Origin: Carcharhinus amblyrhynchos
Lineage: Eukaryota
Length of the DNA: 64,000 bases
Assembly (NCBI GenBank): GCA_965287045.1
Contig: OZ336873.1
Location: 75,392,001 to 75,456,000 of the forward strand
Direction of reading: 5' to 3'
In this document: one piece after another, positions 1 through 64,000 of the stretch
Position numbering within the stretch: position 1 is the stretch's first letter
Layout: the number at the start of each line of letters is the position of its first letter
Notes under the pieces: model-generated
The model's database searches: none
What the model was told of the DNA's origin: nothing
The model's input: only the letters and a program-made list of their open reading frames with translations
Translations under genes and position numbers: made by a program

Positions 1-244
1 TGTCACGCTGAGAGGTACAGAATTTTAGTGGGGACAGAAAATCTGGTGAGGGGGTGGTTAATTACATTTAAATTTATTAAACTGAATTTAAATCAGGTTC
101 GTGCTCATTATGGGTGTGGACCTGATTACATAGTAAAAATTGGAAATCATGATCCCACTGGCAAGATTTACACTTTCCAGGTTTCACCAGATCTTGAGTC
201 CCTGGAGAGTGTCGGCTCAAGATCCTGCCTGGAGACTCCAGAAG

Positions 245-366
245 TACAGCAACCCCTCAGTATTGCAATGCAGCTTAGATTTTGTGTTTAAGTCTCTGGA
301 GTGGGACTTGCATCCACAACCTCTACCTCCAGATTGAGTGTGCTACCAGTGAGCCATGGTTGACAC
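245..366 (-). mobile_element. SacSINE1/DeuSINE-like SINE 5' fragment (tRNA-derived head)
   Basis: The reverse complement reads gtgtcaaccatggctcactggtagcacactc...ggttgtggatgcaagtcccactccagagactt, the same head as the 26161-26563 copy. Confidence 0.65.
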
Positions 367-522
367 AAAACCAAGTTTCTGAATGTATATAGCAAAGTCA
401 ACCCTTTTGTACCACATCTAAAATGATGAGTTTGTAAGTTTATAAGTTGATAACTTATTATATACGACAGCCTTTGATTCTTCCTAGTAGCAATGCGCTC
501 ACTGACTATAAATTGTTTAAAA

Positions 523-808
523 ACATAGGAATTAAAAGCAGGAGAATGTCACCTAGTCTATCACACCTACTTTGCCATTCAATAAGATCATAGGGCTGAT
601 CTGATTGTAACCTAAACTCCACATTCCCACCTATTTCAAATGACCTTTCACCCCCTTGCTTTTCAAGAATCCACTTAGAACTGCTTTAAAAATATTCAAA
701 GAATCTGCTTCCATTACCTTTTCAGGAAGAGAGTTCCAGAGGTCATAACCCCAACAGAAAAAAAACTTCCATCAGTCTTAAAGAGTTTTTAAACAGTAGC
801 CTCTAGTT
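523..808 (-). mobile_element. Old CR1 LINE 3' end, continuing at 4320-4431 after two nested insertions
   Basis: Reverse CR1 3' UTR motifs (catagga...gccattcaataagatca...gctgatctg; gagttccaga). The CR1 sequence resumes at 4320 with catccatcttgtcaatacccctcaggatcttgtatgtttcaat. Confidence 0.7.
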
Positions 809-2002
809 GATTTTGATTCAGGTTTTTGAAAGGGTAACCAAGAAGGTAGATGAGGGTAGTGCAGTTAAGATTGTCTACACGGACTTTAGCAAGGCCTTTG
901 ATAAGGTACTGTATGATAGGTTGTCGCATAAGGTTAAAGCTCACAGGATCCATGGCGAGGTAGCCAAATGGATACAAAATTGGCTTCATGACAGAAGACA
1001 CAGTGTGCTATTTTTCAAACTGGAAGCCTGTGGCCAGCAGTGTGCCTCAGGGATCAGTGCTGGGTCCACTGTTATTTGTCATTTATATTAATGATTTGAA
1101 TGAGAATATAGGGGGCATAGCTAGTAAGTTTGCAGATGACACCAAGATTGGTGGCATAGTGGAAAGTGAAGAAGGTTGTCACAGATTGCAATGGGATCAT
1201 GATCAATTGGGCCAATGGGCTGACGAATGGCAAATGGAGTTTAATTTAAATAAATGCGAGGTGATGCATTTTGGTAAGTTGAACCAGGGCAGGACTTACT
1301 CAGTTAATGGTATGGTGTTGGGGAGTGCTATAGAACAAAGAGATCTAAGGGTACATGTTCATAGTTCCTTGAAAGTGGAGTCACAGGTGGATAGAGCGAT
1401 GAAGAAGGCACTCAGCATGCTTGGTTTCATTGGTCAGAATATTGAATACAGGAGTTGGGACATCTTGTTGAAATTGTACAAGACATAGGTAAGGCCACAC
1501 TTGGAATACTGGTCACCTTATTATGGAAAGGATATTAAACTGGAAAGAATATAGAAAAGATTTACTAGGATGCTATCGGTACTTGATGGTTTGAGTTATA
1601 AGGAGATGCTGGATCGACTGAGATTTTTTCTCTGGAACGTAGAAGGCTGAGGGGTGATCTTATAGAGGTCTATAAAATAATGTGGGGCACAGATCAGCTA
1701 GATACTCAATATCTTTTCCCAAAGGTAGAAGAGTCTAAAACTAGAGGGCATAGGTTCAGGATGAGAGGGGAGGGATACAGAGGGTGATGAGTGTCTGGAA
1801 CAAACTGCCAGAGGTAGTAGTAGAGGTGGCTATAATTTTGTCTTTTAAAAAGCATTTAGACAGTTACATGGGTAAGATGGGTGTAGAGGGATATGGGCAA
1901 AATGTGGGCAGTTGGGACCAGCTTTGGAGTTTTAAAAAAAGAGTGGCATGGACAAGTTGGCCAAAGGGCCTGTTTCCATTTTGTAAACCTCTATGACTCT
2001 GA
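809..2002 (+). mobile_element. 5'-truncated, decayed CR1 LINE (RT C-terminus plus 3' UTR)
   Basis: Broken frames encode DFSKAFDKV, SSVPQGSVLGPLLF and SKFADDTKIGG. It ends in a ctctatgactct tail. Confidence 0.9.
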
Positions 2003-2007
2003 TTCTA

Positions 2008-4319
2008 AGGGAGAATGTGGTGAAGGATCCTCTTGGGGGGAGTGATCATTGTATGGTGGAGTTTCTGGTGCAGATGGAGGAGGAGAAAGTGGGTTCCCGG
2101 ACACGCGTCCTTTGTTTGAACAGAGGGGAGTACGGTAGGATGACAGAAGAATTGGCGAATGTTGACTGGGAGAGCGCGTTGGAAGGTAGGTCTGCTGAGG
2201 AGCAGTGGAGGATCTTTAAGGAGATCTTTCTTGGTGCTCAGCAGAAATTTATTCCGATGGTTAAAAAGGACCGTAGGAGGAGAGGTAATAAGCCGTGGAT
2301 AACGAAGGAGGTGAAGGAAAGTGTTAAATTAAAAGTGGAGGCGTTTAGAGTAGCTAAGAGTAGTGGGCGAGAAGAGGATTGGGAGAGGTTTAAATGTCAA
2401 CAAAGATTGACAAAGAAGGGTAGGAGAAACTATGAAACTGGGTTAGCGCTTAATATAAAAAAGGATAGCAAGAGTTTTTATAAATATATAAAAAGGAAAA
2501 GGCTGGCTAGGGTGAACGTTGGACCCTTAGAGGATGAGAGGGGGGACTTAGTGGTAGGGGAGGGGGAAATGGCTGAGGTCTTGAATAACTTTTTTGTTTC
2601 GGTCTTCATGGAGGAAGACGTGAATAATTTGCAGGGTGTTAGCGATGGAAAGGTGGTAGGACTGGAGGGTCTCAATGACATTATTGTTACTAGAGAGGCG
2701 GTGCTCAACAGACTGGAGGGACTGATTGTGGAGAATTCCCAAGAACCGGATGGAATGCATCCGAGGGTTCTGAAAGAAATGGCGGAGGTGATAGTGGATG
2801 CCTTGGTGGTTATTTTCCAGACGTCGCTGGATTCTGGGGAAGTGCCGGAAGATTGGAAAGCGGCTAATGTTACGCCGTTGTTTAAGAAGGGTGCCAGGCA
2901 AAAGGCAGGGAATTATAGGCCGGTTAGTTTAACGTCTGTTGTGGGTAAAATGTTAGAATCCGTCATCAAGGAGGAAATAGCAAGGTATCTTGAGGGGAAT
3001 TGCTTGATAGAGCAGACACAGCACGGTTTCGTTAAGGGGAAGTCGTGTCTGACAAATTTATTGGAGTTCTACGAGGATGTGTCTAGGGCGGTGGATAGAG
3101 GAGAGCCGGTGGATGTGGTCTTTCTTGATTTTCAGAAGGCGTTTGACAAGGTACCTCACAAGAGGTTATTGCAGAAGGTAAGGGGGCATGGAGTTGGGGG
3201 TAGGGTGTCAGCGTGGATAGAGGATTGGTTGTCAAATAGGAGGCACAGAGTGGGGGTTAATGGGTGCTATTCGGATTGGCGGTTGGTGACTAGTGGAGTG
3301 CCCCAGGGGTCGGTGCTGGGGCCTCAGCTATTTACCATTTATATAGATGATCTGGAGGAGGGAACCGAGTGTATGGTGTCGAAATTTGCTGATGACACCA
3401 AGATTGGGGGAACGGCAAATTGCGCGGAGGGTGTAGAGAGTCTACAGAAGGATCTAGATAGGCTGGGTGAATGGGCCAGGAAATGGCAAATGGAATTTAA
3501 TGTTGGCAAGTGCGAGGTGGTCCACTTTGGTAGGAATAATGGTAGGGAGGATTATTTCTTACGTGGAGAAAAACTGCAGCAGGCGACGGTGCAGAGGGAC
3601 CTCGGGGTCCTTGTGCGTGAGTCGCAAAAACCCAGCTTGCAGGTGCAGCAGGTGGTCAGGAAGGCTAATGGGATGCTGGCCTTCATAGCGAGGGGGATTG
3701 AATATAAAAGTAGGGAAGTCTTGCTGCGGCTGCATAGGGCATTGGTGAGGCCGCAGCTGGAGTACTGTGTGCAGTTTTGGTCGCCGCACTTACGCAAGGA
3801 CATTTTGGCCTTAGAGGGATGCAGAGGAGGTTTACTAGGCTGATACCGGAGTTGAGGGGGTTGAGCTATGAGGAGAGGCTGAATAAACTAGGCTTGTACT
3901 CGTTAGAGTTTAGAAGAATGAAGGGAGATCTCATTGAGACGTATAAGATGATGAATGGGATGGATAGGATAGAGGTGGAGAGACTCTTCCCACTCAGAAA
4001 GGACAGTAGGACTAGGGAGCACAGCCTCAAGATAAAGCGGGGGGCGGTTTAGAACGGAGTTGAGGAGGAACTTCTTCACTCAAAGGGTGGTGAATCTCTG
4101 GAATTCTCTGCCCGTTGAGGTGGTGGTGGCTGCCTCGCTAAATATTTTTAAGACGCGGGTTGATGGGTTTTTGATAAGCGAGGGGGTTAAGGGTTATGGG
4201 GAGAGGACAGGAATGTGGAACTGAGCCACGACAGATCAGCCATGATCTTAATGAATGGCGGGTCAGGCTCGAAGGGCTGGATGGCCTACTCCTGCTCCTA
4301 TTTCTTATGTTCTTATGTT
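2008..4319 (+). mobile_element. Young 5'-truncated CR1 LINE with nearly intact ORF2 RT region
   Basis: ORF 1993-3843 contains GSDH (end of the APE domain), NYRPVSLTS, QHGF, DFQKAFDKVPH, GVPQGSVLGP and KFADDTK. One frameshift near 3820 precedes QRRFTRLIP. The 3' tail is (ttcttatg)n and the copy is CpG-rich. Confidence 0.95.
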
Positions 4320-4431
4320 AATTCTCTCACATCCATCTTGTCAATACCCCTCAGGATCTTGTATGTTTCAATAAAGTTGCCTCTTTCTTTTCAAAATTCC
4401 GGTGGATATAAGCCTAGCCTGCTTCGGTATT

Positions 4432-4692
4432 CATAGAAATCAGAAACCCTACAATGCAGAAAGAGGCCATTTGGCCCATTGACCACAATCCCATCCAGGC
4501 CCTACCCCATTATTTCTACATATTTTACCTGCTAATCCCTCTAACCTACACATTTCATGACACTCAGGGACAATTTTTAGCATGACCAATCAACCTAACC
4601 TGCACATCTTTAGACTGTGGGAGGAAACCGGAGCACCCGGAGGAAACCCACACAGACACGAGGAAAATGTGCAAACTCCAAGCTAACCACTG
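4432..4692 (-). mobile_element. HE1/V-SINE-like SINE
   Basis: Contains the reverse core gactgtgggaggaaaccggagcacccggaggaaacccacacagacac and a CR1-like tail (catagaa). Confidence 0.85.
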
Positions 4693-5428
4693 TATTTCTC
4701 GTGACCAATCACCCAATATCCACTATAGGTAGAACTCACGAGTTCTATGATGACATCTTTGAGATGCTCATGAAATTGTCAAAACAAATACCCATTCAAA
4801 TTCCACTTGAAAAATATCCTCTCATCAAATTGTCATAAAACTATCAAAATAAAAAAAATTCAAAAACTTCAAAAAACAAGATTCTGTGAGGAGCTCATAA
4901 AACTGTAAAGAACTTGTTGGTGAGTCTGATATTGGATAGAGACCTGTTATCTAGACTGTAGGTGGTGGAAGTCCAGTCCGGGGGCTGCGGTTGAATATGG
5001 ACAACAAAAGACATCAGGAAGTGGGGTAACTTAGAAGATTGAGAGAATTCATTCCCATTCCTCCTGGTTCACAGAGTGCTGTAGAGGGATTTGCCTTCTC
5101 CCAGACCCTGTCCTCTCCTCGGTGTAACTTTCGGGTTCCTTGAGGTACCATCACCCCTTTAATCATTTAATCTATCCAGCTGTCAGTTCTATCAGAGACC
5201 TCCTCTTCTGTTCCTTTCCCTCTCTCCCCTTTCAAGGGTTCCATGCTTTTTAAATCCTTCACTTACAATACAAGAGGAACATCATATGAAGCCATTGAAC
5301 AATCACAATACTTATTTTGTGGCTGAACATTTTATTCTGGCTACATGTAGCTGGTAGCTTTTTTCTCAGATAACTTTCAGACATACAGAGATGTTTCTGG
5401 TAGTTATCAACAGTTTATGAGAATACGA

Positions 5429-6275
5429 TGGACACAATTTCCTCCCAAAAATTCTAAGTACCCAATGGATGGGAAGATATAGGGTTTTCCCACCCATTTT
5501 GGGGCAAGCTGAATGAAATGAATATATGGCACTCTGTGCAACACAGACGCCTTCAGGCAATTCACACCAATAGAGTGGGCCTAATCCCGCTTCAGCAAAC
5601 TGCTGAGGGGGCTACTGCAAACGCACTGATCTCTCCATATATTGGGAGATCAGTTGACATGTCTCTACTGATGGCGTGCCTCCTGATCGCCAGCTCCGAT
5701 CTCCCACCCACCCTCAATGGCCAGCCTCCTGCTGGCCAGCCCCCAACCCCCATGCAAAGTACTCCCTTCCCTTCCCTCCTACCTTCCCCAAGTCTGACTC
5801 ACCCTATTCTGTCCCCATGCCTGTGAGGCATCACTCCTTGGCACTGCCCAGTGCCCACTGGGCACTGCCATTGTGTGAAAATACAGTGCTAGGCTGGCAC
5901 TGCCCACTAGGTGCCCCACCTGCCCCCGATCCCCTGGCTGGCCTCAATGGCCTCTGGTCCCACCAGTGAGGCCATCACACCTGATCCCCATTGCTAGGGA
6001 CAATACATGATCCTTATTGGTGTGGACCTCACTGACAGGGTCAGAAACATAAGACAGCATGGATGATACCATCCTGGACTTGCTAAATAGATTGAAATGA
6101 ATATATAAACATTTAAATCAGCCTCACACCTTTCCCTGCTACGAGGCTGATTACATTAAAAATATTGGTCCGGAAAAATCATGACTGGCTGGACGCCGGT
6201 TGTGATTCCTGTTTTTGGCCTTCTCTGATATTTGCTGCTCCGTGACTTGCCCAGCAGAGTGGGAAAATCATGCCC
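5429..6275. mobile_element. Non-autonomous DNA-transposon-like (MITE-like) element
   Basis: Imperfect terminal inverted repeats (ggacacaatttcc ... gggaaaatcatgccc) and internal ggcactgcc/ggcagtgcc motifs shared with 6700-7500, 17124-18110, 29250-29660 and 38040-38350. Confidence 0.55.
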
Positions 6276-6699
6276 TGTGTTTTTCCATATATGGTGGTGT
6301 CAGGGAGACAAATAAGGATCCTAGCAAAATGAGATTTACCTGTTTTCTACCGCCAGACATTGGGTGGGGGAGAAAAATTGATCAGTGGCAATGCTGCCTT
6401 CTCCAACTTCCCACTCCCTCCCAATATTATATGGGCAAAAGTTTTGATTATTCATTTAACTATAAAATTTGGACTTCAAATGAGGTAATGGTTATGTTGT
6501 GTGGTACCTGTTTGACACACATCCTGCAGACTAACAGCCAGATACAAGATATCTGAGAAAAAGAGCTGGAAAAACGCAGCAGGTCTAGTAGCATCCACAG
6601 AAAGAGAAACAAAGATAATAGGCTAAGTTTTACTGCAAAATGGCAGGGTGTTGTTTCCAGTGAGAAAACAAACTTTTTTCCTCTAAAGATCTTATGACA

Positions 6700-7500
6700 C
6701 TCTGCTAAAAAAATCAAGGGGGTGTGTTTCATGCCATTATAGGGGGGATGGGGGGGGGGGGGGGGTGCAAGACACCAAATCACACCAGCAAAACCTGGCT
6801 GCACTGACATCAGGGCACTATCTTTAAAGGTTGCCCCAATCATAATCTGAGTAAACCTCCCCCCACAGCCCACCACAGAGGTTCCAGGGATTCCCCTCCC
6901 TATTGCCAATGAGAGTAGCTCCTTTTTCCCCCTCCTAGTCATTGGCCTCTTCTCTCCTCCCCACTGCCATTATCAGCCCCTCCCGCTCACCCTACCTCCC
7001 CCACCGTCTGAGCCAGCATACGCCCCTTGCTCCCCAATAACCATCATTGGCACCCCAGATCCTCCATCCACGAATGACCACCATCACATCGAAATGAATC
7101 ACCCTCCATACCCCCACCCCCCACAACACCCCCACCCTACAGTGCCACGATGGCAATGCCAAACTGTGAATAGGGGCAGTGCCAGAGAGCATTGCCAGGC
7201 TACTGCCAAGCTATGTCCCTCTACCTGGCATCTATATTCACCTTTTCACCCCTGGGAGACACCCATGACAGCTTCACGTCTGGGTGAATCTGTGTCAATA
7301 TACAGCGGGAGTCAATATCTGGCAAGGGGGTGGGTAATAATATGTAAATATACTTAAATGAATATAAAGCAGGTTCACACCTGTTATGGATGCGAACCTG
7401 ATGATGTCACCAGTGAGGGGCGGGGAAAATCTGAATTTGCGTTCTTGCCACAGTGAACTGTGTCTTCCGGATCTTGAGATCCCGCCCACATTCTCACAGG
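6700..7500. mobile_element. MITE-like non-autonomous element, same motif family as 5429-6275
   Basis: Shares the ctttaaagg...cccc block, a C-rich stretch and ggcagtgcc motifs. Confidence 0.45.
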
Positions 7501-8319
7501 CAGCTAAAGTACTGAAAACATATGAACTCGAGACATTAACTGTGAAAATGGTATTAACTTGCTAAAGGTGGCTCCTGATTTCAGTACTGTCCATAACATA
7601 CCACCAAGAGAGTCAGCCAGCCTACCAGTGTGTGAAATTCAATTTTAGATTACTGTTCAAGCTGAACAGAAGAATAAATTGAAGTAGACTTAAGTGTTAA
7701 TAAAGAGAACTTGTCTGTTTGGCCATAGCCTGACCAGAAAAGAATGTCAACTAACATGACCTTTATAAATAATTGTCATTTGTTCAATGTGGATCGAAGC
7801 ACTGAAACTAATATGCTAGCCATGATATAATAACCATGGTAGATAAGCAATGCTATAAAATCAGTGATGTTTAAGAGGAATTATACTGACCAAAATAGAA
7901 ATGCGCAATAGGAAAAAATAAACCTCAGAAAGAAGAAAAACATTTCCAAACACACTGGGACCAGTTACATTTCAACAAATCCAGAGGGAGCAATGAGACT
8001 TGCAGTAGGCCAGCAATCCATTTATTGCTGCAATTAGCTTCATCATGACTTTTTTACTCAGTCACAGCATTAACATTGTACATTCAGATTTCCCAATCAG
8101 AGAGGGTGATGATATGCTAGATTTCTGGTTAAAGAGACGCAATGAGAATGGCTCAACAGTGCACTGATTCCTGAGGCTTTAGCAATCATGGGAATAAAGG
8201 GGAGGTGGGGGAAAGTTGTCTGCCCTACCCACTACACCTCATCCAGCTCATCCCCGACTCTGCTCCTGGTCGTGGAAACTTACCTGGAGGGCCTACTGTG
8301 GGATCTGAGGGACTGAAAT

Positions 8320-9306
8320 GGTGGCCAAGTGGTTAGTACAGTGCCAGGGACCTGGGTTCGATTCTGGCCTTGGGTGACTATGTGGAAGTTGCATGTTGTC
8401 CCCGTGTCTGCATGGATTTCCTCCAGAGTCACAGAGATATACAGCATGAAACAGGCCCTTTGGCCCAACTCGTTGATCAAGTTTCCTAAACTGAACTGGT
8501 CCCAATTGCCTGTGTTTGGCCCATATCCCTTGAAACCTCACCCATCCATGTACCTGTCCAAATGTATTTTAAATATTGTAATTACGCTCAGCTGTACCAC
8601 CTCCTCTTGCAGCTCATTCCATATATGCACCATCCTCCATGTGAAAAAGTTTTACCTCAGGTAACTTTCAAAACTTTCCCCTCTTACCTTAAACCGATAC
8701 CCTCTGGTTTTGGATTCCCCTCAAGACCTTGGTTATCCATCTTATCTGTGCCCCTCATGATTTTATAAACCACTATAAGGTCACCCACTCATCCTCCTAT
8801 GTTCCAGGGAAAAATGTTTCAGCCTATCCAGTCTCTCCTTATAATTCAAGTCCCAGTAACATCCTCGTAAATCTTTTTTCACTCTTTCCAATTTGATAAC
8901 ATTCTTCCAGGATTGTACATATGGCCTTACTAACGTCTTGTACAGTTGTAACATAATGCTCTGATCAATGAAGGTAAGTGTGCCAAATGGCTTCTTCACC
9001 ACCCTGTCTACCTGTGATGCCACTTTCAAGGAACTATGTACTTGCACCCCTAGGCCTCTCTATTCAACAACACTCCCCAGGGCCTTATCATTAACTATGT
9101 ATGTCCTGCCTGGTTTGTCTTACCAGGTGCTCTGGTTTCCTCCCACAGTCCAAAGATGTGTAGGTTAGGTGGATTGGCCATGATAAATGTGTAGAATTGC
9201 GGTGATAGAACAGTGGGGGTTGGGCATGTGTAAGAGACTCTTTTGGAGAGTCAGTGCAGACCTGATGGACCAAATGGCATTCTTCTGCACTGTAGGAATT
9301 CAATGG
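8320..9306 (+). mobile_element. HE1/V-SINE split by a CR1 insertion (head 8320-8425, remainder 9123-9306)
   Basis: The head gtggttagtacagtgccagggacctgggttcgattc...ggatttcctccag resumes as caggtgctctggtttcctcccacagtccaaagatgtg. Confidence 0.85.
8426..9122 (-). mobile_element. CR1 3' fragment nested inside the SINE
   Basis: The minus frame encodes QVHSSLKVASQVDRVVKK...LYKTLVRP. The reverse 3' UTR lies at the left end. Confidence 0.85.
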
Positions 9307-9355
9307 GATGTTTCTGAAGGGTGGGAGGAGACAGGCTCTGGGTTCTGCATGGTCT

Positions 9356-9673
9356 TAGAACAAAGAACAAACAAAATAACAGCACAGCAACAGGCCTTCA
9401 GCCCTCCAAGCCTGCGCCGGCCATGCTGTCCGACTGAACTAAAATTCTTACTCTTTTCTGGACTATATCCCTCTATTCCCATCCTATCATGTATTTGTCA
9501 AGACGCCACTTAAAAGTCGCCACTGTATCTGTTTCCACTAACTCCCCTGTCAATGAGTTCCAGGCACCCACTACCCTCTGGGCAAAAAAAATTGCCTCGT
9601 ACATCTCCTTTAAACCTTGCTCTCACACCTTACACCTATGCCCCTTAGTAATTGACTCTTCCACCCTGGGAAA
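9356..9673 (-). mobile_element. CR1 3' end, near-identical copy of 11354-11671
   Basis: Reverse tail agaacaaagaacaaa and 3' UTR, about 97% identical to the 11.3-kb copy by manual count. Confidence 0.9.
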
Positions 9674-11094
9674 TATCAAGTTTGTGTGGATGGAAGTAGC
9701 TGAGGAAGTCAGCAGCACGAAGGTGATCGCTTGGACCTGGATATGGTACCCAATAGGTACAAGAACTTCAGGAGGGCAGGAAAGTTGATTGGCATAATAT
9801 TGTCATGTTTCAATCACCACCCTGCCTTTTCCGGGATTCTTCCGTTCAGCACTCCGCAGACTAACAGATGTTGTAGTTCTGTGTATTTCTCTCTCACTAG
9901 TACTTCCTCACATTCCCACCTGAACAGCTAAAACTCTCACTTATTCTCATCTGTACCTTGAAGTAACCCTCCACAAAGTTTGTTCATCCTTCACTTCCAC
10001 ACAATCCACCTCTTCAAGTCATAACTCACTGCTTCCTCTCCATGGAGTAGGGAGCTCAGAGCTATATGGAAGGTAGAGATCTGGGGAAGCTGTGAGAGGG
10101 AGTGCTGGGCTGGAGAGTCAGAAGGTCCTGCAATGACATCCACCTCAGTGACCATTTAAGATGTATGTCTTCCTGGTCTACTGGGAAAGAGATCTTGTTC
10201 TGAGGGGCTTCAGATGTCAGCAGCAACTTACCATAGAAGCTGAACTACCTGAGACACTGGGCAGAATGTCAGGTTCTTGGTCCAATACCAGTTTTTGGCT
10301 CTTTACCTACCTACTAGCACCTGAACCTGCTTCCTCCTGACAGTCATAATTCTGCCCATTTGTTCTGATCTAGTTGATTGATACTTGGACATAGTATTCG
10401 TGCAAAAAATTGTCAGCTGCAATTTAAATTAGCCCTTTGTAATTCTAATATGTCTATGTATTATCACCATAGTTTGATCCAGTTACCCAAGGTGCTTCCA
10501 GTAAGCCTGGAAGTAATTTTCTGTAATCAATTCCCAATTGGAATGGTTAATGCCATTTTTACAATGGGCATAAGAATAACTTGTTTGCCATCTTCTAGTC
10601 TGAAAGTAAATGCAGCCCATAAAGAATTGCTGTTATCCCGAGCAGAGGGCTATCGAGATAAAGGGAGGTGTGACACCAATCAATTGGTAGCAAATTAGTT
10701 TTCAGTACAGCAAGAAAGTGTGATCACCCAGAAAAAGATCATGATGTAACATGATATAACTAGCTCTAGGGAGAATGCATCAAAATCAGCCCATTCCCAG
10801 TAAGGTACATTGGCATGTGCTCTGAGTTAAATATACTAACACAGCTCAGGTCTGGGTAGAAAGTATTAACACGCCTGAGCTCTACTTAGAATATATCAAC
10901 TGCCAGGTCCAAACAGAATGTAAGAAAATTAGTCAGCTCTCAAAAATATCTGACAACAGTCCCAGTGAAATATCTCAAATGTTCATAATTTTGAAACATA
11001 GCAGTCTTGCAGTTGGATAATGCAATGGTCTAGTCACTACATGCAGACCAAGGACTTCAAAAATGAAAAGTAAATAAATTTGACCATGAGTACT

Positions 11095-11230
11095 AAGTTT
11101 GGATGAAAGGCCATTGATCTGAAACAGTAACACTGTTCCTCTCTTCACTGATGCTACCAGAATTGCTGGTAGTTCTCATATTTTCTATTTTTATTTTAGA
11201 TTTCCAGCATTTATGCAATATGGAATTTTG
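11095..11230 (+). mobile_element. Penelope-type pLTR-derived short repeat with a degenerate hammerhead core
   Basis: Reads gtt-TGGATGA-aaggccattgatct-GAAA-cagt-aac followed by ctgttcctctcttcactgatgct...tttagatttccagcat. Same family as 39571-39704; a further core-less remnant lies at about 6555-6620. Confidence 0.55.
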
Positions 11231-12484
11231 GAAAGAGAGGTTAGTTTTATTGAGAAGACCACAGGGGGATGTACTGGACTGAATGTTCAATTCCCATCAG
11301 AGGTGGGAAGGCCCAAAGTTTGGAGCCAAGGATTGCTGGGTTCTGCATGGCCTTAGAACAAAGAACAAACAAAATAACAGCACAACAACAGGCCTTCAGC
11401 CCTCCAAGCCTGTGCCAACCATGCTGTCCGACTGAACTAAAATTCTTACCCTTTTCTGGACCATATCCCTCTATTCCCATCCTATCATGTATTTGTCAAG
11501 ACGCCACTTAAAAGTCACCACTGTATCTGTTTCCACTAACTCCCCCGTCAATGAGTTCCAGGCACCCACTACCCTCTGGGCAAAAAAAATTGCCTCGTAC
11601 ATCTCCTTTAAACCTTGCTCTCGCACCTTAAACCTATGCCCCTTAGTAATTGACTCTTCCACCCTGGGAAAAAGCTTCTGACTATCCACTCTGTCCATGC
11701 CACTCATACTCTTGTAGATTTCTATCAGGTCACCCATCAATCTCCATCGTTCCATTGAGAACAAACCAAGTTTCTCCAACCTCTCCTCATAGCTAATGCC
11801 CTCTATATCAGGCAACATCCTGGTAAATCTTTTCTGTACCCTCTCCAAAGCCTCCATATCATTCTGATATTGTGGCGACCAGAATTGAACACTGTACTTC
11901 AAGTGTGGTTCTATAAAACTGAAACGTGCTTTGCCAATTTTTAAACTCAATGCTCTGGCCGATGAAGGCAAGCATGCCATATGCCTTCTTGACTACCTTC
12001 TCCACCTGTGTTGCCTACTTTCAATTTCCTGTGTACCTGGACACCCAGATCCCTCTGCCTATCTATACTCTTAAAGGTTCTGCCATTTACTGTATATTGT
12101 ACATCTATTAGACCTTGCAAAATGCATTACCTCACATTTGTCCAGATTGAACTCCATCTGCCATCTCTCCAGCCGATCTATTTCCTGCTGAATCCTCTGG
12201 CAACCCTCATCGCTATCCGCACTTCCACCAACCTTTGTGTAGTCTGCAAACATACTAATCAAACCAATTACACTTTCCTCCTAATCATTTATATATATTA
12301 CAAACTGCACTGATCTTTGAGGAATGCCACTTGTCACAGCCTTCAGAAATGCACTCTTCCACTGCTACCCTCTGTCTTCTATGACCGACATGATGTAGAG
12401 ATGCTGGCGTTGGACTAGGGTAAACACAGTAAGAAGTCTCACAACACCAGGTTTAAGTCCAACCAGGTTATTTGATAGTAAACC

Positions 12485-12520
12485 CACAAGCTTTCGGAAA
12501 CGCTGTTCCTTCATCAGGTG
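12485..12520 (-). ncRNA. Minimal type-I hammerhead ribozyme motif in a Penelope pLTR
   Basis: Minus strand reads cac-CUGAUGA-a-GGAA(cagcgu)UUCC-GAAA-gc-UU-gug: intact core, 4-bp helix II, palindromic minimal helix III and 3-bp helix I. Activity is untested. Confidence 0.72.
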
Positions 12521-13376
12521 TGTGGAAGGTTCTGATCAGAGAAGGGCATATAAAGTCACACACAGGCATAGGTTAAAGAGATGTGTATTGTCTTCAGACA
12601 GGACACTGAGTGAGATTTTGCAAGCCGAGACAAGTCATTGGGGTTACAGATAGTGCCACATGAACCCAAGATCCCGGTTGAGGCCGTCCTCATGTGTGCG
12701 GAACTTGGTTATCTGTCTCTGCTCAGTGACTCTGTGCTGTCGTGTGTCATGAAGGCCGCCTTGGAGAACGCTTACCCAAAGATCAGAGACCGAATGCCCA
12801 TGACTGCTGAAGTGTTCGCCAACAGGAAGGGAACGGTCTTGCCTGGTGATTGTCGAGCGATGTTCATTCATCCGTTGTCATAGTGTCTGCATGATCTCCC
12901 CAATGTACCATGCTTCGGGGCATCCTTTCCTGCAGCGTATTAGGTAGACAACGTTGGTCCACCAAGTACATGGCACATACTCTTGCAACTCGGCCAACGT
13001 TGTCTACCTAATGTGCCTCTGATCTTCGGGTAAGTCTTCTTCAAGGCGGCCTTCGCGACACACGACAGCACAGAGTCGCTGAGCAGAGACTGATAGCCAA
13101 GTTCCACACACATGAGAACGGCCTCAACCAGGATCTTGGGTTCATGACGCACTATCTGTAACCCCCATGACTTGCCTGGGCTTGCAAAATCTCACTTACT
13201 GTCCTGTCTGGAGACAATACACATCTCTTTAACCTATGCCTAATGCTGCATCCACTCACGTTGTCTGCACCTTTAAGACTTGAATAGCAGGTTAGCTGTA
13301 AAGACGTGTATTCTAATCAGTATTCTGTAAACTGTGTGTGACTTTATATGCCCTTCTCTGATCAGAACCTTCCACA

Positions 13377-13412
13377 CACCTGACGAAGGAACAGTGCTTC
13401 CGAAAGCTTGTG
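13377..13412 (+). ncRNA. Minimal type-I hammerhead ribozyme motif in a Penelope pLTR
   Basis: Reads cac-CUGACGA-a-GGAA(cagugc)UUCC-GAAA-gc-UU-gug. Cleavage is predicted after 13409. Confidence 0.72.
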
Positions 13413-15063
13413 GGATTACTATCAAATAAACTGGGTTGGACTTTAACGTGGTGTTGTGAGACTTCTTACTGTGTTCTATGACCGAGTCAGTTTTGTATCC
13501 ATCTTGCCAGCTCAACTCTGCAACTTCACCTTCTTTACCAGTCTGTCATGAGGGACCTTGTCAAAGGCCTTACTGAAGTCCATGTAGACAATATCCATTG
13601 CCCTACCCTCATCAATCATCTTCGTCACTTCCTCAAAAAACTTGATCAAGTTAGTGAGACATAACCTCCCCTTCATAAAACCATGTTGCTCTCACTAATA
13701 TGTCCACTTATTTTGTCTCGAAAAATCCTCTCCAATAATTTCACTACCGCTGATGTAAGGCTCACCGGCCTGTAATTACCTGGGTTATCCTTGCTACCCT
13801 TCTTAAACAAAGGAACAACATTGGCTATTCTCCAACCTTTTGGGACCTCCCCATAGCCAGTGAGGATACAAAGATTTCTCTCAAGGGCTCAGCAATTTCC
13901 TCCCTAGCCTCTCTCAGTATTTTGGAGTATATCCCATCAGGCCCTGACAACTTGTCTACTTTAAGTTTCTGAAGAACACCAATACCTCCTCCTTTTTGAT
14001 CTCAACATGATCCAAACCATCTACATGTCCTTCCCTAGACTCATCATCCACCAAATCCTTCTCTTTGGTGAATACTGATGCAAAGTACTAATTTAATACC
14101 TTGCCCATTTCTGCGGGCTCCACATATAGATTCCCTCCCCGTCCTTGAATGGGCCAACCCTCTCCCTGGCTACCCTCTTGCTCTTTATATACATATAAGA
14201 AGTCTTGGGATTTTCCTTAATCCTGCTGGCCAATGATTTTTCGTGACCACTTTTTGCCATTCTTACTTCCTGCTTAAGTTTCTTTCTACTTTCCTTGTAC
14301 TCCACACTTGCTTCGTGTGTTCCCAGTCTCTTTGCCTTGATAAATGCTTCCTTTTCCTTTTTGACAAGGCTCACAACATCTCTCATTATCCAAAGTTCCT
14401 GAAACTTGCCATACTTATCCTTCATCCTTATAGGAATGTGCTGGTCCTAAATTCTTAACAATTTACACTTGAAAGCCTCCCACATGCCAGATGATGATTT
14501 GTCCTCAAATATCTGCCCCCAATCTACATTCTTCAGTTTTTACGTAATATTGTTGTAATTAGCCTTCCCTCAATTTAGTATCTTCACCTGAGAACTCCAC
14601 TTATCTTTATCCATCAGTACCTTAAAGCTTACTGAATTGTGGTCACTGTTCCTGAACTGCTCCATACTGAAATGTTGACCACCTGGCCAGACTCATTCCC
14701 CAATACTGTACTGCCCCTTCCCTTTTTGGACTGTACACACCGCTTCAAGAAGCTCTCCAGGATGTTTTGTCACCTGTGGGCACTTTTCATTCTTGCCACT
14801 CGCCAATGTAAAATCATTGCCAGGGAATGGAGGCAGAATCCTAACAAAGGGGCAAGAAACGGGGAACACTCTATTCCACTAGGGACCCCCCACTTGCCAG
14901 CACATTGAGCCAAAGCTATGGCTGTTGACCAGTGGAGGGATTGTCCTGCACAGTGATGGCCAGACAGCTTTTTAAATATAAAATCTTTTACCTTGCCTTA
15001 CACAGGTTGAACCTTCTCTCTCTTACTCATCTCAAGACAGTAGAAGATCAACTGATATGTCAT

Positions 15064-15641
15064 TGTTGTGTGAGAATGGATGTTATTTAACAATGATATG
15101 TGTGCATGTGTGTATATAGGTTAATGGAAACCATTTGTCTGGAAGAGTTGTGGCATGAAAGGAACGATGTTGCTAAGTAGATGTATTTATAATTAAGTAG
15201 TTTTATACATAAATGAGTAAAGTTTAGAAGTTTGCAGCAGGAGATAGAGAGGGACTTTATTATTATAAGCTGTTAAATTTGAAATGGGAGTTAAAGGCTT
15301 TTACAGCTTTCAAAGGTTTCATTAATAAATAAAGGAAGGTTACTACATTTCAGTTGACCCCAAAGGTTGGGGCAATAGGAAAGACATGAAGGCTTTTTGT
15401 ATTTTAGAAAAGTGTACTTGTATTTATTTGTGGGTCTGATCAAGTAAGGAGTTTTGGGAGAAATGTTTTGTAAGGCTATTTCTACCTATGCAACTATAAT
15501 CTTGTGTGCTGAAGTTTCCTTTTTTGCTTGTTAATAAATCATTCTCACTTTCAGAATACAAAAAAAGGGTATGGCCATTAACCCAAGTTTCCCTCTGAAA
15601 TTTTGTTTGTTCCCCAATTTACATCTGTTGTGGTCATAACA
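15064..15641 (+). mobile_element. Probable solo LTR
   Basis: Begins tgttgtg (or tgttat at 15081) and ends ggtcataaca, giving TG...CA inverted termini. It is AT-rich with AATAAA near 15533 and interrupts a MITE-like sequence. No clear TSD. Confidence 0.45.
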
Positions 15642-17123
15642 GTTGGAAGGCCTCTTATTGGTCCTCCCGGTTCAATAGACTGTCCACCCTCCATCTCTAC
15701 AAAGATCATGACAGGCATCTGTCACTCATGCAACCCAGGCCAGAACCGGGTCACCTGATATCGGGGAACCTGGAATGTCACCTGACATCGGGGTCCCAGC
15801 CCCAAAACAAAAATCCAGTCAATTATAACTGATGAATCCCGAATTAGGGATAGGATGAGATGAATAGTCCTCCCAGTGACTGGATAGCCATGAAAATGGA
15901 TGAAGGCAAGCAGTCAGTCAAGCTTTTAAAGAAGGAATTGCTAGCCACACCTTGGATTGGCATTGGTGAAGTTGACTCTATTCATAAGGGAATAGTGTGG
16001 CTGCTCATCTTTCTGTTTGGTCCTTTGCATGCCTGGAGGACATGTTAAGGTATCATATAAAAAAAGGATATTCTTTCTTTGTCCATTTTTCATTCCAACT
16101 CAGAAAACATGGAATCGAGGTGCTGACAGTGCTTGTGCACTTACTATTGGTCACTATTTACATTGGTTAACAAACAGATTCAAATTTGGTTGCTCTATTT
16201 TGGGCAATACTAAAAGAAAGAATAAGATATAAAATATAATGAGAGTAGCATCAATATTTATGTGTTCTGATGTGAAATGCCAGATAGTATCTGTCATTAC
16301 ATTAGGCAGCTTCATGCTCTAATAAATTTGTTGGTGAACCCGAGTCAGACAAACGCAGAAATCCATCTTCACACAGACGAGCAACTGGTATTGAGTGACA
16401 AATAGAAAGCAGTATATTCATCAGATTTAAAACAAACACTAGTTTATACTTGTTACACTAGAACAGTCTTCTGAAAGTAAAGCAATGGATAAAAAAAAAT
16501 AAAAACCTTGCTTCCTGGTTCTGTAGGAACAGGTTCTTCATAAGAGTGTTAAAATTTTCCTGCCATGTTTTCCTAACTGGTTTAAAGTAAAAAGCAGCAA
16601 ATCTGATGCAGGGAACCACATGAGTCATAAATAAAATTAAAAGTCTCGTAAAGTGAAACTGCTAAGGACTTGTCAAAACAGCTAACTAAGAGAACATCTG
16701 AAAAGAAAAGCAAACTTATCAAATCCTTTGGTGCACGCTCTTTTCTCTGCAAATATTTTTCCTATTGACTGCAATTTGTAACTTTCAAGACTGAGTAAAA
16801 AACAAAAGGAACCATCACATATTTCATAATCATAATTTACCCATGGAATTAATTTCTTGGCCTTTTAATAAGTTCAAAGCCTTGGACTACCTCAAAAGCC
16901 TGGGTTTCAATTGGATAGTTGTTTCTCAGATCAGTGCAGCAGTTCCCAGCTTGACTGGATTTTTCAAAAGGCTAACTTTGGCTCTCACAGTATTCTTAAG
17001 TTTCTTTGTTTAAAATGACTTGAAGGTCATCCGGAGCAGTTTTTAAACACTAAAGTTTGGACCATTTCTATTTTGAAAAGGGAAAGGAAAAATTTTGACA
17101 GAGAGAGATGAAGATAGAGATAT

Positions 17124-18110
17124 GGGGTGGAATTTTCCCAAAATCTGCAGAAGTGTCAAGCTCTGACTGAAAACTAACAAGTACTTCTTGAGATACACGG
17201 CCAAGTTTTCAGACCAGATCTTGAGCCATTCTGTCAAAAGTAAATCGGGGAGCGGGTGGTTTACGCCGTCAGTCTGCTGGGGTGGGGCTTACTAGAGCCC
17301 AAAAGGGCAACTCCACAGAGATCAGGGTGCCATCTTTAAAGGGCACCCCGATCAGAACTGAGGTGAAACTCCCTCCCCAGCACTCCTCATCCCAACCATG
17401 ACTGTATAGGGGCTCTTCCCACCATGATGCTATTGTGGGGGGCTCCTCCCACAGCACAATTACTGGGGTCACTCCCCATCCCTCACAACCAACAACCACA
17501 GCAGCATCATCAGCGCTCCCCTTCCCATTGCCAGGATTCCACCCTCCCCGACCCCGAATGCCAGGCTCCCCCCTCAAAGCCTGCCCTCTGCGTCACTGGC
17601 AAGTCTCCCAAGACTTCAGTGCTCTCCAGAACTCTGCCCACCTCCCCCCCCCCCCCCCCCCTTCCCCATACCACACATTATAGAAACCACTTTTCAATTG
17701 GGTCATCAAGAGGGCCTACCTCTGACTGCCCGTGGCACAGGTTGGCACACAGTCTGGCACTGCCTGATTGGTGGGTAGTGCCAACCAGGAAGTGCCACCC
17801 TGTGCCAGAGCACGTCCCTCTCTCACTGGGGGCTGTACGTACCATGGTTTCCTGAGGGGGGTTCCTCTTGACTGTTTCCCATATTCATAAAGCTGTTGTG
17901 AATCTCACCAACATTTTCAATATTGGGTGAGGGGGTTCATGTGATAGGTTGGCCCTTCAATGATATGCAGATTTCTTAAAATATATTTAACTCTCATGGT
18001 ATTATGTACCCACATTCTCGCTGATGATGAACACGAGTGCAAAATTGCCCTCATGGAAAGGGAACAGATGTGATAGGTACTGGGAAGACCATAAAACAGA
18101 TTTAATCATA
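17124..18110. mobile_element. MITE-like non-autonomous element
   Basis: Starts ggggtggaattttccc and contains ctttaaagggcacccc, a C-run and the ggcactgcc/gtgcca motifs seen at 5429-6275. Confidence 0.5.
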
Positions 18111-18859
18111 CAACTGTGAAATGTTTATTTTTTCAATGCCTACATCTGAAGGTTATTTTCTTTCAACCACAAATGAACTGAATTAAAAACTTTGCAGAGC
18201 AAAGTAATTACATTCCCTTTGTGAGTTATAAGGTAATTGCATCGATTATAAACATCTAAATTAGCTTTAACAGCGCTAGTTACAAAATAATTCAATAAAC
18301 AGCAACTACAGTGTTTAAACACATTTTGCATTAAATGCTGGCTTCAGGCAGGGGCAGATTGACCGCATTACTCTTGTATCCTTCTTCTTTCAGCTGCCAT
18401 AATCCCCTTCTCTCCCATCCCACCCTGTAATACTTCTGGACTCTGAGACAGCATCAATGTATGCAATTCTGCACCACAATATCCAATTTCCTACTGCTCA
18501 TAGCCTCTGGGAACAGTCTTCCAATCTTTTACCATCATCAAAAACATCTGGCAGTGAACTCAGATCCTCAAATACCAGACCCTGGACTCCCTACTCCAAG
18601 CTACTCTGAGTGAATTCTAGCCCTCCCTAGTATGCCAGGCCCAATGCTGCAACAGTGTGGCTCTCTGATTCATGAGAATGTGTATACTTTGCTCCAAGGC
18701 TTTGGAATCATACCCTTCCTGCACACTCTCAGGCAGTCCTGTGATCTGCCCTTTCCTTTTAGTGTTTTGAGCCACCAGTAGGCAGTAAAAGTTGCTGATG
18801 TCTCTCTGTAGTGACAGCAGACTCTGACTTCCACCCATGCTGCTCTCATAGTCCTGGAC

Positions 18860-19076
18860 TGTAATGTCCTAACTATTCTAGGGGTTGTGGATTTTAAACA
18901 AAAAGAAAAAGGTCTGGTTTGCACATGTACATTCAAAATTTAGTCTTGAAACTCTTACCTGTACAGAATAGAAAATGAAATTAAAAGCAGTAGCCTCCGA
19001 AACATCCAAATTACATCACCATCAAAGCATGTGACCTGCTCTTAAAGCAATCATTCAAATACTTAAATATATAATA
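18860..19076 (-). repeat. 3' LTR of the Gypsy element
   Basis: Aligns with 22880-23110 and is adjacent to the polypurine tract. Confidence 0.8.
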
Positions 19077-22000
19077 CACCTCTCCTTTTGCTTCTATAAT
19101 CTCAACAACAAATTACTACAATGTTATACATAGGATCACTAATACTCTAGACGCAGTGCAATGTACCATTAATCATTATAAACAGTCAATAAGAAAGTCA
19201 ATTAAGAGGACGTCTATTCCCCTTTGGTTATAAACAACATTCTGAAATTTGGCCATCCTTGACATGAGAAGTAAGATTTGGAACTTCAGTAGACACTTCT
19301 TCTCTTGGAACTAATTTTTGCATCGGTCTCATGTGATATAGTAGCACAGACACAATCATCAGGGAACTCAAGTTCAACTAAGTCTTCCGCAGTGGTATTC
19401 ACAACACTAGGGACAAAAGTAGTTGCTACTTCTGGAGACCATTCTGAGAAATCATTTCGAGATGATAAAAATGGTAGTTAAACATCAATGATCAGTATAT
19501 AATGTAAAATGACGACCATATAAATAAAGATGAAACCTTTGTATGCCAAAAATTATATTCAATGTTTCTTTTTCTAACTGAGCATAGTTAGATTCAGCAC
19601 TAGTCAGAGTACACAAAGCAAAAGCTATTGGTTATTCTTCTCCTGAAGACATAATACGTGAATCTGCTGCCCCTACTCCATAAGGTGAAGCAAGCAGCTC
19701 CAGATTAAAATGAACCAATACTTCAGACTTCTGCAAAGCATCTTTTACATCCCAGTAGGCTTTCTCACATTCAATTGTCCAGTCACATAACTGTTTCACA
19801 CAAACTGAATTTTGCAATGCTTCAATGATGTGACTAAATTGAGAACAATAATAATTTATTAATCTGGAAAGGACCTCAATTGCATCATATTCATCAGACA
19901 AGGCACTTCTGAAATACTGTCCATGTTCCTAGATGCTTTATGTAGGCCTTTACCATCAATAATGCAACTGAAATACCGGACTGACATCTGGAAAAGGTCG
20001 TATTTTTCTTTCTTGATATGCAGATGTTCCAATATTGCTTCTAAATTATTCAAGAGCTCCTGTTCACTGGACCTGTATTTAGAATACCATCCAGATAATA
20101 TTATATACCAGAAAGACCACTGAAAATCAGATCCATCCATTGCTGGAATAGGGCTGGTGCAGATATTTTTCCAAAAGACAATCTTTTATAGCGAAAAAGG
20201 CGTTTATGAGGAACAATGGTAAGCAATGAACTGGCAACTCCGCTGTTTACCCACTCACCCGTAAGTTGGCCAAGATGTTATCTTCCAACAGCATAATCTC
20301 TTTCAAGTGTTATCGGACAACAAATTTTCTGAAAGTAGGTACACAATATGGAAGCAGATTAAAGCTGCGCTCAGATCCTCCCCACTAAAGATCACAAGGG
20401 TACAGATCCAGACAAGCTGGCAAAAGACATGTTTTTAAAATGCTAACTAGGGCCAGCACACAAAGGGAACCAGACAGGATGGCACCTACAGGAACTAAAT
20501 TAAAAGTACACCCCCATATAATCAAATCAGCACCTCTAATCAAGTAAACCTCTATGGAGACACCTAAACATTAACATAACTAAGGAAGCCTCCCTGGCCT
20601 CACAATCTTCCTAAAATCAGCCAAACACCCATTGTTCAAACCCCGGAGATTCTAGACCATTGATAAACCCATCAGACAGAAACGATTAACACACACTTAA
20701 AAACATTGTTACAATACTTGAAAACATTGAAACAGAATGGTCAGAGTCAAATACTGTAAACAAAACATTAACATTTGACTCATACAATGTGTCAAAGTTT
20801 GAGTATAACTGTAGCCCATTGCGGCGGGTCTTTAGAGTGCTTTCAGGACAGTTCTGTTTGTATGTCTCCATCGAGTTAAAATAAAGCTGTACCGCTGTTG
20901 AACCTGACTCTGAGTCTGTAGTGGTCGTGTCTGCCCACTTGCGCTAACACAAGCGTGTCCTTAAAACCACATCAGCAGTCTTTAAAAAAGACGGTTCAGC
21001 TTTTGTTGGTATGTAATCTCAGGAATTAAAGATACAGCAGCATCCGTATCAACCTCCATCCTAATGGGTTGTCCACTTAACTTCGGAATCACCCAGATAC
21101 TGAGACTCACCCCGTATGGGTAAGATGTTCATTTCTAACATTTTATTCTTCACAATCATAATTATTTTCTTCCATATTGTGAATTATTTTTGCAGAATGC
21201 AACTTGTTCTTTTTCTTAAAGGTACCCAGATTCTTCTTCTGAATGTCCTTCTCAGGGGAAGCTGGCCTTAGTCAACAAGCTTTTGCAATGTGACTCATTT
21301 TGCCACAATTCTTGCTTATCGTTGCTCAAGCATTCACACGCTGAATGGCCTATTTTAGCACATCTGTGACATGCCTGTTTCTGGTTTCACTTCTTATGGG
21401 CAGTTCCCAATTTGTGGATCTTCATTCCTGCACCAAATTGTCAAGCTTCTTTAGCAGCTTGTTCCAAAGACACTGCAATTTCTACTGCTGTGTTTAAAGT
21501 CAAAGCATGTTCAGTAAGCAATCTTCTTTGCATAGTCTCATTTTGGAGACCACAATCTAGATGATCTCGAAGCGTATCTTCCAATGACTCAGTAAAGTCA
21601 TAATGTCATATCAGCCTTTTTAAGATTTCCACAAACTGAGCAATGCTTCTGCATTCCACTTGATTTCTTCAGTGGAACCAGAACCATTCTGCTTACATCA
21701 GTAGCTTTGGAGAATAACACTCTTCAAGGATCTTTGTCAAGACATCGAAAGTTTTGGTTCCTGGCTTTGTAAGATGAACCAACTCCAGAGCAAACTGAAG
21801 ATCTTACTTCCTATTGTACTGAGAAAAGCTAGTACAAGCAACTAGCTTGCAATTTTATTTGCTTGTACAATGTACTGAAAATGTTCTGCATAGGGACTCC
21901 ATGGCTCATTTTCTTCATGAGGACCCATGGATCCTAACTGACCCACCATTTCTTTTGCAGGCACTAGTGACTCAAGATTGCTCAGTGTATTTTTACTGTC

Positions 22001-22879
22001 TTCCCAGTACTCCCATTTTTACCCTGGAGACTATTTACTTGATGTTGTTGTAGGTAAAATAATACCTCTGAGACTGTTACTGAGTCAAAATACAGTGGTT
22101 TTTATCTTAAAGCTCTGGCTTTTATTCTAGAGATTTGGGAGAACTGATTCCAAACAAGGACTGCCAGACTTCTCATGGAACACAAATACAAGCAGGTATT
22201 TATACGTCATGAGTCTTAGTAACAAGCATGACTTAAACTTCCAATTCCAGTCAAAATCTTTGATCTTCCTTCTTCAATTACAATGCCTGCGACTGCTTCG
22301 GCATCTCTGTCACTGAAGTTATTTCTGTGATTAACATAAACAGGCAAGGCTTGCAATGTCTGCAAAATAACATTCGCACCTGACCTTCTATATTCACATC
22401 TGACCATTTGTCTTTATGAGAGTTAAAGAATGAAAGACATGATTATACTAATGCCAGGAGCAATATAAGCCTGGGAAGATCAGCCATGATGAAGGGTTAT
22501 GTTTGTGATATATTCTACGTACAAAATTCATTAACCCTTTCCCTTCTTCAAGGTACAAAATGCATTAACTCTTTCCCTGCTTGAATGTATTTTTTCAAGA
22601 GGCCCAGCTGTATAGCAATATATCCCTTACTTTCAAACAAGCCAGATATTGCCTGGAATCTCACCCTTCTCCGATCAGAAGAAATACCTCTTTTAAAACC
22701 ACACAAAGAGCTTTTTTCCTTATTTGATCTTCACCTGACTGGAACTTTAAACTTTTGTCCTGTTGTTGATTTTCCCCAGTCTTCCAATATTATAAATGTG
22801 AGGACCTACAATGATTATTTTCTTACTTAGGATCTTTTCTCAATGAAACATAATACCAACTCATTGCCAATTTACTTTG

Positions 22880-23110
22880 TGTAATACCCTAACTATGGTA
22901 GGAGTTGTGGGTTTTAAACAAAAAAGAAAAATACATGGTTTGCACACAGAGATTTTAACTAACTAAAAACAGATCTATTGAAAGAGATTTTGCTGTACGG
23001 ATTAGAAAATTAAACTAAAAGCAGGAGCACCTGAAACATCCCAATGACATCATCATTAAATCATTTGACCTGTTCTTATAACAATCATGCAATTGCTTAA
23101 ATATATAACA
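22880..23110 (-). repeat. 5' LTR of the Gypsy element
   Basis: TG...CA termini and alignment with 18860-19076. Confidence 0.8.
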
Positions 23111-23380
23111 GGGCTTTCTTACAATTCTTTCCAGCATCCATTCTGTTGCAAACCTCTTACCTAATTCAAAACTTTCCAACTTTCTCATTGCTGTGTGCAT
23201 GAGGTTTTGTGATGGGAGAGTGATTGACCCTTCTCCTTTTAGGCTCGAAGTTACAAGGATGTTAACAGTGGCTTCCGCCAAAGGAGGGAAAATCTGAAGG
23301 AGCCCTCCTTCAGTTATGTCTGTTCTCTGAGCTCTGAACTTAATAGACTTTCCCTCCTTTGGACGAAGCCATGTTAGAGG

Positions 23381-24306
23381 GTGACACAAAGATGAGTGGG
23401 AAAGCAAATTGCGTGGAGGACACGGAAAAGTCTGCAGAGAGAGTTGGATAGGCTAAGTGAGTGGGCGAGGATCTGGCAGATGGAGCATAACGTTGGCAAG
23501 TGTGAGGTTATCCACTTTGGAAGGAATAATAGTAAAATGGACTATTATTTAAATGGTGAAAAATTACAAAATGCTACTGTGCAAAGGGACTTGGGGGTCC
23601 TTGTGCATGAATCACAAAAACTCAGTTTGCAGGTGCAGCAGGTGATCAAGAAGGCAAATGGAATGTTGGCCTTTATTGCGAGGGAGATGGAGTATAAAAG
23701 CAGGGAGGTTTTGCTTTTGTACAGGTACTGGTGAGGCCGCAACTAGAGTACTGTGTGCAATTTTGGTCCCCTTATTTGCAAAAGGATATATTGGCCTTGG
23801 AGGGAGTACAGACAAGGTTCACCCGCTTGATTCCGGAGATCAGGGGGTTAGCTTATGAGGAGAGATACAGTAGATTGGGCCAGTACTCATTGGACTTTAG
23901 AAGGCTGTGGGAAGATTTCATAGAGACATATAAGATAATGAAGGGGCTAGACAGAGTAGAGGCAGAGAGATTATTTCCACTTAGAAAGGAAACAAAAAAG
24001 GAACAAGAAAGGGCACAACTTCAAAATAAGGGACAGTCAATTTAGAACAGAGTTGAGGAGGAATTTCTTCTCCCAGAGGGTAGTGAATCTTTGGAATTCT
24101 CTGCCCATTGAAGCAGTGGAGGCTACCTCGTTAAATGTGTTTAAGTCAGATTTCTGACCAATAAGGGAATTAAAGGTTATGGGGAGCAGGTGGGTAAGTG
24201 GAACTGAACCACTATCAGATCAGCCATGAACTTATTGAATGGCGGGGCAGACTCGAGGGGCTAGATGGTCTACTCCTGCTCCTATTTCTTATGTTCTTAT
24301 GTTCTT
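23381..24306 (+). mobile_element. CR1 3' fragment, same subfamily as 2008-4319
   Basis: Encodes ELDRLSEWARIWQME..QRDLGVLVHESQK and [13 protein letters not shown], and ends in a (ttcttatg)n tail. Confidence 0.92.
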
Positions 24307-24721
24307 AACATCCTTGTAACTAAGGGCCTGAAAGGAGAACAATCACTCACTCTCCCATAACAATATGACTAATTCAGACATTGCCTTACAATGTAATCAC
24401 TGTTTGACAATATCTCAGCATAGAATGAGAGTAGAAAATTGAATTTGAGGGTATGCTAGGATTGCTCGCAAGAAGTCACCATGCACCAGCATTGCTAGAA
24501 CAAACTATCACCATTGCCAATGGTTCAGAGCTATATGACTAATGCAGATATTGGCTTGTACTGTAACCACTGTTCAACGGTATCTCAACATTACAAGAGC
24601 AGTCTTTTCACCACTGCCAATAATTCAGAACTTGTCAATCCCTGCAAAATCCAACCATGCACATTCCAGAGGATATGGTTCGTGAGTTTGTGAACACCAG
24701 GTGAGTTATTGAAAAGAACGA

Positions 24722-26148
24722 TAAACTTGCATTTATTCAAAAAGGGAGGGAGATAGAAATCAGGAAACCACAGGGCAATTAGTCTAACATCTGTCAGAAG
24801 GAAAATGTTAGAAGCCATTAAAGATGGTTCTATGTTACAGCAAGGCAAATGGAAAAACTCAATGCAATAAGGCAGAATCAACATGGCTTTGTGAAGGGGA
24901 AATCATGTTTCACCAATTTATTGAAGTTCTTTAAAGGAATTATATGTGCTATGAATAAGGAGGAACAGTGGATGTACTTAGATTTCCAGATGGCATTTGA
25001 TAAGGTGCCAAAGGTTATTGTGGAACATAAAAGCTTATGATATAAGGGTAACATATTGACATGGATAGAAGATTGGCTAACTAACAAGAAACAAGAGTGT
25101 TGGTATAAATCGGTCTTCTTCTGTTTGGCAGGATGTGACAAGTGGTGTGCATTAGGGATCAGTGCTGGGGCCTCAACTATTTACAATTTATCTAAATAAC
25201 CTGGATGAAGGGATTGAAGATATGGTTGCTAAATGTACTGACGACACAAAGATAGGTAGGAAAGTAAATTGTGGGGACAACATAAGGAGGTTACAAAAGA
25301 GATAGAGATAGGTAAATGAGTAGGCAAAAATCTGGCAAATGGAGCATAATGTGGCAAATGTGCAGTTGTCCATTTTGGCAGAAAGAATTAAAAAAACTAT
25401 TATCTAAATGGTTACAGTTTGCAGAGCTGAGTTGCAGAGGGATCTGGATGTCCTGGTGCATGAATCACAAAAGGTTGGTTGATAGTACAGTAGGTAATTA
25501 GGAAAGCTAATAGAATGTTATCGTTTATTGCAAGGGGAATTGATTACAAAAGAAGGGAGGTTATGCTTAAGTTGTACTGGGCATGGGTGAGACCACATCT
25601 GGAGTACTGTGTACAATATTGGTCTCCTAATTTAAGAAAGATATAAATGCATTACAAACAGTTCAGAGAAGGTTTACTAGTCTAATGCCAGGAGTAAGCA
25701 GGTTATCTTATAAGGAGAGGTTGGGGAAGTTAGGTTAGTATCCATTAGAGTTTAGAAAATTAAGAAACTATGTGATCAGAACCTTTAAGATTCTGAGGAG
25801 TGTTGACAGGGTGGATGTGGGAAGAATGTTCCTCTTGTCAGAGAATTTAGAATGAGGGGTCGCTGTTAAAAAATAAGGCAGAGATGAAGACAGAGAAGAC
25901 AGAGATGAAGAGAATTATTTTCTTGCAGAGGGTCATGAATCTCTGGAACTGTCTTCCTCAAATGGCAGTGGAAATAGAATCTTGAATATTTTTAAGGCAG
26001 AGCAAGATAGATTCTTGAGTAACAAAGGGGTGAAAGGTTATTGCGGGTAGGCAGGTTACAATCAGATCAGCCATGGGTCTTATTGAATGGTAGAGCAGAC
26101 TCAAGTGGCTGAGTGGCCTACTCCTGCTTCTAATTCATACGTACATAT
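24722..26148 (+). mobile_element. Decayed CR1 (RT plus 3' UTR)
   Basis: Encodes QHGFVKGKSCFTNLL and DFQMAFDKVP. The 3' UTR reads cagatcagccatg...ggcctactcctgct. Confidence 0.9.
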
Positions 26149-26160
26149 GTCCACATGCCC

Positions 26161-26563
26161 TTATACAGCACCTTTCATAACTTCTGACATGCCAATCTGC
26201 TTTGCAGCCAATTAAATACTTTTGGAATGTAACTACTATTGTAATGCAGCAAACAAAGTGGTAAATTACCCTCTGCTAGCTTCTATACAAAACACTGGCA
26301 TGACCAGATAATCTGTGCATGGATGATCTTGGCTGAGATCAGAATACCAGGAATAACTCCTCTGCTCCCCTTTCAACTAGGACCACCAGGGTAAGCAAAT
26401 GAAACCTTAATTTAACACCGCACATGAAATGCAAAACCTTTGACACTGCAATACTACCTTCATACTGGATTGTCAGCATAGATTTCATGCTCAAATCTCC
26501 AGAATGGATCTTGAGCTTTTGATTCAAATGTGAGAATGCTACCCACTGAGCCACAGTGAACAC
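26161..26563 (-). mobile_element. Near full-length SacSINE1/DeuSINE-like SINE
   Basis: Has a reverse tRNA-like head (gtggctcagtgggtagcattctc), a central block tgaccagataatctg...aactcctctgctc and a tail tatacagcacctttca. Confidence 0.7.
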
Positions 26564-27056
26564 AACACAGAATGGAGGTGTCACTGGTGACGGCAGCCAA
26601 AGAAGCAGAAACTTGAGACCCAGATTGACACATTTCCGATATTTCCGTGGTGATATTGGGCAGCTTTGGCATCATGCTGTTACTCATTACTCAGGGATGA
26701 TAAAGCAGTTGTAGCCAATGTGCCAGTCACCTGCTTGATGGGCAATGATAAATTCCAGAAGATCAGTACGTTAACTTTGAGGTTGACGGGTATCTGAAAG
26801 CTGAAGTTGGTAATGACATTTATTGCCACTGGAAGTATAATCACCATGATGCAAATTTCGTATTGGTGTCATTGCAACAGAGGTACAGCATTGCAATTGG
26901 CTTTGAACCTGAAATGCAGTTCTCCTCAATCAAAGTCAAGTAAGTGCGCCAGATGTGACTGGCTGCTGCTGATGGTGCGTGTTACTTGCCTCTAGTGCGC
27001 TCCCTGACATGTCTTATATATTTTTTATTTGTATCACTCCAACTATGAAATAATTA

Positions 27057-27970
27057 TAACATAAGAACTAGGAGCAGGAGTAGGCCATCTGCCCTCTGAG
27101 CCTGCTCCACTGTTCAATAAGATCATGGCTGATCTTTTTGTGGACTCAGCTCCACTTAACCAACTGCTCACCATAACCTTTAGTTCCTTTACTATCCAAA
27201 AATGTTTCTACCCTTGCCTTAAAAATATTTAATGAGATAGTCTCAACTGCTTCACTGGGCAGAGAATTCCACAGATTGATAACCCTTTGGATGAAAAAGT
27301 TCCTCCTCCCTGCTCCCCCTTATTTTGAGGCCATGTTCCATAGTTCGAGTTTCACCTGCCAGTGGAAACAACTCTCCTGCTTCTTTTTAGCTTCGATAAG
27401 ATCTCCCCTCATTCTTCTGAATTCCAATGAGTACATTCCCAGTCTACTCAATCTCTCCTCAGAAGCCAATCCTCTCAACTCCGGAATCAACTTAGTGAAT
27501 CTCCTCTGTACCCCCTTCAATGCCAGTATATCCTTTCTCAAGTAAGTAGACCAAAATTGTACACAATACTCCAGTGGCCGCACCAGCACCTTATGCAGCT
27601 GCACATAACCTCACTGTTTTTAAATTCCATCCCTCTAGCAATGAAGGACAAAATTCCATTTGCCTTCTTAATTACCTGCTGCACATGCAAATCAACTTTT
27701 TGCGATTCATGCACAAGAACACCCAGGTCCCTCTGCACAGCATCATGCTGCAATTTTTTACTATTTAAACAATAGTCCATTTTGATGTTATTCCGCCCAA
27801 AATGGATGACCTCGCGCTTACCAACATTGTACTCCATCTATCAGACCCTTGCCCACTCAGACTTCCAACGTCCTCTGCAGATTTTGCTCTACCACTCACC
27901 TTAGTGTCACCTGCGAATTTTGACACACCACGCTTACTCCCCAACTCCAAATCATCTATATAACTCGTAA
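27057..27970 (-). mobile_element. CR1 3' fragment
   Basis: Encodes YIDDLE..SKFAGDTK, QRDLGVLVHESQK and LEYCVQFWS. The reverse tail is cataagaactaggagcagg. Confidence 0.92.
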
Positions 27971-28955
27971 ACAAAAAAAATGTATCTGAGGTCTTGAAAA
28001 CAAACACTCAGCATAAATAAAAAATGAATAATGGCTGTCATTAGTTGCTTGTGGTTCTCTGAGCTCTGATAGATAGCAGATCTCCTTTATGAGTTTTTTT
28101 TATGACTTTCTTTTACTGCTGACCTTTTCAAGTCATACCTTATGATTTTTGCACACAATGCTTGCCTATCTTTATATTTACCTGATCTACCTGGACATCC
28201 TATAAAAGAGAAATCAAAGTAAAATGCTGTGATGTGAGCAAATCCAGCATTAAAAACGTTTTGAAAAAGTGAAAATTAAAAAAATCAAACTGTGTCTGTC
28301 CCTTTTCATGTATCCATCTTGCTTTTCCACCAAAACACAGAATGAGCAGCCACAGAGCAGAATCCCATCTGAATGAAGATGACATTGCTACACCAATTGC
28401 TACACATAGACCAACATTTTAATATTTGCAGTTTAGTGAGGCACACTCATGAATATGTTGGTAGGGTTACCATAAACTGAAAATTTAGCAGGAAAGAAAT
28501 TACTATTGTTGTTACAGAGCATTAAAATTTAGTGCCTTCTCATGACATTTCTCTGTCTGTTATTGTACAGAGTTAATAACCCATTTTAAATAAATGTGGT
28601 GTGCCCAAGCCTTGGAATAATAGACAGAGGATTGCTGTACAAACACCTCAATGCCCAATATCATTAACCATCATTCTGTCCGACATGTCTGGAATCTAAA
28701 TTTCAGCTGAAGTATTCTGGTTTATTTATGATGGTATGGTTCAATAATTTATACTGCTGAACTTAAGAGGTATTTGGAAACTGTAAACTATAGCCGGGGT
28801 TTTTTGCTCCCATTCTCCTCAGTTTATTTGGTGACAGAAGCGGAAAACTCACAGGAAACCCAAATTTCATTTTACCTCAATGGAATCCCAACATTCAGTG
28901 TTAAGAACACCATTATACTATACTTGAATATCACCGTCAGCCTCTATGCTTGACA

Positions 28956-29240
28956 CAACAGCACAGTGGTTAGCACTATTGCGCCAGAGACCCGGGTTCA
29001 ATTCCCAACTTGGGTGACTGTGCGGAGTCTGCATGGTCTCCCCCTGTCTGTGTGGATTTCCTCCAGGTGCTCTGGTTTCCTCCCACAGTCTGAAAGACGT
29101 GCTGGTTAGGTGCATTGGCTGTGCTAAATTCTCCCTCAGTGTACCTGAACAGATGCCAGAAATAGGCGACGAGGGGATTTTCACAGTAACTTCATTGCAG
29201 TGTTAAGTAAGCCTGCTTGTGACACTAATAAATAAACTTA
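28956..29240 (+). mobile_element. V-SINE-like SINE with the alternative gtgacactaataaataaa tail
   Basis: Has a gcacagtggttagcact head and the core ggatttcctccaggtgctctggtttcctcccacagtc. Same variant as 34313-34612. Confidence 0.85.
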
Positions 29241-29737
29241 AATTCATTGTCCCCCCCCCCGCAAGATAATCCATTCACATTAGTGTGAGGGCAGACCAGT
29301 GTGTATTACAACTGGTTTCCCACAGTGTTAATCTGGCAGGCAGACCTCCCAGAGGAGCTCAGGTGAATGCATTGCTCAGGAGGGAGAGAGGGTTATGCCC
29401 AGAACTCCTGACACTTCATGGGCACTGCCCTTGGCACTGTATGAGCACTGCCAGGCAGAGTGCCAGAGGCCATGCCAGGGAGGATGGAGTATTTGCATGG
29501 GGGGTGTGGGGAATGTTCCAAGTGAACATTTGTGTACTGGGGCAGCCTTTAAAAATGGTGGGGCCAGTTCGATCAGAACATGACGCAGTGGACCCGCACC
29601 TTGAAGTATTTTTCTATATATCCCTAACAATATTAGCAACAACCTGCCCAGTTTTTGTTTCACAGAAACATAGAAACTAGAATCAGGACTAGGCCACTCG
29701 GTCCTTCGAGCCTGCTCCACCATTCACCCTGATCTCA

Positions 29738-30932
29738 TTTCACTGGGGTTACTCAGCTCCTGACTTCTTTTCAGCCTTGTTTCAAACATGGACAAAAGCG
29801 CTGAATTCCAGAAGTGAGGTGAGAGTGACAATCCATGACATCAAAGCCACATTTGACAGAGTGTGGCAGCAAGGTGTCCTAGCAAAACTGGAATCAATGG
29901 GTATTATAGGGAAAACTCTCCGCTGGTTGGAGTCATATCTGGCACATAGGAAGATAGTTGTGGCTGTGGAAAGTTCAGTCATCTCAGCCCCAGGATATCT
30001 CTGCAGGAGTCCTTCAGGGTAATGTCCTCAGCTGCTTCATCAATGACCTTCCCTCCAACATGGGGTCTGAAATGGGGATGTTTATCGATGATTGCACAAT
30101 GTTTAGCACTACTCATCGCTCCTCAGATACTAAAGCAGTCCATGTTCAAATGCAACAAGATCTGGATAATACCCAGGCTTGAGATGACAAGCGATAAGTA
30201 ACATTTACACCACACAAATGCCAGGTAATGAGCATCACAAGTAAGTGACACTCTAACTACTGCCCCTTGACATTCAATGGTGTCCCCCATAGTCAACATC
30301 CTTGGGGTTACCTTGACCAGAAACTTAACTGACCTCACTACAAAAACACAGTAGCTACAAGAGCAGTGAAACATGAGGAATACTGCAGCGAGTAACTCAC
30401 CTCCTGACTCCCCAGAACTTATCCATCATCCATAAGGCACAAGTCAGGAATGTGGTAGAATACTCCCTACTTGCCTGGATGGTAGCAGCTCTAACTACAC
30501 TCAAGAAGCTTGACACCATCCAGGACAAAGCAGCCCACTTGATTAGTATCACATCCACAAATATTCACTCCCTCCACCACTGATGCTCAGTAGCAGCTGT
30601 GTGTACTAATTACAAGATGCATTGCAGCAATTCACTAAAGAATTCCAAACCCATGACCACTTCCATCTAGAAGGATAAGGGCAACAGATACACGGGAACA
30701 CCAACATCTGCAAGTTCCCCTCCAAACCACTCACCTTCCTGACTTGGAATTACATCACTGTTCCTTCGCAGTTGTTGGGTCAAAATCCTGGAATTTCCTC
30801 CCTAATGGCATTGTGGGTCAACCCACAGAGTGTGGACTTCAGCGATTCAAGGAGGTACCTGACCACCACCTTCTCATGGGCAATAAATGCTGGCCAGCCA
30901 GCAACATCTATGTCCCACAAATGAATAAAACA
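29738..30932 (+). mobile_element. 3' part of a second non-LTR family (CR1/L2 group), decayed
   Basis: Encodes DIKATFDRVWQQG..LAKLESMGI, AGVLQG and MFIDDCT, and ends gggcaataaatgctggcc...atgaataaaa. Same family as 61556-64000. Confidence 0.8.
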
Positions 30933-31220
30933 AAATACAGCGGAGAAAGCTGTCATTGGCGCTTTTCCTACACACTGACACACTCCTCCAAAAGAAGGTA
31001 AAATTCTGCCCTATATTTCAGTTTCATGGTTGCAAAATATACCACAAATCGTCTGCAAATATTTTGCAAGAATGGTTTACTCGTTATATGGATATCATGA
31101 CGAGTCAAGGACCACTTGCTTGATTCTACCTCACCCACCCCACACACCCTTTTAATCTATTTCAAATAGAATGTCCGAAAATAGGTTGCGTAGAGTAATC
31201 AGCAAGTATCTAGAATACAG

Positions 31221-31951
31221 TGGGCTGGATTTGAAGGTCAACAGCAAAGCAATGACAGTCGCAACTGACTTCAAAAAAGGCTGTCCACAAATTTCTAGTG
31301 ATCTTTGTGCCATGGATTTCCCCTTTCCCAATGACAGTTTCAATCTGGCATCAAGGAAGGGAATCTCCAGACATCCAGCAGCCATGGTGTCACAAGCAAG
31401 TAAATAAGCAGTTAGTCACATTGAAGTATTCACACGGACAGAAAACTAGGAAGTTAACAGCATGTAGTTTCCATCTCCTTTAATTCAAATGTTCAGATAG
31501 CACAGTAAACTCGTTATAATTACAGTAAACTTAAAGCTGAAATATCAATAAAGCTATGAAAAGTTTACTTCAGGGATATGTCAATTTCTTTATCATAGTG
31601 GAGGATTTTAAAATTCTACAAACATAACATTAGCTTTACAAGGCCAAGGAAGCCACCTGGCAACAGTTACAACCCAATCACGTCTGTTTCAACAAAGTCC
31701 AACTTTTTCAAGGGTTTTTACAATGAGTCTGATAAACGTGCATGTTTTTGTCAGTTAATTCAGTATTTAGAGATTGCACTCTGTCGAGACATCTGAGCAA
31801 CGCATTCTCTAAGTGCAGATTCACTGACATCAATCTCTCGATTTCTACGTTATTCTGCAGATGTGCGGACTCCAAAGGATCCAAAGTTTCAGTGGGTAAT
31901 AGTGGTGACACTGACAGTCTTTTTGTCATTACCATTATAAATTCTGGGCCA
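31221..31951. mobile_element. MITE-like element
   Basis: The ends tgggctggatttgaaggtca..aatgac and gtcattaccattataaattctgggcca are imperfect inverted repeats. Confidence 0.45.
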
Positions 31952-33328
31952 TAAATAAAATTTACTGAAACCAAAGGCCAATAGAGAACTGGGAAATTCT
32001 TTCCAGTTCACAATGTACACAAAGATTCTTTTTATTCTTAGTATTTTGATTAGTTTGAAGCATCCCAGTCCAATGTCATATGTGGCCATAGCTCTAAGTC
32101 ATAATGAGAGTTTCTTAAAATACGATATTATTGAAATAAATATCTCCTTCATTCTAGTTCAAATAAATGAGACTTCCTTCCATAGTTTCTATCGCTTTCA
32201 TATTACATTGGTTCAATGCCACTCTGGTTAATCAGCCTTTGTATCAACTATCACTTATTAGGTCCCTATCCTTTTGTGGCTAACAAGACTGGGGTGGGTC
32301 TTGAACCCAGGGCCCTCTGGTTCAGAGACGGGAGAGCTATGTATTAAAACACTCCAGCTCAAAAACAAATTAATCTTACATTCCATATATATTCCACCAT
32401 GACATCTCTCCTAAAGTTCTATTAGGTTCAATATTCCCTCAAATTCTATTCTTAAGCACTTTAGCAAAGAATTTCCATCCATTGCTCCATTCTGTTCTAT
32501 CAAGGTCCACTGCAAGTTTTATCAATACCAACTTTGACAGATCTTTCTGGTTTACAGGAAGATCTCTGTTTCTGATGATATTCCAATCACATTTTTAAAA
32601 ATGTGCAACTCCATATTTACCAGTTTTCTATTCTCTCTTTAGCCTCTAATTTCCAGGTCATGTGATCTGCTGATGGGGAGACCAAATCACGTCAATAAAA
32701 TGCAGGCCAATTAAGGAAATTTAGAAGCACAATGATTCTGACTCCTGTCTGACCACCCAGCTCAGTGATTCATTCCCTTTGCAACTTCCTGTTGTTTTTC
32801 TCCATCTTGGTACTCATGCTCTGGTTCTTAAAAACCTTTTCCACCATCTCAGCTGCCAAGTATTTTTCAGAATGAACAGCTACTGCAAAACCTGGAGACT
32901 AAATTAGATTTGAAGGTCTGAACTGACTCTGAGACAAAGCAGAGTCCTCCAGGGAGTTTCACTCTACTTCATTCTGTCATCAAGCTACGCTACATCTACA
33001 CTGTATACAGTAAGTGAATGCAAAACCTCTTTATGACAATGTTGTAGATCCAGTGTAACGTGCACTCTAGTTTTGCCACATCCCACTTCTTGTAGATGCA
33101 AAGACTAGCGATAATTTGAATTTCTGTGAGATAATTAACTGATTTCACATTGTTTTTAATGTTCAGTCAAGTATTAGCTTGTAATCTACAGATTCATAAA
33201 CTACTTTTGACATGGGTACCGTAGCAGAGTGAGGTATTTTTGTTCACACCTCTCTCAAATGCACTTATTCTCAGATTACAAAATTAAACACTTCACCTGA
33301 TTGAACACAAACTGGCCATCCAGTCTTC

Positions 33329-33528
33329 ACAGTAAAAAGTCTGACAACACCAGGTTTTAGTCCAACCGATTTATTTGATAGTAAACGCACAAGCTTTCGG
33401 GTTAGTCTGACGAAGGGACTAACCCGAAAGCTTGTGCGTTTACTATCAAATAAATCGGTTGGACTAAAACCTGGTGTTGTCAGACTTTTTACTGTGTTTA
33501 CCCCAGTCCAACGCCGGCACATCCACAT
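33329..33528 (+). mobile_element. 200-bp Penelope pLTR fold-back insertion: perfect 80-bp inverted repeat, hammerhead core at the apex, 12-bp TSD
   Basis: 33328-33407 is the exact reverse complement of 33417-33496, with loop tgacgaagg. The core reads CTGACGA-a-GGG(actaa)CCC-GAAA-gc-TT, followed after the arm by an unpaired tail of about 32 nt. TSD catccagtcttc lies at 33317-33328 and 33529-33540. Confidence 0.92.
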
Positions 33529-33744
33529 CATCCAGTCTTCCACACAGAAGACCACGTTGCTATAGCAACATACACCTTCACATGCATACTGCTGCCTGGA
33601 GCTATGGATACTGAAGGTAAAGGCTCCAATTTCTTTCCATAACATGATTCACCAGGAATCTCTCTCACGCTTATTGCTTGCTATTGCTGTATGTTGTAAG
33701 AATTTACAAGTTGAGCCCATCTGTTTGGCCACACTGTGAACGCA

Positions 33745-33836
33745 AGTACCTTGGCCATTAAGTCATGGAATGCCACCTGAACCCAGAGCTTCTGGCTTGA
33801 AGGCAGGAATGCTATTCCCTGCACCACAAGACCACC
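33745..33836 (-). mobile_element. tRNA-derived SINE head
   Basis: The reverse complement ggtggtcttgtggtgcagggaatagcattcctgccttc...ctctgggttcaggt has A/B-box-like spacing. Confidence 0.4.
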
Positions 33837-33944
33837 TAACTGACTTACTGAGTAAATGCTGTATTTTTATAGCACTCTTAGGTTGCTAGGACACACATAC
33901 TGAGTTGAAAACATTTTTACAGTCAAAATGAGAAGCTTAAAAAG

Positions 33945-35410
33945 TGGTCATCTTCCAAGATTCTATGGACTTTGGAACAGTTCCTACAGATTTGAGGGTA
34001 GGTAATGTAACCCCATTATTTAAAAGGGAAGTAGGGAAAAAATAGACAATTACAGGCCAGTCAGCCTGATATCAGTAATGGGGAAAATGTTAAAGTCCAT
34101 TTATTAAAGATTTAATAGCAAAGCATTTGGAAAACAGTGCTAGGATTGGAAAGAGTCAACATGTATTTATGAAAGGGACATCATGCTTGACAAATCTACT
34201 GGAATTCTTCAAGGATGTAACTAGTAGAATTGATAAGGAGGAGACAGTAGATATGGTTTTGTTGGACTTTCAGACAGCTTTCAACAAAGCCCCACGAGAG
34301 ATTAGTGTGTTGTGGCACAGTGGTTAGCACAGCTACCTCACAGCGCAAGGGACCCAGGTTCAATTCCTGGCTTGGGTCACTGTCTGTGTGGAGTTTGCAT
34401 GTTCTCTCCATGTCTACATGGGTTTCCTCCGGGTGCTCCAGTTTCCTGTCTCAGTGCGGAAGACGTGCTGGTTAGGTGCATTGGCTCATGCTGAAAAATT
34501 TTCTCTCAGTGTACCTGATCAGGTGTTGGAGTGTGGTGACTAGGGGATTTTCACAGTAACTTTGTTGCAGTGGTAATGTAAGCCTACTTGTGACACTAAT
34601 AAATAAACTAAACCAAAAATTAAGTGCACAGGATTGGAAGCAATATATCAAGGTGGATAGAAAACTGGTTGACCGACAGGAGACGAAGAGTGGGATAAAT
34701 GGATCTTTTTCCGAGTGGCAGGCAGTGATTAGTGGGGTACTGCTGGAATCCATGCTGGAACCCTAGTTATTCACAATATATATTAATGATATAGATGAAG
34801 GAATTAAATGTAATATCTCCAAATTTGCAGATGATACAAAGCTGGCTAGAAGGGTGAGCTATGAGAAGGATGCAGAGATGCTTCAGTATGATTTGGACAA
34901 GTTGAGTGAGTGGACAAATGCATGACAGATGCAGTGTGCTGTGGATAAATGTGAGGTTATCTACTTTGGTTACAAATCAGGAAGGCAGATTATTATCTGA
35001 ATGACTATAGATTGAGAGAGAAGAATGTGCAGCGAGACTGTGTCCTTGCACACCAGTTGCTGAAGGTAAGCATGCAGGTGCAGCAGGCAGTAAAGAAGGC
35101 AAATGGTACGTTGGCCTTCACAGCGAGAAGATTCGAGTACAGGAGTAGGGATATCTTGCTGCTGTTATATAGGCCTTGGAGAGGCCACACTTGGAATACT
35201 GTGTCAAGTTTTGGTCACACCTGAGGGAGGGTGTTCTTGCTCGAAAGGGAGTGCTAAGGTTTACCAGAATGATTTCTGGGATGGCAGGACTGACGTATGA
35301 GGTGAGATTGGGTTCGTTGGGGTTATATTAGTTGGAGTTTAGAAGAGTGAAGGGAGTCCTCACAGAAAAGTATAAAATTCTAACAGGACTAGAAGGGTAG
35401 GTGCAGGAAA
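33945..35410 (+). mobile_element. Decayed CR1 RT region interrupted by a SINE at 34313-34612
   Basis: Encodes SCLTNLLEFF and LDFQTAFNKAP before the SINE, then KFADDTK and QQAVKKANGTLAF after it. Confidence 0.88.
34313..34612 (+). mobile_element. V-SINE-like SINE nested in CR1
   Basis: Has a gtggcacagtggttagcac head, the gggtttcctccgggtgctcc core and a gtgacactaataaataaac tail. Confidence 0.88.
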
Positions 35411-36124
35411 TCCATTGTCAGTGGCTGGACTGGAAGATCCCACCTCTGGCCAATTGTGGGCTACCTTCACTACCACAAACATACCATGGGTGAGAGGGCA
35501 GGGGAATCCCACCCATAGCCTGATCTGCCCAACTCAAACTAAGGTGGGTTGAGTGGGACTGAGGGCCGTTTGGACCACTTTAATCATGGGGGATAGACTG
35601 ATGCACAAACTCAGTAAGCAGTATGGTGCACCACCATGCCAATGCAATACTTCACCAAATTGTCCAGTTATTTCACTCATTTAATAACAAACAGATGTAT
35701 AGCAACTTATAAAGATGTCTGGTTTTCGGATAATTCTAGTTTTCAGATAGTCAAATTTGCAACACTATACTTCTGCATATATTTCCGCTAAATACACACA
35801 TTTCCAAAGTATGAGATCCGGGTTAACAGTATCTACCAAATGGAACGATTCACAATGGAAATCTATGTGGATGGTGGTTTGGTGTAGGGTTCACAGGATT
35901 GTGGGAATTTGGTGCACGCAGGCTTTGAGGGAAGTGGTCATCCTGTAGTCACTGAGAGCTCAGGAGAATAGTAAGTGGGTGGCATCTGGTAGGATGGGAA
36001 TCCTCTGAAAGTATGGCACTCTTAAAGTGGTTTTGAGTGCTGAAGATTGGCATAGATAATGACACCTCGTGGGGAAGTATAATCAAAGAGTATCCATGGC
36101 ACATTTCAGAAAGGACACAGTAAA

Positions 36125-36480
36125 GTGCAGTAATGATAAGGGCTTTGACTGTCACAGGAATGCACAGATCTTACTGCAATCATCAACATAGATCTCACAT
36201 GATGTGCTGCTTTCCTGATGTCAGGCCAAAAGATTTTACTGAAAGACTACAAAATATTTTGACAGGGGAAGGGGAAGAGCCAGGAGTTGTGGTCAATATG
36301 GGAATCAATGTCTTTGGAAAGAAAAACATGGCTTTGGAATAAAAGAAGTCCTGCAGTCAGATTTTGGGGATCTCTTGATTATTACCAGTGTCACATGCTA
36401 GTGAGTAGAAATCAGGTTAAAATATGGCTAGAGACATTGTGCAGGAGGGGAGGCTTCTCCATGTTCCTTGGCATTGACTT
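36125..36480 (+). mobile_element. CR1 ORF1 (SGNH esterase-like) remnant
   Basis: Encodes MCCFPDVRPKDFTERLQNILTGEGEEPGVVVNMGIN, homologous to the ORF1 at 54701-55030. Confidence 0.7.
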
Positions 36481-36599
36481 CAAAACTTTCTAGAAGGCCT
36501 GCCAATGAACCAAGAATTTCACTGTGCATATTTACCAGTGTTCTTCCATAGCACATTCCACCCAAGTTACGGGATGAGTAAGTGGGATGTAAGACGAAG

Positions 36600-37200
36600 G
36601 GTGAAAGGATGTTATCATCGTCAATGGCTTCAACCTCACCAGCCTTGGCCACTCAATGACAATAAGCGTAACTTTCTCCATCAAGGTGAGGACATGCAAT
36701 CATGCCTATCCCCGTCAGCTGGTTGTGATTACATGCAGTTATGTTCCACAATGTCCTTCAAGGGACAGGCAAGTGTATCAGTAAGTGTGGTGCTATCTGT
36801 TTAGGTACTGTTGTTGTCATGGTGAAATAACACGCAATGTATGCAAGCTGTGAGATTTGGGTGTGAGGTTGCAACAGTGCTAAGTGTATGAGGATGCGGT
36901 GAAGTTATGAATATTTGCAATGAGTCATGATTGACAAGAGATTGTTGGTAGATGAAGGATAGGGATATGGCACATTAAGCAGCTTGTAGGGCTAATGGTG
37001 ATGATATATTTAATTGACTGTGACCATTTGTGTAAGGTCATTGATCTTTTTGTGACAGTGCATCCAGGTCCATGGAGCTGGACATCTGGCATTGACCCCT
37101 AGGCTATCTGGTTGTACTGCCTTTGCAAAGTTTGACTGGTGGGTCTTTATTGGGCAGAAGATATCATCTCTCCTCTCCACCTCTTGTTCCATAACAAGAA
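36600..37200 (-). mobile_element. Harbinger/PIF-type Myb/SANT-like gene remnant (two exons)
   Basis: Encodes EQEVERRDDIFCP...VNARCPAPWTWMHCHKKINDLTQ, a Myb/SANT-like (trihelix) pattern. A second decayed exon lies near 36600-36760. Confidence 0.6.
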
Positions 37201-37531
37201 ATTATGTCAGAGTTTACACTATGCCAAATCATGCCATTACTATGTCCCTTTTCAAAATCACTTCGAGAACAACTTCTAGTACCTGCTGCAGCCACAATGC
37301 ATTGTCTCATTAAGAGATGCAGTCTGGCTAAAACTCATATTCACCTGTCAAGATTTTGTGCTCCTTGCTCAGCAGAAGGTAACTTGGCAGTATGCTTAAC
37401 AATGGCTGCAAAGTTACAAATACTTAAATTAGCAGGCAGGCATGAGGTTTGCATGCATGTTTGCTGATTGTCTTGGAAGCAATGGATGCAGGGTAATCCT
37501 GCAATACAATCTTCTCAACCATTTAAGACAG

Positions 37532-37843
37532 GATGGTGGCATACTGGTTAGCATTGTTGCCCCACAGCGCCAGGGATCCGGGTTTGACTCCGGCCTTGGA
37601 ATTGACTGTCTATGTGGAGTTTGCATGTTTTCCCCATGTCTGCGTGGATTTCCTCCTGGTACTCTGGTTTCCTCCCACAGTCCAAAAGATGCATGAGTTA
37701 GGTTGACTGGCCATGTTAAATTGACAGGGTGTCAGGGGGATCAGCAAGGTTACGGGGATAGGGCCTGAGTGGGATTTTTGTCAGTACAGACCTCATGGGC
37801 TAAATGACCTCCTTCTGCACTGAAGGAATTTTATGATTCTATA
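37532..37843 (+). mobile_element. HE1/V-SINE
   Basis: Has a ggtggcatactggttagcatt head, the V-core and a CR1-like ttatgattcta tail. Confidence 0.87.
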
Positions 37844-37869
37844 ATTTTCAGACCCTGACTGGTTTTATG

Positions 37870-38012
37870 GTAAGAAGTCTCACAACACCAGGTTAAAGTC
37901 CAACAGGTTTATTTGAAAGTAAATGCCAAATAATCCTGTCGGACTTTAACCTGGTGTTGTGAGACTTCTTACTGTGTTCACCCCAGTCCAATGCTGGCAT
38001 CTCCACATTATG
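37870..38012 (+). mobile_element. Short Penelope pLTR fold-back (46-bp arms) without the ribozyme core
   Basis: 37870-37915 is inverted at 37927-37972 with 2 mismatches, followed by the family tail ctgtgttcaccccagtccaatgctggcatctccacat. Confidence 0.88.
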
Positions 38013-38364
38013 ACCACCCCTCCCTCTCACCGTTCGATCCCAGTTTCAGAGTGCACAGCATCCCTTCAACTGCGTCAGCTTAGGTTCTGTCCCCCCAGTA
38101 GTCCCCAACCCTCAGGCCCTGCCATCTTGGCATTGCTCGGTAGGCACTGCGAAGTGCCTGGCTGATACTGGCCCCTGCATAAATTTAAATATTATAATCA
38201 GCCCCGTGCTCTTTTTTGGGCATGAAGCTGATCTCACTGGATATCTGGGCCCAGTAAGATCACAATAGGCAAGAAATCGGGCGCAAACCTGATTTTGTGC
38301 CTATCTCACTGGCTCATCCCATCCATCAACTGGCAGGATGAGAAAATAAGATCCCCCCACCCCA

Positions 38365-39235
38365 TGTCTTGCCCTATATCTGTGCTCTCCTGGTTAAAGG
38401 ACCTTGAATCAAATGGAATTGTGCCCCTCATGACTTTATAGATTTCAATTAGGTCTCACCTCAGCTTCCTTTCCTTCAAAAGAAAACAATCCAAGCCTAC
38501 CCATTCATTCGTTATAATTAACATTTTATGACTTGGTTGATATAAGAATAAATGGAATGTGTCATCCTAACCACCTTGTCACCTGATCACTCTACTTACT
38601 TGTTTAGCCATCTTCAGTGATCCGTGAACATGAACTCCAAAGACCTGCTATTCTTACATATGTCTCAGTATTGTAACATTTATTGTGTACTCCCTTGTTT
38701 TGTTAGTCTTTCCCGCTTATCTGCATTGAAGTCCATTTACAAATATTCCACTAACATGAGTAGTCTGTTATATCTTCAACAGCTTTCTTCATGATTATCA
38801 ATCACACGGCTAAATTTTATATCATCTGCAAACTTCTTAATCATACCCCTACATTCAAGTCCAAATTACAGCTATATACTGTAAAAAGCAAGGGACCCAA
38901 TGCTGCATCTTCTGGAACCCCACTAGAATCAGGCTTCAGTCAACAAAAAAAAATGACCATTACTTTTTGCTTTCTGTCTGTGGGACAATCTTGGATCCAA
39001 TTTGCCACTTTGCCTCAGATCATTTGGGCTTTTACTTGCTTGACCAGAATGCCATGTGGGACTTATCAAATGCCTTGTTGTAATCCATTTAGATTACATC
39101 AAATACATCACCCTCATTGATGCTGCTTGCTATTTCCTCAGAAAACTGAACAGCCTAACGCATAATTACTTAATTGAACCCTTTCTCCCTTTCTAAACGT
39201 TGGGACAGCATTAGATGTCTCCTTGTCTTTGGCAG
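38365..39235 (-). mobile_element. Old, heavily decayed CR1
   Basis: Contains reverse RT motifs (atcatctgcaaactt = KFADD; ttatcaaatgcctt = KAFDK). Confidence 0.7.
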
Positions 39236-39570
39236 TACCATAGTTTGGCCAGTACCACTGTTTGGCCACAGTATGTTAACAGTGATGAGTCCATAACATG
39301 AACTACATTCATGAAACAAGTTGCTTTGTTTGGGTGCCAGTTAGGCTACCAGAACATAGTATTTTTTCACAAAGCCTTCATAATTGTACAGTCACCAGTA
39401 CAGAGATTTCCTGAAGTATTAGGACACCGAATGCATCATGCTAGTTTCCTGAGAGGTGCTAGTATACAACAGGTGGAAAAGAGGTTTCTATAGAGATTAT
39501 AGGATATGGCAGCTCAATAGTTATCCTACAATGGCAAGTTGTGAAGTTGAAATCAATAAATGTTATAGTA

Positions 39571-39704
39571 AAAGCAAATTACTGTGGATGCTGAAATCTG
39601 AAACCGAAAGAGAAAATCTCAGCAGGTCTCGCAACATCTGTAAGGAGACAAAAGAGTTGATGTTTCAAGACCAGATGACCCTTTGTCAAAGCTTTGACAA
39701 AGGG
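39571..39704 (-). mobile_element. Second-family Penelope pLTR-derived insertion with a 13-bp TSD, terminal palindrome and U3-A8 hammerhead-like core
   Basis: TSD aaatgttatagta (39558-39570) and aaatgttgtagta (39705-39717). The minus strand reads agct-TTGACAA-a-gggtcatctggtctt-GAAA-ca-TC-aact. A perfect 26-bp palindrome lies at 39679-39704. Confidence 0.75.
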
Positions 39705-40969
39705 AAATGTTGTAGTATTTGGGCAAGTGCCAGGAAAAAGCCTTTGGATTGTTGTAAATCCTGTCTCCATCCCCAGCAAGGAATGGGATGGGCAACAAAT
39801 CTTGTCTTGGTGGTATTGTCCAAGATCTTCCCAAAACTAATCTTTTTAAAAGATTTGGTGCTGAGTTCTTTGTGATCCCATTAGTCATTTATATATCAGG
39901 AATTGTATACCAGCAGTATACTAGAAGCTTGTTTGTTTCTCAAGGTTTTGCCTATGATTTACCTGAAATTGACTGAAGACGGGAGTTCTTATGTTGGGAT
40001 GGCTCTGGTTGAATGTTGTGGATTACGCTGCGTGAAGATCTCTGTATCCCTCATTCATGGCTCCAAGGTTGTGCATACTTGCTGAAGTCAACTGATGTTC
40101 CAGCATGTTGTGTAGAGCTCAAGGCTCAAGTATCATTCATGGTAGCATTGCTCAGACATGTTGCAATTGGGCTTAGTGTCTTTGAGCATACAGTGACTCT
40201 CTCCTACTGATGATGCATGCTGTTCAATGATTGGCCAAAGAAATCACATGCTTCACTGCACTGCTCAGTTTAGTAGGGTCCACAACTGTAGCAAACCAAG
40301 TCTTTCTTATGTTCTGCCAAAAGACGATTGACTGCTGCATTTGCTCATGCCTTATGCCTGGCCTTCAGGTGGTTGGATGCATGACATAATCTAACAGGGT
40401 CTGTCATGAGAGTCTCATGCCTCCACTCAGCACCGACTAACCCTTTTTTTCAGCCTCTTTCTTCACTCCTTCCACATTCATGTGGAGTGACACACCAGAT
40501 AACTCCTTAATTTTGACAACATTTTGTATGTGGGCTGTTTTCCACTTCAAGTGATAAATGTTTGGGTAAGGTTCATTGGCTACAGGGTTTGTTTGCTCCT
40601 CATAAGATTTTTGGCATTCTACAATTGGGTGCAAAGGGCACATGAGAAATGAATTGGACAAGTAGGTGCCATGCAGATATCACACGTGGGATTCTCTAGC
40701 CACACTCGCCCCAAATCCACCCAAGGTCAATGCAGCTTTGTGTGATCCACCCTCCACCTGCTACAGTTCCCATGTGGACGGGATGGGAGAATTCCTCTCT
40801 ACACTGTTTATTTCCCAATTCAACAAGACCAATGTTTTAGATCTGCTGGAACACAAACCTTGGGACATCATCTCCTCTAGATGGTGTACCATTCATTGTT
40901 TCACACCCAGCTATCTAAAGAGTCCTAGCAGATCACCATTAAAACAGCATCTTTAATGATAATCCAGTC

Positions 40970-41097
40970 TAGCACTCCAATGTAGTACTGAAGATGTGTT
41001 GCCCTTTCAGGTGTCATTTTTCAGATGAGATGTTAAAAACAAAACGTTTTGGGACATTCTGAAGTCATGCAAGGTATGATATAAATACAAGTCTTTT
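40970..41097 (+). mobile_element. SacSINE1-like internally deleted fragment
   Basis: cactccaatgtagtactga...tttcagatgagatgttaaa is joined to the tail ttttgggacattctgaagtcatg..atataaatacaagtcttt. Confidence 0.55.
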
Positions 41098-42239
41098 GTT
41101 TTTGGTTCGAGCAATATCACTTACTACAAGGGATAAACCGCACCAAATCAGAAATGTCAGCAAAAACATTGCAAACCTTTTCGTCATATCAGGACAAATT
41201 GTTTCTGCCAATTCTCCTGAACTTGTTATCCTACCCAGGCACTTTGAAAACTTGCATTTGATTATGTTGCATCTTCACAGATGGAATAGTTGCTTTATGA
41301 GGTATTTTAAATTCAATTACAATCTTTGGAAATGGCAAGAAAATAAATCATCTGTGTGAGATGGTGACTTACTGCTCATTTTACATAAATCAGAACCATC
41401 ACATTTGGATTTTTAAGAAAATAATTAAACAGCTCAATCTCAGCAAGGCAGATTCATATTTTACTCTTTGTGAAACTCAAACAAGCATCAAAACTGAACC
41501 TTCTTGCATTCTATTTGAGATTAATCTACAAGCAATGTAAAAAGTTAGAGATTACTGTTGCTGATATCAGGAACTGAATGACTATCATGTTATTCATTAT
41601 TTTAAATGTGGTTTTAAATTGCCAGTTTAGATTGGTAAAGCTTTCATTTAAGTATTAGATGCACAACTGTCATACAAACGTTGTTTGCTTATAATTTCTT
41701 ATAATCTGCAATGAGTGAACTGGATGTTATAAGGAATTTTGCTCGGTAACCAGGATGAACTTTCGTAGTTCAGTTTGTTTTGATATCACCGTTATCACTG
41801 AAGAAGTATAATTTATAATCCATCAGTGATATTGCTAGTTGGTTCCAGCTATGGTGCTTTGAAGAATTTCCCTCATTGATACAGAACATCTGAAAGATTT
41901 GGAAGTGATATATATACTGAACATTTAACATACTCATGTGACATCCCTTTACCATATTCGTAAGGTGTTAGTTATCAAAAATAATTGAATTAAAAATGCA
42001 TTAAAATAGAGGATGAATGAACTATTATTCAAACTCACTCAGGATTTCTGAGAGAATATATGGGCTGATTGGTCCACTCTGGTTTCTTATTCCCTATGTT
42101 CCTATATCACTGACAATCATTTACCAACTTGGCAGCAACTGTTAGATTTTTCTTTCAAAAAGCAAAGGTAGCCAGACATGGATCAGGAAGGTGGCAAATG
42201 ATTGGAATTTGTAGTAGGGGGCTGAAGGCGCTAGTTTTG

Positions 42240-42390
42240 GGTTAAATGTTGGACAATCAGACTAATAATACTGAGAGAGTGAAGGGGTCGAGAGAGATGG
42301 CCTGGAGACAGACTTGGGTCTTATCAGCATGTATATGAAACTTCATGACATTTCTTTGTATGACGTTGCTGAAGGATAGGGCCAAGGGAG
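42240..42390 (-). mobile_element. L2-like LINE RT fragment
   Basis: The reverse of gacttgggtcttatcagcatgtatatgaaac gives FHIHADKTQV, a decayed FHxYADDTQL motif. Confidence 0.5.
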
Positions 42391-43029
42391 TTAAGAGTGC
42401 AATGCCTCCAGAGAGTTTGAGTAAAGCTTCGTTACAGTACTCCCACTCTGCACTGTGTACACAAACATTGAGGCAAAAAACCCACGATTAGGTTTTTGCT
42501 TCATCACTTAAATTAAATTAAAATTTATCCAATAAATTAAAAGTTCATATTCCCTCTACTTTTTTCCATCCAGCATTTTGGAAGGATGAAAAATGTGGAA
42601 AAGGGAACTTATATTCTTTTCAGCTGACTGAAGTATTTTCTTTATTTAAAACTGCTACGAAGTGTGAGAAAAACAGCTCAATCATTGCTTCACATTAATA
42701 AACATAATTAAGCAGAGGAAAACTGTACCTGTGAATTTGGAGAGGGGCTGGTTCTTAACTGGATGCTGAAAATCAGGGAGGCACAATGTCCCTGTAAATT
42801 CCCTGTAAATTCACTGAAGGGGGAGAAAACATCTGGGAACTGAAGATGAGAGTGTTGTGGTGAAAAGAGAATGGAATCCCAGGAGGGGCAATGACTAATG
42901 AGATAGTTCTTGGGGCATTCATTCTACATGCAGTTTTTTTGGATTTAGAAAAATCAAAATTATAAAGTAATGCACCAGTTCACTACTTTTAAAGTAAACT
43001 GTCTCTCACAGTAGGTGCGACCTTCTGGC

Positions 43030-43222
43030 TGATCATCGTGGTGGGATATTCTGGTCCTGCCGACAGCGCACCCGTACTGCATGTTTCCTGGTGGCGTGGG
43101 GTGGCTTCAATGGGAAATCCCATTGATAGTGGCAGGACCAGAAGATCTGCCTTTGGTCAATGGTATGTTGCTTCCCGCCGCTAAGAAAAATGCCATGGAG
43201 AGGCCAGCCAGAGAATCCCTGC
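43030..43222. mobile_element. Short MITE-like element
   Basis: Internal inverted repeat ttctggtcctgcc...ggcaggaccagaa around caatgggaaatcccattg. Confidence 0.5.
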
Positions 43223-44482
43223 AATTGTATACAAAAAGTGAATTGGGAAGAAGTTGTACAGGTATTTGGAAGTATGCACAGTTTAAAATGTCCCTGAGAT
43301 AACTTCACCTTTGCATTATTATTTGGAGATCTGTGCTAGCAACCCAAAACTTATCACATACTCCCTGGAAATGCCCTTGTGTTTTTAATGTATCGAATGT
43401 CTTTAGATCAATCATTCTTTAGCAATTCTACAAGATCAGCTGCGGCAGAATGATTAGATCAATGGCAGTAACTGGGCCCAAAAATCCTCTTACAAACACT
43501 TCATAACTTAGTAACACTTAATAACTTGCTAACTCTTAACTGACTAGCTTTTAACAATTTACCTTTTTGAATCTACCTGCTATTCATTACGGCTTCTCTC
43601 CCTGAATCTCCAACATGCTACCTCTCGTCCCAACTCCCCTGACTTGCAAGCCTCCCATCCTCCTTCACTCCCTCTCTCCTTGACCTGTTAATTCAATCTG
43701 AAGGCAGACGGTGAAGTAGGAAGTCAGGTACTAATCTTTTACTTACAGTAGATTTACTTACAAATTACAATATTACGCATATCTGCCTCCAACACCTACA
43801 AGTCTCTCTTTATTTGTGCTTAAGTTACTTAATTAATCAATACCATTCACTGTATATGCTTAACCTTAATGATATAGTCAACATAACTTTCCTTCTCGCT
43901 GGTCTACTGCCCCTGATCTCCCTCTTATCACTGCTTGCCACTGCTTTTTTCCAAACCCTCACTGGGAGGGTTGTGAGTGGGTCAGTTTGGGAGGGGAGTA
44001 AGGAGCAGGAGCATCAGGGAGGAAGCAGTGAACGGCAGAGAAGTGGAGGGCAGAAGAGGCCATGAAAGGAAGCCATGGTTGGGGGAAGGAAGAAGCAAAA
44101 GGGAGGGTTGGTGAGCGAATAGAACAGTTGGCGATGAGTAGAAGAGGCAGCAAGCAGGCCACAGGAAAAACAAATGTTGACATTGTTTTGGGCTCCAGGA
44201 ACTGACACAAGTGAATTCTAGCTGCTAATTCTGCCTGATTAATCATATCTGACTTAGCTTACATCCATTAATTTCCTCTTGTGCCAGTTCTTTGCTTGTG
44301 GACTAGACTGACAGTAAACCTCATTTAACCATCAGGTTATGTGCAGTAGTAATAGATAAATGCATAGCACTTGATGGATTGTTGAGTAACTGTGCAGCAT
44401 ATAGGGACTTTAACTCTCAGTCTCACACCTGAAGATCAAATATATTGAAGGTTATACCAAAGAAGCAGCAGTGCCACATTGG

Positions 44483-44972
44483 AATCATAGAATTAGGTAG
44501 CACTGATAGATGCCCTTCAGCTCATTATCATTTTCTGACATTTTGGTAGAGCTTCCCAATTAATCCTGTTCTCCTTTTCTTTTGCTAGAGCTCAGTAATT
44601 TTTTTTCTCCTTTAAGTATTCATCCAACTTTCTTCAGAATGTTACTGTTGAAGCCACTTCCACCACCCTTTCTGACATTCTAAATCACAATAACTGCTCT
44701 AAAAGATATTCCTTATGTTGTTTCTACTTCTTTTGCTAATTACCTGAAATCCATTTCTTCTCTTTACTGACCTTTCTGAGAACAGAAACAGTTTCTTCTT
44801 ATTTATTCTGAACACCTCTATCGAATTTCCTATTAATCTGTTCTACTTAAAAGAGAAAAACATCATCTTCTCCAGTCTCTGAACATAAATGAGTTCACTC
44901 ATCCCTGGTACTTTTCTAGCCTTTTGCACCATTTCTATAATGTTTTGACATCCTTCCTGAAGAGTGGTGCTT
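44483..44972 (-). mobile_element. Old CR1 3' fragment
   Basis: Reverse tail aatcatagaat and the minus frame EMVQKARKVPGMSELIYVQRLEK. Confidence 0.7.
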
Positions 44973-45656
44973 TGGCTTCTTTTGGGGCAACACAGCAGAG
45001 TGTGACTCTTATTCTGCTGTGTTGCCCTGAAAGGGACAATCACCACAGCTACTCAAAAATGAAGAACCTGTTTATGAAAAACTAATTTAGTTGAAGCAAA
45101 TATTGAGATGCTAACTGGTGACAAACTGTAGACAATGAATGTGACATGAAATTATGTCACATTTTAATTAACTGGGAAGTATTTTCCATTCATACTTTAT
45201 TAAAAAAGGATGTTCGAATATATAAACATTCTAAACACTCACTACAAAATACCCTAATAGATTGGAGCAAGTCTCCAGCTGCATTCAAATCAAACTGCAA
45301 AGAAATAAAGTACAAGATGAAACCCATGGCACTGAAAACTAATCTTTGGTTATATTAACTGCCAAACACCAAATACATTCTCACAAAATCACCTGCTACG
45401 CAAATGCAAACAGCAAAATTAACAGTTAAGCAAATAGGTTTCGACATGTGTGTTAAAATAGCAGACTGGTGAATATCATGCAAACCGTTCAAGCATTTGT
45501 CTGCTAAGATTGCCAGCAGGAGTGTGTCTGTTTCATTTTGATTCTCAAAATCAACATATGGTGCATGCAGAATATGTTGACGAAGCTCTTTGTGGTATGC
45601 CTTACGATTTTACTATGGTACAATTCACACAACCTGACAGCTGCTCATCAGCTAAG

Positions 45657-46123
45657 ATGCCGTACAGATTGAGAAAAACCAAGAAGTTGAGAGTGCATGT
45701 TAGCCAAAGTCATGGCCGTATTGGCAAACACAGAAAGCATCTTGGTGGCTGTGGCTGGTGCTATGCATCATCACAGAATCAACTATGATAAATATCATCT
45801 AGGTTACTTTGGAAAAGTTGGTATGAGACATTACCATCTAAAGAAGAATCAGTTGATCTGTCCAATCAGAAATCTGAATAAGCCGTGGACGCTGGTCTGT
45901 GAGCAGACCAGATTGAACTATGGAAAGAAACCTGAAGGACAGCACCTGTTACTAGTGTTGGGCCCACTGATTGTTATAAAGCTCTGGGCAAAGGAAGACT
46001 GCCAAAAGAGCCAGTCATTGTCAGGTCAAAGTTATTCAGCAGGAAACCTGAAGTCAAGATCAAGGAAGTTGGTTGAGCCTGTGTATTGATGATATAAATT
46101 CTATAATTGGGTGTACAAATAAA
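45657..46123 (+). pseudogene. RPL27A: Processed (intronless) pseudogene of 60S ribosomal protein L27a
   Basis: ATG at 45657 gives [28 protein letters not shown], then after a frameshift [30 protein letters not shown], then after another frameshift [39 protein letters not shown] (TAA 46095-46097). AATAAA lies at 46118-46123. There are no introns, two frameshifts and a premature TGA. Confidence 0.93.
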
Positions 46124-46132
46124 ATACCAAGT

Positions 46133-46437
46133 CACAGTGGCACAGCGATGGGCACAGTGGTTCGCACTGCTGTCTCACAGCACCTGGGACCTGGGTTCAA
46201 TTCCAGCCTCAGGTGACTGTGTGGAGTTTGTATGTTTTCCCCGTCTGCATAGGTTTTGCCGGATGCTCCAGTTTGCGCCCACACTCCAAGATGTGCGGGT
46301 TAGATTGGTTGGCCATGCTAAATTGTCTCTTAGTGTCAGGGGGATTAATAGGGTAAATATGTGGAGTTACAGGGACAGGGTGGGATTGTTGTCGGTGCAG
46401 ACTTGATGGGTCGAATGGCCTTCTGTGAGATTCTATA
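46133..46437 (+). mobile_element. HE1/V-SINE directly abutting the RPL27A retrocopy
   Basis: Has a ggcacagtggttcgcactgctg...ctgggttcaattcc head, the V-core and a gattctat tail. Confidence 0.87.
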
Positions 46438-46574
46438 AAGTCAGTATACTCTTCATAATTTCTCATCTATATACAAGAATAAATTTGACAAAGAAAATAA
46501 AACCTGTGGCTGTTTAAGCTTCCAGTCACTGTCTTAATTGCTGAATATAATTTATTGGAATGGAACATTTTTAC

Positions 46575-46646
46575 CTGTTCATTTCTTCCAAGCAGTCAGT
46601 TGCAAAGTAGAAGCTCTTAATTTTTGGATGGCAAGCCTTGAAGGCG
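46575..46646 (-). CDS. CNKSR2: Next internal coding exon (72 bp) of the CNKSR2-type gene, PH domain C-terminal part
   Basis: Minus strand reads tttctctgaag|CGCCTTCAAGGCT...GAAATGAACAG|gtaaaa. A phase-2 junction (TA+C = Tyr) joins the previous exon in frame to give (Y)[23 protein letters not shown](R), versus CNKSR2 [25 protein letters not shown]. The intervening intron is 704 bp. Confidence 0.9.
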
Positions 46647-47350
46647 CTTCAGAGAAACAAAACATAGAAGTCATGTCACACAGATCAGCTGACAGGAACT
46701 TCATTATTCTTAGAATGCAATCTTCAATGGAACTGTATCGGTCTTTATTGTAATTCTAACTTTGTGAGACGGTGTAAAATGGTACATTGTGAGTGGCTGC
46801 TCATTTTATATCCCTTTCCACTTTCATTTCCACTGACATCAATGAGGGGAGATTTAAAATGTGCTGATGACTCACTTTAGACAATCACACAAAGTCAGTA
46901 GTGGCCTCTCTGTGCTTAGAAATATCCAATATTTTTTGCTGTTTAATTTTAAATGAACAAATGATTCAGAACTAAAAGGAGTTATCAGTTGCACCTTACA
47001 GTCTCATGAACAGAAAGCACAAAGCTGGGTGCCATCTTATGGTAACCAAAAGTAAATTTTGTGTGCTGCTGCAAAGCTGTGCCAGACTGTGATTGCATAT
47101 TGAGCAATCCCGGGGCACAAAGCTTTTTATTCATTTTTGATCTTTTTATTCATTTACCATAAAGGGCAGGAAACCAGGGTTTGCAACTCCCAATCACAAA
47201 AGGTATGCTCCCGGATGGCAAGGTTCAGCGTTGCAAGCATACAATTCGGAAATGTACCTTTAGATGTTCAACACTCAGCAGATGATTCCCTTTCTTTACA
47301 CAGTTTATTTCTGACAAATTGCATAAGCAAATCACCAGATTAACACTTAC

Positions 47351-47424
47351 TATTTCCGTCTGCATTCAATAGCCCTGTCTATCCTGAACTCCGGCAAACT
47401 GATGAATCCTTCTGCCTTTTCATC
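47351..47424 (-). CDS. CNKSR2: Internal coding exon (74 bp) of a CNKSR2-type gene (connector enhancer of KSR), PH domain
   Basis: Minus strand reads cttccttgacag|GATGAAAAGGCAGAAGGATTC...AGACGGAAATA|gtaagt, with a canonical acceptor and donor. Translation [24 protein letters not shown](Y) closely matches the CNKSR2 PH segment [25 protein letters not shown] (recalled). Orthologue versus close paralogue is not resolved. Confidence 0.9.
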
Positions 47425-47984
47425 CTGTCAAGGAAGCACAAGAGTCCAGAGATAAGGAAAATTTATTCTGATATTTTAAATGAAGTTTTCTGGTTTTAAA
47501 GGTTCTTGGGATGCAAAATATGTCAATTTATTCTGAGGTAAAATTCTAATCCATTTAGATTTTGATGAAACTGGGGATTAGTAGAGCTTTATTTCCCTGT
47601 CTCTAAAGTGGCTCTGATTAAACCATAAACTCTTCCAGTCATGAGACTGAATTCAAACCTTGTGTTTTTGTGTGACAGAGAGCTTAAATTTTAGAATTAC
47701 TGATCCCAAAACAATTAATTCCATTTTAGAATTGTGATCTTTCTCATGTCAAATAGATGCTCTCTGTGCCATCCGTCGACAAACTGCATGCAGGTTAATT
47801 CAGGACTAAGCTAAAAATAAAGACATCCCTTGGTTGCTGAATAACACCATTAAAATTTTAATCCTTTCACCTTGACAGTTACTTGACAGTCTACTTATGC
47901 TTCAACTACCTCATTTCTCTGCAGTGAAAATTATCAGTGAACTGTGAAAGCGTGTATCCAGATAAATTACATGATACTGTTACA

Positions 47985-48462
47985 TAGCATTTACAAGTAG
48001 AAAGAGTCCATTTGGGTCCAATGGGTCTATGCCTATCCTGGCTGTTCATCATATGAATCTTATGAGATAATATGAATCTTATGAGATAATATGAATCTTC
48101 TGCATCCAAGCCTATCAATATAGCCTTTGGTATCTTTATCCCTCCTGTCTTGATCCAGCTTCCTCTTAAATACTTCCAAAATAGCCACTTCATCTATTCC
48201 TTATGGTGGTAAGTTCCACATCTTAAAACCAGGCTCTGGGTAACAAAGTTTCTCCTAAATTCCCTATTGAATTTATTCATGACTATCTGACACTTATGAT
48301 CTTTTGTTCTGGTCTTCCCTCAAATAGCAGCCTCTCCACATCCACTACTTCTCAATATTAAAGACTTCTATCGGGTCATCTCGCAGCCTTTTTTCTAGAA
48401 AAATGAGCCTTTCTGTTTAATCTTTCTTGACAGGTATAACCACTTAGTTTTAGTGTCATTCA
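47985..48462 (-). mobile_element. Old CR1 3' fragment containing a 21-bp tandem duplication
   Basis: Reverse CR1 3' UTR motifs, with atatgaatcttatgagataat repeated about 2.5 times at 48051-48100. Confidence 0.6.
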
Positions 48463-48465
48463 TGG

Positions 48466-48748
48466 GAGTCACAGAATCTCTAAACTGCAGAAGGAAGCCA
48501 TTCGGTCCATTGAGTAACCCCACACATTTACCCCACTATTCCTCCTAACCAACACATCTTGGGACACTAAAAGACAATTTAGCATGGCCAATCCACCTAA
48601 CCTGCACATTTTTGGATTTGGGAGGAAACTGGAGCACTGGAGGAAACCAACACAAATACGAGAAGAATGTGCAAACTCCACACAGACATCTAAGGCTGGA
48701 AATGAACCTGGGTCTCTGCCGCTGTGCGGCAGCACTGCTAACTACAGT
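48466..48748 (-). mobile_element. HE1/V-SINE
   Basis: Contains the reverse core tttagcatggccaatccacctaacctgcac...gggaggaaactggagcac. Confidence 0.87.
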
Positions 48749-48771
48749 ATCATTGCGCTGCCCCGAGGTTG

Positions 48772-49105
48772 GAGTCATTGTGGTATTGTCACTGGACCAG
48801 TATTCCAGAAACCCAGGACAATGCTCTGGCGACCTAGATCTGAATCTCATCATGGCAGATGGTGAAATTTGAATCCAATAAATATCTGGAATTTAAAAGT
48901 TTAATGATGACCATGAAACTATTGTTGTAAAAACCCATCTAGTTTAATAAGGAATTTTAGGGAAGGAAATCTACTGTCTTTACCTGATCTGGCCTACATG
49001 TAACTCCAAACCTCCAGCAATATGGTTGACTAATAAATACCATTTGAAAAAGGGCAATTAACAATGGCCTAGCCTAGTGATGTCCACATCCCAAGAACAA
49101 ATTTT
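48772..49105 (+). mobile_element. SINE whose body equals the 5' region, and whose tail resembles the 3' end, of the second LINE family
   Basis: A decayed tRNA-like head (gtggtattgtcactggac...tgaatctc) is followed by gaaatttgaatccaataaa..ctggaatt..gatgaccatgaaac..aaaacccatct..agggaaggaa..ctggcctacatg..tggttgact (as at 61556-61740), then a gggcaatt..ggcctagcc..ccacatccca tail. Confidence 0.7.
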
Positions 49106-49504
49106 TTAAAATTAAAATAATCCATTTGTGTACGTTTTTTCATGTCCCCCTCTCATTTTATAGTATGGAAAACAGAATTGTTCACAATATGAAGAGTGTG
49201 GTAAAAACAAGGTTTATTCAAATTTACCAAACAGGGCATCGATTAGTTGCAAGGATTGTAATTCATGATCCCGTTCTGGTTCCGCTGAAGGTGGAGACTC
49301 CTCACCATGACTTCGGAGTGCAGCCCAATGTAACCCATGCTGTTGGGTAAGTATGTGAGATGAACATATGTTCCAGCAACCTTCAGCTCTTAAAGAGGCA
49401 GACTGTCCCTATGAAAGGGAAGTTACTATACCGGAACACACTAATCTACAAACAAGTGCAGCAGAAATATTCAAAGTGAAGGGGAATAAAATGCCTTCTC
49501 AAGA

Positions 49505-50400
49505 GTCAGTGGGTCTCCAAGGTCACTGATAATGTTCTGGAAGCTTTAGTTATGGAGGTGGATAGAAGGACCAAAGGAGGAAATGGGAGCAGGTGGCAAG
49601 GAGGTCAACTCGCAAGAAGTATAATAATCCCAGATATTCAATCAAGGTCAGTGAAGGCATCTTCACAGCACATCTCACACCCACAAAACCACCAGCATAC
49701 TATACTGCCCAGTGCACTGCAGTTCCATCGCTCACTCATAACTGACATTCACATACTGTATCCCATCCAAGCTAATCTTCCAAAGCTGCCACCCATCTCA
49801 CTGTCTCTGCAGATGTTTGACAATTCAGCTATGGTTGGTGCATTACACAATAGTACCACACAACTACTGACATTCTGCCCTCTCTCTTATAGGAGAAGGG
49901 CACCAACATTGGGAGGAAGCAACACAGGATTGGGAAGGGTGGGACTGGTGGTGCAGGGTTGAAGGTAATACCATAATTACAAGCCTAGCCCTAACAAAGG
50001 AGATGATGCTTTGCATCATAAGTCTGGCAGTAGCAGAGCCCTTGGCATCCAAGAGCATTAAGAATTACAGAGAATTATGTCCCTATTTCCCTTCTCAACT
50101 CACTAGTCATCTGCATAGATTCAAATCAGCAGATTGTGTGATCTTAGACCTCCTGCTTTCCCACCCAACCCCCTTCCTCACTCCAACTTTTGCTTTTATG
50201 TGTTCAGATACCCAAAGTTTGCTGCCTGGCCAACCTCAACACTGCCAGGAGGAAGAGAAAGAGGAAACCCATGCCCATGACAAGGCAGTCAATGGATCTC
50301 ACCATCCCAATCACCAGCTCGGATATCAGCACTGTGTGTAGCTTTGAGGCTAGAATAGAGGCAGGATTGGCACATGGCAATAGGTATGAGTGCTGTGCAG
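49505..50400 (+). mobile_element. Harbinger-type Myb/SANT-like gene remnant with retained introns
   Basis: Encodes DNVLEALVMEVDRR..KWEQVARR..RKKYNN. Donor aag|gtcagt at 49647, acceptor ctctcttatag| at 49892 and a further acceptor ttatgtgttcag| at 50207. Homologous to 36600-37200. Confidence 0.55.
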
Positions 50401-51600
50401 CCAGGCAGTCATTGGTGTCAAGTCAATGCATCCTGAAACTGGATCCTCAGGGCCCAGAGCTGCTCGGGAGTGTCCTGCAAGGCCATCTGTAGTTCCCACC
50501 CCACACCACCCTCCGAAATGTAGTGACTGACTCTTTATATTATTTGACTTGTGGCCTGACTAGAGTTTTACACAGTTTTAGCATAACCTCCATGTCTCTT
50601 ATATTTTATACAGTCTTTCTGTCTCATTTCAATTCTGCCCTTATTACCTTGTTCATCCATGGTGTGTCATTATTTTCTTGATTTCAGTGGGATATATTTC
50701 TCTTGCTCTGTATTGGGTACCATTTTAATGTTTCTCACTGCTGTTTTTCTTTTGTGTTCGTGAGTGAATTTTCCAATTTACTTTCCTTCATGCCATTGTC
50801 ATTCCCTTAAAGCAACTTCTTTCCAATTTATTATTTTGGTTTTTGTCTTACAAATGAAATGCTCAAACTGTATCTTAAGTTTTCTTATATTGTGATCACC
50901 GGATGCTTCTAAGCTTACTTGTCTTATCTGTCTACTGCATTTCACAACAGTACATCCAGCAGTGCTCCCTTTCTTGTTATGACAAGCAAAATAATATACA
51001 AGATGCATTAGAGATGAAAAATTACTTGCTGCAATATTTATTGGCACATTCGTATGGCATTGTTATAAATGCCATTTAAAATATGCTTAAATTTGCACAA
51101 TGTCATGTAAGTGTGTTAATTGTTTGTTCCTTAATGGCTTTTTAGCAATTTCTAGGTTAATGAAATCAATCATATTTTCCTTACATTTGACACTGCTAAG
51201 TGACCAAGCTACTGACACATAGTCAACATTTTAATCCAAGCTTTAGTACTTTTGGTTCTTTAATTTGAAAAAGCATTGCAATATTATACTTGGTCAGATA
51301 GACAACATATATACACCTGGGAAAGAAAGCTAATTTTTGGCTTTCGGAGAACATACTTTTTAGGCAAAAATCACAAAGAATATATTTTTCAGAGGCTAAC
51401 TTTCAGCTAAAACATGCCCTTCCAGCACACCAAACAAGGCTATCAAAAAAACCAACAAAGTAATGGTGCCCACACCACTTTATTGATAGTTTATTGACTA
51501 TCTCTCTATTTTTATTAAGGACCTTCCTCCGCAAGCCCCCTCCCTGGGAGATGAAGCAGCAGAGTCAATCATATCTCCAAATTCAGTGATGACAGGGGAT

Positions 51601-52548
51601 CACATAAGAAACAGGAGCAGGAATAGGCCATCTAGCCCTTCGAGCCTGCCCCGCCATTCAATAAGATCATGGCTGATCTGAAGTGGCTCAGTTCCACTTT
51701 CTCGCTCTCTCCCCATAACCCTTAATCCCCTTGCCTACCAACAACCTATCTACCCGTGACTTAAATATATTTAGCAAGGTAGCCTCCACCACTTCAACGG
51801 GTAGAGAATTCCAGAGATTCACCACCCTTTGAGTGAAGAAGTTCCTCCTCAACTCTAGTCTAAACTGCCCCGCCCACCCTTATCTTGAGGCTGTGCCCCC
51901 TAGTCCTGCTATCCTTTCTAAGCGGGAAGAATCTCTCTACCTCTACCCTATCCATCCCTTTCATTATCTTGTACGTCGCTATAAGATCCCCCGCTCATCC
52001 TTCTAAACTCCAACGAGTACAGACCCAGTCTATTTAGTCTCTCTTCATAGTCCAACTTCCTCATCTCCGGTATCAGCCTAGTGAACCTCCTCTGCACTCC
52101 CTCCAAGGCCAAAATATCCTTGTGCAAGTGCAGCGACCAAAACTGCACACAGTACTCCAGCTGCGGCCTCACCAGTGCCCTGTACAGTTGCAGCAAGACC
52201 TCCCTGCTTTTATATTTTATCCCCCTCGCTATAAAGGCCAGCATACCATTCGCCTTCTTGATCACCTGCTGCACCTGCAGACTGGGTTTTTGCGACTCAT
52301 GCACAAGGACCCCCAGGTCCCTCTGCACCGTAGCATGCTGCAGCTTTTCGCCCTTTAAATAGTAATCCCTCCTACTATTATTCCTGCCAAAGTGGATAAC
52401 CTCACACTTGCTAACATTATACTCCATCTGCTAGGTCCTCGCCCACTCGCTCAGCCTATCCAAATCCCTCTGCAGACTTTCCACACCCTCCGCGCAATTT
52501 GCTTTTCCACCCATCTTGGTGTCATCAGCAAATTTCGTCACCCTACAC
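51601..52548 (-). mobile_element. Young CR1 3' fragment, subfamily of 2008-4319
   Basis: The 159-aa frame MEYNVSKCEVIHFG...[22 protein letters not shown] is open, with the reverse 3' UTR at the left. Confidence 0.93.
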
Positions 52549-55500
52549 TCAGCAACAGGGGAAGGAAAGGTCTTGCTTCAGCATGCTATACTGAAGATAC
52601 CCAACCTATTACCTAACCTTTGGTTCAGGGGAATTGCACTGTGTCTGTATTCACAAGGATTCAACTGTCAATGCCTCTAGAGCCTCCCAGGAACGCTAAG
52701 GGTGATGGTTGAGGACACAAAGCTTGGGGGGTTTATTTATTCAATGTTCATATTGGAAATTGGTCTCTACATTCTGCTTCCTAATGCGCTGTTTATTTCT
52801 CTTGGGTGATTTGTTGGCTTCTTCCGCCAAAGAATCAAACTTGGTCTGCATTCTTCCTGTCACAATTGACAGGTAGGAACTGAAGGAAATACAGTATGTG
52901 TCACTTTTTAATGAACAATGATTGAGGTATTTGATGTGATTATACTTTGGTTCAGAAATTTTTGGGCTTTGATCCCTGAAAAAACAACTTTTACACAAGA
53001 TAAATGAAAAATTACCTTTTTCTTCTGGCCAGAAATCACAGGGTGAATTCTTATAAAGAACTGACTTTTACACATGTATATATAGTGGTCTGAATATGTT
53101 TTGTGTTTGGGTCCTATAACTTTTCAGAAATGGGCTCCAGACAGGCTGATGTGTTCAAAGCTACAGACAAGGGGACAAACTAATGTTCGACTTGCTAGTG
53201 TTTCATCCCCATCATTGTTGTGTGAAGAGTTATATCTGAATTACTTCTGCATATTTTCAGACATTGTGCTTTCTTTTCACTCTGTTTAAGAGGTAATGGG
53301 TGTAATACCAGGCTCTCCCTGAAAAGCATGTGGGATTTATTGATTAATTCATTCAATCATTCAGAACTAATCATTCAGAATCTAAGGGATTTTCAGATTA
53401 CCCACGTCGTGTTTTCTGGCAATCGAGGCAGCTCATCATAGGCTGCCAGTGGGGTCTACTGATTCTGCAGATGTCTGCAGCATTTTGCAGGGGGAATGCA
53501 GTGATTCACCTTAAAAAGGACCAGGAGCTCTTGCCAGTGGGGAAGATCAGAAAAATCCAAACTAAGGCTGTAATTATTCTGCAACTGTGGGAAACACTGT
53601 ATTGTTTCATCGACACTGTGTGCTGTAATAATGGTGTGAATGCAACTTACAATAAGAGTCAGGACACAGCATGCCTCGGAGGAGGCAGTCTCATTTTGCT
53701 TGGCTTTTCAGATGGTTTGGGCACAATACTCAATTAACAAGGTACAAGTTTAATATCAGTGGCAAACAGAAGGCAGTTCACACTGGTCCTAAACCGTTAG
53801 TGAGAGTGCACCCTCAAACAATGTTAAGTATTATTGGCAGTTCACATTTCTATAATAAGGCTAACAAAGCTGTCATTTCAGAGTCATAAAAATATGTTCA
53901 TTTCTTATTTCGGAAAGCAGCGATTCTAATTTATTCTCAAAAAGGCCAAAAAGAAAACAAGTCTGAATTGAAAACAAATTCAGGTACTAATTTAGCGCAA
54001 GAAAACCAATACATAATGATCAGGCTGTGACAACACAATCAATATTATTTTAATTAACATGAAGGCAAAAAATATTAGAAGTAGCCTGGTTTCTATTCAG
54101 CTCCAGTGAATGCAAAAACCATCAAGTTAAATAGAAGTTCTATCGAAGTCAAACAGAACTGTATGGCAGTGTCATACAACAAAGCTGCGTAAAAATCCTT
54201 GGCCTGGATTTTTATCGAGTTGGGATGATTGAGGAGCGCTTTAGGAATGACGGCCAGAGCCTGATTCCAGGATTCCCTACTCCATTCCCGGGGTTTTCAA
54301 TGTTCAACAGGACCTTTAAAGACTGCGGGCTGGTTCAGACCATGCGCCTGTATCCTGACCTGGCTGGCTCTGTTTTGAGGATGTCTTAGTCCTCTGCAAT
54401 CTTCATCGGGAGGAATTCTCCAATGTTGAGACAAAGTGCAGTGGTGGGTGGCTCTGATAGTGCCTGTCCTGCTGAGCAGAATGATGGGTACTCCAGCCAC
54501 ATTCTGCTATTGGAACCTCATTAATTATACAGACACTGAGGAGCATGCAAAAGGTGGAAAGCAACACAGACAGGAGTTTTAAAAATGTAGTCACACTCAA
54601 GGTTCAGGCAGATAGATGGGTGACCACTAGAAGGGGAAGGCAGACAGTGCAGGACCCCCTCTGGCTCACCCCTCTAACAAATATATTGTTTTAGACTGTT
54701 GTGGTGGGGTTGCCTATTGGGGATGGCGATAGCAGCAGCCAGAGTGGTGACACCACAGCTAACTCTGTTGTACTGCAGGGAGGGTCAAAGTGCAGTACAG
54801 TAGTAGTAATAGGGGACTCTATAGTCAGGGACACAGATAGGTGTTTCTGTGACCACAAAAGAGACTCTAGAAAAGTGTGTTCCCTCCCTGGTGCCAGGAT
54901 CAAGGATGTCTCTAAACGGGTGTGTGACATTCTCAAAAGGGAGGATGAGCAACTGGAGGTTGTGGTACACTTTAGTACCAACGACAGGAAGTTTAGTACC
55001 AACGACAGCAAAATGAGTTTAGGAAGTTAGGTACTAAGTTGAAAAGCAGGATTGTAATCTCGGGATTACTCCGTGCCACATACCAGTGATGCTAGAAATA
55101 GGACGATAATTTAGTTAAATAGGTGACTTAAGAGCTGGTGTAGGAGGGAGGGTTTCACATATGTGGATCATTGAAATGTCTCCCAGGACAGATGGGACCT
55201 TTACAGGGCCAGGTTGCAACTAAACTGGAGGGTCACAAATATCTTGGGAGGGAGGTTTGCAAGCATCACTCAGGAGGGTTTAAACTAGTGTGGCAGGGGG
55301 GTGAGAACTAGAGCAGTAGGTCAGTAATTGAAATGATCGAGAAGGAGTAAGAGACTACAGCCAGTAAGGCTAAGAGGAAGAAAAGACAGGGAGAGGTTGT
55401 TGAAAATGGAGGGACTAGTGGTCTGAAGTGTATTTGTTTTAATATGAGGAGTATGATAGGTAAGGCAGGTAAATTTAGAGATTGGATTTGTACATGTGAC

Positions 55501-55677
55501 AATGATGTTTTAGCTATCATAGAGACTTGGTTGCGAGACGGATAAGACTGGCATCTTAACATTCCAGAATTTAGATACTTCAGGCGTGATAGATGGAATG
55601 TAAAAGAGATGGGGGAGTTGCGTTACAGATTAGAGAAAATATCACAGTGGTACTGAGGGAGAGTGTTCATCCAGTGG

Positions 55678-55775
55678 ACACAGTAAGAAGTCTCACAACA
55701 CCAGATTAAAGTCCAACAGGTTTATTTGGAATCACGAGCTTTCAGAATGCTGCTCCTTCATCAGGTGAGTGGAAT
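55678..55775 (-). mobile_element. Single-arm Penelope pLTR fragment at the CR1 deletion breakpoint
   Basis: Reads acacagtaagaagtctcacaacaccagattaaagtccaacaggtttatttgg, same family as 12389-13473. Confidence 0.85.
55733..55767 (-). ncRNA. Minimal hammerhead ribozyme motif with a C17 cleavage site
   Basis: Minus strand reads cac-CUGAUGA-a-ggag(cagca)uucu-GAAA-gc-UC-gug. Helix II is weakened by G-U pairs. Confidence 0.62.
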
Positions 55776-56616
55776 GTAACAGGTTATAAAAAAGGCATTA
55801 GGTGTTTTGAAAAGCATTAAGGTAGACAAATCCCTGAGACCTGATAGGATCCAGCAATTTCCAAGGGAGGAAATTGCTGGGGCCTTGTACAAAATCTTTG
55901 CATCATCTTTAGTCACAGGAGAGGTCCCAGAGGACTGGAGAATAGCCAATATTGTTCTTTTGCTTCAGAAAGGCAACAGGAATAATCAGGAAAATTATAG
56001 GCTGGTGAACCTTAGGTCAGTGGTAGGTAATTATTGGAGAAGATTCTTAGGCACAGAATTTACACACACTTGGAACAACATGCAATGAGGTCATATCTCA
56101 CAAGCTTGATTGAGTTTTTTGATGAAGTGACAAAGATGATTGGTAGGGTGGTGAATGTTGTCTACATGGACTTTGGCAAGGCTTTTGACAAGATCCCTCA
56201 TGGCAGGCTGATACAGAAGATGAAGTCACATGGTATCCACATAAGCTGGTCATAGAAGTCAGAGAGTAGCAGTGGAAGGGTGTTTTTTTGACTGGAGATC
56301 TGTTATCAGTGGTGTTTCACATTGATCAGTGATGGTCCCTTGTTGTTTCTAATATAGATAAATGATTTGGAGGAGAATGTAAGTGGTCTGATTAGTAAGC
56401 TTATGGATGACACAAAGGGAAGCTACAGATAACGAGGAGGATTGCCAGAGAATACAGCAGGATATGAAAAGGCTAGAGACTTGAGTAGAGAAATGGCAGA
56501 TGGAATTTAATCCAGACAAATGCGAGGTGATGCATTATGGAAGGGAAAATGACAGAGAAAAGTATACAGTAAATGGATACACTAATTGGCAGAACACTTA
56601 CCATACAGAGGGATAG

Positions 56617-56918
56617 AGTCATAGAATCCTACAGTGCGAAGGAAGTCATTCAGCCTACATCGACCACAATCTCACCCAGGGCCGATCCCCACAACTCCAT
56701 GCATTTACCCTAGCTAGCTCCCCTGACGCTAAGGGGCAACTTAACATGGTCAATCCACCTAACCCACACATCTTTGGAGTGTGGAAGCTGGAGCACCCTG
56801 AGGAAACCCACATGAACACAGAGAGAATGTGCAAACTCCACACTAACAGTGACGCAAGACTGGAATCAAACCCAGCAACCTGGCGCTGTGAGGCAGCAGT
56901 GCTAACCACTGTACCACC
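56617..56918 (-). mobile_element. HE1/V-SINE nested in CR1
   Basis: Has the reverse head gcgctgtgaggcagcagtgctaaccactgtaccacc and the V-core. Confidence 0.87.
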
Positions 56919-58129
56919 CAAACCAGGATCTAGGCATAGAGATTCACAGTTCCCTGAAAGTGGCAACACAAGTGGATAAGGTGGTCAAAAAGGCATATGG
57001 CAAATTTGTCTTCATCGGTCAAGGCAAAGAGTATAAAAATTGGCAAGTCATTTTGTAGCCACATTTCGGATACTACCTACAGTTCTGGTTGCCACACTAC
57101 CAGATGTGGAGGCTTTGGAAAGGATACTGAAAAGATTTATGAGGATGTTGCCTGGTTTGGAGGTATTAACTATGAGGAGAGATTGGACAAACTTGGTTTA
57201 TTTTCACTTGAACATTGGAGGCTGAAGGATGACCTGATAGAAGTTTACAAAATTATGAGAGGCACGGATAAAATGGAGTCTATTTCCCAGGGTGGAAATG
57301 TCAATTATTAGGAAATATAGATTTATGGTAAAAGGGGGAAAGTTTAAAGGAGATGTGAGAGACACGTTTTTACACAGAGGGTGGCAAGTAGCTGGAATGT
57401 GCTATCAGAAGAGGTGATAAAAGCAGATACAACAGCAATGCTTAAGAAGCATCTTGACAGACAGATGAATAGGTGGGGAAGAGAGGGATACGAAGCGCAT
57501 GGAGGCAGAATATTTTTAGTTTAAAAAGGCGTCATGTGCAGTGCGGGCTTGGTGGCCAAAGGGCCTATTCCTGTGCTGTGCTGTTCTTTGTTTTGTTATT
57601 TGTACAGGTGAGTTCCCCTCTGACTCTCCTGGCAGGCCCTTAGCTGTCAGGTTCAAAGGTCCCAGCAAGATATTTAAACAGCACTTCAGCTCACTCGTCA
57701 TCATTCTTTCTAGCCTACTTGTTTTCACTGGAAATGCAGGATGTCAGCAACACAGAGGAAAAAGGCCAACAGCCTCAAGAGGAAGTCTGTTCCTTGATTC
57801 AAACACTGTCCCCGAGTTCATCACCTGCCCAAGTTTCATTTGTATCTCTACCCATCATCTCAAGAGTCTTCATCCATCCCCTTCCATTAAACAATGTGGT
57901 ATCCCTTAGACCCCCTTGTTTGTGAGCTTTTCGTACAGCCTTATCAGCATTCAGCTTCCCTCCCCTTGGTCTTCACTTTGCTATCCATTCATTGTTCATC
58001 TTCTTCACTCACCTTGCCGCCCTTCTGTCTGCAATCCTGAGTCCTTACCCTACCCTTGCTCCTTGCACAGTCCTCCTTCCGCACTGCCCCGCTTGTCTTC
58101 ATCAGGTCACCAAAGCCATCCCCCTCACC

Positions 58130-58690
58130 TTGTATTCCACCCCCTGTTGAACTTTTGATCATTGTTGTAAGGGCTGCATGAGTCCCACTGTAGTGTGCTG
58201 TCCAGGGAGACACTGATGTGTGGCACGGTAATCTCCAACCCCAGGTTCGGTACCGATCTGACTTGGTGTCACAGGAGGGTCCATGGGTCCAGCAGCACAA
58301 TGCTGACCATGAAGACCAGCTTGGCATGGAAATGGAGGGCAGGAGCTGGTCTGCCCAGCACATCAGGCGCATCAGGAGCAGTGCAGCACTATGGCAGTGT
58401 TGCACTCATCTCAATGTTTATTGACAACTGAGGACTACCTTGTAAATGACTAATTAGCAATTGGGCTTGACGCCGATGTGATTTCCCATGGGCATAATTG
58501 GAGGGCCTGATGGGACACTGATGGGCATTCATGAGATGCAAATGCTAGCGGAATGACCAGTTTGTCATAGGGAGAATTACAATGTAGTTTTATGCCTGGT
58601 TTCTGACGTTTTAGCTCCTGCCAGATTCTGCACACCCACCCACTACTAAATGTGCTGCAGGCAGATTGGGAGAATTCTACCCATGGAATC
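58130..58690 (-). mobile_element. Possible Harbinger-derived element end with a very decayed Myb/SANT-like start
   Basis: Minus frame GRPAPALHFHAKLVFMVS and a terminal gggagaattctaccc resembling the MITE termini. Weak evidence. Confidence 0.3.
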
Positions 58691-61555
58691 GGGTCAGACT
58701 TTTCTATGAGTCATGGTTCATGACTCATTAAAGGTACTGTAAACCATAGTCCGACTTTTTAAAGGATAAGCTCAATATGTCCTCTCCATGTTCTCCCGTG
58801 CCTAGGTATGACACCACACATCCACTATGGCTCCTCATGCCATGGCATGCTCCCCAAACAACTTTTATGCCCTCTCATGTCCCCATGCTAAGTTAAAGCC
58901 CACAAACAATTCCTATGGTCACTCATGAACCCCTTGCCAAGCTATGGCACTTCCATATCCACTATATGTTGCATAAAATGAATGAATCCTGGAGTGGCAG
59001 TAGAAGTGTAATTTTTTCTTACGTCAGTCATCAGTAAAAAAGACTCCTTTTAATTACAGCCCAAGAGAAGTATCAATCATCCAGATCCTTGAAACAGCTT
59101 TTTCTTGTGCAAATAAACATCGTGAAATTAACAGCAGAGTTCAGAGAGCCAGAGCTATCAATCAAACTATATTTTCCCTAGGGCTCAGATATTTTATAAC
59201 CCTAATGGATATCTGGGCTCTTAGCCAAGAATCCATAATGGTTGAGGGAGCCCAGAAATTCATCAGCATTTTGAAACAGCTGAGTCCCCAAAGAAAGCAA
59301 TGCTTCATTGACAGCTCTGGCTCTGATTCCTGTTGTAAATGTCACAATGTTTACTACACAAGATCAAGAGTTTCAAGTGCTTGCAGCTTCAGCAGTTGAA
59401 ACTTTAAAGAGATTGGATGATTGACATTTTCATTGGTTTTTAGTAAAAAGTATTTTCTAAGAAAGTGGAAAGTTAGCAAAACCTGTCCTGAATGCTATTT
59501 TTTTAGACATCCTGTTATCACTATTTTGTTTGCTTCTTTACTGTGTATCGTGGGTGACTGGGCATGGAAGTACCATACCTTGGAAAACAAGTCATTAGAG
59601 GCCAGTGGGGTTGTTTGGGAGGACATCCCTTGTTACTGGGGCATAATAGGTCACTGGTCATGTTGGGTGACATATTTGGCATGGAGCCATAATGGATGCA
59701 TGAGGTGGTACGGATGAGGCATGAGGTGCGTGGTGTGCTGAGGGTTGGAGGGTCTTTTAATTTTAATTGGGATGAAGTCTCAGAACACTGAGTGCGTCTT
59801 TTAAACAGTTACCTGGGCACCTTCTATTGTCTACCAAATTTTTCCTGGGTCAGCTGGCTCGAACCCAGCCTGCACCCACCCCGATAATGGAAATCCTCCC
59901 ACTATGGACACTTTCTCCCATGAAGGGTGGGCAGAGCTGGGAATTTTCCAAAATTTCATTAGCCACCCGAATAATGAACATCCAGGCCCTTATCACCACC
60001 TTTAACACAAAAGGAATTTATTTTCAAAGTATCACTTGCTCCTTCTTTGTTGCTTCCATTGGCTCCAAAAGGGCTCAGGACAAAAGCACAATATTGATTA
60101 ATTGTCAAAACTAGTTCAAAATTAAGACCAAAAAAGCAACTTTTGGATTTGTGAGAAAGTGGCAATGAAACCAATCGCAGTCCAACATGACCAATGGAGT
60201 GTTATTAGAATCCTCTGAGTTGAAACTCCGCATTTGCAGGCAGTCGATCATGTAAATGGCAGCCTGTACTGAAGTGCAATAATAATAACCATTGTACTGA
60301 ATATTCTGGCTATGAAGCTCCAGTAGCAAGCAGTCCAAGTTTGTAAATTACTGATAGAGAAAACCATATCAGGTTTGCCTTTCTTGTCTTTCAGCTCCTT
60401 GGACAAAAGGAATTAGTTTTGAACAATATTTGTTTTAATGGCAAATGTCACAAATGTGTAAAGAAACATGTGTAGATACTGAGGACCTTTAAAAGCAGAA
60501 TTCTAAGTGGAAAGATCAAATAAACTAATGAAATTCCAAATTTTATATATTGAAAAGCAATGATGATGAATATATGAAATACATTGACAAAACGACAGAT
60601 AGGGAACTGTGTGAAGCTCAAGGAATCATGCAATGAAAACCATGTAAGAGCACAAGTAAATGCACTGTGATGCTAGCAAGAATGAAAGGAGATACTTCAT
60701 AAGTCGGTGACCATCAGCAACACAAACATACAGGAGGTGATTAGAAAGCCCACTAGTTGTGGTTTTCCAGATGTGGAAGAGGTGATGTTTTGTGGTTCTC
60801 TTAATGTCATAGAGTCATTTTCATATTTCTGTCATGTTCTTATGTCACATTTCTCAGAGTGTCATTCATCAAGCTAGTGTACTGTTTCATTCTTTCCCTC
60901 CTGTCTGTTGGCCTGTGAATTGACGGTGCTGTTGTGTGGGAACTATCCAGTACAGCACGGCTCTCCTACATTGAATATTACCACCCGTTTGGGCAGAAAA
61001 AGAACATGTCATGACCTGTAAAGTCCTCCCACCATAATCGTACAGGCCTCAGATTTCCATCCCACACTATCGTCGACATTTGCAGATGACTCACTTCTTA
61101 CAGTTATCAGTGGCTTCATTTCCTTCTCATTAAGATGATAAACTGAATAATAGGCTTGGTTCTGATTCAGTGATTAAAATTTTTACAGTGTTGCTAACAG
61201 TGACTCAGAGTCATAGTCCTGTAACAGGTGGCTGTAAAGGTTTTCCAAACTCCTAGTGCATTTCCTGGAGATGGGCTTGGTACGATGACAGTAGACTGCC
61301 TGGGAGTAGCAAGAAAGCAATTAAGGTATTTTATGAGCCAATTAGAGCCCATTTTACCACAGTTGTGCAATCTTCAGAGCACCACACAGGCCCCAGCAAC
61401 TCAGAGGAGGTTGCTGCACAATGGGTGATCGAAATGAAGCATTTTAAGAATGCACCTGAAAAATACGGCAGGGGTGCTATTGCCCTGGGTCAGAAACTTG
61501 CCACTAACTCAGGATCTGCTGGAAACTGATATGGTGGCTCCCTGCTGATAAATAT

Positions 61556-64000
61556 TGAATTTGAATTCAATAAAAAAATCTGGAATTAAAAGTCTAATGA
61601 CAACCATGAAACTACTGTTGATTGTTGTAAAAATCCATCTGGTTCACGAATGTCCTTTAGGGAAGGTAATCAACTATCCTTACCTTGTCTGGCCTACATG
61701 TGACTCCAGACCTATAACAATGTGGTTGACTCTTAAATGTGTGAATTGGCCCAGCAAACCACTCAGTTGTGCCAAACCGCTTAAAGGACTAAAAGGAATG
61801 AAACAAGACGGACCATCAATGAAGACAATGGCAAATTCAGCCCTGTCAACTCTGCAAAGTCCTCCTTACAAACATCTGGGAGTGAAAAAATTGGGACAGC
61901 TGTCCAACATAATAGTCAAGGAACAGCCTGACATATACTCACAAATCATACCTCACAGACAACATCCCTGGGTATGTCCTGTCCCACCAGCGAGACAAAC
62001 ACATCAGAGATGGCTGGTGGCACAGCTGGGAGGGAATCTTCAACTTCAACTCTGGGCCCATGAAGTCTCATAGCACCAGGACAAACATGCGCAGGGAAAC
62101 CTCCTGCTAATTACCTGCTAATTCCTGCACCGTCCCCTCTCAGCTGGTGAATCAGTTATCCTCCATGTTGAAACACCACTTGGATGAAACATTGAGGCCG
62201 GCAAGGATGCTAAATGCATTTTGGATGGGAGACTTCAAGGCCCATTACCAAGAATGGCTCAGTCACATTGCTACCGATTGAGCTTGCCGAGTCCTAAAGG
62301 ACACAACTGCTATAGTGGGTCTGCAGCAGGTGATGAGTGAACCAACAAGAGGAAAAAACATATTTGATCTCACCTCACCAATCTGCCTGCTATAAACACG
62401 TCTGTCCATGACATACAGACCTCGTGGAGTCAAAGTCCCCATCTTCACATTGAAGGTACCTTCCATCGTGTTGTGTGGCACTAACAAGTGGGACAGATTT
62501 CCAACAGCAATCAACTATGCATGAGATGCTATGGACCATCCGCAGCAGCAGAATTGTACTCAACCACAATCTGTAACCTTAAAGCGCCAGTAACAGCAAA
62601 GGCTAGTAGGAATAGAGCATCAGACACAGTATGATCAAATGGAAAAACTCAACAAGTGACATCCTGAAAATATGAAGTAGCACGGGTAAGGTAGAGAAAG
62701 TATTCTGTTTATTGGTTTGTGTTAGTTTTTTCAGTTAATGTTTTTACAGGTTACTTTTTCTAGTTTCGTGGTTGGAGTTTGTGCTTTGGTATTGGCTAAA
62801 TAATTAAACAGTCTTTAAAGCTAAAATAAAACTATAATATATTTTTTCTACAAGTAAGTCCAGAATAAGGTATAGCAGAGAGGTATTGTGTCTTGGCTAC
62901 AGTATGTGAGTGTTTTACACCTGTATTAGATGTCTCCATCTCCAAACTCAGCATCTCAGAATCTTTGAGTTGAATTGCAAGTGGGGTAAAGTTATATTCC
63001 CCACTTTACCACTGCCAACAAGATCATTGCAGATTCAATGAAGAGTACAGGAGAGCATGTTAGGAACAGCTTCAGGCATATCTAAAAGTGAGGTGTTAAC
63101 CTGGTGAAGTTATAACACAGGACTCCTTACGTGCTAAACAACATAAGCAGCGATAGTCATAGAAAGAGCTGTGGGATTTCACAACGAACAGATCAGATCT
63201 AAGCTCTGCAGTTCTTCCACATTCGTGGATGGTAGTGGACAATTAAAAAACTCACTGGAGGAGGAGGCTCCGCAAATATCCCCATCCTCACTGACAGGGA
63301 GCCCAACACGTCAGTGACAAAAGATAACACTATACACTTACTACAATCTTCAGCCAGAATTGACAAATGCATGATTTATTGCAGTCACCTCTGGAGGATC
63401 CCAGCAGTACAGATGCCAGCCTTTAGCCAATTCAATTCGCTCTATGCAATACCAAGAAATGGCTGACGGCACTCGATACTGCAAAGGTTATATGGCCTGA
63501 CAATGTCCTGGTAATAATACTGAAGATTTGTGCTCCAGAACTTGCCACAACCCTAACTCAAGCTGTTACCGTACAGCTACAACTCTGGCATCTACCCAGC
63601 AATGTGTTAAATTGCCCTGTTATGTCCTGTACACAGAAATCAGGACAAATCCAACCTGGCTAATTACTGCCATATCAGTCTACTCTTGTGCTATCAAGAG
63701 GCACTTGCTTTGCAACAACCTGCTCACTGATGCTCTGGGTTCAATCAGGGCCACTCAGCTCTTAACCTCATTATAGCTTCAGTGCAAACATGAACAAAAG
63801 AGCTGAATTCTAGGGGTGAGGGAAGAGTGACTACCCTTAATATCAAGGCTATTTAACCAAAAGTGACATCAGGGAACCTTCGCAAAACTGGTGGCAGTGG
63901 GAATCAGGGGAAATGGTCCCCACTGGTTGGAGTCACACCTGGCACAAAGGGATATGGTTTTGGTTGTTAGAGGTCAGTCATCTCAGTTCCAGGACATCAC
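61556..64000 (+). mobile_element. 5' portion of the second LINE family: SINE-like 5' region, APE, and RT N-terminus running off the window. Interrupted at about 62585-62995 by a CR1 5'UTR/ORF1-like piece
   Basis: Encodes KLGQLSNIIVKEQPDI (APE start), WMGDFK, PTRGKNIFDL and LKICAPELATTL. The end (gagctgaattctaggggtgagggaagagtgac) overlaps the start of 29738-30932. Confidence 0.8.

Follow-up and report, generated by a model that had tools for sequence, protein, structure and literature searches.

The window, a 64,000-nt stretch of the Carcharhinus amblyrhynchos genome, contains at 11471-14446 on the minus strand a fragment of a LINE with reverse transcriptase (RT) frames, which is interrupted by an insertion of 1,086 nt lying between two copies of the sequence TTCTATGACCGA (12377-12388 and 13474-13485, both on the plus strand). 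These are the only occurrences of this 12-bp sequence in the 64 kb. The host RT frame continues on the minus strand through one of the two copies (RVT_1 profile, E = 2.8e-5), and host copies in one sequencing run (X1) pass at 12388 into sequence matching the right flank of the insertion. Since the host frame crosses one copy and other host copies join both flanks, we regard the repeat as a genuine target-site duplication (TSD). The original prediction of a 12-bp TSD within a CR1 element is thus upheld as regards the TSD and an RT-coding LINE host; the host is presumably of the CR1 type, RVT_1 being the one domain tested. Immediately outside the TSD lie the half-sites CTG-TC (12372-12376) and GT-CAG (13486-13490), both given on the plus strand. 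Scanning of 17 of the 21 long open reading frames of the window with a method blind to short exons recovered Pfam matches for two RT frames only; the other four comprise the host frame, which was scanned separately, and three antisense or overlapping frames.

Alignment of the two halves of the insertion bears out the earlier view that it is an inverted Penelope-like insertion with two head-to-head arms, which match in three blocks at 203/223, 96/101 and 39/41 positions (338/365 in sum). The left arm (12389-12957, minus strand) comprises a GIY-YIG remnant with two stops, a 3' UTR/pLTR region and a 35-nt tail (12389-12423, minus strand), which is found on this arm only and ends in the ATG that is the ORF start in intact copies; its outer end displays 0 nt of microhomology. 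The right arm (12958-13475, plus strand) comprises the start of the GIY-YIG domain, the ORF end, the pLTR and a tail-less end, whose last TT is common to the arm and the TSD. The arms carry reciprocal deletions: the left one, at 12565/12566 on the minus strand, removed 92 nt of the pLTR (equivalent to 13240-13331 of the right arm) rather than the approximately 95 bp first estimated, and the right one removed about 146 nt of the GIY-YIG domain after 13016, in agreement with the loss proposed there. Both are bounded by 2-nt microhomologies (CT in the left arm). The join close to the start of the GIY-YIG domain, likewise foreseen, is blunt, with 0 nt of microhomology, and is located at 12957/12958 in the VYL strand of the domain; with the right arm extending 36 nt farther upstream than the left, a central hairpin of 19 bp with a 36-nt loop results (12939-13012). 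In a genome search tolerating at most one mismatch this join was recovered once in 2.9 Gb, indicating a one-off event. Changes between the arms comprise 14 that are left-only, 6 that are right-only and 1 that is shared; A-to-G changes make up 3/15 and 0/22 of the arm changes, and in the absence of an excess we rejected an ADAR-type scar. The two deletions and the 7% divergence of the arms are likely to represent later decay. Contigs of four sequencing runs covering the left half of the insertion consisted of family-wide pile-ups only. The locus is a dead fragment, in mirror-image form, of a Penelope-type element that is very abundant; the earlier reading had overlooked both the tail on one arm and the dyad at the target.

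A DNA search of the genome recovered 16,754 candidate relatives, of which 40 were scored, and exact end motifs were counted 21,051 times for the older and 35,295 times for the younger type (more than 56,000). A protein search located young copies in which an ORF of 893 aa is intact, thereby supplying the autonomous partner that had been anticipated. The ORF, whose initiating ATG forms the end of the tail, lies in a unit of 3,024 nt and displays the features of an EN+ Penelope-like element, namely a single ORF with an RT (RVT_1, E = 5.3e-10) followed by a C-terminal GIY-YIG domain (E = 2.6e-4 in the copy L011, at 21.7 bits slightly below the cut-off of 22.6). Atlas look-alikes reached 0.96, with GIY-YIG on 31-34% of members. 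Searches of Pfam and NCBIfam with the 77-aa GIY-YIG piece of the window returned no families, and this piece shows 86% identity to the end of the intact ORF; a PDB sequence search gave no match at E = 0.1. Examination of the intact ORF further revealed a CX2-5CxxC linker ahead of the endonuclease (C755-x4-C760-x2-C763), a pair of cysteines in the stretch separating the VYL strand from the YIG strand, and the CCHH-type signature (VYLIRCKKGCPEAWYIG, H822, H838) as this motif is defined in the accessible text of PMC8557442. According to the same text, the linker marks Neptune or Nematis and is not a feature of Penelope or Poseidon, and both it and the paired VYL-YIG cysteines, along with the order RT then C-terminal GIY-YIG, are shared with our family. 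Judged by its linker, the family would be Neptune-like, that is, Neptune or Nematis. L164, L166, L167 and L170 contain the 3,024-nt unit as a full or partial tandem, and the pLTR derives from such a partial tandem.

Each arm of the insertion bears the complete motif CAC-CUGANGA-A-GGAA(n6)UUCC-GAAA-GC-UU-GUG, as the original prediction stated (12485-12520, minus strand; 13377-13412, plus strand), with the attributes of a minimal type I hammerhead: the core CUGANGA/GAAA/UH, helices I and II and a palindromic helix III. Standard numbering places the predicted cut after 13409. The assignment to the minimal pLTR hammerheads agrees with the kind described in the available portion of PMC4209133, with which these motifs share the extra nucleotide between A9 and G10.1, the G10.1-C11.1 pair, the palindromic helix III, the short helix I and the many dispersed copies; unlike in the motifs given there, helix II has 4 bp. 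An Rfam search did not find a hammerhead at E-values up to 10, and the isolated 55-mers fold no better than shuffles (z = -1.28 and 0.60); the motif is raised above chance by its fixed place in a multi-copy family and not by its stability. The expectation that a transcript would contain long dsRNA is matched by the predicted fold (MFE -752 kcal/mol). The accompanying proposal of one ribozyme per transcript fails: the pairing probability of helix II, 0.65 and 0.45 in isolation, is 0.000 in the full 1,086-nt fold on both strands. In both directions of transcription the antisense arm precedes the motif-bearing arm, and both motifs are predicted to be masked at the locus, being fully paired to the opposite arm in transcripts of either strand. 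A cis dimer is likewise impossible, as the second motif is antisense. Such motifs are reported to show no cleavage as monomers and weak cleavage as dimers, and dual hammerheads lying 100-700 bp apart on opposite strands are noted as well (PMC4209133, in part).

Nor is the intactness of the two motifs noteworthy at this age, and the motif decays once inserted. Among 31 close relatives, which were picked for likeness to the copy at the locus so that conservation is inflated, the core and helix II are kept in 15 and all 11 core bases in 18, and G8 and G12, both of which fall in CpGs, are each changed in 7. Core CpGs changed in 14/62 cases versus 134/682 for other CpGs and therefore decay at the background rate. 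None of the inverted insertions of an older sample kept both motifs, with L054 and L112 representing a tandem duplicate and separate insertions. Helix II covaries between subfamilies: in 192 motifs from 261 ends we found GGAA/UUCC (40), GAGG/CCUC (18), GGAG/CUCC (15) and GGGG/CCCC (11), and the paired fraction was 0.67 versus 0.60 in shuffles (0/2000), with relatedness of the copies uncontrolled. That these four variants differ on both sides between subfamilies suggests that the hammerhead is likely selected in source elements. The hammerheads at the locus are inherited from the pLTR and are likely useful only in source elements; as a two-way ribozyme the locus is ordinary and probably inert. 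We also considered the hammerhead cut as the origin of the 5' ends of arms and rejected it: of 82 arms, 1 has its start within 2 nt of the cut, and 16 begin immediately upstream of the motif. In the green anole the corresponding motif is described as protein-dependent and as dispensable for insertion in vitro (PMC11167929, in part).

To determine how widespread the inverted layout is, we examined loci chosen by a motif outside the hammerhead from the first 100 matches on one contig (L031-L120 on C1). These yielded 89 distinct ends, of which 48 have an inverted partner within 1,450 nt and 41 have none; the tail is on one arm in 44 of the 48 pairs, and 39 of the 48 display a TSD-like repeat, a few of these being spurious. 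A young set of 40 loci, 13 of them picked for their inverted look, gave 27 closed pairs with a TSD, the remaining 13 loci showing no pair or no TSD within the fetched stretch. The TSD measures 12-13 bp in 23/27 young insertions and in 58/88 insertions of the pooled sets, and the tail is on exactly one arm in 26/27 young and 27/27 freshly fetched insertions. The inverted layout is hence the usual form of insertion in this family and not special to the locus. Several other interpretations were tried and set aside. In a non-autonomous, MITE-like palindromic family the centre would be shared; the join at the locus is single and the joins of relatives differ. Non-LTR retrozymes, as defined in the accessible part of bioRxiv 10.64898/2026.07.22.740005, are made up of tandem units arranged head-to-tail, every one with a type I hammerhead, and here the arms are head-to-head. 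The palindrome CAACGTTG, suggested as a joining hotspot by L002, a locus picked by likeness, was dismissed, since joins elsewhere are scattered.

When the empty sites of the 27 young insertions were reconstructed, T (-4) and G (-3) stood out upstream of the TSD, and C (+2) and A (+3) downstream of it, yielding the dyad CTG-NN-[12-13-bp TSD]-NN-CAG, with CTG at -5 to -3 in the family consensus. CTG was present in 29/54 half-sites of the young set (background 2.9%), in 30/54 of a fresh set fetched after the motif had been noticed (0.8%) and in 28/80 of the older set (1.6%), from which 3 of 43 rows had been removed for element flanks. Across the pooled 88 insertions, which exclude the studied locus, CTG occupies 81/176 half-sites against a background of about 2%, and TG occupies 111/176. 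The spacing k in CTG-Nk-CAG equals 16 in 30 of the 88 sites and 17 in 11, every other value occurring at most 5 times, and the favoured half-site is CTGGC. The locus itself, CTG-TC-[TSD]-GT-CAG, fits the dyad perfectly. That the family has a symmetric target of fixed spacing is a solid result at the genomic level. An origin of the short end by endonuclease cleavage within the CTG of the element itself found no support, as most short ends stop before or inside this CTG and the element unit is devoid of any CTG-N16-CAG. The dyad is the novelty here, since the inverted layout, the tail on one arm and the minimal hammerhead have all been published.

These observations allow a scheme for integration, read throughout from genomic scars. 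A TSD around head-to-head arms would imply, by geometry, that each host strand keeps 12 nt as a 3' overhang which the cDNA continues, and from the dyad the nick on either side would lie 2 nt away from the half-site. The CTG-NN half-sites would be read by two GIY-YIG domains, or by a single one that acts twice, leaving 12-nt 3' overhangs. Each nicked end would then likely prime reverse transcription on the same RNA, with the tail end beginning at the ORF ATG and the short end about 37 nt further in, assisted by pairing of 1-3 nt. Both cDNAs would stop early, their 3' ends would be united by end-joining, and filling of the overhangs would create the TSD. In 36 young insertions with a single TG-N16-CA match (72 ends, 65 of them clean), nicks placed by the motif put the element ends at unit positions 2983-2992 and 3021-3030. 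The primer matches the RNA over at least 1 nt (1-4 nt) at 43 of the 65 clean ends, made up of 23/33 short ends and 20/32 tail ends, as against 28% assumed by chance; such microhomology is not proof of priming, as end-joining also yields it. Also speaking against the scheme are the locus itself, where tail end and centre both have 0 nt of microhomology, and the presence of the full CTG-N16-CAG in only about a third of the sites. We consider it probable that the locus is a dead, 5'-truncated, head-to-head Neptune-like insertion into CTG-N16-CAG, with nicks likely 12 nt apart and both ends priming on the same RNA. The stricter version, in which a pair of GIY-YIG domains reads CTG-N16-CAG in one concerted, two-fold symmetric cut with 12-nt 3' overhangs, a single RNA is copied by two RT sites, each from its own fixed start, and the head-to-head palindromes arise directly from the ordinary reaction, we hold to be evenly balanced between true and false.

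The principal competitor to priming from both ends is that a single end primes and the cDNA 3' end then snaps back or switches template to produce the mirror arm, followed by a later endonuclease cut of the second strand and trimming of the tail at a second CTG half-site. It is close to published ideas of self-priming and 'EN-mediated resolution': palindromic joins were read as self-priming in PMC3846280, and PMC8557442 attributes the tail to resolution and the TSD length to sequential cleavage, as far as the accessible text of both goes. The order in which the nicks are made is not settled by the dyad alone, and some centres look like hairpins (L158, L162, and the 19-bp hairpin of the locus with arm starts only 36 nt apart). 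Of 24 centre joins, 13 overlap by 1, 2, 3 or 5 nt, in keeping with priming from both ends; 9 have inserted letters and one has a 17-nt palindromic overlap, which are compatible with fold-back events. Arm identity fits both accounts: in young insertions the two arms resemble one another more than they do most other loci, and five insertions (L153, L154, L156, L157 and L161) display no arm differences in 1995-2302 nt, pointing to one template or to homogenisation afterwards, which could have occurred by arm-to-arm conversion. However, in 26 insertions sorted by hand the tail arm reaches further 5' in 14, the short-end arm in 11 and neither in 1, which argues against a single primed strand folding back. 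Arm starts are moreover mostly hundreds of nt apart, and the microhomology excess is equal at both ends. In L170 the inverted arm starts upstream of the adjacent 5' pLTR and differs from the 3' copy at 2/410 positions but from that pLTR at 4/119; it and similar tandems thus copy the distal 3' end and not the adjacent pLTR. The split in arm length and the tandem copying together favour priming from both ends, in agreement with the cutting and extension of both strands in vitro by the anole protein (PMC11167929), and we view fold-back as a rather unlikely account of the family. Double priming would not be obligatory, given the 41 ends that lack an inverted partner.

Two further explanations were considered. 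One is that the endonuclease does not read the dyad, which would stem from insertions falling again and again into a small number of hotspots in host repeats, or from a preference for certain DNA shapes or nucleosome positions. Indeed, two host sites account for 6 of the 88 insertions each, and the host position of the locus recurs in a cluster of 6 other loci and in joints in all four sequencing runs, with 16 further short-end junctions found as pattern matches at that site, the only one at which they were counted. Yet when one site per host cluster is retained (74 sites), CTG is still present in 63/148 half-sites and the spacing still peaks at 16, against the 2% background in the same flanks, and we deem this explanation exceedingly improbable. 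The other is that the locus works, or is selected, as a bidirectional ribozyme or dsRNA unit, or that it is a member of a non-autonomous family mobilised as an entire palindrome. Besides the two intact motifs, this could draw on the deficit of non-CpG core changes in the 31 relatives (2 versus 6.9 expected, P = 0.03) and on the siRNA that inverted Penelope copies give in Drosophila (PMC3681739, in part). The same relatives were picked by likeness, however, and their core CpGs decay at the background rate; the centre join is single in the genome, the predicted fold leaves helix II fully sequestered, and the arms diverged separately with no A-to-G excess. We regard this explanation, in either form, as very unlikely.

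The layout agrees with the insertion unit published for EN+ Penelope-like elements (PLEs), an inverted, 5'-truncated copy with a one-sided tail of 30-40 bp and a TSD, likewise with internal deletions bounded by microhomology (available text of PMC3846280 and PMC8557442); opposite-strand hammerhead pairs are in PMC4209133, and the one-sided tail also in PMC11167929. As in those units, the 35-nt tail of the locus is on one arm and runs to the ORF start. Published TSDs are described there as variable and measure 8-10 bp in the rotifer, in contrast to 12-13 bp here; a flanking dyad is not mentioned in the accessible portions of PMC3846280 and PMC8557442, and the insertion bias reported for the Neptune (or Nematis) clade in the latter is for microsatellites rather than a spaced dyad. 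The protein of the green anole Poseidon element PAc (Frangieh et al. 2024, PMC11167929, as far as its accessible text goes) cleaves and extends both strands, and its two start sites likewise flank and define the tail. Its starts lie 111-118 nt into the ORF and lack homology to the cut DNA, whereas those of our family flank the ATG and commonly show 1-3 nt of pairing. As PAc prefers ATT in AT-rich DNA, unlike the dyad target found here, the dyad may be confined to the clade of our family; nowhere does the main text of PMC11167929, as available, use the words 'TSD', 'duplication' or 'stagger'. Dimeric GIY-YIG enzymes such as Hpy188I similarly cut a two-fold symmetric site with 3' overhangs, but that site is short and the stagger measures 1-2 nt (PMC3045582, in part), compared with a putative 12 nt between half-sites 16 nt apart, and we offer this likeness as a working resemblance.

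The locus is thus of little importance as a ribozyme, and its interest lies in what the family reveals about integration. How PLEs integrate, and how their inverted ends, tail and TSD originate, is stated to be unresolved in the accessible text of PMC3846280, PMC8557442 and PMC11167929. A symmetric target with a fixed stagger turns this question into a simple biochemical test, for which the genome offers natural copies with intact ORFs and many thousands of scars for checking. The dyad target also accounts for insertion hotspots in host repeats. If the concerted symmetric cut holds true, this family would represent a retrotransposon that combines a spaced dyad like that of a restriction enzyme with two-ended target-primed reverse transcription.

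Besides the head-to-head insertion at 12377-13485, the window contains three further copies of the Neptune-like family. The first is a younger head-to-head insertion of 190 nt at 33318-33541, flanked by the target-site duplication CATCCAGTCTTC within a TG-N16-CA target; here the one-sided tail is carried by the right arm, and the single complete hammerhead has a helix II of GGG/CCC. The second is a short, older head-to-head pair of family ends at 37870-38017, which lacks a hammerhead and shows no clear target-site duplication. The third is a solo tail-less end of an older subfamily on the minus strand (55678-55773), flanked by LINE fragments, with a decayed hammerhead in which G12 is changed. 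The plus-strand region at 964-3843, judging from its two reverse transcriptase frames, one of 618 aa (RVT_1, E = 3e-34), is a different, fairly intact retroelement.

Examination of the arm starts at the family loci L191-L240 revealed that 16 of 82 arms begin within 25 nt directly upstream of the hammerhead core, and not at the cut site. Structure prediction pairs GUUGGACU, 3' of the hammerhead, with AGUCCAAC of the tail in both subfamilies (window 12389-12488, minus strand; positions 2929-3060 of the unit in the copy L166), and the short start site falls within this predicted stem-loop.

An independent insertion, L002:1376-2590, has a centre resembling that of the insertion at window 12377-13485: one arm begins at the same CAACGTTG, and the other arm carries a deletion a few bases beyond CAACGTTG, with break points that differ between the two loci. 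At L188:4729-7552, unit positions 175-410 are inverted and joined to 405-2994, and a second 3' end is absent; this arrangement resembles the twin-priming inversions of LINE-1.

Elsewhere in the genome, L160 (G000:C13:53304800-53312800) and L155 are head-to-head insertions with the ORF nearly or fully complete in each arm. Five further loci (L153, L154, L156, L157 and L161) are head-to-head palindromes with arms identical across 2.0-2.3 kb and almost no spacer, which have been retained in the assembly. These palindromes are either very young or have had their arms kept alike by conversion.
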